Assembly: GCF_964213995.1 (NCBI RefSeq)
Contig: NC_135808.1
Span: 50,282,001-50,346,000 of the forward strand
Source: Mustelus asterias
Lineage: Eukaryota
DNA: 64,000 nucleotides
Reading direction: 5' to 3'
Positions within the stretch are counted from its first letter, which is position 1. The number at the start of each line of letters is the position of its first letter. Positions 1 to 64,000 of this stretch are shown here, piece after piece. A program made the position numbers and the translations under genes. The notes under the pieces were generated by a model. It worked only from the letters and a program-made list of their open reading frames with translations. It had not been told where the DNA came from and did not search any database.

Positions 1-103
1 ACAGAGAGAGGGGGAACAGAGAAGGGTGAATAGAGAGAGCGGGAGCAGAGACTGAGGGACAGAGACTGAGGGACAGAGACTGAGGGAGGGAGAGAGAAGA
101 AGA

Positions 104-197
104 GGAAGTGAAAGGTGCTGACGTGGTTTCTCTGGGTCAGACCATTTACAAACTGAGGAACAGGCAGTGAGACTCTGACAGGCTGCAGCTTTATAAA
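104..197 (+). promoter_or_regulatory. IgL kappa cluster A promoter (Ets-IRF composite site, CRE-like site, degenerate octamer, TATA)
   Basis: GGAAGTGAAA 104-113, TGACGT 119-124, ATTTACAA 144-151 and TATAAA 192-197 lie upstream of the leader ATG at 258. The same motifs are mirrored in cluster B. Confidence 0.7.
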
Positions 198-257
198 GCA
201 GAGCCCAGTGAAGGGAGAGTTTATCAGTAACCAGGCACAGGGACACGACCACACACC

Positions 258-306
258 ATGATTTCAGCCATCCAGCTGCTCTGGCCTCAGGCATTCTGCA
301 TCGCAG
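258..306 (+). CDS. Ig kappa-type light chain leader exon, cluster A (MISAIQLLWPQAFCIA-G)
   Basis: ccATG at 258, hydrophobic signal peptide, phase-1 donor G|GTAC at 307. Identical to the cluster B leader except CTG>CAG (L>Q). Confidence 0.9.
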
Positions 307-439
307 GTACAAATCTCTCTCCTTCCACCTTGAATATTTTCCTGCTCTCCATTTCAATCCAATTCTCCTGACTTGTGATTGAAGGGAAAATGCTGAAAGG
401 AGAGGAACAGTCAGTGTCTCCAACAATATCTCATTGTAC

Positions 440-1036
440 CACCTCCTGTACTGACACATCCCACAGTTTTATATAATATATAATAATGGACACACAGTCC
501 CACCTCCTGTACTGACACATCCCACAGTTTTATATAATATATAATAATGGACACACAGTCCCACCTCCTGTACTGACACATCCCACAGTTTTATATAATA
601 TATAATAATGGACACACAGTCCCACCTCCTGTACTGACACATCCCACAGTTTTATATAATATATAATAATGGACACACAGTCCCACCTCCTGTACTGACA
701 CATCCCACAGTTTTATATAATATATAATAATGGACACACAGTCCCACCTCCTGTACTGACACATCCCACAGTTTTATATAATATATAATAATGGACACAC
801 AGTCCCACCTCCTGTACTGACACATCCCACAGTTTTATATAATATATAATAATGGACACACAGCACCACCTCCTGTACTGACACATCCCACAGTTTTATA
901 TAATATATAATAATGGACACACAGTCCCACCTCCTGTACTGACACATCCCACAGTTTTATATAATATATAATAAAGGACACACAGTCCCACCTCCTGTAC
1001 TGACACATCCCACAGTTTTATATAATATATAATAAA
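440..1036 (+). repeat. 61-bp minisatellite, ~10 copies (V-J intersegment, cluster A)
   Basis: Unit CACCTCCTGTACTGACACATCCCACAGTTTTATATAATATATAATAATGGACACACAGTCC starts at 440, 501, 562 ... 989. Confidence 0.97.
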
Positions 1037-1221
1037 GACAAGAAAGGAAACTGGACAAATTATTTGCACTGTCCACTACACACTCCAGTCCCTGTGGTGT
1101 CCACCGCTCGCTGAAGGCCTCGAGTTTCCCTCTTACTCTCCATGTCCACATATGAAGAGCAGCTGAAAGATTTATCATCTCAAATTAGAATTCTCAACTC
1201 TCCCGACAAAACACTGAGACA

Positions 1222-1335
1222 TTGAGAGAAACAGAGAGAGAGAAACAGAGAGAGAGAAAGAGTGAGAGAGAAAGAGTGAGAGAGAAAGAGTGAGAGAGAA
1301 GAGATGAGTGAGTGAGTGAGTGAGGCAGAGAGCAG
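1222..1335 (+). repeat. GA/GAGT-rich microsatellite directly upstream of the J RSS
   Basis: (GA)n/(GAGT)n runs. A shorter counterpart is at ~44540-44610 in cluster B. Confidence 0.85.
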
Positions 1336-1336
1336 A

Positions 1337-1375
1337 GGTTTTTGTACAGCTCCTGCACTGGAAGCTGTCAGTGTG
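1337..1375 (+). other. 23-bp-spacer recombination signal sequence of J (cluster A)
   Basis: GGTTTTTGT (1337-1345), 23-nt spacer, CAGTGTG (1369-1375). Confidence 0.95.
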
Positions 1376-1410
1376 CCTTACGTTCGGTAAAGGAACCAAA
1401 CTCAGACTGA
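1376..1410 (+). CDS. IGKJ: Ig kappa-type J segment, cluster A (LTFGKGTKLRL)
   Basis: FGxG motif after the 23-RSS. Phase-1 donor A|GTAAGT at 1411 is compatible with the C exon. Confidence 0.95.
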
Positions 1411-2264
1411 GTAAGTAAAGCCCAATCCTCCGTTATTAACCCTTTCAATGCTGAAACTTTCTCAAACACAAATGCTGAATAGTTGAAGGTGTTGGTGAGG
1501 AAGCTGCAGTCAATGAAATGGTTGATTGAAGAACATTGTGTGGAACAGGGAGCCCAGCTGTATTTCTTTCCTTCCATTTCCCCCTTTAAGCAGCAAGATA
1601 TAAGTAAGCAGCTTTTACCCACCGTGTGGAGGAGATCTGGACGTTTGCAGACTGTGCTCACATTCCTGCAGCATGGAGTGAAATCACTCTCTAGACTCCT
1701 GTCAGTCTCAGTGTGACACACACAGGCAGAGTTTGATGTGAAGTCGGACTCCCTGTCACACTCTCTGGTATAACTGATCACAGCACCAGCACAGTGAGAC
1801 ACCGAGGTGCCACCTCCCCCAGCTTTCACTCTGCTCTCTCCACTCCCTGCTTATCTCTTGCTAAAGTTCTGATGACAAACAGCTACAGCAGGGCCCACAA
1901 TCCAGTGGCTTCAGTGTTCCAGGCTTTTGGGGAGACTCTCAGTTACTTTCTCTTTGGGACGAGTTCAGTCCGATATTTATCCCGGATCCAACATCACTGA
2001 AAATGCTGATTGTTCTCATTGCTGTGTGTGGGATCTTGCTGTGTACACGTTGTGACCAATCCTCAGACAAGGTCCCTCATTTGTTAACTTCCTGAACCCG
2101 ATCCCAATTTTGTTTTGCTCCTGGGTGAGGAGTAATCAGCTGGATCCCTGACTTTATTCAACCCCGCCCTCGATTGGTCACAACAAGGTTCATTTAAAAT
2201 GGATCCCTTCACCCGTGGAAACCTTACACAGTCCACGTAATCCTTTATTCGCCTTTGAATCTCT

Positions 2265-2590
2265 ACAGTGCAGAAGGAGGCTGTTCAGTCCATCGAATCT
2301 GTACCAACTCTCTGAAAGAGCTTCTTACCCAGGCTCCCCACCCTATCCCTGTAACCCTGCGCATTTACCATTGCTAATCCACTTAAAGAACACACTCGGG
2401 GCATTTTAGCATGGCCAATCCATCTAACCTGTATTGAATTTTGGGAGGAAACTGGAGCACTCGGAGGAAACCTACACAGACATCAGGTTAACATGCAAAC
2501 TCTACACAGGCAGTGACCCGAGGCCTGAATTGAACCCAGGTCCCTGGCTGTGAGGCGGCAGTGCTAATCACTGTGTCAACATGCCGCCGC
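2265..2590 (-). mobile_element. HE1/V-SINE-like tRNA-derived SINE
   Basis: Reverse complement of the tRNA-like head and V-domain core (GTGTAGAGTTTGCATG...GTTTCCTCC). A truncated orthologous copy is at ~43420-43630. Confidence 0.8.
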
Positions 2591-2719
2591 TCTTTTAATT
2601 TTTTAGAAGGAATTATTTTAACCAGGTTTTCTTGAATACGTTTATTAGTTACTAAATACCTGAGAAAATAATCAACATGTGAAACGCACACACTCTCGCA
2701 CTGACTAGAAATGAAAAGT

Positions 2720-5340
2720 ATGAGGAGAGGTTGACTAGGTTAGGATTGTTTTCGCTGGAGTTCAGACGAATGAGGGGGTATCTCATAGAGACTTATAAAA
2801 TTCTAGCGGGATGAGACAGGATAGATACAGGGAGGATGTTCCCGATGTTGGAGAGTCCAGAACCAGTCGCAGTCTGAGGATTCAGGCTAGACCATTTAGG
2901 ATGGAGGTGAGGAGACATTTCTTCACCCAAAAAGTGGTGAGCCTGTGGAATTCATTGCCACAGGAAGCAGTTGATGCCAAAACATTGAATGTATTCAGGA
3001 GGCGGCTAGATATAGCACTTGGGGTGAATGGGATCTAAAGTTATGGGGAAAAGGCAGAATTAGGCTATTGAGTTGGATGATCAGCCATAATCGTAATGAA
3101 TAGTGGAGCAGGCTCAAAGGGCCAAATGGCCTCCTCCTGCTCCTATCTTCTGTGTTTCTGTGTCTATGTTTCTACGTTTTCATAATTCTGTCTTGCTGCA
3201 GTTATACAGGGCCTTGGTGAGGCCACACTGGGAATATTGTGCACAGTTTTGTTCTCCTTATCTGAGGAAGGATGTTCTTGCTCTACATGGAGCGCAGACC
3301 AGGTTTACCAGACTGATTCCTGCGATAGTGGGACTGACGTATGAGGAGAGATTGAATTAGTTAAAGTTTATATTCACTGGAGTTCAGAAGAATGAGGGGG
3401 GAACTCAGAGAAACCTATAAAGCTCTAAAAGGTTCGGGGGATTAGTGAGGTAAATACATGGGGTTATGGGGTAAGAGTCGATGCAGACTCGATTGACCAA
3501 ATGGACTCCGCCTGCACTTTAGGGATTCTATTGTCCATGTCTGTGCCGGCCACCAAGCACCTATCTATTCCAATCCCATTTTCCAGCCCTTGGTCCGTTG
3601 CCTTGTTTGCTTTGGAATTTATCTAAATGCATCTTAAATGTTGTGAGGGTTCCCACCTCCACCACCCTTTCAGGCAGTGAGTTCCAGATTCCCAACACCC
3701 TCTGGGTGAAAAGATTTCCCTCAAGACTCTCAAAATCTGCTGCCTCTATAATGAAGGGAAATGGTTCCTCGTATCTGTCTTGCTGCAGTTATAGTAAGAT
3801 GTCGATATGCGCGATCTCCTTGGAGATTCTCTCCACTTGGAGCCCCAGTTGCGGTGTCGATGGTAGCCATGATATGGAGATGCCGGCGTTGGACTGGGGT
3901 GTCCAATGCCGGCATCGCCACATCATCGCTGCAGTTATCCAGGGCCTTGGTGAGGCCACACTGGGAATATTGTTTGCAGTTTTGGTCTCCTTATTTGAGG
4001 AAGGATGTTTTTGCAACGGAGGGAGCACAGCAAAGGTTTACCAGACTGATTCCCGGGATAATGGACTGATGTAGGAGGAGAGATTGTTTTGGTTAAGATC
4101 ATATTTGCTGCAGTTCAGAAGGATGAGGGGAATCACATAGAAACCTATAAAATTGTAACAGGACTAGACATGGTAGTTGCAGGAAGGATGTTCCCAATGG
4201 TGGGATTGTCCGTGGTGGGTTCCGTGGTGGGTTCCAGGGGTCACAGTCTGAGGATACGGAGTAAACCTTTTAGGACTGAGGTGAGGAGAAATTCCTTCAC
4301 CCAGAGAGGCGTAAACCTGTGGAATTCACTACCACAGAAAGCAGTTGAGGCTAAAATATTGTATGTTTTCAAGAAGGAGTTAGATTTAGGTCTTGGGGTG
4401 AATGGGATCAAAGGATTTAGAGGTAAAGCAGGATCTGGATACTGATTGGATAATCAGCCATGATCATGGTGAATAATGGGGCAGGCATGAAGGGCTGAGT
4501 GGCCTCCTCCATCTCCTATTTTCTGTGATTCTATGCAGACCAGCATTTATTACCCATCCCTAATTGCCCTGGTGAAGATGGTGCTGAGGTGGTGGAATAA
4601 GTTCTACTCCAATGAGTATTGGCCCAACCTGCTCAAGCTTTCCTCATAAGACAATCCATTACTCAGTGGAATCAGCCTCGTGAATCTTCTCTGAACTCTT
4701 TCCAATGCTACTATATCCTTACTTGGGAATGGAGACCAAAAGTGTCCACAATATTCCAGGTGTGATCTTCCCAACGTGCTGTACAGCTGGAGTAAGACAT
4801 CCCTACTTCTATACTCATCCTCATTGGAATGAAGAACAACATTCCATTTGCCTTCCTAATTTTTTGCTGTTCCTGGATGCAAAGACACACAGATCACTCG
4901 ATAGAATCTCTCCAGTTTACTAGTATTCTGCTCTATCCTCTTGCCAAAGTGGACAACCTCACAATTTCCCACATTATACTCCATCAGTCAATGTTTTCCC
5001 ACTCACTGAATCTACCTCTATCCCTTTTCAGACTCTGTATTCACCTCACAACTTGCTTTCCTACTAATCATTTTACCATCAGCAAATTTAGCGACAATCC
5101 TCTCATTCCCTTCATCCAGCTCATTAATATAGATTGTAGAGTTAAACCCCAAACAACAACCATCTTCCTATGTGCTGGGTATAACTCCAGCCAGCACAGA
5201 GTTTTCCCCCCTGATTCCCATTGACTCCAGTTTTGCATGGACTCCTTGATGCCACACTTGGTCAAATCCTGCCTTGATGTCAAGGGCAGTCACTCTCACC
5301 TCACCTTTGGAGTTCAGCTCTTTTGTCCACGTTTGAACCA
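2720..5340. mobile_element. Stack of old CR1-type LINE 3' fragments in the J-C intron (largely shared with cluster B 40300-42650)
   Basis: ORF fragments 'LVRPHWEYCAQF', 'FFTQKVVSLWNSLP' and 'YEERL' are typical of CR1 ORF2 C-termini. Confidence 0.8.
3793..3927. mobile_element. Short hairpin-ended Penelope-like insertion
   Basis: TSD GCTGCAGTTAT at 3782-3792 and 3928-3938; inverted repeat 3871-3924; empty site in cluster B (~42005-42020). Confidence 0.6.
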
Positions 5341-5344
5341 TCTG

Positions 5345-6015
5345 GGAAAAAGCTTCCCACCGTTCACCCTATCTGTGCCTTTCATAATTTTATACACCTC
5401 TATTAGGTCACCCCTCATCCTCCGTCTTTCCAGTGAGAACAACCCCAGTTTACCCAATCTCTCCTCATAACTAAGCCCTTCCATACCAGGCAACATCCTG
5501 GTAAACCTCCTCTGCACTCTCTCTAAAGCCTCCATGTCCTTCTGGTAGTGTGTGGTGACCAGAACTGGGCGCAGTATTACAAATGCGGCCAAACCAACAT
5601 TCTATACAACTGCAACATCAGATCCCAACTTTTATACTCTATGCCCCGTCCTATAAAGGCAAGCATGCCATATGCCTTATTCACTACCTTCTCCACCTGT
5701 GACGTCACCTTCTAGGATCTGTGGACTTGCACACCCAGGTCCCTCTGCATATCTACACCCTTTATGGTTCTGCCATTTATCATATAGCTCCCCCCTACGT
5801 TAGTTCTACCAAAATGCATCACTTCGCATTTATCTGGATTGAACTCCATCTGCCATTTCTTTGCCCAAATTTCCAGCCTATCTATATCCTTCTGTAGCCT
5901 CTGACAATGTTCCTCACTATCTGCAAGTCCAGCCATTTTCGTGTCGTCCGCAAACTTACTGATCACCCCAGTTACACCTTCTTCCAGATCATTTATATCA
6001 ATCACAAACAGCAGT
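5345..6015 (-). mobile_element. CR1-type LINE ORF2 fragment, private to cluster A
   Basis: 'DLEEGVTGVISKFADDTK' RT motif. Same subfamily as the 56820-59210 copy. Confidence 0.88.
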
Positions 6016-6039
6016 AACAGCAATAACATTGTGAATAAT

Positions 6040-6570
6040 CAAGATTAGACTGATGGGATGGTTATTGTGTGGATTGGATTTGTCCTGTTTGATGTGGACA
6101 ATTCATAACCAGGCAATTTTCCACATTGCCGGGTTGATGCCAGTGTTGTACCTGCACTGGAACAGCTTGGCTCGGGGCATGGAATGTTCTGGAGCACTAG
6201 TCTGCAGGACTTCCGGAGGAGGTCGAGCTGGATCATCTACTCGGCACTTCCGGCTAAAGATTACTGTGAATGCTTCAACCTTATCTTTTGTACTGATGGG
6301 CTGGGCTCCTCCATCATTGAGGATGGGGATATTTGTGTTGCCTCCTCCTCCAGTGAGTTGTTTAATTGTCCACCACCATTCACTGGATATGGCAGGACTG
6401 CAGAGCTTTGATCTGATCCATTGGTTGTGGGATGGTTTAGCTCTGTCTATCACTTGCTGCTTCTGCTGTTTGACACACAGTCCTGTGTTGTAGCTTCACC
6501 AGGTTAACACCTCATTTTTCAGTACATCTGCTGTTGCTCCTGCCATGTCCTCCTGCACTCTTCATTGAAC
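6040..6570 (-). mobile_element. Fragment of a second LINE family (CR1/L2-group-like)
   Basis: 'SEWWWTIKQLTGGGG.TNIPILNDGGAQ' is shared with 39640-40500 and 52880-53110. Confidence 0.7.
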
Positions 6571-8073
6571 TGAAAGCAGCAGAGAATCCACAGAAACGGA
6601 ATGATGCTTCAAATCCCACTCCTGAGATGGTGGTGGCAGATGCTATACAAATGTATTTCTGTCTTCGAGCTTGTGGATTCCTGATCCTTGCCCATTGTCC
6701 ACACACTCGCAGCCTCCAGGGTTCATGGGGGCTTTTGGAACAGTGACCCTGACTGATCCCCGGACACTGGGACTAATTCTAGCCTCACCCTTAAACTCAG
6801 CCAAGTGCTGTGCGGTAAGGTTTGCAATGAAATCTAGAAGCTTCTACACTGACAGCCAATCAGAATCCTGTGTGAACTGTGTTGATCCAAGTCTGCTGCA
6901 ATGTTCTGGGATAAAGTTCTCCTGATCTGTGTGTGATCTGTGGTTTGTTGATGCTCAACCTGTTTCCCCCAGACAGACTGAACAATAGTTCCAGCTTCCT
7001 GACTGGTTAACAGTCTCTTAAAGGGACACTGTGTCTTTAAATACTCTCACTATTAACCATTTCAGTGCTGAATTTGTAGTAACCTTCTTTACAAATGTTT
7101 CAGTAACATTGCAAAATGATTCAACCAGCTTCAAATCAAACCTTTACCCCCAGACACTGAACTACTTTGAAATCCAACTTGTCACTTTCCCTCGGACCCC
7201 ATCAGCTTTTAATTTTAAACAATGGTACAGCATTATCCGTCCTCCAGTCCTCCCACACCACACCTGTAGCCAGAGAGGATTGGGAAATAATGGTCAGAGT
7301 CTCTGCTTTTTCTTCCCTTGCTTCCCTTCGCATCCTGGGATACATTTCACCTGGGCTTGGGAATTTTTCCACTTTCAAAGATGATAAGAACATTAATATC
7401 TCCTCCCACACTATCATTATCCCATTAATTATTTCACAATCTCTCTCCTCCTGAAGTACAATGTCAGCTTTGTCCCTCTCATTTGTGATATCGAATGTAA
7501 ATTATTCGTTCAGAACCATCTCTGTGCCTTCCCCCTCCACACACAAGTTACCTTGTTGCTCTCTAATCAGCCCTATTCATTCCTTAGTTATCCTCTTTGC
7601 AATGTCCCACGCTATTGCTTTGTTTGAACATATTTGTTCTGAACTCTATCTCCAGCTCGAATATCCTCCCACTGCTCTGACACTGATTTACCTTCAAGTC
7701 GCTGTTTCCGGTTCATTTTGCCAAATTCCAGTTGAGTGAAATTGGCCTTTCCCCAAGTTAAAACATTTACCCTTGATCGATCTTTCCTCTTTTCCATAGC
7801 TACTCGAAATCGTTAACTTTATGATGATCATTATTACCCAAATGTTCCCCCACTCATACACCTTCCAGCTACCCAGATTTGTTCTCTAAAATTACCCAAA
7901 ACTGCCCCTTCTCTTGTTGGGATTGTTCCGTACTGGTTAAAAAATTTCCCTGGAATAGATTTTCGGAATTGTGCAATGTTGAAACATTGACACTGATTTG
8001 ATCCCAGTCAATATTCGGGAAGTTGAAAACCCTGAAAATGGCAGTGATTAAAATTCCTTCTCTTCTCTTTCAG

Positions 8074-8402
8074 CCCGTGAGAATTCACAACCCACGCTGA
8101 CCCTGCTGCCCCCCTCCCCGGAGGAGGTCAAGACCAAGGGCACTGCCACCCTGGTGTGCCTTGCCAATCACTTCTATCCCGATGAGGTGGAGGTGAAGTG
8201 GAAGAAGGACGGTGCAGCCATTTCCAACGGGATTCAGACCAGCAACTACCTGCGAGCTTCAGACAACACCTACAGCGTCAGCAGCCTGCTGACCCTCTCT
8301 GGCTCCGACTGGGAGTCCAACGCCCGCTTCTCCTGTGCCCTCACCCACGTCAGCCTCTCCTCGCCCCTCAGCAAGAGCGTCAGGAGATCAGAATGTGCCT
8401 AG
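8074..8402 (+). CDS. IGKC: Ig kappa-type light chain constant exon, cluster A
   Basis: Acceptor TTTCAG|CC. Protein RENSQPTLTLLPPSPEEVKTKGTATLVCLANHFYP...W...FSCALTH...SECA* is a C1-set domain with the penultimate interchain Cys and an open frame. Confidence 0.96.
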
Positions 8403-8886
8403 AGTGTTAGAGACAGTCCACAGAGGAGACACAACTTGGAATAGAACAGGGGTGAGCTGGGAGGGCAAAGGTCACTGTCAGCATTGAATTACAACTCTCT
8501 TCTTTCTCGGGACTGGGTTAGAGACACTTCTGAGGGTCAGGGGTTAAAGCACATTATTGGAGCAATGCAGAGGGAGCTTTACTCTGTATCTAACCTCATG
8601 CTGTACCTGGCTTGGGACTGTTTGATAGGGACTGTGTAGAGGGAGTTTTACTCTGTTCCTGTTCTGGGACTGTTTGATGGGGACAGTGCAGACTCGTGAT
8701 AACAAGTACAACCTCTGGAAGATGCTGAAGAGTGTCAGCTGTACAATAATAATGTGACCCTGTGAAGTGTCTGCTTCAGTAAACCAGACCTCCTTCCTGC
8801 TCACCCTGCAGTTACAATTGAAGCTTTAGTCACTGTTTAAAGGGACAGGATTCTCATGTTATTGAGAAAATCTCCACAAGTGTTTT

Positions 8887-8975
8887 AATAAACCTCCATT
8901 CTCCCTGTGAATTTCTCCAGCTTCCTCTGGCTGGGCTGTTTTTTCTGTCAATGTCAATGTGTAAAAGGTAATAAA
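8887..8975 (+). terminator. Polyadenylation signals of cluster A
   Basis: AATAAA at 8887-8892 and 8970-8975, the second followed by a GT-rich tract. Mirrored in cluster B. Confidence 0.7.
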
Positions 8976-9644
8976 CATTAAGAATATTCAGTTTCTGTCT
9001 GGTGAGTGCTTTGGAAATGTCCCACCTCCCCATCAGCTGATTGGCTGCATTTCACCAAGTGATTGTCCTGATTGGCTGCTTGGCCTGTCAATCAATGACA
9101 CATCAGCAGAAGATTGGATTCAAAGCCAATGATCATTCATTTGAAAATGATCAGTTTGATCTGGAATCTCTTGAGTGACAAGATTGAAAACAGAGAAGAA
9201 ACTGAAAGTTGCTGGGATTAAACCATCACAATCACAATTCTCCACCCCATATTCACCACCTCCCTCTTGACCTTAACCATCTCACGTGGTCTCACTGCTC
9301 CCATAGTTTCAATCAGAGATAAGACCATCTCTGATCACTTCCTTGTATCACTCCCCAGCCACATCCTCCTTCCACACCCCCAACCCTACCCCCTTCTGTA
9401 TCCATCCCTTCAAAAACCTATTCCCCAATTCACTTACAACCGCACTTTCCAAATCCCATCTATCTTAAATTTCATTTTACCAGAAGCCAGTTTATTCTCA
9501 GACCAGCTGAGCAGAGAGAAAACCCCTTTGTTTCTCCACACCCAACTCTTCCAGCTGTGTCCATTGATCATTGAGCCAATGATCATCACTTGTCTTCATC
9601 AATCTAATTGGATGAACAATATAAATATCAAAGGATAATGTAAC

Positions 9645-10700
9645 AGCCTTAACCATCTCACTTGGCAGTGCATTCCAGGCCACTACCACCCTCTGTGTAA
9701 AAAAACTTCCCCTGCACATCTCTACTGAACCTTTCCCCCCTGACCCTGAACTTGTGCCCCTTGTAATTGTCATTTCTACCCTGGGAAAAAGCTTCCAACT
9801 CTTCACCTTATCTATGCCCCTCATTATTGTATAAACTTCTATCAGGTCCCCCTCAACCTCCATCTTTCCTGGGAGAACAGTCCCAGTTTATTCAATCTCA
9901 CCTCAAAGCTAATGCCCTCCGTACCAGGCAACATACTGGTAAACCTTGTCTGTCCTCCCTCGAAAGCCACCACGTTCTTCTAGTAGTGTGGCGACCAGAA
10001 TTGAACACAGTATTCCCAATGTGACCTAACCAACGTTTTCTATAACTGGAACATAATTTGCCAACTTTTATCCTTGATGCTCCAGGCGATGAAGGCAAGC
10101 ACGTCATATGCTTTCTTCATCAGATTTCCACCTGTGCTGCCACTTTTAAGGATCTGTGGACCTGTCCTCCCAGATCTCTGTTTGTCTCTGCTCCTGATGG
10201 TTCTGCCATTTATTTTATAGCTCCCACCTGAATTGCATCTACCAAAATGCATCATCTTGCATTTGGCTGGATTAAATTCTACCTGTCAATTCTCCACCCA
10301 ATTTTCCAGCCTATCTGTATCCTGCTGTATTCTCTGACAATCTTCATCACTATCCGCAACTCCAGCAATCTTAATATCATCTGCAAACTTTTTAATCAGA
10401 CCAACTATATTTTCTTCCAAGTCACTTGTATATATTACAAACAATAGAAGTCCCAGCACTAATCCCTGTTCAAGACCACCAGTAAGAGTTTTAACAACAC
10501 CAGGTTAACACCAGTTACAGACTGCTTCTTGAAAGCATACAACGTTTTGGCCTCAACTGCTTTCTGTGGTAGCAAATTCCACAGGCTGACCACGCTCTGG
10601 GTGAAGAAATTTCTCCTCATCTCTGTCCTAAACACTCCGTCCTTAATCCACAGGCTGTAAGCCCTGGTTCTAGACACCCCCAACATCGGTTATATCCTTC
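9645..10700 (-). mobile_element. CR1-type LINE fragments
   Basis: ORF fragments 'GDLIEVY.IMRGID', 'MHFGRCN' and 'RRNFFTQSVVSLWN'. Confidence 0.8.
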
Positions 10701-11204
10701 CTTACCAATCTCATATCATCTGGTTCACCCAGGGCTGGGAACTTGAGTGTGCATTTCTCCAAGTTTAGTTCCTTCAATGTTTTGTTTGCTCTCAGAGCTT
10801 CCCCTCTCTCCTGGCCTGCTTCATCATGTACTCTGCTCCAACACCTCACAACTGGCATCAGGTCTGGTCTGAGTACACAACCAGGTCAACTGTCCAATCA
10901 AACTTCTCCAAGGATCCGTTTCTTCCTTGGACACTGGATTCTCTTTTTGTGAGGATCTGACCCGATTTATTGGATGGGATTAACATTTCCCAAATGATTG
11001 TCGGTTCAATGTCACACCTGACTTCTTTTGCTTCATGTTTTAACCGATGTGTTTAAAAGCTCCTGAAGCCTGGCTTCCAACCTGGAATTCCTTCTTGATT
11101 TCATTGATCATCCATTGATCAAATTCAACAAAACCTCCCCACAGAAAATCACCCACATTGATGATAAAGATTCCTGCTGCTCTCTCCTTGTGACACCAAT
11201 TGAA

Positions 11205-11550
11205 CAATGAACGGCTTAGATAGGATGGACGTAGGGAAGTTGTTTCCATTAACAGGGGAGACTAGGACGCGGGGGCACAGCCTTAGAATAAAAGGGAGTC
11301 ACTTTAGAACAGAGATGAGGAGAAATTTCTTCAGCCAGAGAGTGGTGGGTCTGTGGAATTCATTGCCACAGAGGGCTGTGGAGGCCGAGACGTTGAGCGT
11401 CTTCAAGACAGAAACTGATAAATTCTTGATTTCTCGAGGAATTAAGGGCTATGGGGAGAGAGCGGGTAAATGGAGTTGAAATCAACCATGATTGAATGGT
11501 GGAGTGGACTCGATGGGCCGAATGGCCGTACTTCCGCTCCTATGTCTTAT
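11205..11550 (+). mobile_element. CR1-type LINE 3' end
   Basis: 'TRTRGHSLRIKG..FRTEMRRNFFSQRVVGLWNSLP' followed by a CR1-like 3' UTR. Confidence 0.85.
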
Positions 11551-11624
11551 GGTCTAACATCGCAGAGTCTGCTTTTATCTGGAAACAACCCATTTTCAAC
11601 AGGGCCAACCTCAGAGAGAAATAC

Positions 11625-12445
11625 CAAGAACAAAGAAAATTACATCACAGGACCAGGCCCTTCGGCCCTCCAAGCCTGCACCGACCATGCCGCCCGACTT
11701 AACTAAAACCCCTCCCCTTCCAGGGACCATATCCCTCTATTCCCATCCTATTCATGTACTTGTCAAGACGCCCCTTAAAAGTCACTACCATATCCGCTTC
11801 CACTCCCTCCCCCGGCAACGAGTTCCAGGCACCCACTACTCTCTGTGTAATAAATCTGCCTTGTACATCTCCTTTAAACCTTGCCCCTCGCACTTTAAGC
11901 CTATGCCCCCGAGTATTTTACTCTTTTACCCTGGGAAAAACCTTCTGAATATCAACTCTGTCCATGCCTCTCATAATCTTGTAGACTTCTATCAGGTCTC
12001 CCCTCAACCTCCGTCGCTCCACTGAGAACAAACCAAGTTTCTCCAACCTCTCCTCATAGCTAATGCCCTTCATACCAGGCAACATCCTGGTAAATCTTTT
12101 CTGTACCCTCTCCAAAGCCTCCACATCCTTCTGGTAGTGTGGCAACCAGAATTAAACATGAAATTCCAAGTGCGACCTCACTAAGGTTCTATAAAGCTGC
12201 AACATGACTTGCCAATTTTTAAACTCAATGCCCCAGCCGATGAAGGCCAGCATGCCGTATGCCTTCTTGATTACCTTCTCCACCTGCATTGCCACTTTCA
12301 GTGACCTGTGTACCTGTACACCCAGATCCCTTTGCCTATCAATACTCTTCAGGGTTCTGCCATTTACTGTATATTTCCTATCTGTATTGGACCTTCCAAA
12401 ATGCATTACCTCACATTTGTCCGGATTAAACTCCAACTGCCATTT
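11625..12445 (-). mobile_element. CR1-type LINE 3' fragment
   Basis: 'FNPDKCEVMHFG...PHYQKDVEALERVQKRFTRMLPG' and an (AAGAACA)-type tail. Confidence 0.88.
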
Positions 12446-12644
12446 CATATTCATAATGCGGACAACACAAAGGTTGGTGGATTTGCGGATAGTTCATAAT
12501 CCCCTATTCATAATACATCATTCAATCCATAAACACCTGTTTAATTTCACAATTTTCTTTCTAGTTCACAGGCTTCTTTAGATGCTTCAAAATATTTCCC
12601 TTTGAAATTTCTCACCCCACAAAAATGCCACATTTATATCTTAG

Positions 12645-12990
12645 AATCCCTACAGTGCAGAAAGAGGCCATTCAGCCCATTGAGTCTGCACTGACTCTCC
12701 GAAAGAGCATCTTATCCAGGCCCACCCCTCTAACCCTATCCCCATAACCCCATACATTTACTATGGCTAATCGACCAAACCTGCACATCTTTGGACACCA
12801 AGGGCAATTTAGCATGACCAATCCACCAAACCTGCATATTTTCGGACTGTGGGAGGAAACCAGAGCATCCGGGGGAAATCCACGCAGACATGGGAAGAAC
12901 GTGCAAACTTCGCACAGAGGGTGACCCAAGACCGGAATGGAACCCAGGTCCCTGGCGCTGTGAGGCACCAGTGCAAACCAATGTCCCACA
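12645..12990 (-). mobile_element. HE1/V-SINE-like SINE
   Basis: V-domain core and tRNA-like head on the minus strand. Confidence 0.8.
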
Positions 12991-13744
12991 GTCCCATATC
13001 AATCTGCACTTCCAGGAGTATGTCACTAAAGTGGCGAAAAATATCTTCAAGCTTACTTTCCCGACAGGTGGGGATTCCACCCTGAGAACTTGTTCCCCAA
13101 GTCTCTCCTCAAATTCCCGAGTTCCCAGTCTAGCTTTAGCCTTTCAAGTGCTGTTAGGGAGAGATGTTTCTGTACATATCCACTGTGAGTCAAGTCTGAC
13201 TGTCTCCTATCTGATATTTTAGTGGAAACTTCAAATTTTCTCCAACTCTTTTTGTTTTGCTTCTTTTATCAACTTATCTTTCAATTGATTAGCGTCTATT
13301 GATACCTTTCCACACGGAAGGCTTCTGCTTCTAGTGACAATCTACCTTGTCCCACAGTTCCTTTTCTTATCATGCTCTGACCTCTACTCTTCCCCTCTCT
13401 CTATCTGGCACATATAGGCAATTCTGTGGATGCGAAAGAGACTCCAGGATGGTATGTTGCCTCCCTGGTGCCAGGGTCCAGGATATCTTTGAATGGGCAG
13501 GGAGCATTCTGAAGGAGGAGGCTGAACAACCAGAGGTCGTGGTACATATTGTAACTGACGACATAGGTAGTGACATAGTCACTATGACTATGGGTCAAAT
13601 CATCTTTCCCACATGTGATCAGATTCCTGATTCCAAGTTCATGATCTTTTCCTGGGATCACGACCTCTTTCTGTTTCAGAACTTACAGTGAGCTTCCTGG
13701 TCTTTCCCATCCTGGCCTTATTTCCCAATCCACTGCCCGGATTT

Positions 13745-14160
13745 AGAACAAAGAACAAAAGAAAATTACAGCACAGGAACAGACTCTTCGGCCCTCCAAG
13801 CCTGCACCGACCATGCTGCCGTCTGAACTAAAACCCCCTCCCCTTCTTGGGACCATATCCCTCTATTCACATTCTATTCATGTATTTGTCAAGACCCTTA
13901 AAAGTCACTATCGTATCTGCTTCCACTCCATCCCCCAGTAGCGATTTCCAGGCACCCACCACCCTCTGTTTAAAAAAGTTGCCTCGTACATCTCCTTTAA
14001 ACCTTGCACCTTGCACCTTAAACCTATGCCCCCGAGTAATTGACACTTCCACCCTGGGAAAAAGCTTCTGACTAATCATTCTGGCCATGCCCCTCACAAT
14101 CTTGTAGACGTCTATCAGGTCGCCCTCAACCTCTGTCGTTCCAATGAGAACAAACCACGG
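13745..14160 (-). mobile_element. CR1-type LINE 3' end
   Basis: 'RGHRFKVQGARFKGDVRGNFFKQRVVGAWKSL' with tail at ~13745. Confidence 0.85.
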
Positions 14161-14169
14161 TTCTCCAAT

Positions 14170-16990
14170 CCAAGCTCTAAGTTCATCTGCCTTACCCATT
14201 ACACTTCTCGCATTGAAACAAATGCTCTTCAGTTCACCAGACCCTCTTTGATCAGCAACCCCACCTTGCCTCCTCTTTCACTGAGTCTTACTGGCCCGAC
14301 TCTCTCATTCCCCTTCGGTCAATTCACCTTTGTTTTAGTAGCACCCACCCCCCCCCACCCCCCCTCCCCCGCCCACCCCCCCTCCCGCGTGGCACTCGCA
14401 AACCTACCGGCCAGAATATTTACACCCCTCCAGTTTAGACGCAACCCGTCCTTCTTTTACTGGTCCCACCTGTCCTGGAAGAGATCCCAATGGTCCAGAT
14501 ATCTGAAACTCTCCCTCCTACACCAGCTGTTCAGCTGCGTGGAGCCTGAAGAGATAGGAGAGGCGCTAAATGAATATTTTTCATCAGTATTCACGCAGGA
14601 AAAAGACAATGTTGTCGAGGAGAATACTGAGATACAGGCTGTTGGACTGGACGGGATTGAGGTTAATAAGGAGGAGGTGTTAGCAATTCTGGAAAGTGTG
14701 AAAATAGATAAGTCCCCTGCGCCGGATGGGATTTATCCCAGGATTCTCTGGGAGGCTCGGGAGGAGATTGCAGAGCCTTTGGCTTTGATCTTTATGTCGT
14801 CATTGTCAACAGGAATAGTGCCAGAAGACTGGAGGATAGCAAATGTTTTCCCCTTGTTCAAGAAGGGGAGTAGAGACAAACCTGGTAATTATAGATAAGT
14901 GCCTTACTTCTGTTGTGGGCAAAGTTTTGGAAAGGATTATAAGAGATAGGATTTATAATTATCTAGAAAGGAATAATTTGATTAGGGATAGTCAGCACGG
15001 TTTTGTGAAGGATAGGTCGTGCCTCACAAACCTTGTTGAGTTCTTTGAGAAGGTGACCAAAGAGGTGGATGAGGGTAAAGCAGTTGATGTGGTGTATATG
15101 GATTTCAGTAAAGCATTTGATAAGGTTCCCCACGGTAAGCTATTGCAGAAGATACGGAGGCATGGGATTGAGGGTGATTTAGCGGTTTGGATCAGGAATT
15201 GGCTAGCTGTAAGAAGACGGAGGGTGGTGGTTGATGGAAAATGTTCATCCTGGAGTTCAGTTACTAGTGGTGTACCGCAAGGATCTGTTTTGGGGCCACT
15301 GCTGTTTGTCATTTTTATAAATGACCTGGATGAGGGATGGGTTAGTAAATTTGTGGACGACACTAAAGTTGGTGGAGTTGTGGACAGTGCGGAAGGTTGT
15401 TGCAGGTTACAGAGGGACATAGATAAGCTGCAGTGCTGTGCTGAGAGGTGGCAAATGGAGTTCAATGCGGAAAAGTGTGAGGTGATTCACTTTGAAAGGA
15501 GTAACAGGATTACAGAGTACTGGGCTAATGGTAAGATACTTGGTAGTGTGGATGAACAGAGAGATCTGGGTGTCCATGTGCATAGATCCCTGAAAGTTGG
15601 CACGCAGGTTGATAGGGTTGTTAAGAAGGCGTACGGAGTGTTAGCTTTTATTGGTAGAGGGATTGAGTTTCAGAGCCAGGAGGTCATGTTGCAGTTGTAC
15701 AAAACTCTAGTGCGGCCGCACTTGGAGTATTGCGTACAGTTCTGGTCACCGCATTATAGGAAGGATGTGGAAGCATTGGAAAGGATGCAGAGGAGATTTA
15801 CGAGGATGTTGCCTGGTATGGTGGGAAGGTCTTATGAGGAAAGGCTGAAGGACTAGAGGTTGTTCTCGTTAGAGAGAAGAAGGTTAAGAGGTGACTTAAT
15901 AGAGGCATACAAGATGATCAGAGGATTAGATAGGGTGGATAGTGAGAGCCTTTTTCCTCGGATGGTGATGGCTAGCATGAGGGGACATAGCTTTAAATTG
16001 AGGGGTGATAGATATAGGACAGATGTCAGAGGTAGGTTCTTTACTCAGAGAGTAGTAAGGGCATGGAATGCCCTGCCTGCAGCAGTAGTGGACTTGCCAA
16101 CATTAAGGGCATTTAAATGGTCATTGGATAAACATATGGATGATATTGGAATAGTGTAGGTTAGATGGGCTTTAGATTGGTTTCATTGGTCGGCGCAACA
16201 TCGAGGGCCGAAGGGCCTGTACTGCGCTGTAATGTTCTATGTGCTATGTTCTACGTGTTGAGCTGTACTATCTTCCTATTTCTAGCTTCACTGGCACATG
16301 GCACAGGGAGTAATCCTGAGATTACAACCCTCGGGACCCTGCTTTTTAACTTTCTACCTAACTCCCTAAACTGCTGCTGCAGGACCTCATCACTCTTTCT
16401 ACTTATGTCGTTAGTACCAATATGTACCATGACCTCTGGTTGTTCAGCCTCTCCCTTCAGAATGCTCTCTGCCCGTTCAAAGATATCCTGACCCTGGCAC
16501 CAGGGAGGCAACATACCATCCTGGAGTCTCTTTTACGTCCACAGAATTGCCTATCCGTACCCCTAACTATAGCGTCCCCGATAACTATTGCTCTCGTGCT
16601 CTTTATCCCTCCCTGCTTAGCAACAGAGCCAGCCATGGTGCCACTGCTCTGGCTGCTGCTGCTGTTATCCCTGATAGGCCATCCCCCCAACAATGTCCAA
16701 AATGGTAGACTTGTTAGAGAGGGGATCGACCACAGGGAATTCCTGCACTGAATGCCTGCCCCTTCTAGCGGTCACCCATCTATCTGCCTGCACCTTGGGT
16801 GTCACCACATCATTAAAACTCCTGCCTATGATGCTTTCCGCCATCTTCATGCTCCTAAGTGCATCCAACTGCTGCTCCAACCTATCCATGTGGTCTGTGA
16901 GGAGCTGCAATTGGGTGCACTTCCTGCAGATGTAGTCATCCGAGACGCTGGAAGCCTCTCGGATCTCCCACATCTCCCAAGTGCCAGCAT
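14170..16990 (-). mobile_element. CR1 ORF1 (zinc-finger + SGNH-esterase-like) fragment, split by a younger CR1
   Basis: 'DDYICRKCTQLQLL', 'RAIVIGDAIVRGTDRQFCG...MVCCLPGARV' and 'VHIGTNDI'. The sequence resumes across the 14542-16253 insertion. Confidence 0.8.
14542..16253 (+). mobile_element. 5'-truncated CR1-type LINE (RT domain) nested in CR1 ORF1
   Basis: 'YMDFSKAFDKVPH', 'GVPQGSVLGPLLF', 'FVDDTK'; (TTCTATG) tail; CGTG at both ends (14538-41, 16254-57). Confidence 0.92.
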
Positions 16991-17518
16991 TTGACCGACA
17001 TTTCTATCACCAATTAAATTATTGAAGAAAATTTATTCAACTCTGACCTTCACTTCTCACATGAGGTTGGTCTTCATATCACTTACTTTCCCAGGATACT
17101 CTCTGGATTTCTCCCTGCAGAATAAGAGTTACGAAGCAAGAAGAAAGAAAACAAAACAAAAAGGGAAAACAGCATCTCCTCCCACTCTGCACTGAATTAC
17201 CGCACTGTTCCAAATGGCCAAGTTTCAATCCCACTCTGGCTGCCTCAGTCACGCTGTCTCCCATTTCAAGTGCGCAAAGCTCAGATTTCCGGACCTTCCC
17301 TTTTTAATTCATTTTTACAGGATGTGGGGATCGCTGGCTTGGCCAACATTTATTACCCATCCCTATTTGCCCGTGAGCTGCCTTCTTGAACCGCTGCAGT
17401 CCATGAGTTGTAGGTATATCCGCAATGCTGTTAGGGAGGGAGTTTGAGGATTTTGACCCAGTGACAGTGAAGAAACGGCGATATATTTCCAAGTCAGGAT
17501 GGTGAATGAGTTGGTTGG

Positions 17519-17846
17519 TGTGGTGAACCATCTTTGGTTCCCACTAGATAGTACTGAGCCAGGGTCTGGCCAGTACTACAAGTATGTATATATGTTGCTG
17601 TTGGGGTTAGGGATGGGTTGTTCTACTTGTTGCTGTTGGAGTTAGGGTTGGGCTGTTACACCTTGTATTATAGTTATTGTGGTACATCCCAGTCGGGCTC
17701 CGCCTCCTGGGAGAGGTATAAAGGTCTCTGCTCTGTCTGGGACCCCTCAGTCTGGGATCGTGTATATAATTAGTAGCTGCCTTGTTACAGCAAATAAAAG
17801 CCTTTATTTCCTGAGCATCAAGCCTCGTGTGTGTTAACGCGCATCA
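17519..17846 (+). repeat. 5' LTR of the Gypsy element
   Basis: TG...CA, TATA-like motifs, AATAAA at 17793-17798. Confidence 0.93.
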
Positions 17847-17894
17847 ATTTTATTTGCTGTAAATAAACTCTCGTCGAAGAAAAAAAAAGAGAGT

Positions 17895-20800
17895 ATGGAG
17901 CAGATACTGAAGCCTGAACGCCTTACACTAGATCCACGTGCGGTGGGCGCCTCTAACACCTTCGACCACTGTTTGAAATGTTTTGAGGACTACCTGGCAG
18001 CCTCCGCAGCGGTCACCACAGATGATGACAGACTCCGGGTCCTCCATGCGAGGGTAAGCGACACCGTCTACCTCGCGATCCGTGCGGCCACCGACTACAC
18101 AAAGGCCCTCGAGCTTCTTAAGAAGCATTATATTAAACCGTCCAACGAAATACACGCTCGTTACCTCTTCGCCACTCGACGACGGTAGTCTGGCGAAACG
18201 ATGGAGGAATACGCGAACGAGCTCCTACAGCTAGCCAGGGTCTGTAACTGCAAAGCAGTGTCGGCAGAGCAGAATATGAACGACCTCGCTCGAGATGCGT
18301 TTGTGGCGGGAGTCGGATCATCGTACATCCGACTCAAACTACTGGAGAAAGGTAACCTTGACCTTACCCAGGCAATCGAGCTAGCGGAGATGCTGGAGAC
18401 GGCCTCCAAAAGCCTAGTACTGTATCCTGAAGACCACGTGGAGACAACGTGGCAGGAGCAGTCGCCAATCCCTCCTCGTCCCTCGGGTTCGAAATGCTGC
18501 GTAATGGCGTGCTCACACTCGGGCCAGACGACGGCAGCAGCTCCGGGCGGCCCGCGGTGTTACTTCTGTGGGGGAGCGAAGCATACTCGGCAACGGTGTC
18601 CCGCTAAAGTTGTGTTGTGCTCCGCCTGCGGTAAGAAGGGGCACTATTCGAAAGCGTGCCGATCTAAATCTGCTTCTCGGAACAGCAGTGCGGCCTGCGA
18701 TTCCTCAGAGCCCGGTTCTTCGTCGTCGACATCGTCGAGGGTTTCGTCCACGTGCGAGGCCAGGACGACGCCATTACAGTCGACGGAGTCGGAGATGTGT
18801 GACCACCAGGGGTCGCTGAGTTTGGCGCCATCACCCACGTGTGACCTATGGGAGCGGCCATGTTGGTCGGCACCGACCGCGAACGACCAGCAGGGGTCAT
18901 CCTCGTCGATTTCAGCTGCCTGCAGTGGCGCTCATGAACCAACGGTGGCGTTGATCATCCTGGACCAGGCCAAGCCTCATAGACTTGACAAATCTATGAT
19001 GGACATTCAGGTAAACGACCACTTGATTTATTGTCTGTTTGACAGCGGGAGCACTGAGAGTTTTATCCACCCAGACGCTGTGAAGCGGTGTGGACTCCGG
19101 ATTCAACCTGTCAAACAGACAATTTCTATGGCATCAAGGTCCCGGTCTGTCACCGTGCTAGGGAGTTGCGTGGTAACTTTAACGGTGCAAGGCACAGTTT
19201 ACGAGCGTTTCAAGCTCCTGGTGTTGCCGCACCTTTGCGCGCCAATACTTCTCGGACTAAACTTCATGGTCCACCTGAGGAGTGTAACCCTACAGTACGG
19301 TGGGTCACTCCCTTCGCTTTCAGTGGGAGAACAGCAGCCTCCAAAGTGCCCTGTAGCCTCTCGACGCTGAAGATTACCACACCCTCCCTGTTCCAGAATC
19401 TGGTGCCAGGCTGCAAGCCCATTGCGACTAAGAGTAGGTGTTACAGCGCTGAGGATCGGATCTTCATTCGATCTGAAGTTCAGCGGCTCCTCAAGGAAAG
19501 GATCATACAACCTAGCGCTAGTCCGTGGAGAGCGCAGGTCGTGGTGGTCAAGAGTGGGAACAAACCCCGGATGGTCATTGACTATAGTCAGACCATTAAT
19601 AGATACACGCAGCTGGATGCGTATCCCCTCCCGCGCATATCTGACATGGTCAATCAGATTGCGCAGTACCGGGTGTTCTCCACCATAGACCTCAAGTCTG
19701 CCTGCCACCAACTCCCCATTCGCCCAGAGGACCGACAATACACGGCTTTTGAGGCGGATGGTCGCTTGTATCACTTTCTCAGGGTTCCCATTGGTGTCAC
19801 CAATGGGGTCTCGGTCTTCCAGCGTGCTATGGACCGAATGGTGGACCAGAACGGGCTGCGGGCTACCTTCCCGTACCTGGATAACGTCACCATCTGCGGC
19901 TATGACCAGCAGGACCACGGCACAAATCTCCTGAATTTCCTATGCACTGCATCTCGCCTGAATCTGACCTACAACAGGGAGAAGTGTGTGTTTCGTACGC
20001 GCCGTTTAGCCATCCTCGGATACGTAGTGGAAAACGGGGTCATTGGCCCTGATCCAGACCGTATGCGCCCCCTCTCTGAACTTCCCCTGCCCACTAGTGC
20101 AAAAGCACTGAGAAGTTGCTTAGGCTTCTTCTCTTATTATGCACAGTGAGTTCCCAATTACGCGGACATAGCCTGTCCGCTCATCAAGTCCACTTCTTTT
20201 CCCCTAACACCAGAGGCCCGATTGGCCTTTGATAAATTAAAAGCCGACATCGCGAAAGCTACGATGCACGCTGTTGATGAGTCCATCCCCTTTCAGGTGG
20301 AGAGCAATGCATCTGATTTCGCCCTGGCCGCCACACTTAACCAGGCGGGCAGGCCCGTCGCCTTTTTTTCCCGCACCCTCCAAGGCCCCGAAATTCGGCA
20401 CTCCGCGGTGGAAAAGGAGGCCCAGGCCATTGTGGAGGCCGTTAGGCACTGGCGCCATTACTTGGCGGGAAAACGGTTCACCCTGATCACGGACCAGCGG
20501 TCCGTGGCGTTCATGTTTAATAACACGCTGAGGGGCAAGATCAGGAACGACAAGATCTTGCGGTGGAGAATTGAACTCTCCACCTATATCTATGACATCA
20601 TGTATCGTCCAGGGAAACTCAATGAGCCCTTGGATGCCCTCTCACGTGGAACATGCGCCAGTATACAGGAGGATCGTTTGCAGGCTCTCCATAATGACCT
20701 ATGCCATCCTGGGGTCACTCGGCTCTACCACTTTATAAAAGGCCGCAATCTGCCCTACTCGGTGGAGGACATCAGGTCCGTAACAAGAAGCTGTCGGGTT

Positions 20801-21867
20801 TGCGCGGAATGCAAACCGCACTTTTACCGACCTGACCGGGCACAATTAGTCAAGGCCACTCGTCCCTTCGAGAGACTGAGTGTCGATTTTAAGGGCCCTC
20901 AACAGATCGAAATGTGTACTTCCTCAACATCATTGATGAGTACTCGAGGTTCCCTTTTGTTGTTCCCTGCTCTGATACATCCGCTGCCACGGTTATCAAG
21001 GCATTCCGTGATCTTTTTACCCTGTTCGGGTACCCCAGCTACATTCACAGCGACAGGGGCTCGTCGTTCATGAGCGATGACTTGAGGCAATACCTGCTCT
21101 CATACGGGATTGCCTCTAGTAGAACCACGAGCTACAACCCTAGGGGTAACGGACAGGTGGAACGGGAGAATGCTACAGTCTGGAAGGCTGTCTTACTGGC
21201 GTTGAAGTCAAAAAGCCTTCCAGTCTCCCGTTGGCAAGAGGTGCTCCCTGATGCGCTCCATTCCATACGCTCACTCCTGTGTACGGCAACCAATGCTACT
21301 CCCCATGAGAGGATGTTTTCATTCCCTCGGAAGTCTTCCTCTGGGACCTCATTACCGTCTTGGTTGACGTACTCAGGACCTGTCCTCCTGCGGCGACATG
21401 TAAGGGCCCGCAAGTCCGACCCTTTGGTCGAACAGGTCCATCTCCTCCACGCCAACCCTCAGTATGCCTATGTGGCATACCCTGACGGGCGAGAGGACAC
21501 GGTCTCGATCCGAGACCTGGCGCCAGCAGGGGACGTGGAAACCCCTGTCGCTCCCATACCCCCTGTTACAACCCCCATAACTCTTGTTTCCCCACCGGAC
21601 ACGGCGCGGGCAGCATCGGGACCATTACTTAACCCTTTTACTCCCGTGTACAGCTTGCCTGAGTCCAGAGGACGGTCGCCACTTCAGGGCGTGTCGGAAC
21701 TCCATGGATTACCATCAACTCAGGGTCAACCGGCCCGTGAGTCTGTGGAGGAACAGTTGGACGTCGCCTTGAGGAGAACGCCACTGCAAGTGCCTACTCC
21801 GGTGTCATCGCCGGTATTGAGGAGGTCGCAACAACGGTGCGGTCCCCCTGACCGTCTGAACTTATAG
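17895..21867 (+). pseudogene. gag-pol: Gypsy gag-pol (disrupted by stops at 18186 and 20147 and by frameshifts)
   Basis: Gag with CYFCGGAKH..C and CSACGKKGH...C; protease LFDSGS; RT 'PRMVIDY...YLDN'; RNase H 'NASDFALAATL'; integrase HHCC and 'IHSDRG...NGQVER'. Confidence 0.92.
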
Positions 21868-21931
21868 ACTGATGACAAATTATTCTGTTTTTTTGTACCC
21901 CGCCGGCCTTTGTCTTCAAAGGAGGGGTGAA

Positions 21932-22259
21932 TGTGGTGAACCATCATTGGTTCCCACTAGATAGTACTGAGCCAGGGTCTGGCCAGTACTACAAGTATGT
22001 ATATATGTTGCTGTTGGGGTTAGGGATGGGTTGTTCTACTTGTTGCTGTAGGGGTTAGGGTTGGGCTGTTACACCTTGCATTATAGTTATTGTGGTACAT
22101 CCCAGTCGGGCTCCGCCTCCTGGGAGAGGTATAAAGGTCTCTGCTCTGTCTGGGACCCCTCAGTCTGGGATCGTGTATATAATTAGTAGCTGCCTTGTTA
22201 CAGCAAATAAAAGCCTTTATTTCCTGAGCATCAAGCCTCGTGTGTGATAACGCGCATCA
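21932..22259 (+). repeat. 3' LTR of the Gypsy element
   Basis: Direct repeat of 17519-17846, preceded by the PPT. Confidence 0.93.
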
Positions 22260-22669
22260 GTGGGGAATCTCCAGGTGATGGTGTCCCAGGTGTCTGCTGC
22301 CCTTGTCCTTCTAGGTGGTAGTGCTTGTGTGTTTGGAAGGTGCTGTTGAAGGAGACTTGGTGAGTTCCTGCAGTGTATCTTGTAGATGGTACACACGGCT
22401 GTCACTGTTCATTGGTGGTGGAGGGTTTGTGGAAGGGGTAACAATCAAGCAGGCTGCTTTGTCCTGATGGTGTCTAGTTTCTTGAATGTTGTTGGAGCTG
22501 CATTCATCCAGGCAAGTGGAGAGTATTCCATCACACTTGTGTCTTGTAGATGGTGGACAGGCCTTGGGGGTCAGGAGGTGAGCGTCTCACTGCAGGATTC
22601 CTAGTCTCTGACCTGTTCTTGTAGCCACGGTTTTCCTATGGCTCACCCAGTTCAGTATCTGGTCAATGA

Positions 22670-23345
22670 TGAAGTCGGGAATGGGTTAATGAACTTCAAT
22701 ACTCGAAGTGTCACAGTGACCTCTGTGATATTTAGAGCTTGTGTGAGAAATACTGTAGAACTCATGTTTACGTTAGGGCTTCCATGCTCATGTTTCCAGA
22801 ACAGATAAGAGCACAGCTGTTGTATGTTTTTCTGTTCAAGAATGTGGCTAATCCGCCATTTTGTATTCTTTAATTATGTATTGCTGTGTAACAATGGACG
22901 CCTATATCTCTGCCTTTTGTGACGTATTATGATACCTTCATATATATTCATCATAACCTGTACCGATATACATTATACAAGTACCTACGAACGTATATAA
23001 ATTGTTGTATGCCAATTAACTTGTTTGTGCGAAGACTGTAACTTTGTACATTAGTAAGATACCCCACCTGTGCTCACAGAGAACAACAACACTCACGGCC
23101 TTGGGATAACCGTGAAGAAAACACCAAGGCAGCAAGGTTCACACAGGAAGATGTGCAACCGCCTGGGAACCTGTGAGCCTGGGAAACTGCGGACTTGCAA
23201 GGTGGGGCATAAATGTATGTGTTTAGCCTGTATTTGCTGAGACATCTGAGGCCATGTTAGGCATCGGACGGTCTCCCACAATTGTGCAAATAAACCAATG
23301 TATTTTGACCTACGAATAGACTCAGAGGTATCTTTACCTGCGACG
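22670..23345 (+). repeat. Probable 5' LTR of an endogenous retrovirus
   Basis: Begins with TG where the host LINE sequence stops; TATA-like at ~22994; AATAAA 23289-23294; ends just before the PBS. No second copy is visible in the window. Confidence 0.6.
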
Positions 23346-23347
23346 AA

Positions 23348-23365
23348 TGGTGCCGAAACCCGGGA
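23348..23365 (+). promoter_or_regulatory. ERV primer-binding site, tRNA-Phe
   Basis: TGGTGCCGAAACCCGGGA is complementary to the 3' 18 nt of vertebrate tRNA-Phe. Confidence 0.9.
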
Positions 23366-24451
23366 CTCTTTACGGGACCAGTCGAATGGCCACGAATGGG
23401 AGACCGGAATAGTTACTGAACTTGATGAAGTGGGTCAAAATACATTGGGTGACCATCTGTGATGAGAGAGTGTCTGAACTGATGAAAGACGTCTGAACTG
23501 AGCACATACGGACAAGGAGGCAATTGGCTCTGACACCCTGCCGTAAACTGACTGTTAAGAGCAGGAATCTCCCACACTGATGTTCGGATTTGAAATGGGT
23601 GTCAGGGTTGCCTGAGGTGTGATGTTCAGACGTGAGTGATGAGTGATAGATAGAGACTGTCTGAGTGGTCCCGGAGTGGAAGGAAAAGCCTTCATGTGAA
23701 AGCCAGCTGAATAAAAATATTGTGTAAGTGGTGGTACGGAGGGATCTGATCACCCCTGACAGGTATCACCGAACTCAGATAAGAGAAACCTGGGAGGGAG
23801 AGAGCGAGAAAGGAGATGAGAAGACTCCAAGGTGGTGAGTATGACCTTATCAATGATATGGCGGGACAAGGACAGTGGGGCCCGGGGTCCCTGATACCTG
23901 AATATATAATTAAGAGGGACAAACTCATTAAACAGATGATAAAAGGGGGATCGGATTTAGACCACCCGCTAGACCAATAATGAAAGTGGTTGGAAAAAGA
24001 AAGGAAAGATAGAACTAAGAAAATTGGGGTTCTCTTAGTTCACCAATTGGCTGGATTAATTGGACAGGTCTCAGTCTCGAGTAAGAAATGGGCTGACGAC
24101 AAAGCAAAAATTAAAATGTTGGAAACACGCGATAGCAAATTAGAGAAGCGGAACCAACTTTTAGAGGACCCTGCCGGGGGATTCTTGCTTCCCTATGGGC
24201 CGGCCGTACAACCCACGGCACCAGTGGGAGACCCTGATGAGGAAGAGGTCCATGATCTCGCTCCCATAACTCGGACCGGGACGTTACAGCATCCCACTGC
24301 CCGATATAAACCCTTTACCCCAGGTGAACGACAACAGATTTTTGGCACCCCTGGGAAGGCTCCAGCCCCGGAGTAACAATCGCAAATTTTGGGCAGAACT
24401 GGACACCCTTTGGGTTGGACACCAGTTACATTTGCGGGATATACACCAGTT

Positions 24452-25445
24452 AGAACATAGAACATAGAACATAGAACATTACAGCGCAGAACAGGCCCTT
24501 CGGCCCACGATGTTGCACCGACCAGTTTAAAAAAAAAAACTGTGACCCTCCAACCTAAACCAATTTCTTTTCGTCCATGAACCTATCTACGGATCTCTTA
24601 AACGCCCCCAAACTAGGCGCATTTACTACTGATGCTGGCAGGGCATTCCAATCCCTCACCACCCTCTGGGTAAAGAACCTACCCCTGACATCGGTTCTAT
24701 AACTACCCCCCCTCAATTTAAAGCCATGCCCCCTCGTGCTGGATTTCTCCATCAGAGGAAAAAGGCTATCACTATCCACCCTATCTAAACCTCTAATCAT
24801 CTTGTATGTTTCAATAAGATCCCCTCTTAGCCGCCGCCTTTCCAGCGAAAACAATCCCAAATCCCTCAGCCTCTCCTCATAGGATCTCCCCTCCATACCA
24901 GGCAACATCCTGGTAAACCTCCTCTGCACCCTCTCCAAAGCCTCCACATCCTTCCTGTAATGTGGGGACCAGAACTGCACACAGTACTCCAAGTGCGGCC
25001 GCACCAGAGTTGTGTACAGTTGCAACATAACGCTACGACTCCTAAATTCAATCCCCCTACCAATAAACGCCAAGACACCATATGCCTTCTTAACAACCTT
25101 ATCTACTTGATTCCCAACTTTCAGGGATCTATGCACACATACACCTAGATCCCTCTGCTCCTCCACACTATTCAAAGTCCTCCCGTTAGCCCTATACTCA
25201 ACACATCTGTTATTCCTACCAAAGTGAATTACCTCACACTTCTCCGCATTAAACTCCATCCGCCACCTCTCGGCCCAACTTTGCAACCTGTCTAAGTCTT
25301 CCTGCAAACTACGACACCCTTCCTCACTGTCTACCACACCACCGACTTTGGTGTCATCAGCAAATTTGCTAATCCACCCAACTATACCCTCATCCAGATC
25401 ATTAATAAATATTACAAACAGCAGTGGCCCCAAAACAGATCCCTG
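24452..25445 (-). mobile_element. Young 5'-truncated CR1-type LINE inserted in ERV gag
   Basis: Uninterrupted 292-aa ORF2 C-terminus (KFADDTK), (AGAACAT)n tail, TSD AGTT (24448-51 / 25446-49). Confidence 0.93.
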
Positions 25446-25852
25446 AGTTGGTACGGGCTGTTTGCCCGTGGGATAAGTGGAGACTATTGGGTGACGGTGG
25501 GGTCCAGGCTAATGTCGCTGACCAAGCTCGGTTGGATTACCGAGGCGGAAGGTGGACGTACGCGACAGAGACAACCGCCGAGATCGAGGCAATGATTGAG
25601 CCATTTACTCGGTTTAAGGCGGAAGTCCAATGAGTCTTGGGTAATGCACCAACCAATTGGTCCAGACTTACCAATATTAAACAACAAAGGGGTGAAGGAG
25701 CCTCCGAATTTGGGGAACGACTCTGTAGAGTATACCAAGAACGTTCGGGAATACCCGAACAGATAGAGCCTTTTTCCAAGCATTAAAAGATGGGCTATCG
25801 CCAGCTCACCAGAAAATCCTTAAAATGGGAGTTCTCAATACCCAGGCTTATG

Positions 25853-26137
25853 ATAGAAACCCTACAGTGCAGAAGGAGGCCATTCGGCCCATCGAGTCTG
25901 CACCGACCACATTCCCACCCAGGCCCTACCCCCACATATTTTACCCGCTAATCCCTCTAACTACACATCTCAGGGACAATTTTTAACCTGGCCAATCAAC
26001 CTAACCCGCACATCTTTGGACTGTGGGAGGAAACCGGAGCACCCGGAGGAAACCCACGCAGACATGAGGAGAATGTGCAAACTCCACACAGACAGTGACC
26101 CGAGCCGGGAATCGAACCCAGGACCCTGGAGCTGTGA
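25853..26137 (-). mobile_element. HE1/V-SINE-like SINE inserted in ERV gag
   Basis: V-domain core; nearly identical to 34820-35148. Confidence 0.88.
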
Positions 26138-26439
26138 ATTAGTAGAATGGGCATCTGGAATTAGAGATGGACCAGATGAGAAACCATACCCACGAATAAA
26201 ACAGGAAACAGTTAGTGCAAACAGTGGAGGGGCTAAACCCAAGGGTGCGTGCTATAATTGTGGGAAACCGGGTCACTTTGCCAGAGGCTGTAGAGCTCCA
26301 AAGGGGGGCAGTGGAAAAGCCCCTACCTGCCTGTTTTGTAATAAGGTTGGCCACACTGAGGCCACCTGTTGGAGCAAGCACGGCAGACCGAGTCAACTGC
26401 TTCGCCCTCCCCTCATTGACGAGGGAGGGAATTGACGGG

Positions 26440-29400
26440 AGGCAGCCCCCACAAGCCTGGGCACAAAAGAGGGTAGAATCTACGTGTCTGCACTAGTAGG
26501 GGGAAGGCAATGTGAAATGCTGGTGGACACGGGAGCCTCCATATCTATCACTGATCTACCCTTGCCCACCACCAATAAAATGATCTATATAAGGGGTGTT
26601 AACGGACAGAAGACCCCTGCCTACTTAAGTGAAACCACCCTAGTAGAAATTAATAACCTGTATATACCTATGCGATTTTACGTATGTAGAAATAATGAAG
26701 GAACTATTAAGGGAAATGACCTAATGAAGGAATACAAAGTCTGAATAGATTGTGGGAAAGGTGAATTGATTTGGCCCCGCCCCGATGGGAGAAAAGACAG
26801 GGTAGGAACATATGTAAACCATTTAGGGACCATCCATGCAGCATCTGCAACGGGACGTGACTGGCAGTTAGAAGGTACTGGATTTGGCGCCATCTGCGCC
26901 TCCGTCCCCGGTGTGTGGGCGGAAACGAGACTGGATACTGGATTCGTCAAAATTGACCCTATAATAGTGGTAGGGCCAGAACATAAACCACATCGGCAAA
27001 ACCCGATTAAGCCCAAAGCCAAAAAGGCAGTGGAGGAAATTGCGACGGGATTGGTAAAGAGAGGGATCCTACGGGAAACCACTCGTACCACCAACTCCCC
27101 CACCTGGCCCGGTGCCTAAACCGGACGGGAGCTATAGATTAACCATTGATTATACAGCTTCAAATAAAGTGACCCCCAAGCTACACCCCATCGTGGCCTC
27201 GCCCCTCCACCATTTTAAACGGGTTGTCACCATCCCATGGAATCTTCACGGGATTGGATATCGCCAACGGTTTGTCGTCCATTCCCCTGGACCCTAATTC
27301 GCAAGATAAATTTGCATTTACCGTGGGCGATAAGCAGTGCACATGGACTAGGCTCCCGCAAGGCTTCCATAACAGCCCGGCTATATTTCACCGGGTAATG
27401 AGTAAGGTATTAGAACAGGTGGAAGTCCCAAAAGGGAGCACAATTCTGCAGTATGTAGATGATATCTTAATAGCCTCCGAAACTAGAGCAGAACATCAGA
27501 CGGTGCTATACTCAGTCTTGAAACACTTAGAAGAACAGGGACTAAAGGCGAGCCCCAGGAAAGCCCAAATAGGGAAAGAGCGGGTGTTATATTTGGGACA
27601 CCTGATATCCCAGGGGACCAAAGAAATGCCATTGGACAGGAAAACGGCCATTCAGCAAATGCCAAGACCAGTAACCGTCCGAGGGGTCAGGAAGGTTTTG
27701 GAACTGTTTAACTAAAGTTGCAACTTTATACTGGAATTTGCCAGGCTAGCCGAACCAATACAAAGGCTAGTAAAAGGGGGGAAACCCACGCTTGAGGTTA
27801 TAGAGTGGGGATCAGAACAGGAAGAGGCACCTCGTAAACTAAAAGCAGAACTAATGACAGCTCCGGGACTTGGACTGCCCAATGCTAATAAAGATTTTCA
27901 CATCTATTGTAATAATGAGGGGGGGTTTTATTCAGCAGTAGTTACACAGGTCCATGGGGACAAGTAGCGGCCAGTGGGTTATTATTCCACAGCGGAGGGC
28001 CCCGTAGTAGCCGGGTTGCCCAGATGTATAGCCGCACTGGATTGAGAGGCATGGGCAGTAAGGGTCAGTGAGCCCATCATAATGACGGGGAATATTGTTT
28101 TGCTCACCAAACACACCTTAGTGGAAATGCTGAACACAGGAAAATTGCGGTCTGTCTCAAATGTGAGAAGGGCAAAGTGGGAGGCAGTGCTTCTCCCACC
28201 CACTAAGTCCATCACCATTGTACGAGACATGGGAACGAACCCCGCAGAAGGAATGTTAGGTGAAGGGGACCCACACAACTGTGGGGACGTAGATGAGGAG
28301 GTAGACGAAGGTAGAATAAAAGATGTGTCCCTGGAGGCACCAGATATGGTCCTATTTGTGGATGGATCACGGAAATATGTAGATGGGTCACCACGAACAG
28401 GATGGGCGGCAGTGAATGCGGATTTACAAATTGTTCAAGCAGGAAGAATAGAGGGAGGCATGTCAGCGCAAGTAGCGGAACTGGTAGCCTTGACTCAGGA
28501 TTTTACAGAGGCTGCGGGGAAAAGGGTCAACATTCACACCGATAGTAGATATGCGTTTGGAGTTATACATGACTATATGACAGTTTGGGGGAGAAGGGGA
28601 TTTATCACAATGGGAGGCACTCCAATTAAACATGGCCAGATAATAACAACCTTATTGGGAGCCAGCGAGCTCCCATCGGAAGCCGCAGTATTGAAGGTAA
28701 AAGCACACCACAAGGAACCAGATAAGCAAAGTCCTGAGTGGTATATGTTTAAGGGAAACCAGGCAGCCGATAGAGCGGCACGGGGGGGGGGGGGGGGTAT
28801 GGAGATTAAATGATAAAGTCCGAGCCCCGGAATGTATCCAGCATACTCTGATGCGGTTACATCATGGGCTGTCACATGTGGGGAGGGATGCCACGGTGAC
28901 CAGTGTGGGGAAGGAATGGTGGTGGAAAGGAATGGGACGGGACATTGCCCGATATTGTCACCGGTGCATAACCTGTGCACAGTATAACCCTGGAAGACCC
29001 GTAAAAATCAAGATGGGGCACCAGCCTCGCCCTAAGGGTCCCTGGGAACACCTGCAAGTTGACTTTACAGGACCTCTCCCGCAGTCACACGGGAGAACCT
29101 GCTGCTTGGTAATTATTGACCAATTCACCAGATGGGTAGAAGCATTCCCGATGAAAAACTGTACTGCCACTACAGTGGCCAGAATACTAGCTGAGGAAGT
29201 TATCCCAAGATGGGGGGTGCCTTTGCAAATAGACTCCGATCAAGGCACGCACTTTACGGGGAAGGTTGTAAAAACCACATGTCAACTGATGGGGATAAGA
29301 CAGATATTTCACATACCCTACCACCCTCAAAGCTCGGGGATGGTGGAACGTATGAATCGGACACTTACGATCTCCTAGGCAAAGGCAATGCAGGAATCAG

Positions 29401-29888
29401 GAAAGAGATGGACAGAAGTATTACCCGCCATATTAATGGAACTCAGAGCCACCACAAATCAGACCACTGGGCTGATACCATATGAGCTAATGACCGGAAG
29501 GGCTATGCAACTGCCCGAGTCCATCATTACCGGAGGGACAGATGTAGGCCCATTACGGGACAAGATTAGACGATATGTATTCGAATTAAGCTCCCAATTA
29601 AAAGATATGCGGAAAAAAGTACGGGACAAACAAATAGCGGTCGATGAGTACAATGAACTAGAACAGACTCCGGAGATACCCCCGGCGGGCAGCAAGGTTA
29701 CGGTAAAAACCTTACCCGAAAAACCTGGATTCGCCCCCGAAGGGAAAGGCCCCTATGAGGTTATCATTAGTGGATACACCTGTGCCTGTATAGATATGCA
29801 AGGCAGAGGCGTCTGGAAACACTGGACCCAGTTGAAAGAATACACTGGCACCAATCGGAAAACATGTAATGGACAACAAAACAGTTAA
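26440..29888 (+). pseudogene. pol: ERV pro-pol (protease, RT, tether, RNase H, integrase), frameshifted
   Basis: LVDTGA; 'WTRLPQGFHNSPAIFH...LQYVDDIL'; RNase H 'LFVDGS...SAQVAEL...HTDSRY'; IN 'H...H...C..C', 'LQVDFT', 'IDSDQG', 'GMVERMN'. Confidence 0.93.
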
Positions 29889-32079
29889 GAGGGGAGTAAA
29901 GGGTTAAACACCAGCAGGCTGAGAGTTTCTCTCTCTCTTGACAAGGGAAAGAGAGAGAGAGGGGTGAAAGTGTGCGATCGAGAGCCACATGTGGTGGAAG
30001 AGGGTATCGCAGATCAATGTTTAATAAACTATTCTCCCCAGTTGAAATTTTACAGTCGTGCATTACATTACAGCTGAAGAGTTGTAAGGAGAGTTAACCA
30101 TTTAAGAGAAATAATTAATTATGCGCTCATCTTGAGCTTAAACCGGAGAGTCTGTAAGAAAGTGTAAACGTCTTAATAAGTAGAGATATTTAAAAAGTGA
30201 CAAAAATAAATGGATTTTTTGGATCAGGCTTTTGTTATAAAATGAACTCTTGATAGAATTGACAATGAAAAGATAAATGGAAAGAATTATTCCTGCGTAT
30301 TTGAAGTGATGATTAATCACTTGTTTATGTTCAGCTGAGTGAACTTACCCCTCCGGCTCTCTGCTGAAACGAGCAGAGAACTAATCCATCCTTTCCGCCA
30401 CAGGAAATTCATGTTATAAGACTTGCAGTAATCTTAAGATATAGAGTCAAAACTTAAGAGAGAAGGGAGTTACAGAAGGTAGAATGGGAGTGTGTGTGTG
30501 TAATGCTGGGAATCATTATACGGCCATAATGCATTCTAATTAAAATGTGTTACACGGATCAACCATGAAACTGTATTAAATGCCAGACAGGCTAAAAGAG
30601 AGTGCCCGCCTATAATACCAAATTGGCAAATCCATATAATTGAGATAAGAAAATGCTGGGAAAGTGTTTGTTACAAATTGTTCAAAATTAAAGTGATAAG
30701 ATTTCTTGAATTTACTTCTGTTTTGAGTTGAATTACACTTTGGAAAACAGCAGAATAAAAGTGACTGTTAATCAACGTTCAGTTTTCTTCAATGTTTTAT
30801 TTTCATCCCAGTTTAAGATGTTAAGTCTGAATAAATGTTGGAAGCTTCCATGTGTATCTGTGTGTTTAACAATGTGATTGCGTGAATGTTTTGTTGGTGT
30901 TCGTTTGAATGTTTTAATGTTGAGAAAGGAGTTAAACCTTGGAAGGACCATGTGCTCTTTCCTTGTCTTGAAGTTGAAATTATAAGAGTGTAGTTGAGAA
31001 GTTAAAAGAAAGGCAATTTTATGAAAACAAAGAAAAGCAGGAACAAAAGAATAAGATGAATATACTGTCTCTGAGTCAGTTTAACGTGTATCAAATCAGT
31101 GAAATGAATCGTAGTTCTGATTACCCCAAGTTACAGCAGGAGATTAACCTCAGTTGTTAATAAAAATAAAGATGTTGTCCTTGAGTATTTTTAAACACCA
31201 TGAATTGTTGGAACTTGTGTTACCAGTTAGTTATTTTTAAATAAAATGATAATAATATGAAATTTGTGATGTTCCGATAACATGCGACAAATTACATCAT
31301 TTAAACCATCTCACATTGATGATAGTTCTGTAAAATTAGATACTGCCGTTGGGATTGCGTGTGCCATCTATTGTTCAAGGTTTTCCAGATGTAAAAACAC
31401 TGCAAAGCTTAAAACCTAGCCAGCTAGGAATCAAACCAAAACATTTCTAATCAAGTAACAATTGTTATTGTTATATGTATTGTGCTTGTTATTGTTCTAA
31501 AATGCAGGGATTCTGATCTGGAGCAGCTTAAAAATAAAAACGACTTAAATTAAGAGGGTTTGGATATACCCGAGAGAATCAAATCCTGGAGAGCCTTAAC
31601 CAATTTTATATGTTGATATATATTGTGTATTGATACAACATAATTCTGTGGAAGAAAAGGCTATTTATTCCAAACATTTAACCATTCTTTGCCATAATTT
31701 GTAATAACTTGCACAACTAACATTAACATGACAGGAAGTGAAACCGGATGACTTGAGAGAGAGAGAGAGAGAAAGAGTTGGTGACTGGCCTTACAACCAG
31801 ACTCAAAAATCTTGCAGCATTCGACTGGACACAACAGATAGCTCATTCAGTTATCTGTGTTTTTAAAGAGCTGTGTCTGGCTCAGTGACCACGGAACACT
31901 GTTGTTTACCTTATGAGACAATCTGTCTATAGAGGGATCATTTCTGCTCAAACAAATGATCAAATTAGATATAATGTAAGATACATCATACAAAGATCGG
32001 AGCTGTATAGTATATGATTTTAAGTACACTAAGCTCTCTATGCAAGGGGGGTATGTAGTTAAATGTATAATGCACTGGC

Positions 32080-32520
32080 TTTTGTGGCCAAAGGTATTGA
32101 CCACCATACTAATGAGATTAAGGGTTGCCACAAACCAAACAACCGGATTAACCCCTTATGAGCTAATGACTGGACGGGCGATGCAATTACTAGAAAGCAC
32201 CATAACAGGTGGGACCGATGTAGGTCCACTAAAAGATAAAATCAGGAGATATGTTTTGGAACTAAGCACCCAACTAAAAGGGATGCGTAAATTGGTAAAA
32301 GACAATTAGGAGATACGAGACGCAGAGAGAGGGCTTGAAATGCTCCCTGACATCCCAACAGCGGGACGTCTGAGTGAAAACACTACCTGACAAATCAGGG
32401 TTTGTACTAAAATGGGATGGGCCGTATGAAGTTACAATTAGTGAAGATACCTGTGCCTGCATAGACATAAGGGGGAAAGGTCATTAAACTCAGTTGAAAG
32501 AATATGCTGAAACTAATTGG
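32080..32520 (+). pseudogene. Second, diverged copy of the ERV integrase C-terminus
   Basis: 'TNQTTGLTPYELMTGRAMQLLESTITGGTDVGPLKDKIRRYV' parallels 29388-29888. Confidence 0.88.
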
Positions 32521-32559
32521 GAAATTATGTGATATCCTCCCATTGCAGGAATGTACAGA

Positions 32560-32930
32560 CAATGACCAACCTCCAAGCAAGCTGAACGGGTGCGCGGTGT
32601 TGCGCGCGGGCGGTAGCCTTTGGACCGTTGTATAACGGTCACGCGGGTTATTAGTAAGTGATAAGATGCTTTTCATGCTACTTCTCACGACCCTGGCCCT
32701 GTTAGCTATAGTGGGAAAATATAGATGGAATTATGAGAATTTGGGGATGGGACACAGTGAACATCTCCGTGACGATGACTCTGTCTATTGTATGAACACC
32801 TCTGTGTATATGTCTTATCTGTGTGCATCACAATCGAATTTGAGCAAGTGCTGGGTCTGTTCACACATTCCCACGCACAGAGGAAAGGGAGGAATTCCTT
32901 TATTCCCTATCCCTTTATCAGCTCCAGATA
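32560..32930 (+). pseudogene. env: ERV env 5' fragment (signal peptide + SU N-terminus)
   Basis: Hydrophobic 'MLLLTTLALLAIV', then 'SNLSKCWVCSHIP...PLFPIPLS' (CWVC motif). Acceptor-like CCTCCCATTGCAG at ~32537-32549. Confidence 0.75.
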
Positions 32931-33294
32931 CACAATATCGGGACCTCTCAGGCCAGTTTTGACGTTATCAGTAAAAACAGAACTGTTATACATTTTCTTA
33001 ATCTGATTCTCTGCCTTACATTCGTTTAAAATTAATTTCATTTAATGTCCATATGTTAACATAAATTATTGCCAAATGCCTCAGCTAACCACTTAGTACT
33101 TTCCAGCATGATGGTTTCTCATTCGTCCATTACAACAGGACATTACTCACTTCTTGACTAAAGCTATTTCCCTGTTGCCTGGATGCGGTAGATGCTACCG
33201 TAAAGGTCAAAGTGGAGATTCCTACCAGCTCACTGCCAAGCTGAATAGACATGTGTTGCTGCATCCAGGGTCATGTCTATTCAATGTATGTATT

Positions 33295-33617
33295 GGCGAC
33301 ACGGTAGCACAGTGGGTAGCACTGCTGCTTCACAGCTCCAGGGACCTGGGTGCGATTCCCGGCTTGGGTCACTGCCTGTGTGGAGTTTGCACATTCTCCT
33401 CGTGTCTGCGTGGTTTTCCTCCGGGTGCTCCGGTTTCCTCCCACAGTCCAAAGATGTGTGGGTTAGGTTGATTGGCCATGCTAAAATTGCCCCTTAGAGT
33501 CCTAGGTAGGTTAGAGGGATTAGTGGGTGGATATGGGGGTAGGGCCTGGGTGGGATTGTGGTTGGTGCAGACTTGATGGGCCGAATGGCCTCTTTCTCCA
33601 CTGTAGGGTTTCTATGT
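33295..33617 (+). mobile_element. HE1/V-SINE-like SINE
   Basis: tRNA-like head (A/B boxes), V-domain, CR1-like tail. Confidence 0.88.
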
Positions 33618-34019
33618 CTGGGCGGTGAATTGATTGAAACATTATGTTGCACAATGTGTTCCCTCATCGGGATCTCCCAGATATGAGTTTGCAAACTAAT
33701 GGGTTCCAGGCCTTTGGCTCGTCACATTTTACCTTTCCCACCATGTCTTTCAGTACCTTGCATTGGCCAAAGTGTACAATCACAGTAAAATACTTGAAAT
33801 ACATTTAGAATATCAACTTCTATGTCTTAAAATCATAGTTGTTTTAATTCTCTTACTGCGCTCACATGTGGGTAAGTTATCATTTAACTCCTTACTGTTC
33901 GCTCTGCCAGTGCTTGTACTCTCTCTAAAAATGAAGAGAAATATAAAATAATCCCTTTCATCTCCCCATGGGGCTCGGTCTCAGATTGTTCTTGTGAAGC
34001 ACGTTGTATTATATTGGCA

Positions 34020-34370
34020 GTTGTGTGTGTGGTGTGTGTGTGATGCCTCCCATGGTTNNNNNNNNNNNNNNNNNNNNNNNNNNNNNNNNNNNNNNNNNNN
34101 NNNNNNNNNNNNNNNNNNNNNNNNNNNNNNNNNNNNNNNNNNNNNNNNNNNNNNNNNNNNNNNNNNNNNNNNNNNNNNNNNNNNNNNNNNNNNNNNNNNN
34201 NNNNNNNNNNNNNNNNGTGTGTGTCTGTTTTCGTGTGTGTGTGTGTGTGTGTGTGTGATGCTACCTGTTGTTGATGAGCTGGGAGTTGTGTGTGTTTGTG
34301 ATGCCTCCTACGATCGATGAGCTAGGAATTGTGTGTGTGTGTGTGTGATGCCTCCTGTGATTGATGAGGC
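34020..34370. repeat. GT-rich minisatellite spanning an assembly gap (N run 34058-34216)
   Basis: (GT)n...GATGCCTCC units on both sides of the N run. Confidence 0.85.
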
Positions 34371-34819
34371 AAATGCTTTAGGGGGTAAGGGGGGGTAAGA
34401 GGGCACGGGGGTGGGTGAGGGTTTGGATGCGTTGGGGCTTTGGGTGAGTTTGAGATTGGGGGATATTCTGAAGGGCAGGTCAGGTCACGGGGTGGTTGGT
34501 GTTTTTTGGTGCTGCCAATCGAGTCAGGGCGGTATTCAGGAAGGTGAGGGGGTCAGACAGGTGCCCTTTGGAGGCAGGGGACATGTTTCAGTTTTACACT
34601 GACCCCGGTGTTGGAACTGCTCTGAATCGTTCTAACTTTTCCTGGGTAACTATTCTGGGCAGTAAGTCAGAAACATCTGAATTCTCCAGATTTCAGTCCG
34701 AGATTCAGAGGGTTCCAGACTCAGGGGAATTCCCCATATAGATCCGGGATACGACCATCCGGAGATTGGAAGTTCTGGGTCAGGAGCTCAGACCAACCAA
34801 AGATGAGATAAAGAGGTGG

Positions 34820-35148
34820 GTCTGCACCGACCACAATCCCACCCAGGCCCTACCCCCACATATTTACCCGCTAATCCCAGTAACCTACGCATCACAGGAC
34901 TCTAAGGGGCAATTTTTAACCTGGCCAATCAACCTAACCCGCACAACTTTGGACTGTGGGAGGAAACCGGAGCACCCGGAGGAAACCCACGCAGACACGA
35001 GGAGAATGTGCAAACTCCACACAGACAGTGACCCGAGCCGGGAATCGAACCCGGGACCCTGGAGCTGTGAAGCAGCAGTGCTAACCACTGTGCCACCGTG
35101 CCGCCCCACTGTGCCACCGTGCCGCCCCACTGTGCCACCGTGCTGCCC
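34820..35148 (-). mobile_element. HE1/V-SINE-like SINE with a triplicated 21-bp 5' end
   Basis: CACTGTGCCACCGTGCCGCCC x3 at the head. Confidence 0.88.
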
Positions 35149-35534
35149 CACCCCCCCCAACCAGTGAGCGATCGGGCCTCCCCCCCCCACCCAGAGGAAC
35201 ATCTGACCCGCCTCCCTCCTCCCTCCCCACCAGACAACGATCAGCCGTCCCCGCCCTCCCCACCACCAGACAACGATCGGTCCTCCCTCCCCCCACCCCC
35301 CACTCCCCACCAGAGATACATCTGACCCATCTCCTCCTCCTGCCCCTCCCTGCCCCTCCCCCACCCCCGCCCCCGGCCAACCAGACAACGATCTGGCCTC
35401 ACTCCCCTCCCGTCACCCCCCCAACCAGAGAATGTTCTGACCTGCCTCCCTCCTCCCCCCCACCACCGATCTGAGTCAGGGAGCCGCTGGAAGCTCTGAA
35501 CTCGCTCTTCAGCAGCTGGAGCGCCCGATTCAGA

Positions 35535-36515
35535 CTTTTATTCAGCATGTCCAAGGATGAGAACTATAAAATCAAGACATTGCTTGATCAGGAGCCAGTG
35601 TAGGCCAGTGAGCACAGGGGGTGATAGGGGAACGGGACTTGGTGTGAGTTCAGACTGGGACAGCAGAGTTTGGGATGAGCTGATGTGTGCGGAGGGTGGA
35701 ATGTGGGAGAGCAGCAAGGAGTGTATTGGGATAGTCACGTCTAGAGGAACAAAGGCATGGATGAGGCTTTCAGCAGCAGATGGACTGAGAACAGCAGGTA
35801 GCTCTCATGGACAAGATGAGCTCAGAGAAGCCATGAGGGGGTATTGGAGAGAAACTAGAGAAAGATGTGAGTTCAGGGCTCGGGCGGGGGAGGGGGGGGG
35901 GGTGGGGTGCGTGGGGGCGGGGGAGGTAGAATTAGAGGATGTTTGTCCAGATGGTTAGAGGAAGGAAGGGACGTGGCAGAGGCAGCTGATTGGATTGTCT
36001 CAATCTTAGTCACAAAGACCTCGGTGAGATCCTCACACTTGTTGCTGGAGGTGAAGGGGGAGGGGACAGGGGAGAGGGGTTTAAGAAGTTGGTCTGCAGT
36101 TGGGAAAAGAAGCCGGAGCTTATCTTCTCATTCCAGGATGATCCTGGAATAGTCAGCAGTTTTAGCAGATGAGAGTAGGAGCCGGAAGTGTTTGAAGTGC
36201 TCCAGCCAGATCTACCAGTGGATGGATAAACCAGTTGTCCACCAGATCCTTTCAAGTCTGTGTCCCTGGGATGAAGTGAGTGGAGATGAGGCCGGAGCAG
36301 GGGGAACGGCCGGGGGGAGAGGGAATCATGGTTTTATTGGGGATTAGGATATCAAAGGTGGGGGTGAGGGGGAGGAAATCAGTCGCTGCAGAAATGTTGT
36401 GGTGATCGGAGGGCCAGAGACGAGATAGTTGGGATTTGGAAAGTGCGGTTGTAAGTGAATGGACACAGCTGGAAGAGTTGGGTGAGGGGAAACAAAGGGG
36501 TTGCCTCCCCACAGA
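35535..36515 (-). mobile_element. Degenerate L2-like LINE fragments
   Basis: 'PVLTGLHWLLIKQCLDF..LIL'-type L2 ORF2 C-terminal signature. Confidence 0.55.
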
Positions 36516-37047
36516 GCTGGTCTGAGAATCAACTGGCTTCTGGTAAAATGAAATTTAAGATAGATGGGAATTGGAAAGTGCGGTTGTAAGTGGATTGGGG
36601 AATAGGTTTTTGCAGGGATGGATACAGAAGGGGGTAGGGTTGTGGGTGTGGAAGGAGGATGTGGCTGGGGAGTGATACAAGGAAGTGATCAGAGATGGTC
36701 TGATCTCTGATTGAAACTATGGGAGCAGTGAGACCACGTGAGATGGTTAAGGTCAAGGGGGAGGTGGTGAATATGGGGTGGAGAATTGTGATTGTGATGG
36801 TTTAATCCCAGCAACTTTCAGTTTCTTTTCTGTTTTCAATCTTGTCACTCAAGAGATTCCAGATCAAACTGATAATTTTCAAATGAATGATCATTGGCTT
36901 TGAATCCAATCTTCTGCTGATGTGTCATTGATTGACAGGCCAAACAGCCAATCAGGACAATCACTTGGTGAAATGCAGCCAATCAGCTGATGGGGAGGTG
37001 GGACATTTCCAAAGCACTCACCAGACAGAAACTGAATATTCTTAATG

Positions 37048-37136
37048 TTTATTACCTTTTACACATTGACATTGACAGAAAAAACAGCCCAGCCAGAGGA
37101 AGCTGGAGAAATTCACAGGGAGAATGGAGGTTTATT
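37048..37136 (-). terminator. Polyadenylation signals of cluster B
   Basis: TTTATT at 37131-37136 and 37048-37053. Confidence 0.7.
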
Positions 37137-37568
37137 AAAACACTTGTGGAGATTTTCTCAATAACATGAGAATCCTGTCCCTTTAAACAGTGACTAAAGC
37201 TTCAATTGTAACTGCAGGGTGAGCAGGAAGGAGGTCTGGTTTACTGAAGCAGACACTTCACAGGGTCACATTATTATTGTACAGCTGACACTCTTCAGCA
37301 TCTTCCAGAGGTTGTACTTGTTATCACGAGTCTGCACTGTCCCCATCAAACTCTCCCAGGACAGTAACACCACAGGGTTAAATACAAAGTAAAGCTCCCT
37401 CTACACTGCCCCAATAATGTGCTTTAACCCCTGACCCTCAGAAGTGTCTCAGACCCAGTCCCGAGGAGGAAGAGAGTTGTAATTCAATGCTGATAATGAC
37501 CTTTGCCCTCCCAGCTCACCCCTGTTCTATTTCAAGTTGTGCCTCCTCTGTGGACTGTCTCTAACACT

Positions 37569-37897
37569 CTAGGCACATTCTGATCTACTGACGCTCTTGC
37601 TGAGGGGCGAGGAGAGGCTGACGTGGGTGAGGGCACAGGAGAAGCGGGCGTTGGACTCCCAGTCGGAGCCAGAGAGGGTCAGCAGGCTGCTGACGCTGTA
37701 GGTGTTGTCTGAAGCTCGCAGGTAGTTGCTGGTCTGAACCCCGTTGGAAATGGCTGCACCATCCTTCTTCCACTTCACCTCCACCTCATCGGGATAGAAG
37801 TGATTGGCAAGGCACACCAGGGTGGCAGTGCCCTTGGTCTTGACCTCCTCCGGGGAGGGGGGCAGCAGGGTCAGCGTGGGTTGTGAATTCTCACGGG
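37569..37897 (-). CDS. IGKC: Ig kappa-type light chain constant exon, cluster B
   Basis: 329-nt exon, same length as cluster A; differs at GVQT/GIQT and SVSRS/SVRRS; acceptor at 37898-37899. Confidence 0.96.
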
Positions 37898-39317
37898 CTG
37901 AAAGAGAAGAGAAGGAATTTTAATCGCTGCTATTTTCAGGCTTTCAACTTCCCGAATATTGACTGGGATCAAATCAGTGTCAATGTTTCGATGTTGCAGA
38001 ATTCTGAAAATCCATTCCGGGGGAAATTTTTTAACCAGCACGGAACAATCCCAACAAGAGAAGGGGCAGTTTTGGGCAGTTTTATAGAATGAATCTCGGC
38101 ATGTGGAAGGTGTATCAGTGGGAGAGCATTTGGGTAATAGTGATCATAATATAGTTAGATTTAGAGTAGTTACGGAAAAGGGGAAAGATCGATCAAGAGT
38201 AAACGTTTTAAATTGGGAAAAGGCCAATTTCACGAAACTGGGATTTGCCAAAATGGAGAGGAAACAGCGACTTGAAGGTAAATCAGTGTCAGAGCAGTGG
38301 GAAGATATTCGAGCTGGAGATAGAGTTCAGAACAAATATGTTCACACAAAGCAATAGCGTGGGACATTGCAAAGAGGATAACTAAGGAATGAATAGGGCT
38401 GATTGGAGAGCAAAAAGGTAACTTGTGTGTGTAGGGAGAAGACACGGTGATGGTTCTTCATGAATAATTTACATCAGATATCACAAATGAGAGGGATAAA
38501 GCTAACATTGTAGTTCAGGAGGGGAGGGATTGTGAAATAATCAATGGGATAATGATAGTGTGGGAGGAGATATTAATGTGCTTATCATCTTTGAAAGTGG
38601 AGAAATTCCCAGGCCCGGGTGAAATGTATCCCAGGATGCGAAGGGAAGCACGGGAAGAAAAAGCAGAGACTCTGACCATTATTTCCCAATCCTCTCTGGC
38701 TACAGGTGTGGTGTGGGAGGACTGGAGGACGGATAATGCTGTTTAAAATTACAGGCTGATGGGATTCAAGGGAAAGTGGCACGTTCGATTTCAAATTAGT
38801 TCAGTGTCTGGGGGTAAAGGTTTGGTTTGAAGCTGGTTAAATCATTTTGCATATATAAAGAAAGTTACAACAAATTCAGCACTGAAATGGTTAATAGTGA
38901 GAGTATTTAAAGACACAGTGTCCCTTTAAGAGACTGTTAACCAGTCAGGAAGCTGGAACTATTGTTCAGTCTGTCTGGGGGAAACAGGTTGAGCATCAAC
39001 AAACCTCAGATCACACACAGATCAGGAGAACTTTATCCCAGAACATTGCAGCAGACTTGGATCAACACACTTCACACAGGATTCTGATTGGCTGTCAGTG
39101 TAGAAGCTTCCAGATTTCATTTCAAACCTTACCCTCAGCACTTGGCCGAGGTCAAGGGTGAGGTTAGAATTAGTCTCAGTGTCCAGGGGTCAGACAGGGT
39201 CACTGCTCCGAATGACCCCATGAACTCTGGAGGGTGTGAGTGTGTGGATAATGAGTGAGGGTTAGGATCAGGAATCTCCAACCTCAAAGACAGAATTACA
39301 TTTCTATAGCACCTGTC

Positions 39318-39600
39318 ACCACCTCAGAATGTCCCAAAGTGTTTTACAGCTCATTGTGCACAGCAAGATCCCAGGGACAGAGTGAGAATGAACAGATAAG
39401 CAGATTTGTAGTGATGTTGATTGAGGGATAAATATTGACCAGTACATCGGGGTGAACTCCCCTGCTCTTCTTCCAATGGTACCATGGGATCTTTCACACC
39501 CCCTGAGAGGACAGATATCAGTTTGTCTCATCTGAAAGACGGCACCTCTGACAGTGCAGCACTCGCTCAATACTGCACTGGATCTCAGCCTGGATGATGT
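39318..39600. mobile_element. Deu-domain SINE fragment (SacSINE/AmnSINE-like)
   Basis: GAGGGATAAATATTG...CCCCTGCTCTTCTT...CCATGGGATCTTT...GTCTCATCTGAAAGACGGCACCTC core. Confidence 0.65.
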
Positions 39601-41527
39601 GGGATTTGAGGTATCATTCTGTTTCTGTGGATTCTCTGCTGCTTTCAGTTCAATGAAGAGTGCAGGAGGACATGGCAGGAGCAACAGCAGACATACTGAA
39701 AAATGAGATATTGACCTGGTGAAGCTACAACACAGGACTGTGTGCCAAACAGCAGAAGCAGCCAGTGATAGACAGAGCTAAACCATCCCACAAACAATGG
39801 ATCAGATCTAAGCTCTGCAGTCCTGCCACATCCAGCCGTGAATGGTGGTGGACAATTAAACAACTCACTGGAGGAGGAGGCTCCACAAATATCCCCATCC
39901 TCAATGATGGAGGAGCCCAGAACATCAGTGCAAAAGATAAGGCTGAAGCATTTGCAGCGATCTTCAGCCAGAAGTGCCACGTGGATGATCCATCTCGACC
40001 TCCTCTGGAGGTCCTGAAGACGTGTGCTCCAGAACTTCCAGCGTCCCTAGCCAAGCTGTTCCAGTACATCTACAACACTGGCAGCAACCCAACATTGTGA
40101 TAAATTACCCGGTTATGAACTGTGCACAAAAACCAGGACAAATCCAACCCGCACAATAACCGCCCCATCAGTCTACTCTCGATCATCAGCAATGTGATCT
40201 GAACATATCCAGAGCGATTACCAAGCAGCACTTACTCAGCAATAATCTGCTCACTGACACTCAGTTAGTGTTCCGCCAGGATCACTCAGCTCCTGACCTC
40301 ATTACAGCCTTGGTTCAAACATGGACAAAAGAGCTGAACTCCAGAGGTGAGGTGAGAGTGACTGCCCTTGACATCACGGCAGCATTTGACCGAGTGTGGC
40401 ATCAAGGAGCCCTCGCAAAACTGGAGCCCATGGGAATCAGGGGAAAACTCTCCGCTCTTTGGAGTTATACCCAGCACAATGGAAGATGGTTGTTGTTTAG
40501 GGTTTTACTCTACAATCTATATTAATGAGCTGGATGAAGGGAATGAGAGGAACGTCACTAAACGTGCTGATGATAAAATGAAAAGTAGAAATACAAGTTG
40601 TGAGGAGGATGCAGAGTCTGAAAAGGGATAGAGATAGGTTCAGTGAGTGGGAAAACATTGACAGATGGAATATAATGTGGGAAAATGTGAGGTTGTCCAC
40701 TTTGGCAGGAGGATTGAGCAGAATACTAGTAAACTGGAGAGATTCTATCGAGTGATCTGGATGTCTTTCCATCTAGGAACAGCAATAAATTAGGAAGACA
40801 AATGGAATATTGCTCTTCATTGCAATGAGGATGAGTATAAAAGTAGGGATGTTTTGCTACAGCTGTATAGCACCTTGAGAAAATCACACCTGGAATATTG
40901 TGGACACTTTTAGTCTCCATACTTAAGGAAGGATATAGTAGCATTGGAAAGAGTTCAGAGAAGGTTCACGAGGCTGATTCCACTGAGTAATGGATTGTCT
41001 TATGAGGAAAGCTTGAGCAGGTTGGGCCGATACTCATTGGAGTAGAACTTATTCCACCACCTCAGCACCATCTTCACCAGGGCAATTAGGGATGGGTAAT
41101 AAATGCTGGTCTGCATAGAATCACAGAAAATAGGAACAGGAGGAGGCCATTCGGCCCTTTGAGCCTGCTCCACTATTCATCATGAAGATTTCTGATCATC
41201 CAATCAGTAGCCAGATCCTGTCTTCCCCCGCAAATCCTTTGATCCTATTCACCCCAAGAGCTAAATCTAACTCCTTCTTGAAAACGTACAATATTTTGGC
41301 CTCAACTGCTTTCTGTGATAGTGAATTCCACAGGTTTACGCCTCTCTGGGTGAAGGAATTTCTCCTCACCTCAGTCCTAAAAGGTTTACCCCATATTCTC
41401 AGACTATGACCCCTCAAACTGGACGCTCCCAGCACTGGGAACATGCTTCCTGTATCTACCCTGTCTAGTCCTGTTGGAATTTTATAGATTTTTATGCGAT
41501 CCCCCCTCATTCTTCTGAACTGCAGTG

Positions 41528-41842
41528 GGGGTAGCACGGTGGCACAGTGGTTAGCACTGCTGCCTCACAGTGCCAGGGGGCTAGGTTCGATTCCCGGCTT
41601 GGGTCACTGTCTGTGTGGAGTTTGTACATTCTCCCCATGTCTGTGTGGGTTTCCTCCAGGTGTTAAGGTTTCCTCCCACAGTCCAAAAGGTGTGCAGGTT
41701 AGGTGAATTGGCCAAGCTAAAGTCTCCCTCAGTATACCCGAACAGGCGCCGGAATGTGGCCACATGGGGATTTTCACAGTGACTTCATTGCAGTGTGAAT
41801 GTCAGCCTATTTGTGACTAATAAATAAACTTTAAAAAAAAAA
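41528..41842 (+). mobile_element. V-SINE-like SINE, private to cluster B intron
   Basis: tRNA head, V-domain and A-rich tail; absent at the homologous cluster A site (~4110). Confidence 0.85.
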
Positions 41843-44461
41843 AAATCTTAACCAACGCAATCTCTCCTCCTACATCAATCCCACTATCGCAGAAATCATT
41901 CCAGTAAACCTTTGCTGCACTCCCTCTGTCACAAAAACATCCTTCCTCAGAAAAGGAGAGTAAAACTGTACACATCATTCCCAGTGTGGCCTCACCAAGG
42001 CCCTGTATAACTGCAGAAAGACAGAATTACGAGGGACAGAGATAGGGTAGATATGAGGAAACTTTTCCCCTTAATCACAGAGGCAGCAGATTTTGAGAGT
42101 CTTGAGGGAAATCTTTTCACCCAGAGGGTGCTGGGAATCTGGATCTCACTGCCTGAAAGGGTGGTGGAGTTGGGAGCACTCACAACATTTAAGAAACATT
42201 TAGATGAGCACTTGAAATTCCAAAGCATACAAGGCAACGGACCAAATGCTGGAAAATGGGATTGGAATAGATAGGTGCTTGGTAGCCGGCACAGACATGG
42301 ACAATAGAATCCCTAAAGTGCAGTCGGAGGCCATTCGGTCCATCGAGTCTGCATCAACTCTTACCCCATAACCCCATGTATTTACCTCACTAATCCCCCT
42401 CACCTGTTAGAATTTTATAGGTCTCCATGAGTTGCCTCTGAACTCCAGTGAATATAAGTCTTAACCAACTCAATGTCTCCTCATACATCAGTCCCATTAT
42501 AACAGATATCAGTCTGGGATACCTTCTCTGCACTCCCTCTGGAGCAAATATATCCTTCCTGAGATAGGGAGACCAAAACTGCGCACAATATTCCCAGTGC
42601 GGCCTCACCAAGGACCTGTATAACCGCAGCAGGTCAGAATTATGAAGACATAGAGCAGATACGAAGAAACTTTTCCCCTTTTAGCAGCAGATTCAAAAAC
42701 CAGGGAGCATAGATTTAATCTCAGAGGCAGAAGATTTTGAGGGATTGGAGGAAAAACTTTTTCACTCAGAGGCTGTTGGGAATCTGGAACTCACTGCCTG
42801 AAACAAAGGTAGATACAGGAACCCTCACAACATTTAAGAAGTATTTAGATGAGCATTTGAAATTCCAAACCATACAAGGCTATGGACCAAGTGCTGGAAA
42901 ATGGGATGAGAATAGTTGGGTGCTTAATGGCCGGCAGAGACAGGATGGGCTGAAGGGCCTCTTTCTGTGCTGTAAATTTCTATGAGACGATGACTGAGCC
43001 AAGATGGCCGAGAATGTAAAGTGACCAGCTTCTGGAAAATTCCGATGTGGGTTATATTTGACTGATTGTCCTGAGAGAAGATGGAATGTCACACCTGAAA
43101 GATGTCAGGGATTTCATCAAACAGGAAATAGAAATGGAGATAGAAAAAATGTCTCAGACTAAACTTTAATCTCCTTTTGATACGGAAACAATGGAGACTG
43201 ATTGTCACATCTCAGCAGACATCCAAAACCCATCTGCTGTTGAGTTATACCTCAGAATGTGGAAATGGTCTGAGTTCAAAGTAAACTGACTCTGGGGTGA
43301 AAGACATGTTTGTTTGTTACCTTTCAGGAAACAACAGGGAAATGGGTTAAAAATCCAACTGCACACCTGAGCTGTGTGTACTGGTGCTGTGTGACAGATT
43401 GTGAGTTGAGACATTCCTCCGAATGGTCCAGTTTCCTCCCACAGTCCAAAGATCTGCAGGTCAGATGGATTGGCCATGCTAAATTACCCCTAGTGTGTTC
43501 TTTAGGTGGATTAGCAATGGTAAATGCGCAGGGTTACAGGGATAGGGTGGGGAGCCTGGGTAAGAAGCTCTTTCAGAGAGTTGGTACAGATTCGATGGAC
43601 TGAATAGCCTCCTTCTGCACTGTAGAGATTCAAAGGCTAATAAAGGACTACGTGGACTGTGTAAGGTTTCCACGGGTGAAGGGATCCATTTTAAATGAAC
43701 CTTGTTGTGACCAATCGAGTGCGGGGTTCCAGCTGATTACTCCTCACCCAGGAGCAAAACAAAATTGGGATCCGGTTCAGGAAGTTAACAAATGAGGGAC
43801 CTTGTCTGAGGACTGGTCACAACGTATACACAGCAAGATCCCACACACAGCAATGAGAACAATCAGCATTTTCAGTGATGTTGGATCCGGGATAAATATC
43901 GGACTGAACTCGTCCCAGAGAGAAAGTAACTGAGAGTCTCCCCAAAAGCCTGGAACACTGAAGCCACTGGATTGTGGGCCGTGCTGTAGCTGTTTGTCAT
44001 CAGAACTTTAGCAAGAGATCAGCAGGGAGTGGAGAGAGCAGAGTGAAAGCTGGGGGAGGTGGCACCTCGGTGTCTCACTGTGCTGGTGCTGTGATCAGTT
44101 ATATCAGAGAGTGTGACAGGGAGTCCGACTTCACATCAAACTCTGCCTGTGTGTGTCACACTGAGACTGACAGGAGTCTAGAGAGTGATTTCACTCCATG
44201 CTGCAGGAATGTGAGCACAGTCTGCAAACGTCCAGATCTCCTCCACACGGTGGGTAAAAGCTGCTTACTTATATCTTGCTGCTTAAAGGGGGGAATGGAA
44301 GGAAAGAAATACAGCTGGGCTCCCTGTTCCACACAATGTTCTTCAATCAACCATTTCATTGACTGCAGCTTCCTCACCAACACCTTCAACTATTCAGCAT
44401 TTGTGTTTGAGAAAGTTTCAGCATTGAAAGGGTTAATAACGGAGGATTGGGCTTTACTTAC

Positions 44462-44496
44462 TCAGTCTGAGTTTGGTTCCTTTACCGAACGTAAGG
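44462..44496 (-). CDS. IGKJ: Ig kappa-type J segment, cluster B
   Basis: Identical to the cluster A J (LTFGKGTKLRL); donor at 44461-44460. Confidence 0.95.
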
Positions 44497-44535
44497 CACA
44501 CTGACAGCTTCCAGTGCAGGAGCTGTACAAAAACC
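44497..44535 (-). other. 23-RSS of J (cluster B)
   Basis: CACACTG 44497-44503, 23 nt, ACAAAAACC 44527-44535 on the + strand. Confidence 0.95.
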
Positions 44536-44793
44536 TCTGCTCTCTGCCTCACTCACTCACTCACTCATCTCTTCTCTCTCACTCTTTCTCTCTCTCTGTT
44601 TCTCTCAATGTCTCAGTGTTTTGTTGGGAGAGTTGAGAATTCTAATTTGAGATGATAAATCTTTCAGCTGCTCTTCATATGTGGACATGGAGAGTAAGAG
44701 GGAAACTCGAGGCCTTCAGCGAGCGGTGGACACCACAGGGACTGGAGTGTGTAGTGGACAGTGCAAATAATTTGTCCAGTTTCCTTTCTTGTC

Positions 44794-46744
44794 TTTATTA
44801 TATATTATATAAAACTGTGGGATGTGTCAGTACAGGAGGTGGGACTGTGTGTCCTTTATTATATATTATATAAAACTGTGGGATGTGTCAGTACAGGAGG
44901 TGGGACTGTGTGCCCATTATTATATATTATATAAAACTGTGGGATGTGTCAGTACAGGAGGTGGGACTGTGTGCCCATTATTATATATTATATAAAACTG
45001 TGGGATGTGTCAGTACAGGAGGTGGGACTGTGTGTTCATTATTATATATTATGTAAAACTGTGGGATGTGTCAGTACAGGAGGTGGGACTGTGTGTCCAT
45101 TATTATATATTATATAAAACTGTGGGATGTGTCAGTACAGGAGGTGGGACTGTGTGTCCATTATTATATATTATATAAAACTGTGGGATGTGTCAGTACA
45201 GGAGGTGGGACTGTGTGTCCATTATTATATATTATATAAAACTGTGGGATGTGTCAGTACAGGAGGTGGTGCTGTGTGTCCATTATTATATATTATATAA
45301 AACTGTGGGATGTGTCAGTACAGGAGGTGGGACTGTGTGTCCATTATTATATATTATATAAAACTGTGGGATGTGTCAGTACAGGAGGTGGGACTGTGTG
45401 TCCATTATTATATATTATATAAAACTGTGGGATGTGTCAGTACAGGAGGTGGGACTGTGTGTCCATTATTATATATTATATAAAACTGTGGGATGTGTCA
45501 GTACAGGAGGTGGGACTGTGTGTCCATTATTATATATTATATAAAACTGTGGGATGTGTCAGTACAGGAGGTGGGACTGTGTGTCCATTATTATATATTA
45601 TATAAAACTGTGGGATGTGTCAGTACAGGAGGTGGTGCTGTGTGTCCATTATTATATATTATATAAAACTGTGGGATGTGTCAGTACAGGAGGTGGGACT
45701 GTGTGTCCATTATTATATATTATATAAAACTGTGGGATGTGTCAGTACAGGAGGTGGTGCTGTGTGTCCATTATTATATATTATATAAAACTGTGGGATG
45801 TGTCAGTACAGGAGGTGGGACTGTGTGTCCATTATTATATATTATATAAAACTGTGGGATGTGTCAGTACAGGAGGTGGGACTGTGTGTCCATTATTATA
45901 TATTATATAAAACTGTGGGATGTGTCAGTACAGGAGGTGGTGCTGTGTGTCCATTATTATATATTATATAAAACTGTGGGATGTGTCAGTACAGGAGGTG
46001 GTGCTGTGTGTCCATTATTATATATTATATAACACTGTGGGATGTGTCAGTACAGGAGGTGGGACTGTGTGTCCATTATTATATATTATATAAAACTGTG
46101 GGATGTGTCAGTACAGGAGGTGGGACTGTGTGTCCATTATTATATATTATATAAAACTGTGGGATGTGTCAGTACAGGAGGTGGGACTGTGTGTCCATTA
46201 TTATATATTATATAAAACTGTGGGATGTGTCAGTACAGGAGGTGGGACTGTGTGTCCATTATTATATATTATATAAAACTGTGGGATGTGTCAGTACAGG
46301 AGGTGGTGCTGTGTGTCCATTATTATATATTATATAAAACTGTGGGATGTGTCAGTACAGGAGGTGGTGCTGTGTGTCCATTATTATATATTATATAAAA
46401 CTGTGGGATGTGTCAGTACAGGAGGTGGGACTGTGTGTCCATTATTATATATTATATAAAACTGTGGGATGTGTCAGTACAGGAGGTGGGACTGTGTGTC
46501 CATTATTATATATTATATAAAACTGTGGGATGTGTCAGTACAGGAGGTGGTGCTGTGTGTCCATTATTATATATTATATAAAACTGTGGGATGTGTCAAT
46601 ACAGGAGGTGGGAGTGTGTGTCCATTATTATATATTATATAACACTGTGGGATGTGTCAGTACAGGAGGTGGGACTGTGTGTCCATTATTATATATTATA
46701 TTAAACTGTGGGATGTGTCAGTACAGGAGGTGGTGCTGTGTGTG
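44794..46744 (-). repeat. 61-bp minisatellite, ~32 copies (V-J intersegment, cluster B)
   Basis: Reverse complement of the 440-1036 unit, with two main variants (GGTGGGACTG / GGTGGTGCTG). Confidence 0.97.
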
Positions 46745-46748
46745 TTGG

Positions 46749-46776
46749 GGTTTTTGTAAGGCTCTGTATCACTGTG
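46749..46776 (-). other. 12-RSS of V (cluster B), perfect consensus
   Basis: Minus strand CACAGTG-ATACAGAGCCTT-ACAAAAACC. Confidence 0.97.
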
Positions 46777-47075
46777 TAGAGGGAAGCTCTGACGTTGCTG
46801 ACAGTAATAATCAGCGACATCCTCATTCTGTACATTGCTGATTGTCAGGGTGAATCTTGTCCCAGATCCACTGCCGGTGAATCGGTCGGATATTCCTGTG
46901 AATCGATTTGATGCATCGTAGATCAGCAGAGCCGGTTTCTGTCCTTCCCGCTGTTGGTACCAAGCAACATAGTAACTGACAGATTGACTGGCCGTACAGG
47001 TGATGGTGGCGGTCTGGCCCAGGCTCACTGACAGCACCGGGGGAGACTGGGTCATGATGATGTCTCCACTGATAC
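46777..47075 (-). CDS. IGKV: Ig kappa-type (NS4-like) V exon, unrearranged, cluster B
   Basis: [27 protein letters not shown]...[15 protein letters not shown]...[15 protein letters not shown]. Conserved Cys/Trp/Cys; acceptor CTCAG at 47080-47076; kappa-type 12/23 polarity. Confidence 0.96.
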
Positions 47076-47261
47076 CTGAGGGGTAATAGAGAAACAGAGT
47101 GAAGTAAGAACTGTCACAGAAAGACGCTGTACAATGAGATATTGTTGGAGACACTGACTGTTCCTCTCCTTTCAGCATTTTCCCTTCAATCACAAGTCAG
47201 GCGAATTGGATTGAAATGGAGAGCAGGAAAATATTCAAGGTGGAAGGAGAGAGATTTGTAC

Positions 47262-47310
47262 CTGCGATGCAGAATGCCAGAGGCCAGAGCAGCTGGATGG
47301 CTGAAATCAT
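47262..47310 (-). CDS. Ig kappa-type leader exon, cluster B (MISAIQLLWPLAFCIA-G)
   Basis: ATG at 47310; phase-1 donor in frame with the V exon. Confidence 0.93.
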
Positions 47311-47370
47311 GGTGTGTGGTCGTGTCCCTGTGCCTGGTTACTGATAAACTCTCCCTTCACTGGGCTCTGC

Positions 47371-47464
47371 TTTATAAAGCTGCAGCCTGTCAGAGTCTCA
47401 CTGCCTGTTCCTCAGTTTGTAAATGGTCTGACCCAGAGAAACCACGTCAGCACCTTTCACTTCC
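47371..47464 (-). promoter_or_regulatory. IgL kappa cluster B promoter
   Basis: TATA 47371-47376, CRE-like site and GGAAGTGAAA (47455-47464), matching cluster A. Confidence 0.7.
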
Positions 47465-47845
47465 TCTTCTTCTCTCTCCCTCCCTCAGTCTCTGTCCCTC
47501 AGTCTCTGTCTCTCGAAATCTCTCCCTCACTCATTGTCTCGCTCTCTCTCTCTCTCTCTCTCAATATTTGACCCTCAGTCTCTCTCTCAGTCTCAGTCTT
47601 TCTCTCTCAATATCTGTCCCTCAGTCTGTCTCCCTCACTTTATTAATATCTCTCCCTCATTGTTGTCTCTTTCACTCTCTGAGTAACTCTCCATGAGTCT
47701 CTGTTTCTATCCACCACACTCTCGCTGTCTCCCTTTCTTGTCCTTCCCATCTCACACTCCTTGTTTACCCTCTCATTCACTCTTTCTTTCTCTCTTCTCA
47801 TTCTCCCTCCCTCTCTTCCTCTCAGTTTCTCCATCACTTTATCTC
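47465..47845. repeat. CT-rich low-complexity tract upstream of the promoter
   Basis: (CT)n and CCCTCAGTCTCTGT repeats; counterpart at 1-100. Confidence 0.8.
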
Positions 47846-49860
47846 ATAGAGTCATAGAGTCATAGAGGTTTACAGCATAGAAACAGGCCCTTCAGCCCAA
47901 CTTGTCCATGCCGCCCTTTTTTTAAAAACCCCTAACCCCAATTGCTGCATTTGGCCCAAATCCCTCTATACCCATCTTACCCATGTAACTGTCTAAATGC
48001 TTTTTAAAAGACAAAATTGTACCCGCCTCTATTACTATCTCTGGCAGCTTGTTCCAGACACTCACCACCCTCTGTGTGAAAAAATTGCCCCTTTGGACAC
48101 TTTTGTATCTCTCCCCTCTCGCCTTAACCCTCTGCCCTCGAGTTTTAGACTCCCCTACCTTTGGGAAAAGATATTGACTATCTAGTTGATCTGTGCCCCT
48201 CATTATTTTATAGACCTCTATAAGATCACCCCTCAGCCTTCTACGCTCCAGAGAAAAAAGTCCCAGCCGATCCAGCCTCTCCTTATAACCCAAACCATCA
48301 AGTCCTGGTAGCATCCTAGTAAATCATTTCTGCACTCTTTCTAGTTTAATAATATCCTTTCTATAACAGGGTGACCAGAACTGTACACAGTATTCCAAGT
48401 GTGGCCTTACCAATGTCTTGTACAACTTCAACAAAACGTCCTGACTCCAGTATTCAATGTTCTGACCAATGAAACCAAGCATGCCGAATGTCTTCTTCAC
48501 CACTCTGTCCACCTGTGACTCCACTTTCAAGTAGCTATGAACCTGTACCCCTAGATCTCTTTGTTCTGTAACTCTCCCCAGTGCTCTACCATTAACTGAG
48601 TAAGTCCTGCCCGGTTCAATCTACCAAAATGCATCACCTCGCATTTATCTAAATTAAACTCCCGCCACTATTCGTCATCCCACTGGCCCAATTCCGGTTG
48701 GAATCGGAGATTACCTTCTTCACTGTCCACTATGCCACCAATCTTGGTGTCATCTGCAAACTTACTCACCATACCTCCTATATTCTCATCCAAATCATTA
48801 ATATAAATGACAAATAACTGGACCCAGCATCGATCCCTGTGGCACACCGCTCATTCTCTTTGTTCTTCTGTATTCTCAGCTCACTCTGCCCCAGAAGAGA
48901 CACCATCCTCCTGGTATCCACTCTGTCAGTCCCCTCACAACCTGATATGTTTCAATAAGATCACCTCTCATTCTTCTAAACTCCAATGGGTTCAGGCCCA
49001 ACCTGTCCAACTTTTCTTCATAAGATAACCCCTCACCCCAGGAATGTGTCGAGTGAATCTTCTCTGAACTGCTTCGAACACAATGATATCCTTTTCCAAA
49101 TAAGGAGACCTAAACTGTACACAGTATTCCAGATGTGGTCTCACCAAGACTCTGTACAGCTGCAGTAAAACTTCCCTATTTTTATATTCCATTCTCCTGG
49201 TAATAAACACCAACATTCCATTTGTCTTCCTAATCACTTGCTGTAGCTGCAGACTAACTTGTTGTGATTCATGTCCCAGGACAGCCAGATCCCTCTGTAG
49301 CACCGAGTTGTGCAATCTCTCTCCATTTCAATAGTTTACTGCTGTTCTATTCTTCCTGCCAAAGTGGACACCTTCACATTTACCCAGGATATACTCCACA
49401 TGTTTCGCCATTCACTTCCCCTGTCCCTATCCCTTTGCAGACTCTCTACCGCTTCTTGAAAACTTACTTTCCCACCTATCTTAGTGTAATTGGGACATCA
49501 GCTCCATTCACTCCCTTCATCCAAGTCATTGATACGGATTGTGAATAGTTGTGGTCCCAGTACTGATTGTTCCAGAACTCCACTAATTACAGCTTCCCAA
49601 CCCCAAAACAATCATTTATCCTCTCTCTCTGTTTGGTTAGCTAACCAATCCTCTATCAATGCTAATATGTTACCCACACACCATCGTCTTACCCACACAC
49701 CATCGTATCTTGTGTAGTAACATTTGATGTGGCAATTTATCAAATACCTTTTCGAATTCCCTGCACATCACAGAGACAAGTTCCCTTTTATCCATTTTGT
49801 GACCTCCGCAAAGGTGGGCAATGACATGTTTACAACAGAAAGAAACTGCTCCACATCGAC
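47846..49860 (-). mobile_element. CR1-type LINE fragments
   Basis: (CATAGAGT) tail; 'LVRPHLEYCVQFWSP'; 'FDKLPHQMLLHKI'. Confidence 0.85.
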
Positions 49861-49868
49861 CATGATGT

Positions 49869-50188
49869 CCCACTGGAGCCTCCAATAGGGAGCAGTAAAC
49901 ATGGCCTCCTTCCCACTGGAGCCTCCAATAGGGACCAGTAAACATGGCCTCCTTCCCACTGGAGCCTCCAATAGGGAGCAGTAAACATGGCCTCCTTCCC
50001 ACTGGAGCCTCTAATAGGGAGCAGTAAACATGGCCTCCTTCCCACTGGAGCCTCCAATAGGGAGCAGTAAACATGGCCTCCTTCCCACTGGAGCCTCCAA
50101 TAGGGAGCAGTAAACATGGCCTCCTTCCCACTGGAGCCTCCAATAGGGACCAGTAAACATGGGCCTCCTTCCCACTGGAGCCTCCAGT
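49869..50188 (+). repeat. 43-bp minisatellite, ~7 copies
   Basis: Unit CCCACTGGAGCCTCCAATAGGGAGCAGTAAACATGGCCTCCTT. Confidence 0.93.
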
Positions 50189-51049
50189 AGCTGAGCTTCA
50201 AACTCCACATCCTCTCCATCATGTAGGCCTCTTATTTCCATCTCTACAACATTGTCTGTCTCTACACTACATCAGTCCCTTAAGTACAGAAACCCTTATC
50301 CCTGCATGTCCCGCCTTCTAACTCCATTATTCCGATATCCTCACCCAGCTCCCCACATCCATAAACCCCAACTTGTCCCAAATGAAGTGGGTCCGGATCC
50401 TGTCTCATACCAAGTGTCGTTCCAACACCACCCCTGACCTCACTGATCTATCACCCCTGACCTCAGTGATCTATCACCCCTGACCTCACTGATCTATCGC
50501 CCCTGACTTCATTTACCTGTTACCGTTGGCCTCACTGACCTGTTACCCCTGACCTCACTGCCCTCCAATTCCCTCCATGACCTCACTCCTCCCTACCCTG
50601 CGTTCCTGCTCCAGACTCACATTTCTCCCTCACCTTCCATCTGCTGACTCTGCTCCGCGGCCCATCGCTGCTTCCTTCATCCCACCATTGACAGCAGAGC
50701 CTTCAGACGCCCAGGCCCTGCTCTCTGACCTCCCACCCTTAATCCCTCCCCCTCTCCATGTCTCTCTCCTCATCAAACTCCATTCTTTCACCCAAGCTTC
50801 GATCTCTCTTCCTAAACTACCCCCAGCCCCTCCCCCATTCCTCTTACGCTGCTCTGTGAAACATAATGGGCTATGTTGTACACTAAGGTGCTATATAAAT
50901 TCAGGTTCTGTGTGGATTTTGGTTGTGGACAGAAGTAGACACAGTGGTGAAGGCTCTTGCAGTCAAATATCCTGCTGACAGGATCCAGACTTTAACAGAT
51001 CGAATGGGACATTGTGTAAAGTAGGAATTATTAAAAATGTATTCATTGA

Positions 51050-53840
51050 CGGGGTGTGGGTGTCACTGGCTATACCAACATTTATTGCCCATCCCTAATT
51101 GTCCTTGAGAAGGTGGTGATGAGCTGCCTTCTTGAGCTGCTGCAGTCCATGAGGTGTACATACACCCACAGTGCTGTTAGGGAGCGTTTTCAGGATTCTG
51201 ACCCAGCGACAGTGCATGAATGGAGATGTATTTCCACGTCAGAATGGCGTGTGGCTTGGAGGGGAATCTCCTGGTGGTGTTGATCCCAGGGATCTGCTAC
51301 ATTTGTCTTTCCAGATGATAGTGGTCATGGTATTCGAAGGTGCTGCCTCAGGAACCTTGGTGAGTTCATGCAGGGCATCTTATAGATGGCACACACTGCT
51401 GCTGCTGTCCGACAGTGGTGGAGGGATTTAATGTTTGTGAATGGGTGCCAATCAACTGGGGCTGCTTTGTCCTGGATGGTGTTGAGCTTCTTGAGTGTTG
51501 CTGGAGCTCTACTCATCCAGACAAGTGGAGAGTATTCCATCACACTCCGGACTTGTGCCTTGTAGATGGTGGACAGGCTTTGGAGAGTCAGGATGTGAGT
51601 TACTCACCGCAGGATTCCTATCCACTGACCTGCTCTTGTAGCCACAGTATTTATAGGCTGGTGCAGTTGAGTTTCTGGTCAATCATATCCAACAGGATTT
51701 TACAGTGGGGGATTCAGCAATGGTAATGACATTGAATGTCAAGGGGAGATGTTAAAATTCTCTCTTGTTGGAGATGGTGATTCCGTGGCACTTGTGTGGC
51801 ACGAATGTTCCTGCTTCAATATCTGAGGAGTTGTGAATGGTGCTGAGCATTGTGCAATCATCAGTGAACATCCCCACTTCTGAAGGTTATTAATGAAGCA
51901 GCTGAAGATGGTTGTGTCTCAGACACTCCCCTGAGGAACTCCTGCAGTGATGTCCCAAGGCAATCTCAGATTGCAATCCGCTAACCACAACCATCTTCTC
52001 ATCATATTGGGTGGCACGGTGACACACTCGTTAACACTACTGCCTCACAGCGCCAAGGACCCGGGTTCAATTCCTGGCATGGGGCACTGTCTGTGTGGAG
52101 TTTGCATGCTCTCCCCGTGTCTGCTTGCGTTTCCTCCGGGTGTTCCGGTTTCCTCCCACAGTCCGAAAGACCTGCTGGTTAAATGCATTGGTCATGCTAA
52201 ATTCTCCCTCAGTGTACCCGAACAGGCGCCGGAGTGTGGTGACTAAGGGATTTTCCTGGTAACTTCATTGCAGTGTTAATGTAAGCCTACTTGTGACACT
52301 AATACTGACACTTAAACTTAAAAGTCCAATAACCACAACCATCTTCCTTTGTGCTGGGTGTGACTCCAGCCAGTGGAGAGTTTCCCCCTGATTTCCATTG
52401 GTTCCAGTTTTGCGAGGGCTCCTTGATGCCACACTCGGTCAAATGCTGCCTTGGTGTCAAGGGCAGTCACTCTCACCTCACCTCTGGGGTTCAGCTCTTT
52501 TGTCCATGTTTGAACCAAGGCTGTAATGAGGTCAGGAGCTGAGTGACCCTGGCGGAACCCTAACTGAGTGTCAGTGAGCAGGTTGTTGCTAGTAAGTGCC
52601 GCTTGATAGAACTGTCAACAATTTAAATCACTTCACTGATGATTGAGAGTAGATTGATGGGGCGGTAAGAGGCCAGAATAGAATTATCCTGTTTTTTGGT
52701 ATACAGGACATGTCTGGGCAATTTTCCACATTGCCGGGTAGATGCCAGTGTTGTAGCTGTACTGGAACAGCTTGGCTAAGGGCGCGACAAGTTCTGGAGC
52801 GCAGGTTTTCAGGACTATTGCTGGATTATTGTCAGGAGACAGAGTCATTGCTGTATCCAGTTGTAAATGTATCAGTCTTTTCTTTTCACTGATGTGCTGG
52901 GCTCCTCCATCATTGAGGATGGGGATATTCGTGGAGCTCCTCCTCCAGGGGGTTGTTTAATTGTCCACCACCATTCACTGGATGTGGCAGGACTGCAGAG
53001 CTTAGATCTGATCCATTGGTTGTGGGATGGTTTAGCTCTGTCTATCACTTGCTGCTTCTGCTGTTTGGCACACAGTCCTGTGTTGTAGCTTCACCAGGTT
53101 AACACCTCATTATTCAGTATATTTGCTGTTGCTCCTGCCATGCCCTCCTGCGCTCTTCATTGAACCAGGGTTGATCCCCTGGCTGGGTGGTAATGGTAGA
53201 GTGGGGGATATGCCGGGCCATAAGGTTACAGATTGTGGTTGAGTACAATTCTGCTGCTGCTGATGGCCCACAGTGCCTCATGGATGCCCAGTTTTGAGTT
53301 GCTAGATCTGTTTGAAATCTATCCCATTTAGCACGGTGGCAGTGCCACACAACACGATGGAGGGTATCCTCAATGTGAAGATGGGATTTTATCTCCACAA
53401 GGACTGTGCGATGGTCACTCCTACCGATACTGTCATGGACAGATGCATCTGCGGCAGGCAGGTTGGTGAGGATGAGGTCGAGTATGTTTCTCCCTCTTGT
53501 TGGTTCCCTCCCCACCTGCCGCAGTCCCAGTCTAGCAGCGATGTCCTTTAGGACCCGGCCAGCTCGGTGTGTGGTGGTGCTACCGAGTAACTCTTGGTGA
53601 TGGACATTGAAGTCCCCACCCAGAGTACACTCTGTGTCCTTGCCACCCTCAGTGCTTCCACCAAGTGGTTTTCAACATGGAGGAGAACTGATTCATCAGC
53701 TGAGGGGGACGGTATGTGGTAACCAGGGGAGGTTTCCTTTTCCGTGTTTGACATGTTACCGAGAGACTACATGGAGTCTGGAATGTTGTTGAGGATTCCT
53801 TGGATAACTCCCTCCTGACTGTATCCCACTGTGCCTTCTG
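51050..53840 (-). mobile_element. Degenerate LINE (APE + RT) of the second family, with a V-SINE at ~52010-52320
   Basis: 'EPTRGRNILDLILTN...IGRSDH' (endonuclease); 'ALDTKAAFDRVWHQGAL' (RT); 'MEYSPLVW'. Confidence 0.8.
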
Positions 53841-54934
53841 TGCTGGGAGATTAGAGGTAGTGGACACGGTTCACCATTTTCTCCCGTCTCAGTAACAAAC
53901 ATCCAGCTGCTCTGAGCTCCTTCTTTCACTTCCTCTGTTGGTTACGTTTCAATCTTCCGATCTGACAGTCTTTGCAGTTATTTTTGACACTGGGGATTTG
54001 TGCTGTGGTCTGAATCTCTAACAATAACTGTCCAATCAGTGAAAAGAACAGCAGCTCAGAGCAGTCAGGACTGAGGAGCCAGGCTCACTGGGAAACACAT
54101 TGGGAAGATCAAAGCCATTGGTCTTCAGCTCCCGATACAAACTCCATCCCTCCCCCTGAGCACTGTCTGCTGCTCAACCAGACTCTCTACAACATTGGCC
54201 TCAACTTTGACCCCGATCTGACCCCCAAATCCTCCACATCACAAAGATTACTCTGCTCTCTCTTTCTTCGGTTGAAAGTGGGTGTTTTCACACTCTCCAC
54301 ATTGAACTCCATCTTCCATTGTCTTCAGACCCCATCACAAACTCTGTTCCCTCAACACTGATTCCATCCCTTCCCCATTGGAGTGTCTGACACTGAACCA
54401 CACACTCCACAGCCATGGTGTCCTATTTGACCCTGAGATGAGTTTCCCACCACATCATCCACTCCATCACTAAGACCACCTAGTTCCACCTCAGTAACAT
54501 CTCCCGAGTCCCCCCTGCCTCACATCATCCTCTGCTGAAAATCTCATCCGTGTCTTTGTTACCTCTGAACGTTACTATTCCAATGCTGTCCTGGCCGACC
54601 TCACACCCACCACCCTCCGTTATCATCAGCTCACCCAGAACTCTGCTGCCCGGATCTGAACTCACACCAAATCCCGTTCACCCGTCACCCCCTGTGTTCA
54701 CTGACCTACACTGACCCCCGGTCCAGCCATGCCCCGATTTTACCATTCTCATCCTGCCTCTCAAATCCCTCCCTATCCTGCACCCTCCCTATCTCTGTAA
54801 CCTCCTCTAAGCTGCCTAACTTAGTGTGCTCAGTAATCTTGGATATGTGTCTCTCTATTGCTTCATCCAAGTCATTGACAAATATAGTGAAAAGCTGAGG
54901 CTTCAGCACAGACCCCTGGGGACATCACTATTCT

Positions 54935-56040
54935 TAGAACATAGAACAGTACAGCACAGAACAGGCCCTTCGGCCCACGATGTTGTGCCGAGCTTTGTCT
55001 GAAACCCAGATCAAGCTATTTCCTCCCTATCATCCCGAAGTACTCCATGTGCCTATCCAATAGCTTCTTAAATGTTCCTAAAGTTTCTGACTCCACTATC
55101 CCTGCAGGCAGTCCATTCCACACCCCAACCACTCTGAGTAAAAAACCTACCTCGGACATCCTTCCTATATCTCCCACCATGAACCCTATAGTTATGCCCC
55201 CTAGTTACCGTTCCATTCACCCGAGGAAATAGTCTTTGAACGTTCACTCTATCTATCCCCCTCATCATCTTATAAACCTCATCAAGGCTCCTCTCAACCT
55301 CATTCACTCCAAAGAGAAAAGCCCAAGTTCCCTAAACCTTTCCTCATAAGACCTACCCTCTAAACCAGGCACCATCCTGGTAAATCTCCTTTGCACTCTT
55401 TCCAGTGTCTCCACATCCTTCTTGTAGTGAGGTGACCAGAACTGCACACAATATTCCAAATGTGGTCTCACCAAGGTCCTGTACAGTTGCAGCATAACCC
55501 CAGGGCTCTTAAACTCAAACCCCCTGTTAATGAACGCCAACACACTATAGGCCTTCTTCACGGCTCTATCCACTTGAGTGGCAACCTTCAGAGATCTATG
55601 GATATGAACCCCAAGATCTCTCTGTTCCTCCACAGAACCCTACCTTTGACCCTGTAATCCACATTTAAATTAGTCCTACCAAAATGAATCCCCTCGCATT
55701 TGTCTGGTTAAACTCCATTTGCCATTTTTCAGCCCAGCTCTGCATCCTATCAATGTCTCTTTGCAGCCTACAACAGCCCTCCACCTCATCCACTACTCCA
55801 CCAATCTTGGTGTCATCAGCAAATTTACTGGTCCACCCTTCAGCCCCATCCTCCAAGTCATTTATAAAAATGACAAATAGCAGAGGACCCAGCACTGATC
55901 CCTGTGGTACACCGCTGGTAACCGGTTTCCAGTCTGCAAATTTTCCATCCACCACCACCCTCTGTCTTCTATGAGATGGCCAGTTACTTCGCCAATCGGC
56001 AAAACTTCCCTCTATCCCACACATCCTTACTTTCTTCATA
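54935..56040 (-). mobile_element. 5'-truncated CR1-type LINE
   Basis: 'GVPQGSVLGPLLF...KFADDTK' and an (AGAACAT) tail. Confidence 0.9.
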
Positions 56041-56819
56041 ATTATGTGCTATTATGATGTGGAGATGCTGTCCAACGCCGGCATCTCCACATCATGACAT
56101 CACTATTCACAGCTTGCTGATTGGAATACACACACATTATCCCTACTCTCTGTCTCCTATCTCCGAACCAATTCCTTATCCATGGCAAAAGCTTTCCTCA
56201 AATTCTATGCACTTCCGTTTTTATTCACAACCTCCAGAGACATTTCTTTATCGAACATATTAGTGGCTCATTAACAAATGTAAGCGGCTGAGTTGAACAT
56301 GTCTGACTCTCTTGAAATCAGTGTTGAATCTCTCTGATCAGTTCATGTTTCTCACTCGTTCTGTCTCTCATAAAACATTCCAGTCATTTTCCCACAACAC
56401 ACATTAAACTGAGCTGTTAGTTGTGAATGACTCTCGTAAAACAGCTAGTACAGACATGAGGGGCTGAATGGCCTCCTCCTGTGTTATAGATCTATCTGGC
56501 TCATTGACTGAAACATCTGGATTGGAACAGGAGGTGGACTGGAGGTTAAACAATGAGTTGAAGGTAGACGGAGTGTTATTAGTGGGTCATGTCCAATGTA
56601 CATTGTGTCCAACACTTTCTCCAAAAGATGGGGGCAAATTTCCTGAAAAACAATGTGCCGTTGAGGAGATTTTCCTGCCGTTTTCTGGGCGTACTCAGTC
56701 AGTTGAATTTCCGGCACTCGGTGTTTCACAAAATCCACCAGGGATTTACACCAGTGGGCGGGGCCTAATCCCACCCGTGGGCCTGGCATCCTCCCACATC
56801 CCTGCCCCACCCCAGCTAA

Positions 56820-59212
56820 AAACGGAGGGAGCTCTGGAGGAGTACAATGAAAGTAGGAAAATACTCAAACGGGGAATTAGAAGAGCAAAAAGGGGTCACG
56901 AAATGTTCTTGGCAGACAGGATTAAGGAGAATCCCAAGGCATTTTATTCATACGTTAGGAACAAAAGGGTTGTTAGGGAAAAAATCGGACCTCTCAGGGA
57001 CAAAAGTGGGGACTTATGCTTGGAGCCCAAAGAGGTAGGGGAGATCCTAAATGAATACTTTGCGTCGGTATTCACAAAGGAGAGGGATGTGTTGACTGGG
57101 AGTGTCTCGGAGGGGAGTGTTGAACCGTTGGAGAAAATCTCCATTACAAAGGAGGAAGTGTTAGGTTTGTTAGAGAATATAAAGACTGACAAATCCCCAG
57201 GGCCTGATGGAATCTATCCAAGGCTGCTCAGGGAGACGAGAGGTGAAATCGTTGGGCCTCTGACGCAAATCTTTGTCTCGTCACTGGACGCAGGTGAGGT
57301 CCCAGAGGATTGGAGGATAGCCAATGTGGTCCCGTTATTTAAGAAGGGTAGGAAGGATAACCCGGGTAATTATAGGCCGGTGAGCTTGACGTCCGTGGTG
57401 GGGAAGTTGTTGGAGAAGATTCTTAAAGATAGGATGTATGCGCATTTAGAAAGGAATAAACTCATTAACAATAGTCAACATGGTTTTGTGAGAGGGAGGT
57501 CATGCCTCACTAACCTGGTGGTGTTTTTTGAAGAAGTGACCAAAATGGTTGACGAAGGAAGGGCCGTGGATGTTGTCTATATGGACTTTAGTAAAGCGTT
57601 TGACAAAGTCCCTCATGGTAGGCTAGTGAAAAAGGTTGGATCCCATGGGGTAAAAGCGGAGGTGGCTAGATGGGTGGAGAACTGGCTTGGTCATAGAAGA
57701 CAGAGGGTGGTAGTGGAAGGGTCTTTTTCCGGCTGGAGGCCTGTGACTAGTGGTGTACCGCAGGGCTCTGTATTGGGACCTCTGCTGTTTGTGATTTATA
57801 TAAATGATCTGGAAGAAGGAGTAACTGGGGTGATCAGTAAGTTTGCGGACGACACAAAACTGGCAGGACTTGCAGACAGTGAGGAACATAGTCAGAGGCT
57901 ACAGAAGGATATAGATAGGCTGGAAATTTGGGCAAGGAAATGGCAGATGGAGTTCAATCCTGATAAATGCGAAGTGATGCATTTTGGTGGGAATAATGTA
58001 GGGAGGAGCTACACGATAAATGGAAGAACCATAAAGGGTGTAGCGACGCAGAGGGACCTGGGTGTGCAAGTCCACAGATCTTTGAAGGTGACGTCACAGG
58101 TGGAGAAGGTGGTGAAGAAGGCATATGGCATGCTTGCCTTTATAGGACGGGGCATAGAGTATAAAAGTTGGGGTCTGATGTTGCAGATGTATAGAACGTT
58201 GGTTCGGCCACATTTGGAATACTGCGTCCAGTTCTGGTCGCCACACTACCAGAAGGACGTGGAGGCTTTGGAGAGAGTACAGAGGAGGTTTACCAGGATG
58301 TTGCCTGGTATGGAGGGGCTTGGTTATGAGGAGAGATTGGGGAAACTGGGGTTGTTCTCCTTGGAAAGACGGAGGATGAGGGGAGACTTAATAGAGGTGT
58401 ATAAAATTATGAAAGGCATGGATAGGGTGAACGGTGGGAAGCTTTTCCCCGGGTCGGTGGTGACGTTCACGAGGGGTCATAGGTTCAAGGTGAAGGGGGG
58501 GAGGTTTAACACAGATATCAGAAGGACATATTTCACACAGAGGGTCGTGGGGGCCTGGAATGGGTTGCCGGGCAAGGTGGTGGAGGCGGACACACTGGGA
58601 ACGTTTAAGACTTATCTAGACAGCTATATGAACGGAGTGGGAATGGAGGGATACAAAAGAGTGGTCTAGTTTGGACCAGGGAGCGGCGCGGGCTAATTGT
58701 TCCTTGTTTCTCGTTTCAAGGCTTCATTCTATGATCATCTTGCTGGTGCCAGTACAGAGCGAGACTGCGGATAGTTGGGAACCTGTCTCGGGGGCAGGGA
58801 ATTCATATGGTGTTCGTGGAAGTGGAAATGACTAGGGTTGGGAAGCATTTTCCGATCAGGGCCATTGTGATCTCCTGGACTCGTTTTGATCGCCTCAGGG
58901 GTCGGAGAGGAATTTCCCAGATTTTTTTTTTTTCCCCATATTGGCCCTGGGGTTTTTCACTCTGGGTTTTCGCCTCTCCCTGGAGATCACATGGTCTGGA
59001 ATGGGGGGGTGGGGGTGAGTTAATAGGTTGTAATGAACAAAGCATCGTAGCTGTGAGGGACAGCTCGGTGGATAGGATATTGGTATGTAGATAGGCTGGA
59101 AAATTGGGCGGGGATCCTGGATTCAGGATTCAATCCTGGACCGGGGAGCGGCGCGGGCTTGGAGGGCCGAAGGGCCTGTTCCTGTGCTGTATTGTTCTTT
59201 GTTTGTTCTTTG
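56820..59212 (+). mobile_element. Young 5'-truncated CR1-type LINE with an uninterrupted RT frame and a long 3' UTR
   Basis: Open frame to 58669 with all RT motifs (YMDFSKAFD, GVPQGS, FADD); (TTCTTTG) tail at ~59195-59212. Confidence 0.93.
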
Positions 59213-59589
59213 TTCTCACGATGGCTTCCCCAACCTAATTCCCCCCTCCCCCGATCACCATCCCCGACACTCCCACCCCCACCCCCCATTCCCCAGCCTC
59301 CCAATGGCTGGCCCAACACCCCCACTCCCTGATCACCAGCCTCCCAATGGCTTCCTCAACTGGAAGGTCCCTGCTGAACTCAGCAACAATTCTGGTTCCC
59401 CCCTCCCCACACCAGCTTCTAAACAAACATCAGCGATGGAATTGGGGAGAAGCGCAGAAAGAAACTTTAGTAAAAGTCAAACCAGCTTCACAATCATCGT
59501 CATTGCTCGCGCACTTTGACCCGAGCAAACCATTCGGAATCACTTTTGATGCCTCCTCATACTTTGCAGGGGGATGGGACACACTGTAG

Positions 59590-61570
59590 ATGTACAGTTG
59601 GGAGCGAGGTTCAGTCAGATATAGAAGGAAAACTCGGTCAGTCCAGCAGGCAGAGAAGACTTGGGCATGATAAGGTACATGGGAGGATTGGAAGGCTAAA
59701 CTGCATCTATTTTAATACAAGGAACCTGTCTGGTCAGGCAGATGAACTTAGCGAGTTGGTCAGCACGTGGAAATATGAGATTGTTGCAATCACTGAGACA
59801 TGGTTGAAAGAAGGGCAGGACTGGCAGCTCGATACTCCAGGGTATTGAAGTTCCAGGCGTGATTGGGGGAGATGTAAGAGAGGATGTAAGAGATTAAAGT
59901 TACTGCAGTAATGAGGAACGATGTATTGGAACGCTCTTCAAATGAGGCCATATGGGTGGAGCTGAGAAATATAAAGGGCGATCACTGTACTGGGATGATT
60001 CTACAGGCCTCCCAACACTCAGAGGGAGATAGAGGAACAGATATGTAGGCAAATCACAGAGTGAGGTGTGAGAGGAATAGGTCTGTGGTAGTCGGGGATT
60101 TCAACCTCACCAATATTAACTGGAATCACCTTAGTGTGAAAGGGGTGTCACGGTGGCAGTGTGGTTCGCGCTGCTGCCTCACCGCGGCAGCGATCCAGGG
60201 TCAATTCCAGCATCGGGTGCCTGTGTGGAGTTTGCATGTTCTCCCCGTGTCTGAGTGGGTTTCCTCCGGGTGCTCTGGTTTCCTCCCACAGTCTAACGAT
60301 GTGCAGGTTAGATTGATTGGCCATACTAAATTGCTCCTTAGCGTCAGAGGGACTAACAGGGTAAATACATGGGGTCACGGGGACAGGGCCTGGGTGGGAT
60401 TGTTGTTGGCGCAGGCTCGATGGGCTGAATGGCCTAGTTCTGCACTGTAGGGATTCTATGATTCTATGATTAGACAGGATAGAATTTGTAAAGTGATTCC
60501 AGGAGAGCTCTTTGCGTCAGTACGTCGACAATCCGACTCGGGATGAGCCAGTGCTCGATCTAATCCTCGGGAATGAAGCCGGGCAAGTTGTTGAAGTGTC
60601 AGTGGGGATGGGGAAGGTGGGCAGAGCAATGAAAGATGGAATTTAGTCCTGATACTTGTGAGGTGATGCATTTTGGGAGATTTAATAAGGGTAGGATATA
60701 CACAATGAACAGTAGGTACCGAGGGAGTATTGAGGAAAAAAGGGACCTTGGTGCAAAGTCCATAGATCCCTGAAGGTGGCAGCACAGGGCGATAGTGTGG
60801 TGAAGAAGGCAATTGGAATGCTTGCCTTCATTAGTCCGGGGGCTTCGAACATGGCAGGAGGGAGGTCTTGGTACAACTTTATAAAACATTGGTTAGGCCA
60901 CAGATGGAATATTGTGCGCAGTTCTGGTCACCACACTATCGGAAGGATGTGATTGCACTGGTGAGGGTGCAGAGGAGAATCACCGGGATGTTGCCTGGGA
61001 TGGAAAGTCTCAGCTTTGAGGAGAGACTGGATAGGCTGGATTTGTTTTCCCTGGAGCAGAGGAGGCTGAGAGGGGATCTGATAGAGGTTTACAAAATTAT
61101 GAGAGGTGTTGATAGGGTAGATCGTAAGAGACTTTTCCCCATGGCACAGGTGTCTAAGAGCAGAGGGCATAGGTTTAAGGTGAGAAGGAAGTGGTTTAGA
61201 GGAGATCTGAGAAAGAATTTTTCATGATGTGGAGATGCCGGCGTTGGACTGGGGTAAACACAGTAAGAGTTTTAACAACACCAGGTTAAAGCCATTTGCG
61301 ACCAAATAAACCTGTTGCACTTTAACCTGGTGTTGTTAAAACTCTGAAAGAATTTTTCACCCAGAGGGTGGTGGAAATATGGAATGCGCTGCCTGAGAGG
61401 GTGGTGGAGGCAGGAACTCTCGCTACATTTAAGAAGCATCTGGACAAGCACTTCAATCACCAAGGCAGAGTAACTATGGACCAAGTGCTGGTAAATGGGA
61501 TTAGTATAGATTGGTATTGGATGGTCAGCATAGACATGGTGGGCCGAAGGGCCTGTTTCTGTGCTGTGTA
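59590..61570 (+). mobile_element. Internally deleted CR1-type LINE with a nested V-SINE (~60144-60470)
   Basis: APE motifs 'IVAITETWL' and 'VVGDFN', then ORF2 C-terminus. Confidence 0.82.
61225..61345. mobile_element. 121-bp hairpin Penelope-like insertion
   Basis: 14-bp TSD GAAAGAATTTTTCA (61211-24 / 61346-59); internal ~26-bp inverted repeat. Confidence 0.65.
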
Positions 61571-62344
61571 ACTCTTTGATGCTATATGGAGTTGGAGCAG
61601 TTCTATCCCATAGAATGGCAGATGGGACGGAGAGGCCAAATTCATTTGCTTTGAGGACTTTGTCAGACGTTGAGAAAATGTACTCACAAATCGACAAAGA
61701 AAGCCGAGCAGTTATCTACACAGTGAGGAATTTCACCAATACGTCTATGGGCGGCATTTCACCATCGTGTCAGACCGTAAGCCATTGTTGGGGCTTTTCC
61801 GGGAGGATAAGCCAGTGCCACCTATTGTCTCTGCCAGGGGCAGAGATGGGCATTGCTGCTGGCAGTAAACAGCGAAACCTTCCAGCAGAGGCCGGGAACA
61901 AGATCTCAAATGCAGATGCATTGAGCCGCCTGCCGCTACCACAGACCATACCGTCACCGCCTGTTCCACAGGAGATAGTATTGGCTCTGCATTATTTGGT
62001 CACCCTGCCTGTCTCAGCAGCCCACACTCAGACGTGGACAGATAGGGAGCCGGTGTTAGCAAAGAGCAAGAAAATGGTACTGACCGGGTGGCACTTGGAC
62101 AAGGCAGAGCAAATGAAGCTGTATTTACATTGCAGGGACCAGATACCCTGCGAAGATGGGGTGCTATTGTCGGGGGGTCTCTGTCAGCGTCCACCCCCTG
62201 GGCAATGGCCATTGCTCCAAGTGTCACCTGGCCAGAGCAGAATGAAAGTGTTGGCCAGAAGTTATGTCTGGTGGCCTGGCATTGACAGAGACATTGAACA
62301 AACGGTTGGACAGTGTGAGAGAGTTGTCCGACTCAGCAAGCGTT

Positions 62345-62850
62345 ACCTCCACCAGCTTTTACAGATGCAACATAGAAAGCATTCTTTCTGGTTGTATCAC
62401 AGCTTGGTATGGCTCCTGCTCTGCCCAAGACCGCAAGGAACTACAAAAGGTCATGAATGTAGCCCAATCCATCACGCAAACCAGCCTCCCATCCATTGAT
62501 TCTGCTGACACTTCCTGCTGCCTCGGCAAAGCAGTCAGCATAATTAAGGACCCCATGTGCCCTGGACATTCTCTCTTCCACCTTCTTCCGTCGGGAAAAA
62601 GATACAAAAGTCTGAGGTCACGTACCAACCGACTCAAGAACATCTTCTTCCCTGCTGCTGTCAGACTTATGAATGGACTTACCTTGCATTAAGTTGATCT
62701 TTCTCTACACCCTAGCTGTGACTAACACTACATTCTGCACTCTCTCGTTTCCTTCTCTATGAACGGTATGTTTTGTCTGTATAGCGCGCAAGAAACAATA
62801 CTTTTCACTGTATGTTAATACATGTGGCAATAATAAATCAAATCAAATCA
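62345..62850 (+). mobile_element. Rex1/Babar-like LINE 3' end
   Basis: 'FYRCNIESILSGCITAWYG...TNRLKN.FFP.AVRLMN' and an (AAATC)n tail. Confidence 0.7.
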
Positions 62851-64000
62851 TCAGCAGACATGCTCCCTTGGGATTGTCTGGGCTGTCCGTGGTCACGGCT
62901 TCATGCAGATTTGGCTGGACATTTTTTGGGGCAGATGTTCCTGATGTTAGTCGATGCCCATTCCAAGTGGCTGGACGATCAGCTCATGAGACCCATCACA
63001 GCTCCATTTACCATCGATAAACTGAGGCAGGTCTTTGTGATCCATGGTCTTCCTGAAGCGTTGCTATCAGACAGCGGAGCAGCATTCACGCTGATGAATT
63101 TCAGACTTTGGTCAAGTTTAATGACATTTGTCCTGTCAGGTCAGCCCCCGACCATCCTGCCTCGAATGGGTTGGTGGAGCGAGCCATGCTGACGTTCAAG
63201 GCTTCATGTGAAGCAGGTTCATAGGCCGTTCCATTGTGATTGGGCAGTTATTTGCTGTCATACAACACTACACCTCACGCCATCACTGGGGTCATGCTGA
63301 GGTCACACCTGCAGAGTTGTTAATGGGTCGGTGCCTGTGTACCTGTTTAGATTTAGTGTCTCCAAATTTGTCGGGGAGGGTGGAGGCTCGGCAAGCCTCT
63401 CAGAAAGAATATTGTGACTCTCAGAAAGGGGGCGGATTGTTTAATGATGGCGACCATGTGTTGAGAGGGAATTTGGGTGGCGGACCTGCCTGGGTACCAG
63501 GGAGAGTTGTGGAGAAGACGGGACCAGTCTCATATTTGGGGGAGACACAGGGCCGTTGAATTAAGGAGCATGTTGGCCACCTACGCAAGAGAGTAGAGCC
63601 AGTTCCAGGAGCTGAGCAAGTGGGCCCTGTATCCAGTTTGTGTGTAGCAGCCTCTGAACAAGACAGCTCCATGTCCATGGTGAGGCCAAGGCAGCCTCTG
63701 GCTTGGGTGGGTGAGTCAGAGGAAAGGGCCGTCCAGGGCCGAGCTCCAGAGGTGGTTAGCACGTCCACCCCATCAGTGGATCCTGTGTCGATGGCTGCTG
63801 AAGAGCCCCTGACAGAGTTGCAGCGTTCCGCAAGGTTCCGGAAATCTCTGGACCAGCTGACATTATGAACTGTCTTTCCCTGGTGTCCCTTCTGTAATAT
63901 TGTTGTTTCTCTGCCTCTGTGTTAACTGTTTTACTTTGCGTTTTATCATAGGGAGTCCAAGATGTTACGGGGGAAGGAGTGTGTGAGCCTGGCTCCTTTA

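Follow-up and report, generated by a model that had tools for sequence, protein, structure and literature searches.

A kappa-type minicluster without a V exon in the light-chain array of Mustelus asterias

Shark immunoglobulin kappa genes, known as NS4 in the nurse shark and type III in the horn shark, are arranged as miniclusters in which a leader precedes a V segment carrying a 12-RSS and a J segment carrying a 23-RSS, as laid out in parts of PMC2193156 and PMC5192425, and passages of the same two papers describe pseudogene clusters in this family. Germline and inter-cluster RAG events are discussed in part of PMC2193153, and SLC genes, according to the relevant portion of PMC9614664, are found only in eutherians. 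The family studied here has the leader, 12-RSS and 23-RSS layout of these miniclusters; furthermore, as in the published excerpts on NS4 and type III, each cluster holds one J and one C, with a leader intron of 186 nt in an intact neighbour, and the published JL5 primer agrees with J in 17 of its 18 bases.

The J segment of the family is flanked by a 23-spacer RSS and the V segments of the paralogues by a 12-spacer RSS, and the constant exon of the cluster under study, cluster A, is of the C1-set with a C-terminal Cys and differs from the other 21 C exons by 0-8 nt, which places the cluster in the shark kappa (NS4/type III) family. A functional kappa cluster has a V exon with its own 12-RSS; both are absent from cluster A, which is a minicluster of this family without them.

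The array and the deletion

The window, that is, the whole stretch of 64,000 nucleotides analysed, holds two shark kappa-type clusters in opposed orientation, cluster A (258-8402, plus strand) and the intact cluster B (47310 to about 37500, minus strand). The array around it spans 0.9 Mb, with clusters that mostly alternate in orientation, and contains at least 21 leaders, at least 18 V and at least 22 C exons, counts that come from one genome and are lower bounds. The array also contains an orphan C exon, with neither leader nor V nor J within the 55 kb upstream of it, showing that broken members persist there. A leader-like 18-mer upstream of this exon was rejected as a chance match within unrelated sequence.

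The promoter, leader, 23-RSS, J, both donors, C acceptor, open C frame and polyA signals, which a first-pass annotation of the locus had listed as retained, were all found in place (Table 1). The 150 nt preceding the ATG are the same in 19 of the 21 clusters, with the promoter of cluster A unchanged, and its C exon is identical to one copy only, C8:50515751.

Table 1 Features of cluster A and of the intact neighbour used for comparison.
Feature	Position	Strand	Description
Promoter region	108..257	+	TATAAA at 192-197; ATTTACAA at 144-151, which we take to be octamer-like
Leader exon	258..306	+	49 nt, phase 1, donor GTACAA; codon 11 CAG (Gln) vs CTG (Leu) in 19/21 clusters
Leader intron	307..439	+	5' part kept, donor GTACAA; acceptor gone
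Deletion junction	438..439		Leader intron joined to 61-bp V-J minisatellite unit; AC microhomology
Minisatellite of V-J spacer	439..1035		61-bp unit, 9.8 copies; 4-59 units in other clusters
23-spacer RSS of J	1337..1375	-	Heptamer CACACTG on minus strand; own cluster without 12-RSS partner; on plus reading, nonamer 1337-1345 and heptamer CAGTGTG 1369-1375, with AG at 1370-1371
J segment	1376..1410	+	Same in all 21 clusters; donor GTAAGT at 1411
Kappa-type constant exon	8074..8402	+	Open, C-terminal Cys; acceptor AG 8072-8073; Pfam C1-set, E 2e-23
3'UTR	8403..8990	+	AATAAA at 8887 and 8970
Intact cluster B	46749..47310	-	Leader, 186-nt intron, V exon 47075-46777, 12-RSS; yardstick for the losses of cluster A

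Compared with cluster B, cluster A is missing at least 396 bp. The loss takes in 53 nt from the 3' end of the leader intron, acceptor included, all 299 nt of the V exon, the 12-RSS of 28 nt and a further 16 nt of spacer; 396 bp is a minimum since further minisatellite units may be gone too. Cluster A is thereby presumably unable to rearrange within itself. One break lies in the leader intron and the other at least 14 nt past the nonamer (maybe only 14-16 nt), with 1-2 nt of microhomology at the junction. Direct RAG joining is ruled out as the cause, neither break being at an RSS heptamer. The break was presumably sealed via end-joining or template slippage at the 1-2 nt of microhomology in the 61-bp minisatellite. 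As the deletion covers the V-side RAG cut site, it may have begun with a RAG break that failed in the germline.

Three V-less copies and their age

The first-pass annotation had reported the deletion for cluster A and proposed looking for it in other clusters, and it is not confined to cluster A: the exact junction occurs in three of 21 clusters, cluster A, C8:50507827 and C8:50582557, all of which keep J and an open C. These V-less copies form one clade in the trees of the J region (support 0.99) and the C region (1.0), with 0-3 differences within the clade vs at least 11 to any intact cluster in the J region, and 0-9 vs at least 65 to intact clusters in the C region. The 380-nt leader tree, which excludes the 51008568 cluster on account of an insertion, does not resolve them. 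Cluster A and the 50507827 copy are 99.79% alike across 51.6 kb, and cluster A and the 50582557 copy 98.5-99.5% alike around the gene; the minisatellite has 10, 10 and 14 units in the three copies, the 14 belonging to the 50582557 copy. In the ungapped J-to-C comparison only the 31 differences after about 1305 were used, as a microsatellite indel shifts the register before it. Moreover, the 50507827 and 50582557 copies resemble a tandem unit, roughly 75 kb in length, which takes in an intact neighbour as well (99.7% over 19.7 kb). The common junction and the trees together imply a single germline deletion, which segmental duplication would then have carried to three places.

The Leu>Gln change in the leader of cluster A, noted before, was confirmed and is the only private coding change, found in two of the three V-less copies and in none of the 18 intact clusters, and it lowers the best 9-residue leader hydropathy from 2.28 to 1.68. 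The 50582557 copy keeps the normal Leu leader and is marked by 8459A, whereas 289A in the leader marks the other two. Since one other copy shares the CAG codon, it does not single out cluster A in the way the first-pass annotation had intended, nor do the C-exon markers ATT and AGG proposed alongside it, which occur together in seven of 22 C exons. The three C-exon differences between cluster A and the 50582557 copy are all alleles common to intact clusters, the pattern expected of gene conversion.

Simulated neutral survival of all parts was 0.83, 0.65, 0.53 and 0.28 at 0.25, 0.5, 0.75 and 1.5% divergence, where the simulation scored the frame, the Cys codons and 26 signal bases under an assumed indel rate. 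With a 28-83% chance of survival at the age of the clade, intact parts are no sign of function; their good state reflects the recent date of the event and, probably, sequence exchange between the clusters of the array. Changes private to the V-less clade number five in the 588 nt of the 3'UTR (8503T, 8519T, 8520A, 8565A and 8596T, in 0/19 other C exons) and zero in the 329-nt C exon, where 2.8 are expected (P about 0.06). This may hint weakly at constraint on the C exon; purifying selection predating the deletion and gene conversion would each yield the same contrast.

Splice frames, transcripts and competing readings

The suggestion of a surrogate-like light chain in the first-pass annotation started from two products, leader-C and leader-J-C spliced at the heptamer AG, and both are indeed in frame and open in cluster A. 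The reading is nevertheless weak, as it is built on features common to all clusters: because all introns are phase 1, both splice frames are open in 21/21 clusters, and the CAGTGTG heptamer, which had been called non-consensus, is the norm of the family (21/21) and is used by RAG. A perfect germline RSS23|RSS12 signal joint, located between two spacer copies inside the cluster at 50404046, contains this heptamer, which makes it a real RAG site. The pyrimidine tract before the heptamer AG is as weak as had been noted, with 9/17 pyrimidines compared with 14/17 and 17/17 at the real V and C acceptors; a further AG lies upstream, and the site ranks 20th of the 81 AGs between leader and J as an acceptor. 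Use of this AG would give the leader-J-C product an unpaired Cys, and cluster A has lost the part of the signal peptide that V encodes, its end (G-I-S-G), including the cleavage region.

The evidence from public runs consists of assembled contigs from seven of 24 listed runs, in which rare variants drop out; the runs come without a tissue record, and X5, X9 and X11 bear other organism labels. The contigs show the normal leader-V and J-C splices: the J-C joint 1410^8074 (GT..AG) is present in contigs of three of four runs, and the sole leader contig of X4 runs on into V. In 4/4 runs the C contig and the contig spanning the J-C joint account for all of the depth in bin 7996-8251, so that there is no leader-C or intron-C contig there. 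The junctions 306^8074 and 306^1372, which the first-pass annotation had proposed to map as marks of a leader-C or leader-J product, were found in none of the assembled contigs, a material in which absence cannot be shown, and no loose ends at 1372 or 8074 are among those listed, a loose end being the only form in which a 306^8074 joint could appear. Likewise, contigs with the clade bases at 8519, 8520 or 8565 of the 3'UTR were not seen among contigs that lose rare variants, and neither the junction nor the Gln allele was seen in the DNA contigs X1-X3 (organism A), which hide minor alleles. At the protein level, a search with the C domain (59-189 aa) returned three matches among 17 candidates, none of them leader-C.

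Considering these data together, the second option of the first-pass annotation, a recent pseudogene, fits best, since intactness is expected at this age and the other clues are common to all clusters. We regard cluster A as a pseudo-cluster that lost its V recently and was spread by segmental duplication, at a probability of about 0.72. Should the promoter be active in B cells, the most likely outcome would be splicing of the leader donor to the strong C acceptor and a low-level leader-C transcript, a product that any intact cluster could also supply by skipping V and J. Counting against the pseudo-cluster, the gene lacking V has been duplicated and retained, one copy has the normal Leu leader, and the promoter is unchanged. 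Another reading is that the three copies are dedicated to a leader-C or leader-J-C chain made without rearrangement, which would pair with IgM CH1 in B precursors in the manner of lambda5, human JC-kappa or sturgeon IgL4. In its favour are the open frames, the retained C-terminal Cys, the intact promoter, the three copies, one of them with an intact leader, the C exon without private change, and the precedents of sterlet IgL4 (in part of PMC5985310), V-less shark IgW transcripts (in part of PMC5192425) and human JC-kappa. This role is nevertheless highly improbable, as J has no dedicated acceptor, unlike IgL4, the lambda5-type N-terminal unique region is absent, the V-encoded signal peptide end is deleted, two of the three copies carry Leu>Gln, and the leader-J-C form gains the unpaired heptamer Cys. 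The V-less clade is moreover 0.5% old, compared with some 185 My for IgL4, across which 83-90% of the protein is identical according to a section of PMC5985310, and V-less kappa chains lead to ER-stress death in mouse plasma cells, as stated in part of PMC6941761. It is likewise a long shot that the triplicated gene, and the Leu-leader copy in particular, encodes a leader-C chain of this kind, in which case cartilaginous fish would have recently evolved a lambda5-like chain by convergence.

The partnerless J-C of cluster A could also act as an acceptor in inter-cluster V-J joining, where RAG inversion would place either neighbouring V onto its J and yield a normal kappa chain with the C haplotype of cluster A. 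The arrangement of the array is suited to this, as clusters mostly alternate in orientation. An intact minus-strand cluster stands head-to-head with cluster A, its V about 32 kb upstream of the J of cluster A, and cluster B stands tail-to-tail with it, with a V about 45 kb off. The 23-RSS, J, C and polyA signals of cluster A are intact, and the signal joint at 50404046 is the reciprocal product expected from a join between clusters or chromatids. We consider such joining rather unlikely, however, because the joint may stem from sister chromatids or homologues, rearrangement of nurse shark IgH stays inside one minilocus in all but one possible case out of 97 (in part of PMC2435157), and little diversity is gained when the clusters share one J and almost the same C. 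In X4, three contigs across 8519/8520 all have bases other than those of cluster A, a weak point against it as contigs lose rare variants. It is improbable, too, that the deletion reflects misassembly at the minisatellite edge or a variant of one haplotype, or, separately, that cluster A and the 50507827 copy are alleles set in tandem. The junction does adjoin a tandem repeat, contigs X1-X3 run from the leader intron into V-containing sequence, with none among the listed pieces bridging the junction, and the 0-1 base per 3 kb by which cluster A and the 50507827 copy differ over about 18 kb could be allelic. Yet the junction is base-exact in three loci, each with its own flanking divergence (0.2-1.5%), with array lengths of 10, 10 and 14 and with clade-private bases; an assembly error would need to strike precisely these three relatives, and contig cleaning removes the minor branch into a high-copy repeat, the same contigs hiding all other minor alleles. 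Pure assembly error is thus an unlikely source of the deletion, and false duplication of cluster A and the 50507827 copy is possible.

Comparison with known systems

A V-deleted shark kappa cluster was not found in the literature searched by title and start of abstract, a scope that leaves most subscription papers outside. As a pseudo-cluster, the locus is an ordinary but clean case of gene birth and death, comprising a single deletion, the three copies that carry it and, in the same array, a relic reduced to C. The pseudogenes of NS4, in the excerpts describing them, have stops or bad splice or RSS signals, whereas here V and its 12-RSS are deleted in the germline at a non-RSS junction and the result is triplicated. 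Additionally, a J-C without V and with five private 3'UTR bases makes cluster A a natural reporter: a V-J-C mRNA with the clade bases would show inter-cluster rearrangement, reported as absent in shark IgH miniloci in part of PMC2435157, and a leader-C mRNA with these bases would show a V-less chain. A surrogate role, if shown, would bear on how fish test heavy chains without lambda5 and VpreB, which a passage of PMC5192425 treats as an open question.

Cluster A resembles sterlet IgL4 sigma, described in part of PMC5985310, in having leader, J and C exons without V between leader and J. IgL4 has typical AG/GT sites around J and no functional RSS, whereas cluster A has an intact RSS and a J without a proper acceptor, and IgL4 has cDNAs, a separate VL partner gene and about 185 My of conservation in that account, compared with a clade about 0.5% old here (PMC5985310). 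Like lambda5 (IGLL1) and human JC-kappa, the predicted product of cluster A would be a rearrangement-free, V-less constant domain with the heavy-chain-linking Cys. The human JC-kappa chain is reportedly the subject of Frances 1994, going by its title. The N-terminal unique region of lambda5, with its GPRC motif ahead of the J-like strand, as given in part of PMC9614664, is absent, the predicted products of cluster A having no more than 13 residues to separate leader from C. A surrogate chain of the lambda5 type is further marked by expression in B precursors, pairing with the mu heavy chain and a VpreB-like partner. Finally, the leader would be joined straight to the first constant exon, as in V-exon-skipped kappa (PMC6941761) and V-less shark IgW (PMC5192425), which, in the sections of these papers concerned, arise by alternative splicing of V-containing genes, whereas cluster A lacks V in its DNA.

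Minisatellite and cluster lengths

The 61-bp minisatellite between V and J comprises 4 to 59 units across the 21 clusters compared, so that the V-J distance differs approximately six-fold among intact clusters. In cluster 51008568 (locus L022), ~407 bp of extra sequence is inserted in the leader intron, with V at +642 and not at +235, and the J-C intron extends over ~15.6 kb.

Coordinates of array features (window positions or C8 chromosome positions, as marked)
Feature	Position	Location
61-bp V-J minisatellite	window 439-1035	cluster A
61-bp V-J minisatellite	window 44795-46743	within cluster B span
159-N run	window 34058-34216	outside the V-less cluster finding
Kappa C exon, open frame	C8:50977572	L030
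RSS23-RSS12 signal joint	C8:50402740-50402810	L017, inside cluster 50404046 (minus)

Isolated and mislabelled kappa sequences

Upstream of the open-frame C exon at L030, leader, V, RSS and J were all absent over 55 kb. Two database proteins assigned to bacteria, P0001 (Aeromonas veronii) and P0002 (Salmonella enterica), are V-J-C fragments of shark kappa chains that share 97% and 84% identity, respectively, with the C domain of the V-less cluster A; their bacterial names probably reflect contamination of bacterial assemblies.

Germline joining in the array

Cluster 50404046 contains a perfect germline signal joint, the sole example among the sequence stretches examined, which is flanked by two V-J spacer copies; the cluster also retains an unjoined V and J. 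Across the array (C8:50.17-51.09 Mb), the V exons of all 18 V-containing clusters read open and none of these clusters (0/18) showed germline V-J joining, whereas in nurse shark NS4 some clusters are germline-joined.

Follow-up and report, generated by a model that had tools for sequence, protein, structure and literature searches.

How does a retrotransposon begin its minus-strand DNA when no tRNA site follows its 5′ LTR? The question is raised by a Gypsy element of Mustelus asterias, located in a stretch of 64,000 nucleotides (NCBI RefSeq assembly GCF_964213995.1, contig NC_135808.1, positions 50,282,001 to 50,346,000; hereafter the window, in whose coordinates positions are given). The original prediction was that the element primes itself, by way of a perfect complement to the poly(A) region of its own LTR. 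We put self-priming of the minus strand, with either of the two copies of the complementary LTR segment (the arm) as primer, at a probability of about 0.87, and the clade to which the element belongs likely primes its minus strand with its own RNA, not with a tRNA. The specific version in which the arm of the 5′ R region pairs with the primer-binding site (PBS), undergoes cleavage by RNase H at WTAAA/RCC and primes from the resulting 3′-OH seems to us a good bet on the sequence patterns described below.

Structure and placement of the element

The element spans 17519-22259 (Table 1) and its two 328-bp LTRs are 98.5% identical. It displays TG...CA LTRs, a polypurine tract (PPT), and a target duplication within the 4-6 bp range of Ty3/Gypsy elements, and its domains follow the Gypsy order (PR-RT-RH-IN), not the Gmr1 layout with integrase before RT. 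Among solved structures, its RT was nearest to Ty3 (119 bits, versus 79 for caulimovirus and 49 for MLV). Two stops (18186 and 20147) and frame changes near 19360 and 20893 interrupt the gag-pol frame, and relatives in the same genome have a single open frame of 1356-1515 aa; the window element has thus decayed, but the Gypsy family it comes from is young and abundant.

Table 1. Features of the Gypsy element and its borders in the M. asterias window
Feature	Position	Strand	Remark
Left target-site duplication	17514..17518	.	one mismatch versus right copy
5′ LTR	17519..17846	+	TG...CA, 328 bp
Conserved TATA box, predicted promoter	17717..17722	+	
Conserved initiator-like motif, putative	17747..17752	+	predicted start A17749
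TATATAA, box of the original prediction	17763..17769	+	not kept in sister subfamilies
Putative primer arm, 15 nt	17785..17799	+	complementary to PBS; AATAAA at 17793-17798
Predicted cleavage point	between 17799 and 17800		clade-wide WTAAA/RCCT junction
Remainder of R plus U5 (loop)	17800..17846	+	
Spacer, single base A	17847..17847	+	A in 27/29 families, T in 2/29
Self-complementary PBS, putative	17848..17862	+	
gag-pol	17895..21867	+	Gag with two knuckles, protease, RT (YLDN), RNase H, integrase
PPT	21918..21931	+	
3′ LTR	21932..22259	+	second arm copy at 22198-22212
Right target-site duplication	22260..22264	.	

The insertion locus is present in triplicate with a common flank (C8, at 50.30, 50.53 and 50.60 Mb; L001-L003), representing a segmental duplication, and the target duplication in the paralogous copy L001 is a perfect 5-mer. 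As read off the sequence, the element appears to be nested in a LINE-like repeat (about 17300-17518 and 22260-22600). Positions 22700-28400 are occupied by a decayed endogenous-retrovirus-like element, interrupted by a CR1-type LINE near 24460-25440 and bearing an ordinary TGG-starting primer site at 23348, which we take to be of the tRNA-Phe type. A separate Gypsy lineage of the same genome likewise has an ordinary TGG-starting PBS.

Placement in a lineage other than chromodomain-bearing Tf1/sushi had been suggested as well, and the part of this proposal that found support is the lack of a chromodomain: the window gave none, nor did any of the 41 relatives in the alignment, the majority being full-length. 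The CCHC knuckles noted originally are present as two Cys/His knuckles in Gag (Pfam zf-CCHC below cut-off), a twin arrangement that presumably resembles Mag. The RT motif (RT at 19358-20146) is YxDN rather than YxDD, as in 101 of the best 120 homologous proteins, out of 1402 recovered at E ≤ 1e-30, and in 68 of the 79 loci analyzed below; our literature search returned no paper pairing 'YLDN' with 'retrotransposon'. In a quick tree whose outgroups were the shark's tRNA-primed Gypsy elements together with Gmr1-like and ERV sequences, built with no Tf1/sushi sequence and leaving out L115, all 48 clade rows grouped together (SH-aLRT 99), apart from the outgroups. Candidate chromovirus references were set aside: SH3_Tf2-1 matches were Gmr1-like or ERV, integrase matches belonged to another Gypsy lineage, and of 17 Chromo matches the one inspected (L254) looked like a host exon.

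Relatives of the window element occur in many marine animals, and the named hosts among the best 120 proteins were sharks, rays, two cnidarians and one nematode. Shark and cnidarian RTs were ~62-64% identical, and no bony-fish name occurred among the named matches in these best 120. Horizontal transfer is a possible scenario. Six contigs assigned to bacterial MAGs (L111-L116) carried animal-type Gypsy elements and are likely host contamination. A search of viral contigs recovered no relatives, and one of the ESM Atlas returned generic Gag clusters only.

Complementarity of arm and primer-binding site

The window sequence contains the 15-nt perfect match as originally noted: the site beginning one base past the CA of the LTR is the exact reverse complement of the arm, in the polarity needed for priming. 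A match arising by chance might be expected from an A/T-rich arm with an A-run common to the families, yet when the LTR was shuffled 20,000 times, runs anchored at 17848 reached 9 nt a single time and never 10 nt or more, and the exact LTR/PBS junction was present in 451 copies genome-wide. Chance is already refuted as an explanation, as is an assembly artefact, on which the insertions described in the next section also bear.

A second alternative is that the primer is a tRNA, or a fragment of one, and that the LTR match is secondary; the host tRNA set was covered by a sample (44 sequences, 11 anticodon types), so a matching tRNA may lie outside it. However, the site lacks the TGG start, as originally observed, and its longest match to these tRNAs was 7 nt (rows counted: window, L118 and L120). 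An Rfam search over 17500-17950 gave no tRNA match, and many differing PBS sequences exist in a single genome, each tracking its own LTR. Priming by tRNA is, in our view, very improbable.

The 15-bp arm/PBS duplex was part of the minimum-energy fold and of the centroid fold alike, with a mean pair probability of 0.93 when the PBS was present; fold z-scores were -4.4 to -5.0 when the RNA began at 17785, and -1.6 when it was lengthened to begin at 17749. Two competing 7-bp A/T hairpins had been pointed out and do exist, but the duplex outcompetes them once the PBS is present (both ≤0.01). The hairpin at 17792-17809 predominated (0.92-0.93) only prior to PBS synthesis and in the 3′ LTR, and both hairpins were missing in the sister subfamilies compared with the window.

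Conservation was examined across 79 loci, comprising the window, 30 loci from its own genome and 48 from elsewhere. The latter were drawn from 86 loci on metagenome and genome contigs, of which 58 had a gag start and 10 were dropped (five near a contig end or mis-anchored, five without the junction motif). The start of each site was chosen by a short motif, taking the best candidate where there were several, and loci were clustered at 90% RT identity with the best member representing each cluster (RT 48-94% identical to that of the window). Of the 12 bases that open the site, 11 or 12 paired with the element's own LTR in 75/79 loci and 29/32 clusters, leaving failures in four and three, respectively, versus 44 of 992 pairs when sites were compared with the LTRs of other families. 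Where the LTR boundary was fixed independently by an LTR pair (16 outside loci), exact runs of 10-19 nt started 1-2 nt past it.

The complementarity also covaries, as the original prediction required of relatives. Positions -5 to -10 each showed three or four Watson-Crick pair types, and pairing reached -13 in 25/29 families and had faded by -17. Shark subfamilies with ~93% RT identity differed in their arms, and each matched its own PBS over 13-16 nt through full compensatory changes. A hand count at position -14, on 100 of 357 rows plus a second set of 83 that reflect lineages and not independent events, gave ~142 loci with arm and PBS both changed, 10 with the arm only and ~63 with the PBS only; because the ~63-locus subfamily spread with its mismatch, primer-based correction would be incomplete at the edge. 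Nine PBS-mismatch copies were rejected as separate cases since their flanks were common to all, indicating one host-amplified locus.

In contrast to this variation, the 3′ junction of the arm was fixed as WTAAA followed by RCCT, with A at -1 in 29/29 families and R, C and C at +1 to +3 in 28/29, 27/29 and 27/29, which provides an exact predicted cut site. A second helix of at least 4 bp, starting from the first base past the arm, was found in 26/29 families versus 8.5 ± 2.1 in shuffles; in the window's own copy and subfamily it comprises 2 bp only. The arm/PBS complementarity is real and conserved, and most likely a signal for self-priming.

It had also been suggested that the pairing masks the 5′ poly(A) signal. 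In its full form, this alternative holds that the duplex hides that signal or circularises the RNA and that the primer is a protein or an unknown RNA, in keeping with the canonical A(A/T)TAAA in the arm of 19/29 families and with an arm predicted to be fully paired in the 5′ context. Yet the duplex is retained in the 10/29 families without a canonical arm hexamer, and for the window subfamily pairing of the hexamer is predicted within the 3′ LTR as well (unpaired 0.07 versus 0.02), so that masking has at most a side role. In addition, L071 compensates within its A-run, and the one-base register to the LTR end is held in all, with no other primer site. That masking or circularisation is the whole function is improbable.

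Less of the predicted promoter was retained. The TATATAA box is located where it had been reported, but was absent from the five other aligned LTRs, being subfamily-specific, and it is only 22 nt upstream of 17785, the transcript start proposed from it. TATAA (17717) and TCAGTCTG (17747) were invariant in 6/6 aligned shark LTRs at a spacing of 32-33 nt. The start is therefore predicted at 17749, 36 nt further 5′ than proposed, lying 32 nt past the TATA and 51 nt ahead of where the primer ends (50-53 nt upstream of the arm 3′ end across the six LTRs), and similar motifs were present in L143 and L117, which are outside the alignment. The shark arm would then probably be inside R, about 36 nt from the RNA 5′ end.

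Invertebrate LTRs had no TATA at a common distance. An initiator-like motif was often present at -13 to -8, with G at -10 in 26/29 families, and could specify a primer of 11 nt as in Tf1, yet most families pair as far as -13. A splice-acceptor-like pyrimidine tract plus AG was observed ~25-75 nt 5′ of the primer end in L076, L080, L081, L065, L094 and L115, and may serve a Gag-only spliced RNA. A primer built by splicing was rejected, as the pairing crosses the arm's AG, a dinucleotide that subfamilies B and C do not have.

Fold-back insertions and the proposed priming mechanism

We searched the genome for the LTR end, spacer and PBS followed by the reverse complement of the LTR upstream of the arm. 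Two such patterns yielded 38 and 21 junctions, 59 in total, all of which were inspected, while reversed-pattern controls yielded none. Forty of the 59 were palindromes of 480-615 bp with two U3 ends (one split by a later insertion), consisting of a whole LTR, the A, the PBS, and an inverted U3 stopping exactly at the first LTR base. Perfect 5-bp duplications flanked 36 of the 40 (34 distinct insertions), two had 4/5 matches and two were unclear. Among the remainder, five had the complement extended to 21-31 nt before returning to the gag leader or jumping, one reached the U3 end and then jumped, ten had a truncated or rearranged left side, and three read through the PPT; seven of the eight short-extension and PPT-read-through cases were inside perfect duplications. 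The short extensions may offer a route by which paired length varies between families.

These perfect target duplications show that the rearrangement predates integration, and the exactness of the U3 ends agrees with plus strands primed at the PPT, as expected from standard LTR replication. Fold-back arms have diverged in the manner of LTR pairs, a further point against assembly artefact. The insertions are fossils of reverse transcription, in which the arm/PBS pairing served to start DNA synthesis. Equivalent products would arise from any other primer RNA with the arm sequence. They are rare in the window subfamily, at 13 versus 451 ordinary junctions.

We propose that transcription would start at the conserved TATA/Inr, at about 17749, and that the 13-15 nt arm of the 5′ R folds back on the PBS directly after U5, with a second helix stacked on the first at the cut junction in most families. 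The RNase H of the RT, the nuclease that we infer, would cut the RNA behind the arm's last A, at the WTAAA/RCC junction, and the freed 3′-OH would prime DNA one base outside the CA of the LTR, giving a ~48-nt strong-stop DNA for transfer to the 3′ R. Later, plus-strand synthesis would copy the primer and leave the PBS as a single-stranded tail; this return of primer sequence to the PBS would explain the joint change of arm and PBS. Because the tail is complementary to the arm, it could sometimes anneal there and not to the minus strand, and its extension through U3 would yield palindromic insertions with two U3 ends. A single-stranded PBS tail is reported, in the portion of the source available, to be retained in ~50% of Tf1 cDNA molecules (PMC11042837).

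The alternative within self-priming is that the primer is the arm's 3′ copy. The same RNA, or one packaged with it, would be cut at its 3′ end, again at the WTAAA/RCC junction, and would prime at the PBS while still carrying U3. Several features of the fold-backs speak for it. They run seamlessly into U3, which the RNA carries only at its 3′ end, and 3 of 38 continue through the PPT into the integrase region, including up to ~570 nt of internal sequence, and need a template other than strong-stop DNA that contains U3, PPT and internal sequence. Moreover, L301 bears eight arm differences whose alleles are found in other copies, and appears to derive from two templates. Finally, none of the 59 stops at the predicted cap. 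As a start at 17749 would also leave 36 unpaired primer nucleotides, either transcription starts elsewhere or the primer is trimmed. However, a primer with U3 attached offers no natural stop to the plus strand, which is at odds with the rarity of fold-backs, shared alleles were not enriched in fold-back arms (23/117 non-CpG differences versus 6/21 in ordinary LTR pairs), and snap-back or mis-transfer to a partner RNA yields the same products. We consider priming by the 3′ copy unlikely, and rather doubtful the composite proposal that the YxDN animal Gypsy clade is a self-priming origin apart from Tf1/sushi whose primer is the 3′ end of its own or a partner RNA, cut past the hexamer with U3 attached, so that the palindromes are read-through copies. 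Priming by the 5′ arm is the version we carry forward.

Two related searches were made. L141, a candidate for a primer copy retained after the 3′ LTR, proved to be a chance match. Of five PPT-LTR-PBS matches, four were tandem elements sharing an LTR (L237-L240, with one LTR in common) and one, of 8 nt, may be chance. The tandem LTR-sharing layout has been reported for Tf1/Tf2, in the part of the source drawn upon (PMC11042837).

Comparison with known self-priming systems

If correct, our reading would point to a further origin of self-priming, in a widespread non-chromodomain animal clade that would presumably escape control by tRNA fragments and that tRNA-based annotation would score as having no PBS. 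In the form of fold-back insertions, a self-complementary PBS leaves a genomic signature that can be counted and for which any genome can be screened without RNA work. Neither self-priming in an animal Gypsy clade without a chromodomain nor palindromic insertions of this kind were the subject of any title or abstract returned by a full-text literature search that covered few subscription journals or Repbase reports.

The comparisons below draw on portions of the cited sources. Tf1 of fission yeast has been shown to self-prime, and the same has been ascribed to chromoviruses as well as to a few lineages of plants (PMC4600332, 10.1101/2022.12.06.519325, PMC5341516, PMC6317226). Tf1/sushi is not the only lineage in which self-priming can arise: self-priming was predicted from LTR-PBS complementarity for the plant TAR (Houba, Osr-1) Ty1/copia and Tcn1 lineages, as we do here, although those are copia or chromovirus elements of plants (PMC6317226). 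A further candidate for a matching clade, 'Selgy', was discarded as a plant lineage. Skipper of Dictyostelids, GalEa and biv-TRIM resemble our clade in having no TGG-type PBS (PMC5006619, PMC6934838). However, Skipper is described as having no complement in its LTR (PMC5006619) and the inverted repeats of GalEa and biv-TRIM are internal (PMC6934838), whereas the complement of our clade is in the LTR and covaries. Unlike tRNA-primed Gypsy elements (Mag, CsRn1, Gmr1, errantiviruses), the window PBS has neither a TGG start nor a match to the 3′ end of a sampled tRNA. The Mag lineage and unnamed mollusc and annelid MolGy clades are, like ours, non-chromodomain metazoan Gypsy (PMC6238403, PMC8556966). 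The main text of PMC6238403 on mollusc and annelid Gypsy, in the portion available, does not mention 'primer', and our clade may already be named in the supplements of either study.

The closest parallel in sequence logic appears to be Tf1 itself. As in Tf1/Tf2 (S. pombe), Tj1, Tosmo and Tf1/sushi generally, there is no tRNA site and the PBS is complementary to an R segment of the element's own 5′ LTR (PMC4600332, 10.1101/2022.12.06.519325, PMC5341516). A cut beside the duplex would be needed to free a 3′-OH, and 5-bp duplications and, in many members, a single ORF are shared features. The shark-type clade differs from Tf1/sushi in its exact pairing of mostly 12-18 nt, in an arm that overlaps the poly(A) hexamer, in a second helix that is usually a local hairpin, and in hosts that include cartilaginous fish, cnidarians and a nematode. 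The three-duplex 'pretzel' of the Tf1 type was not found, with an extra helix in 26/29 families and a probability of 0.000 for cross-pairing past the PBS in the window. We keep the clade apart from Tf1/sushi because of this, because all 41 relatives lack a chromodomain, because of the YxDN RT, accompanied by a two-knuckle Gag, and because the shark primer is probably internal and not 5′-terminal as in Tf1. The clade most likely represents a variant of a known self-priming mechanism, and its genomic fossils make that mechanism testable.
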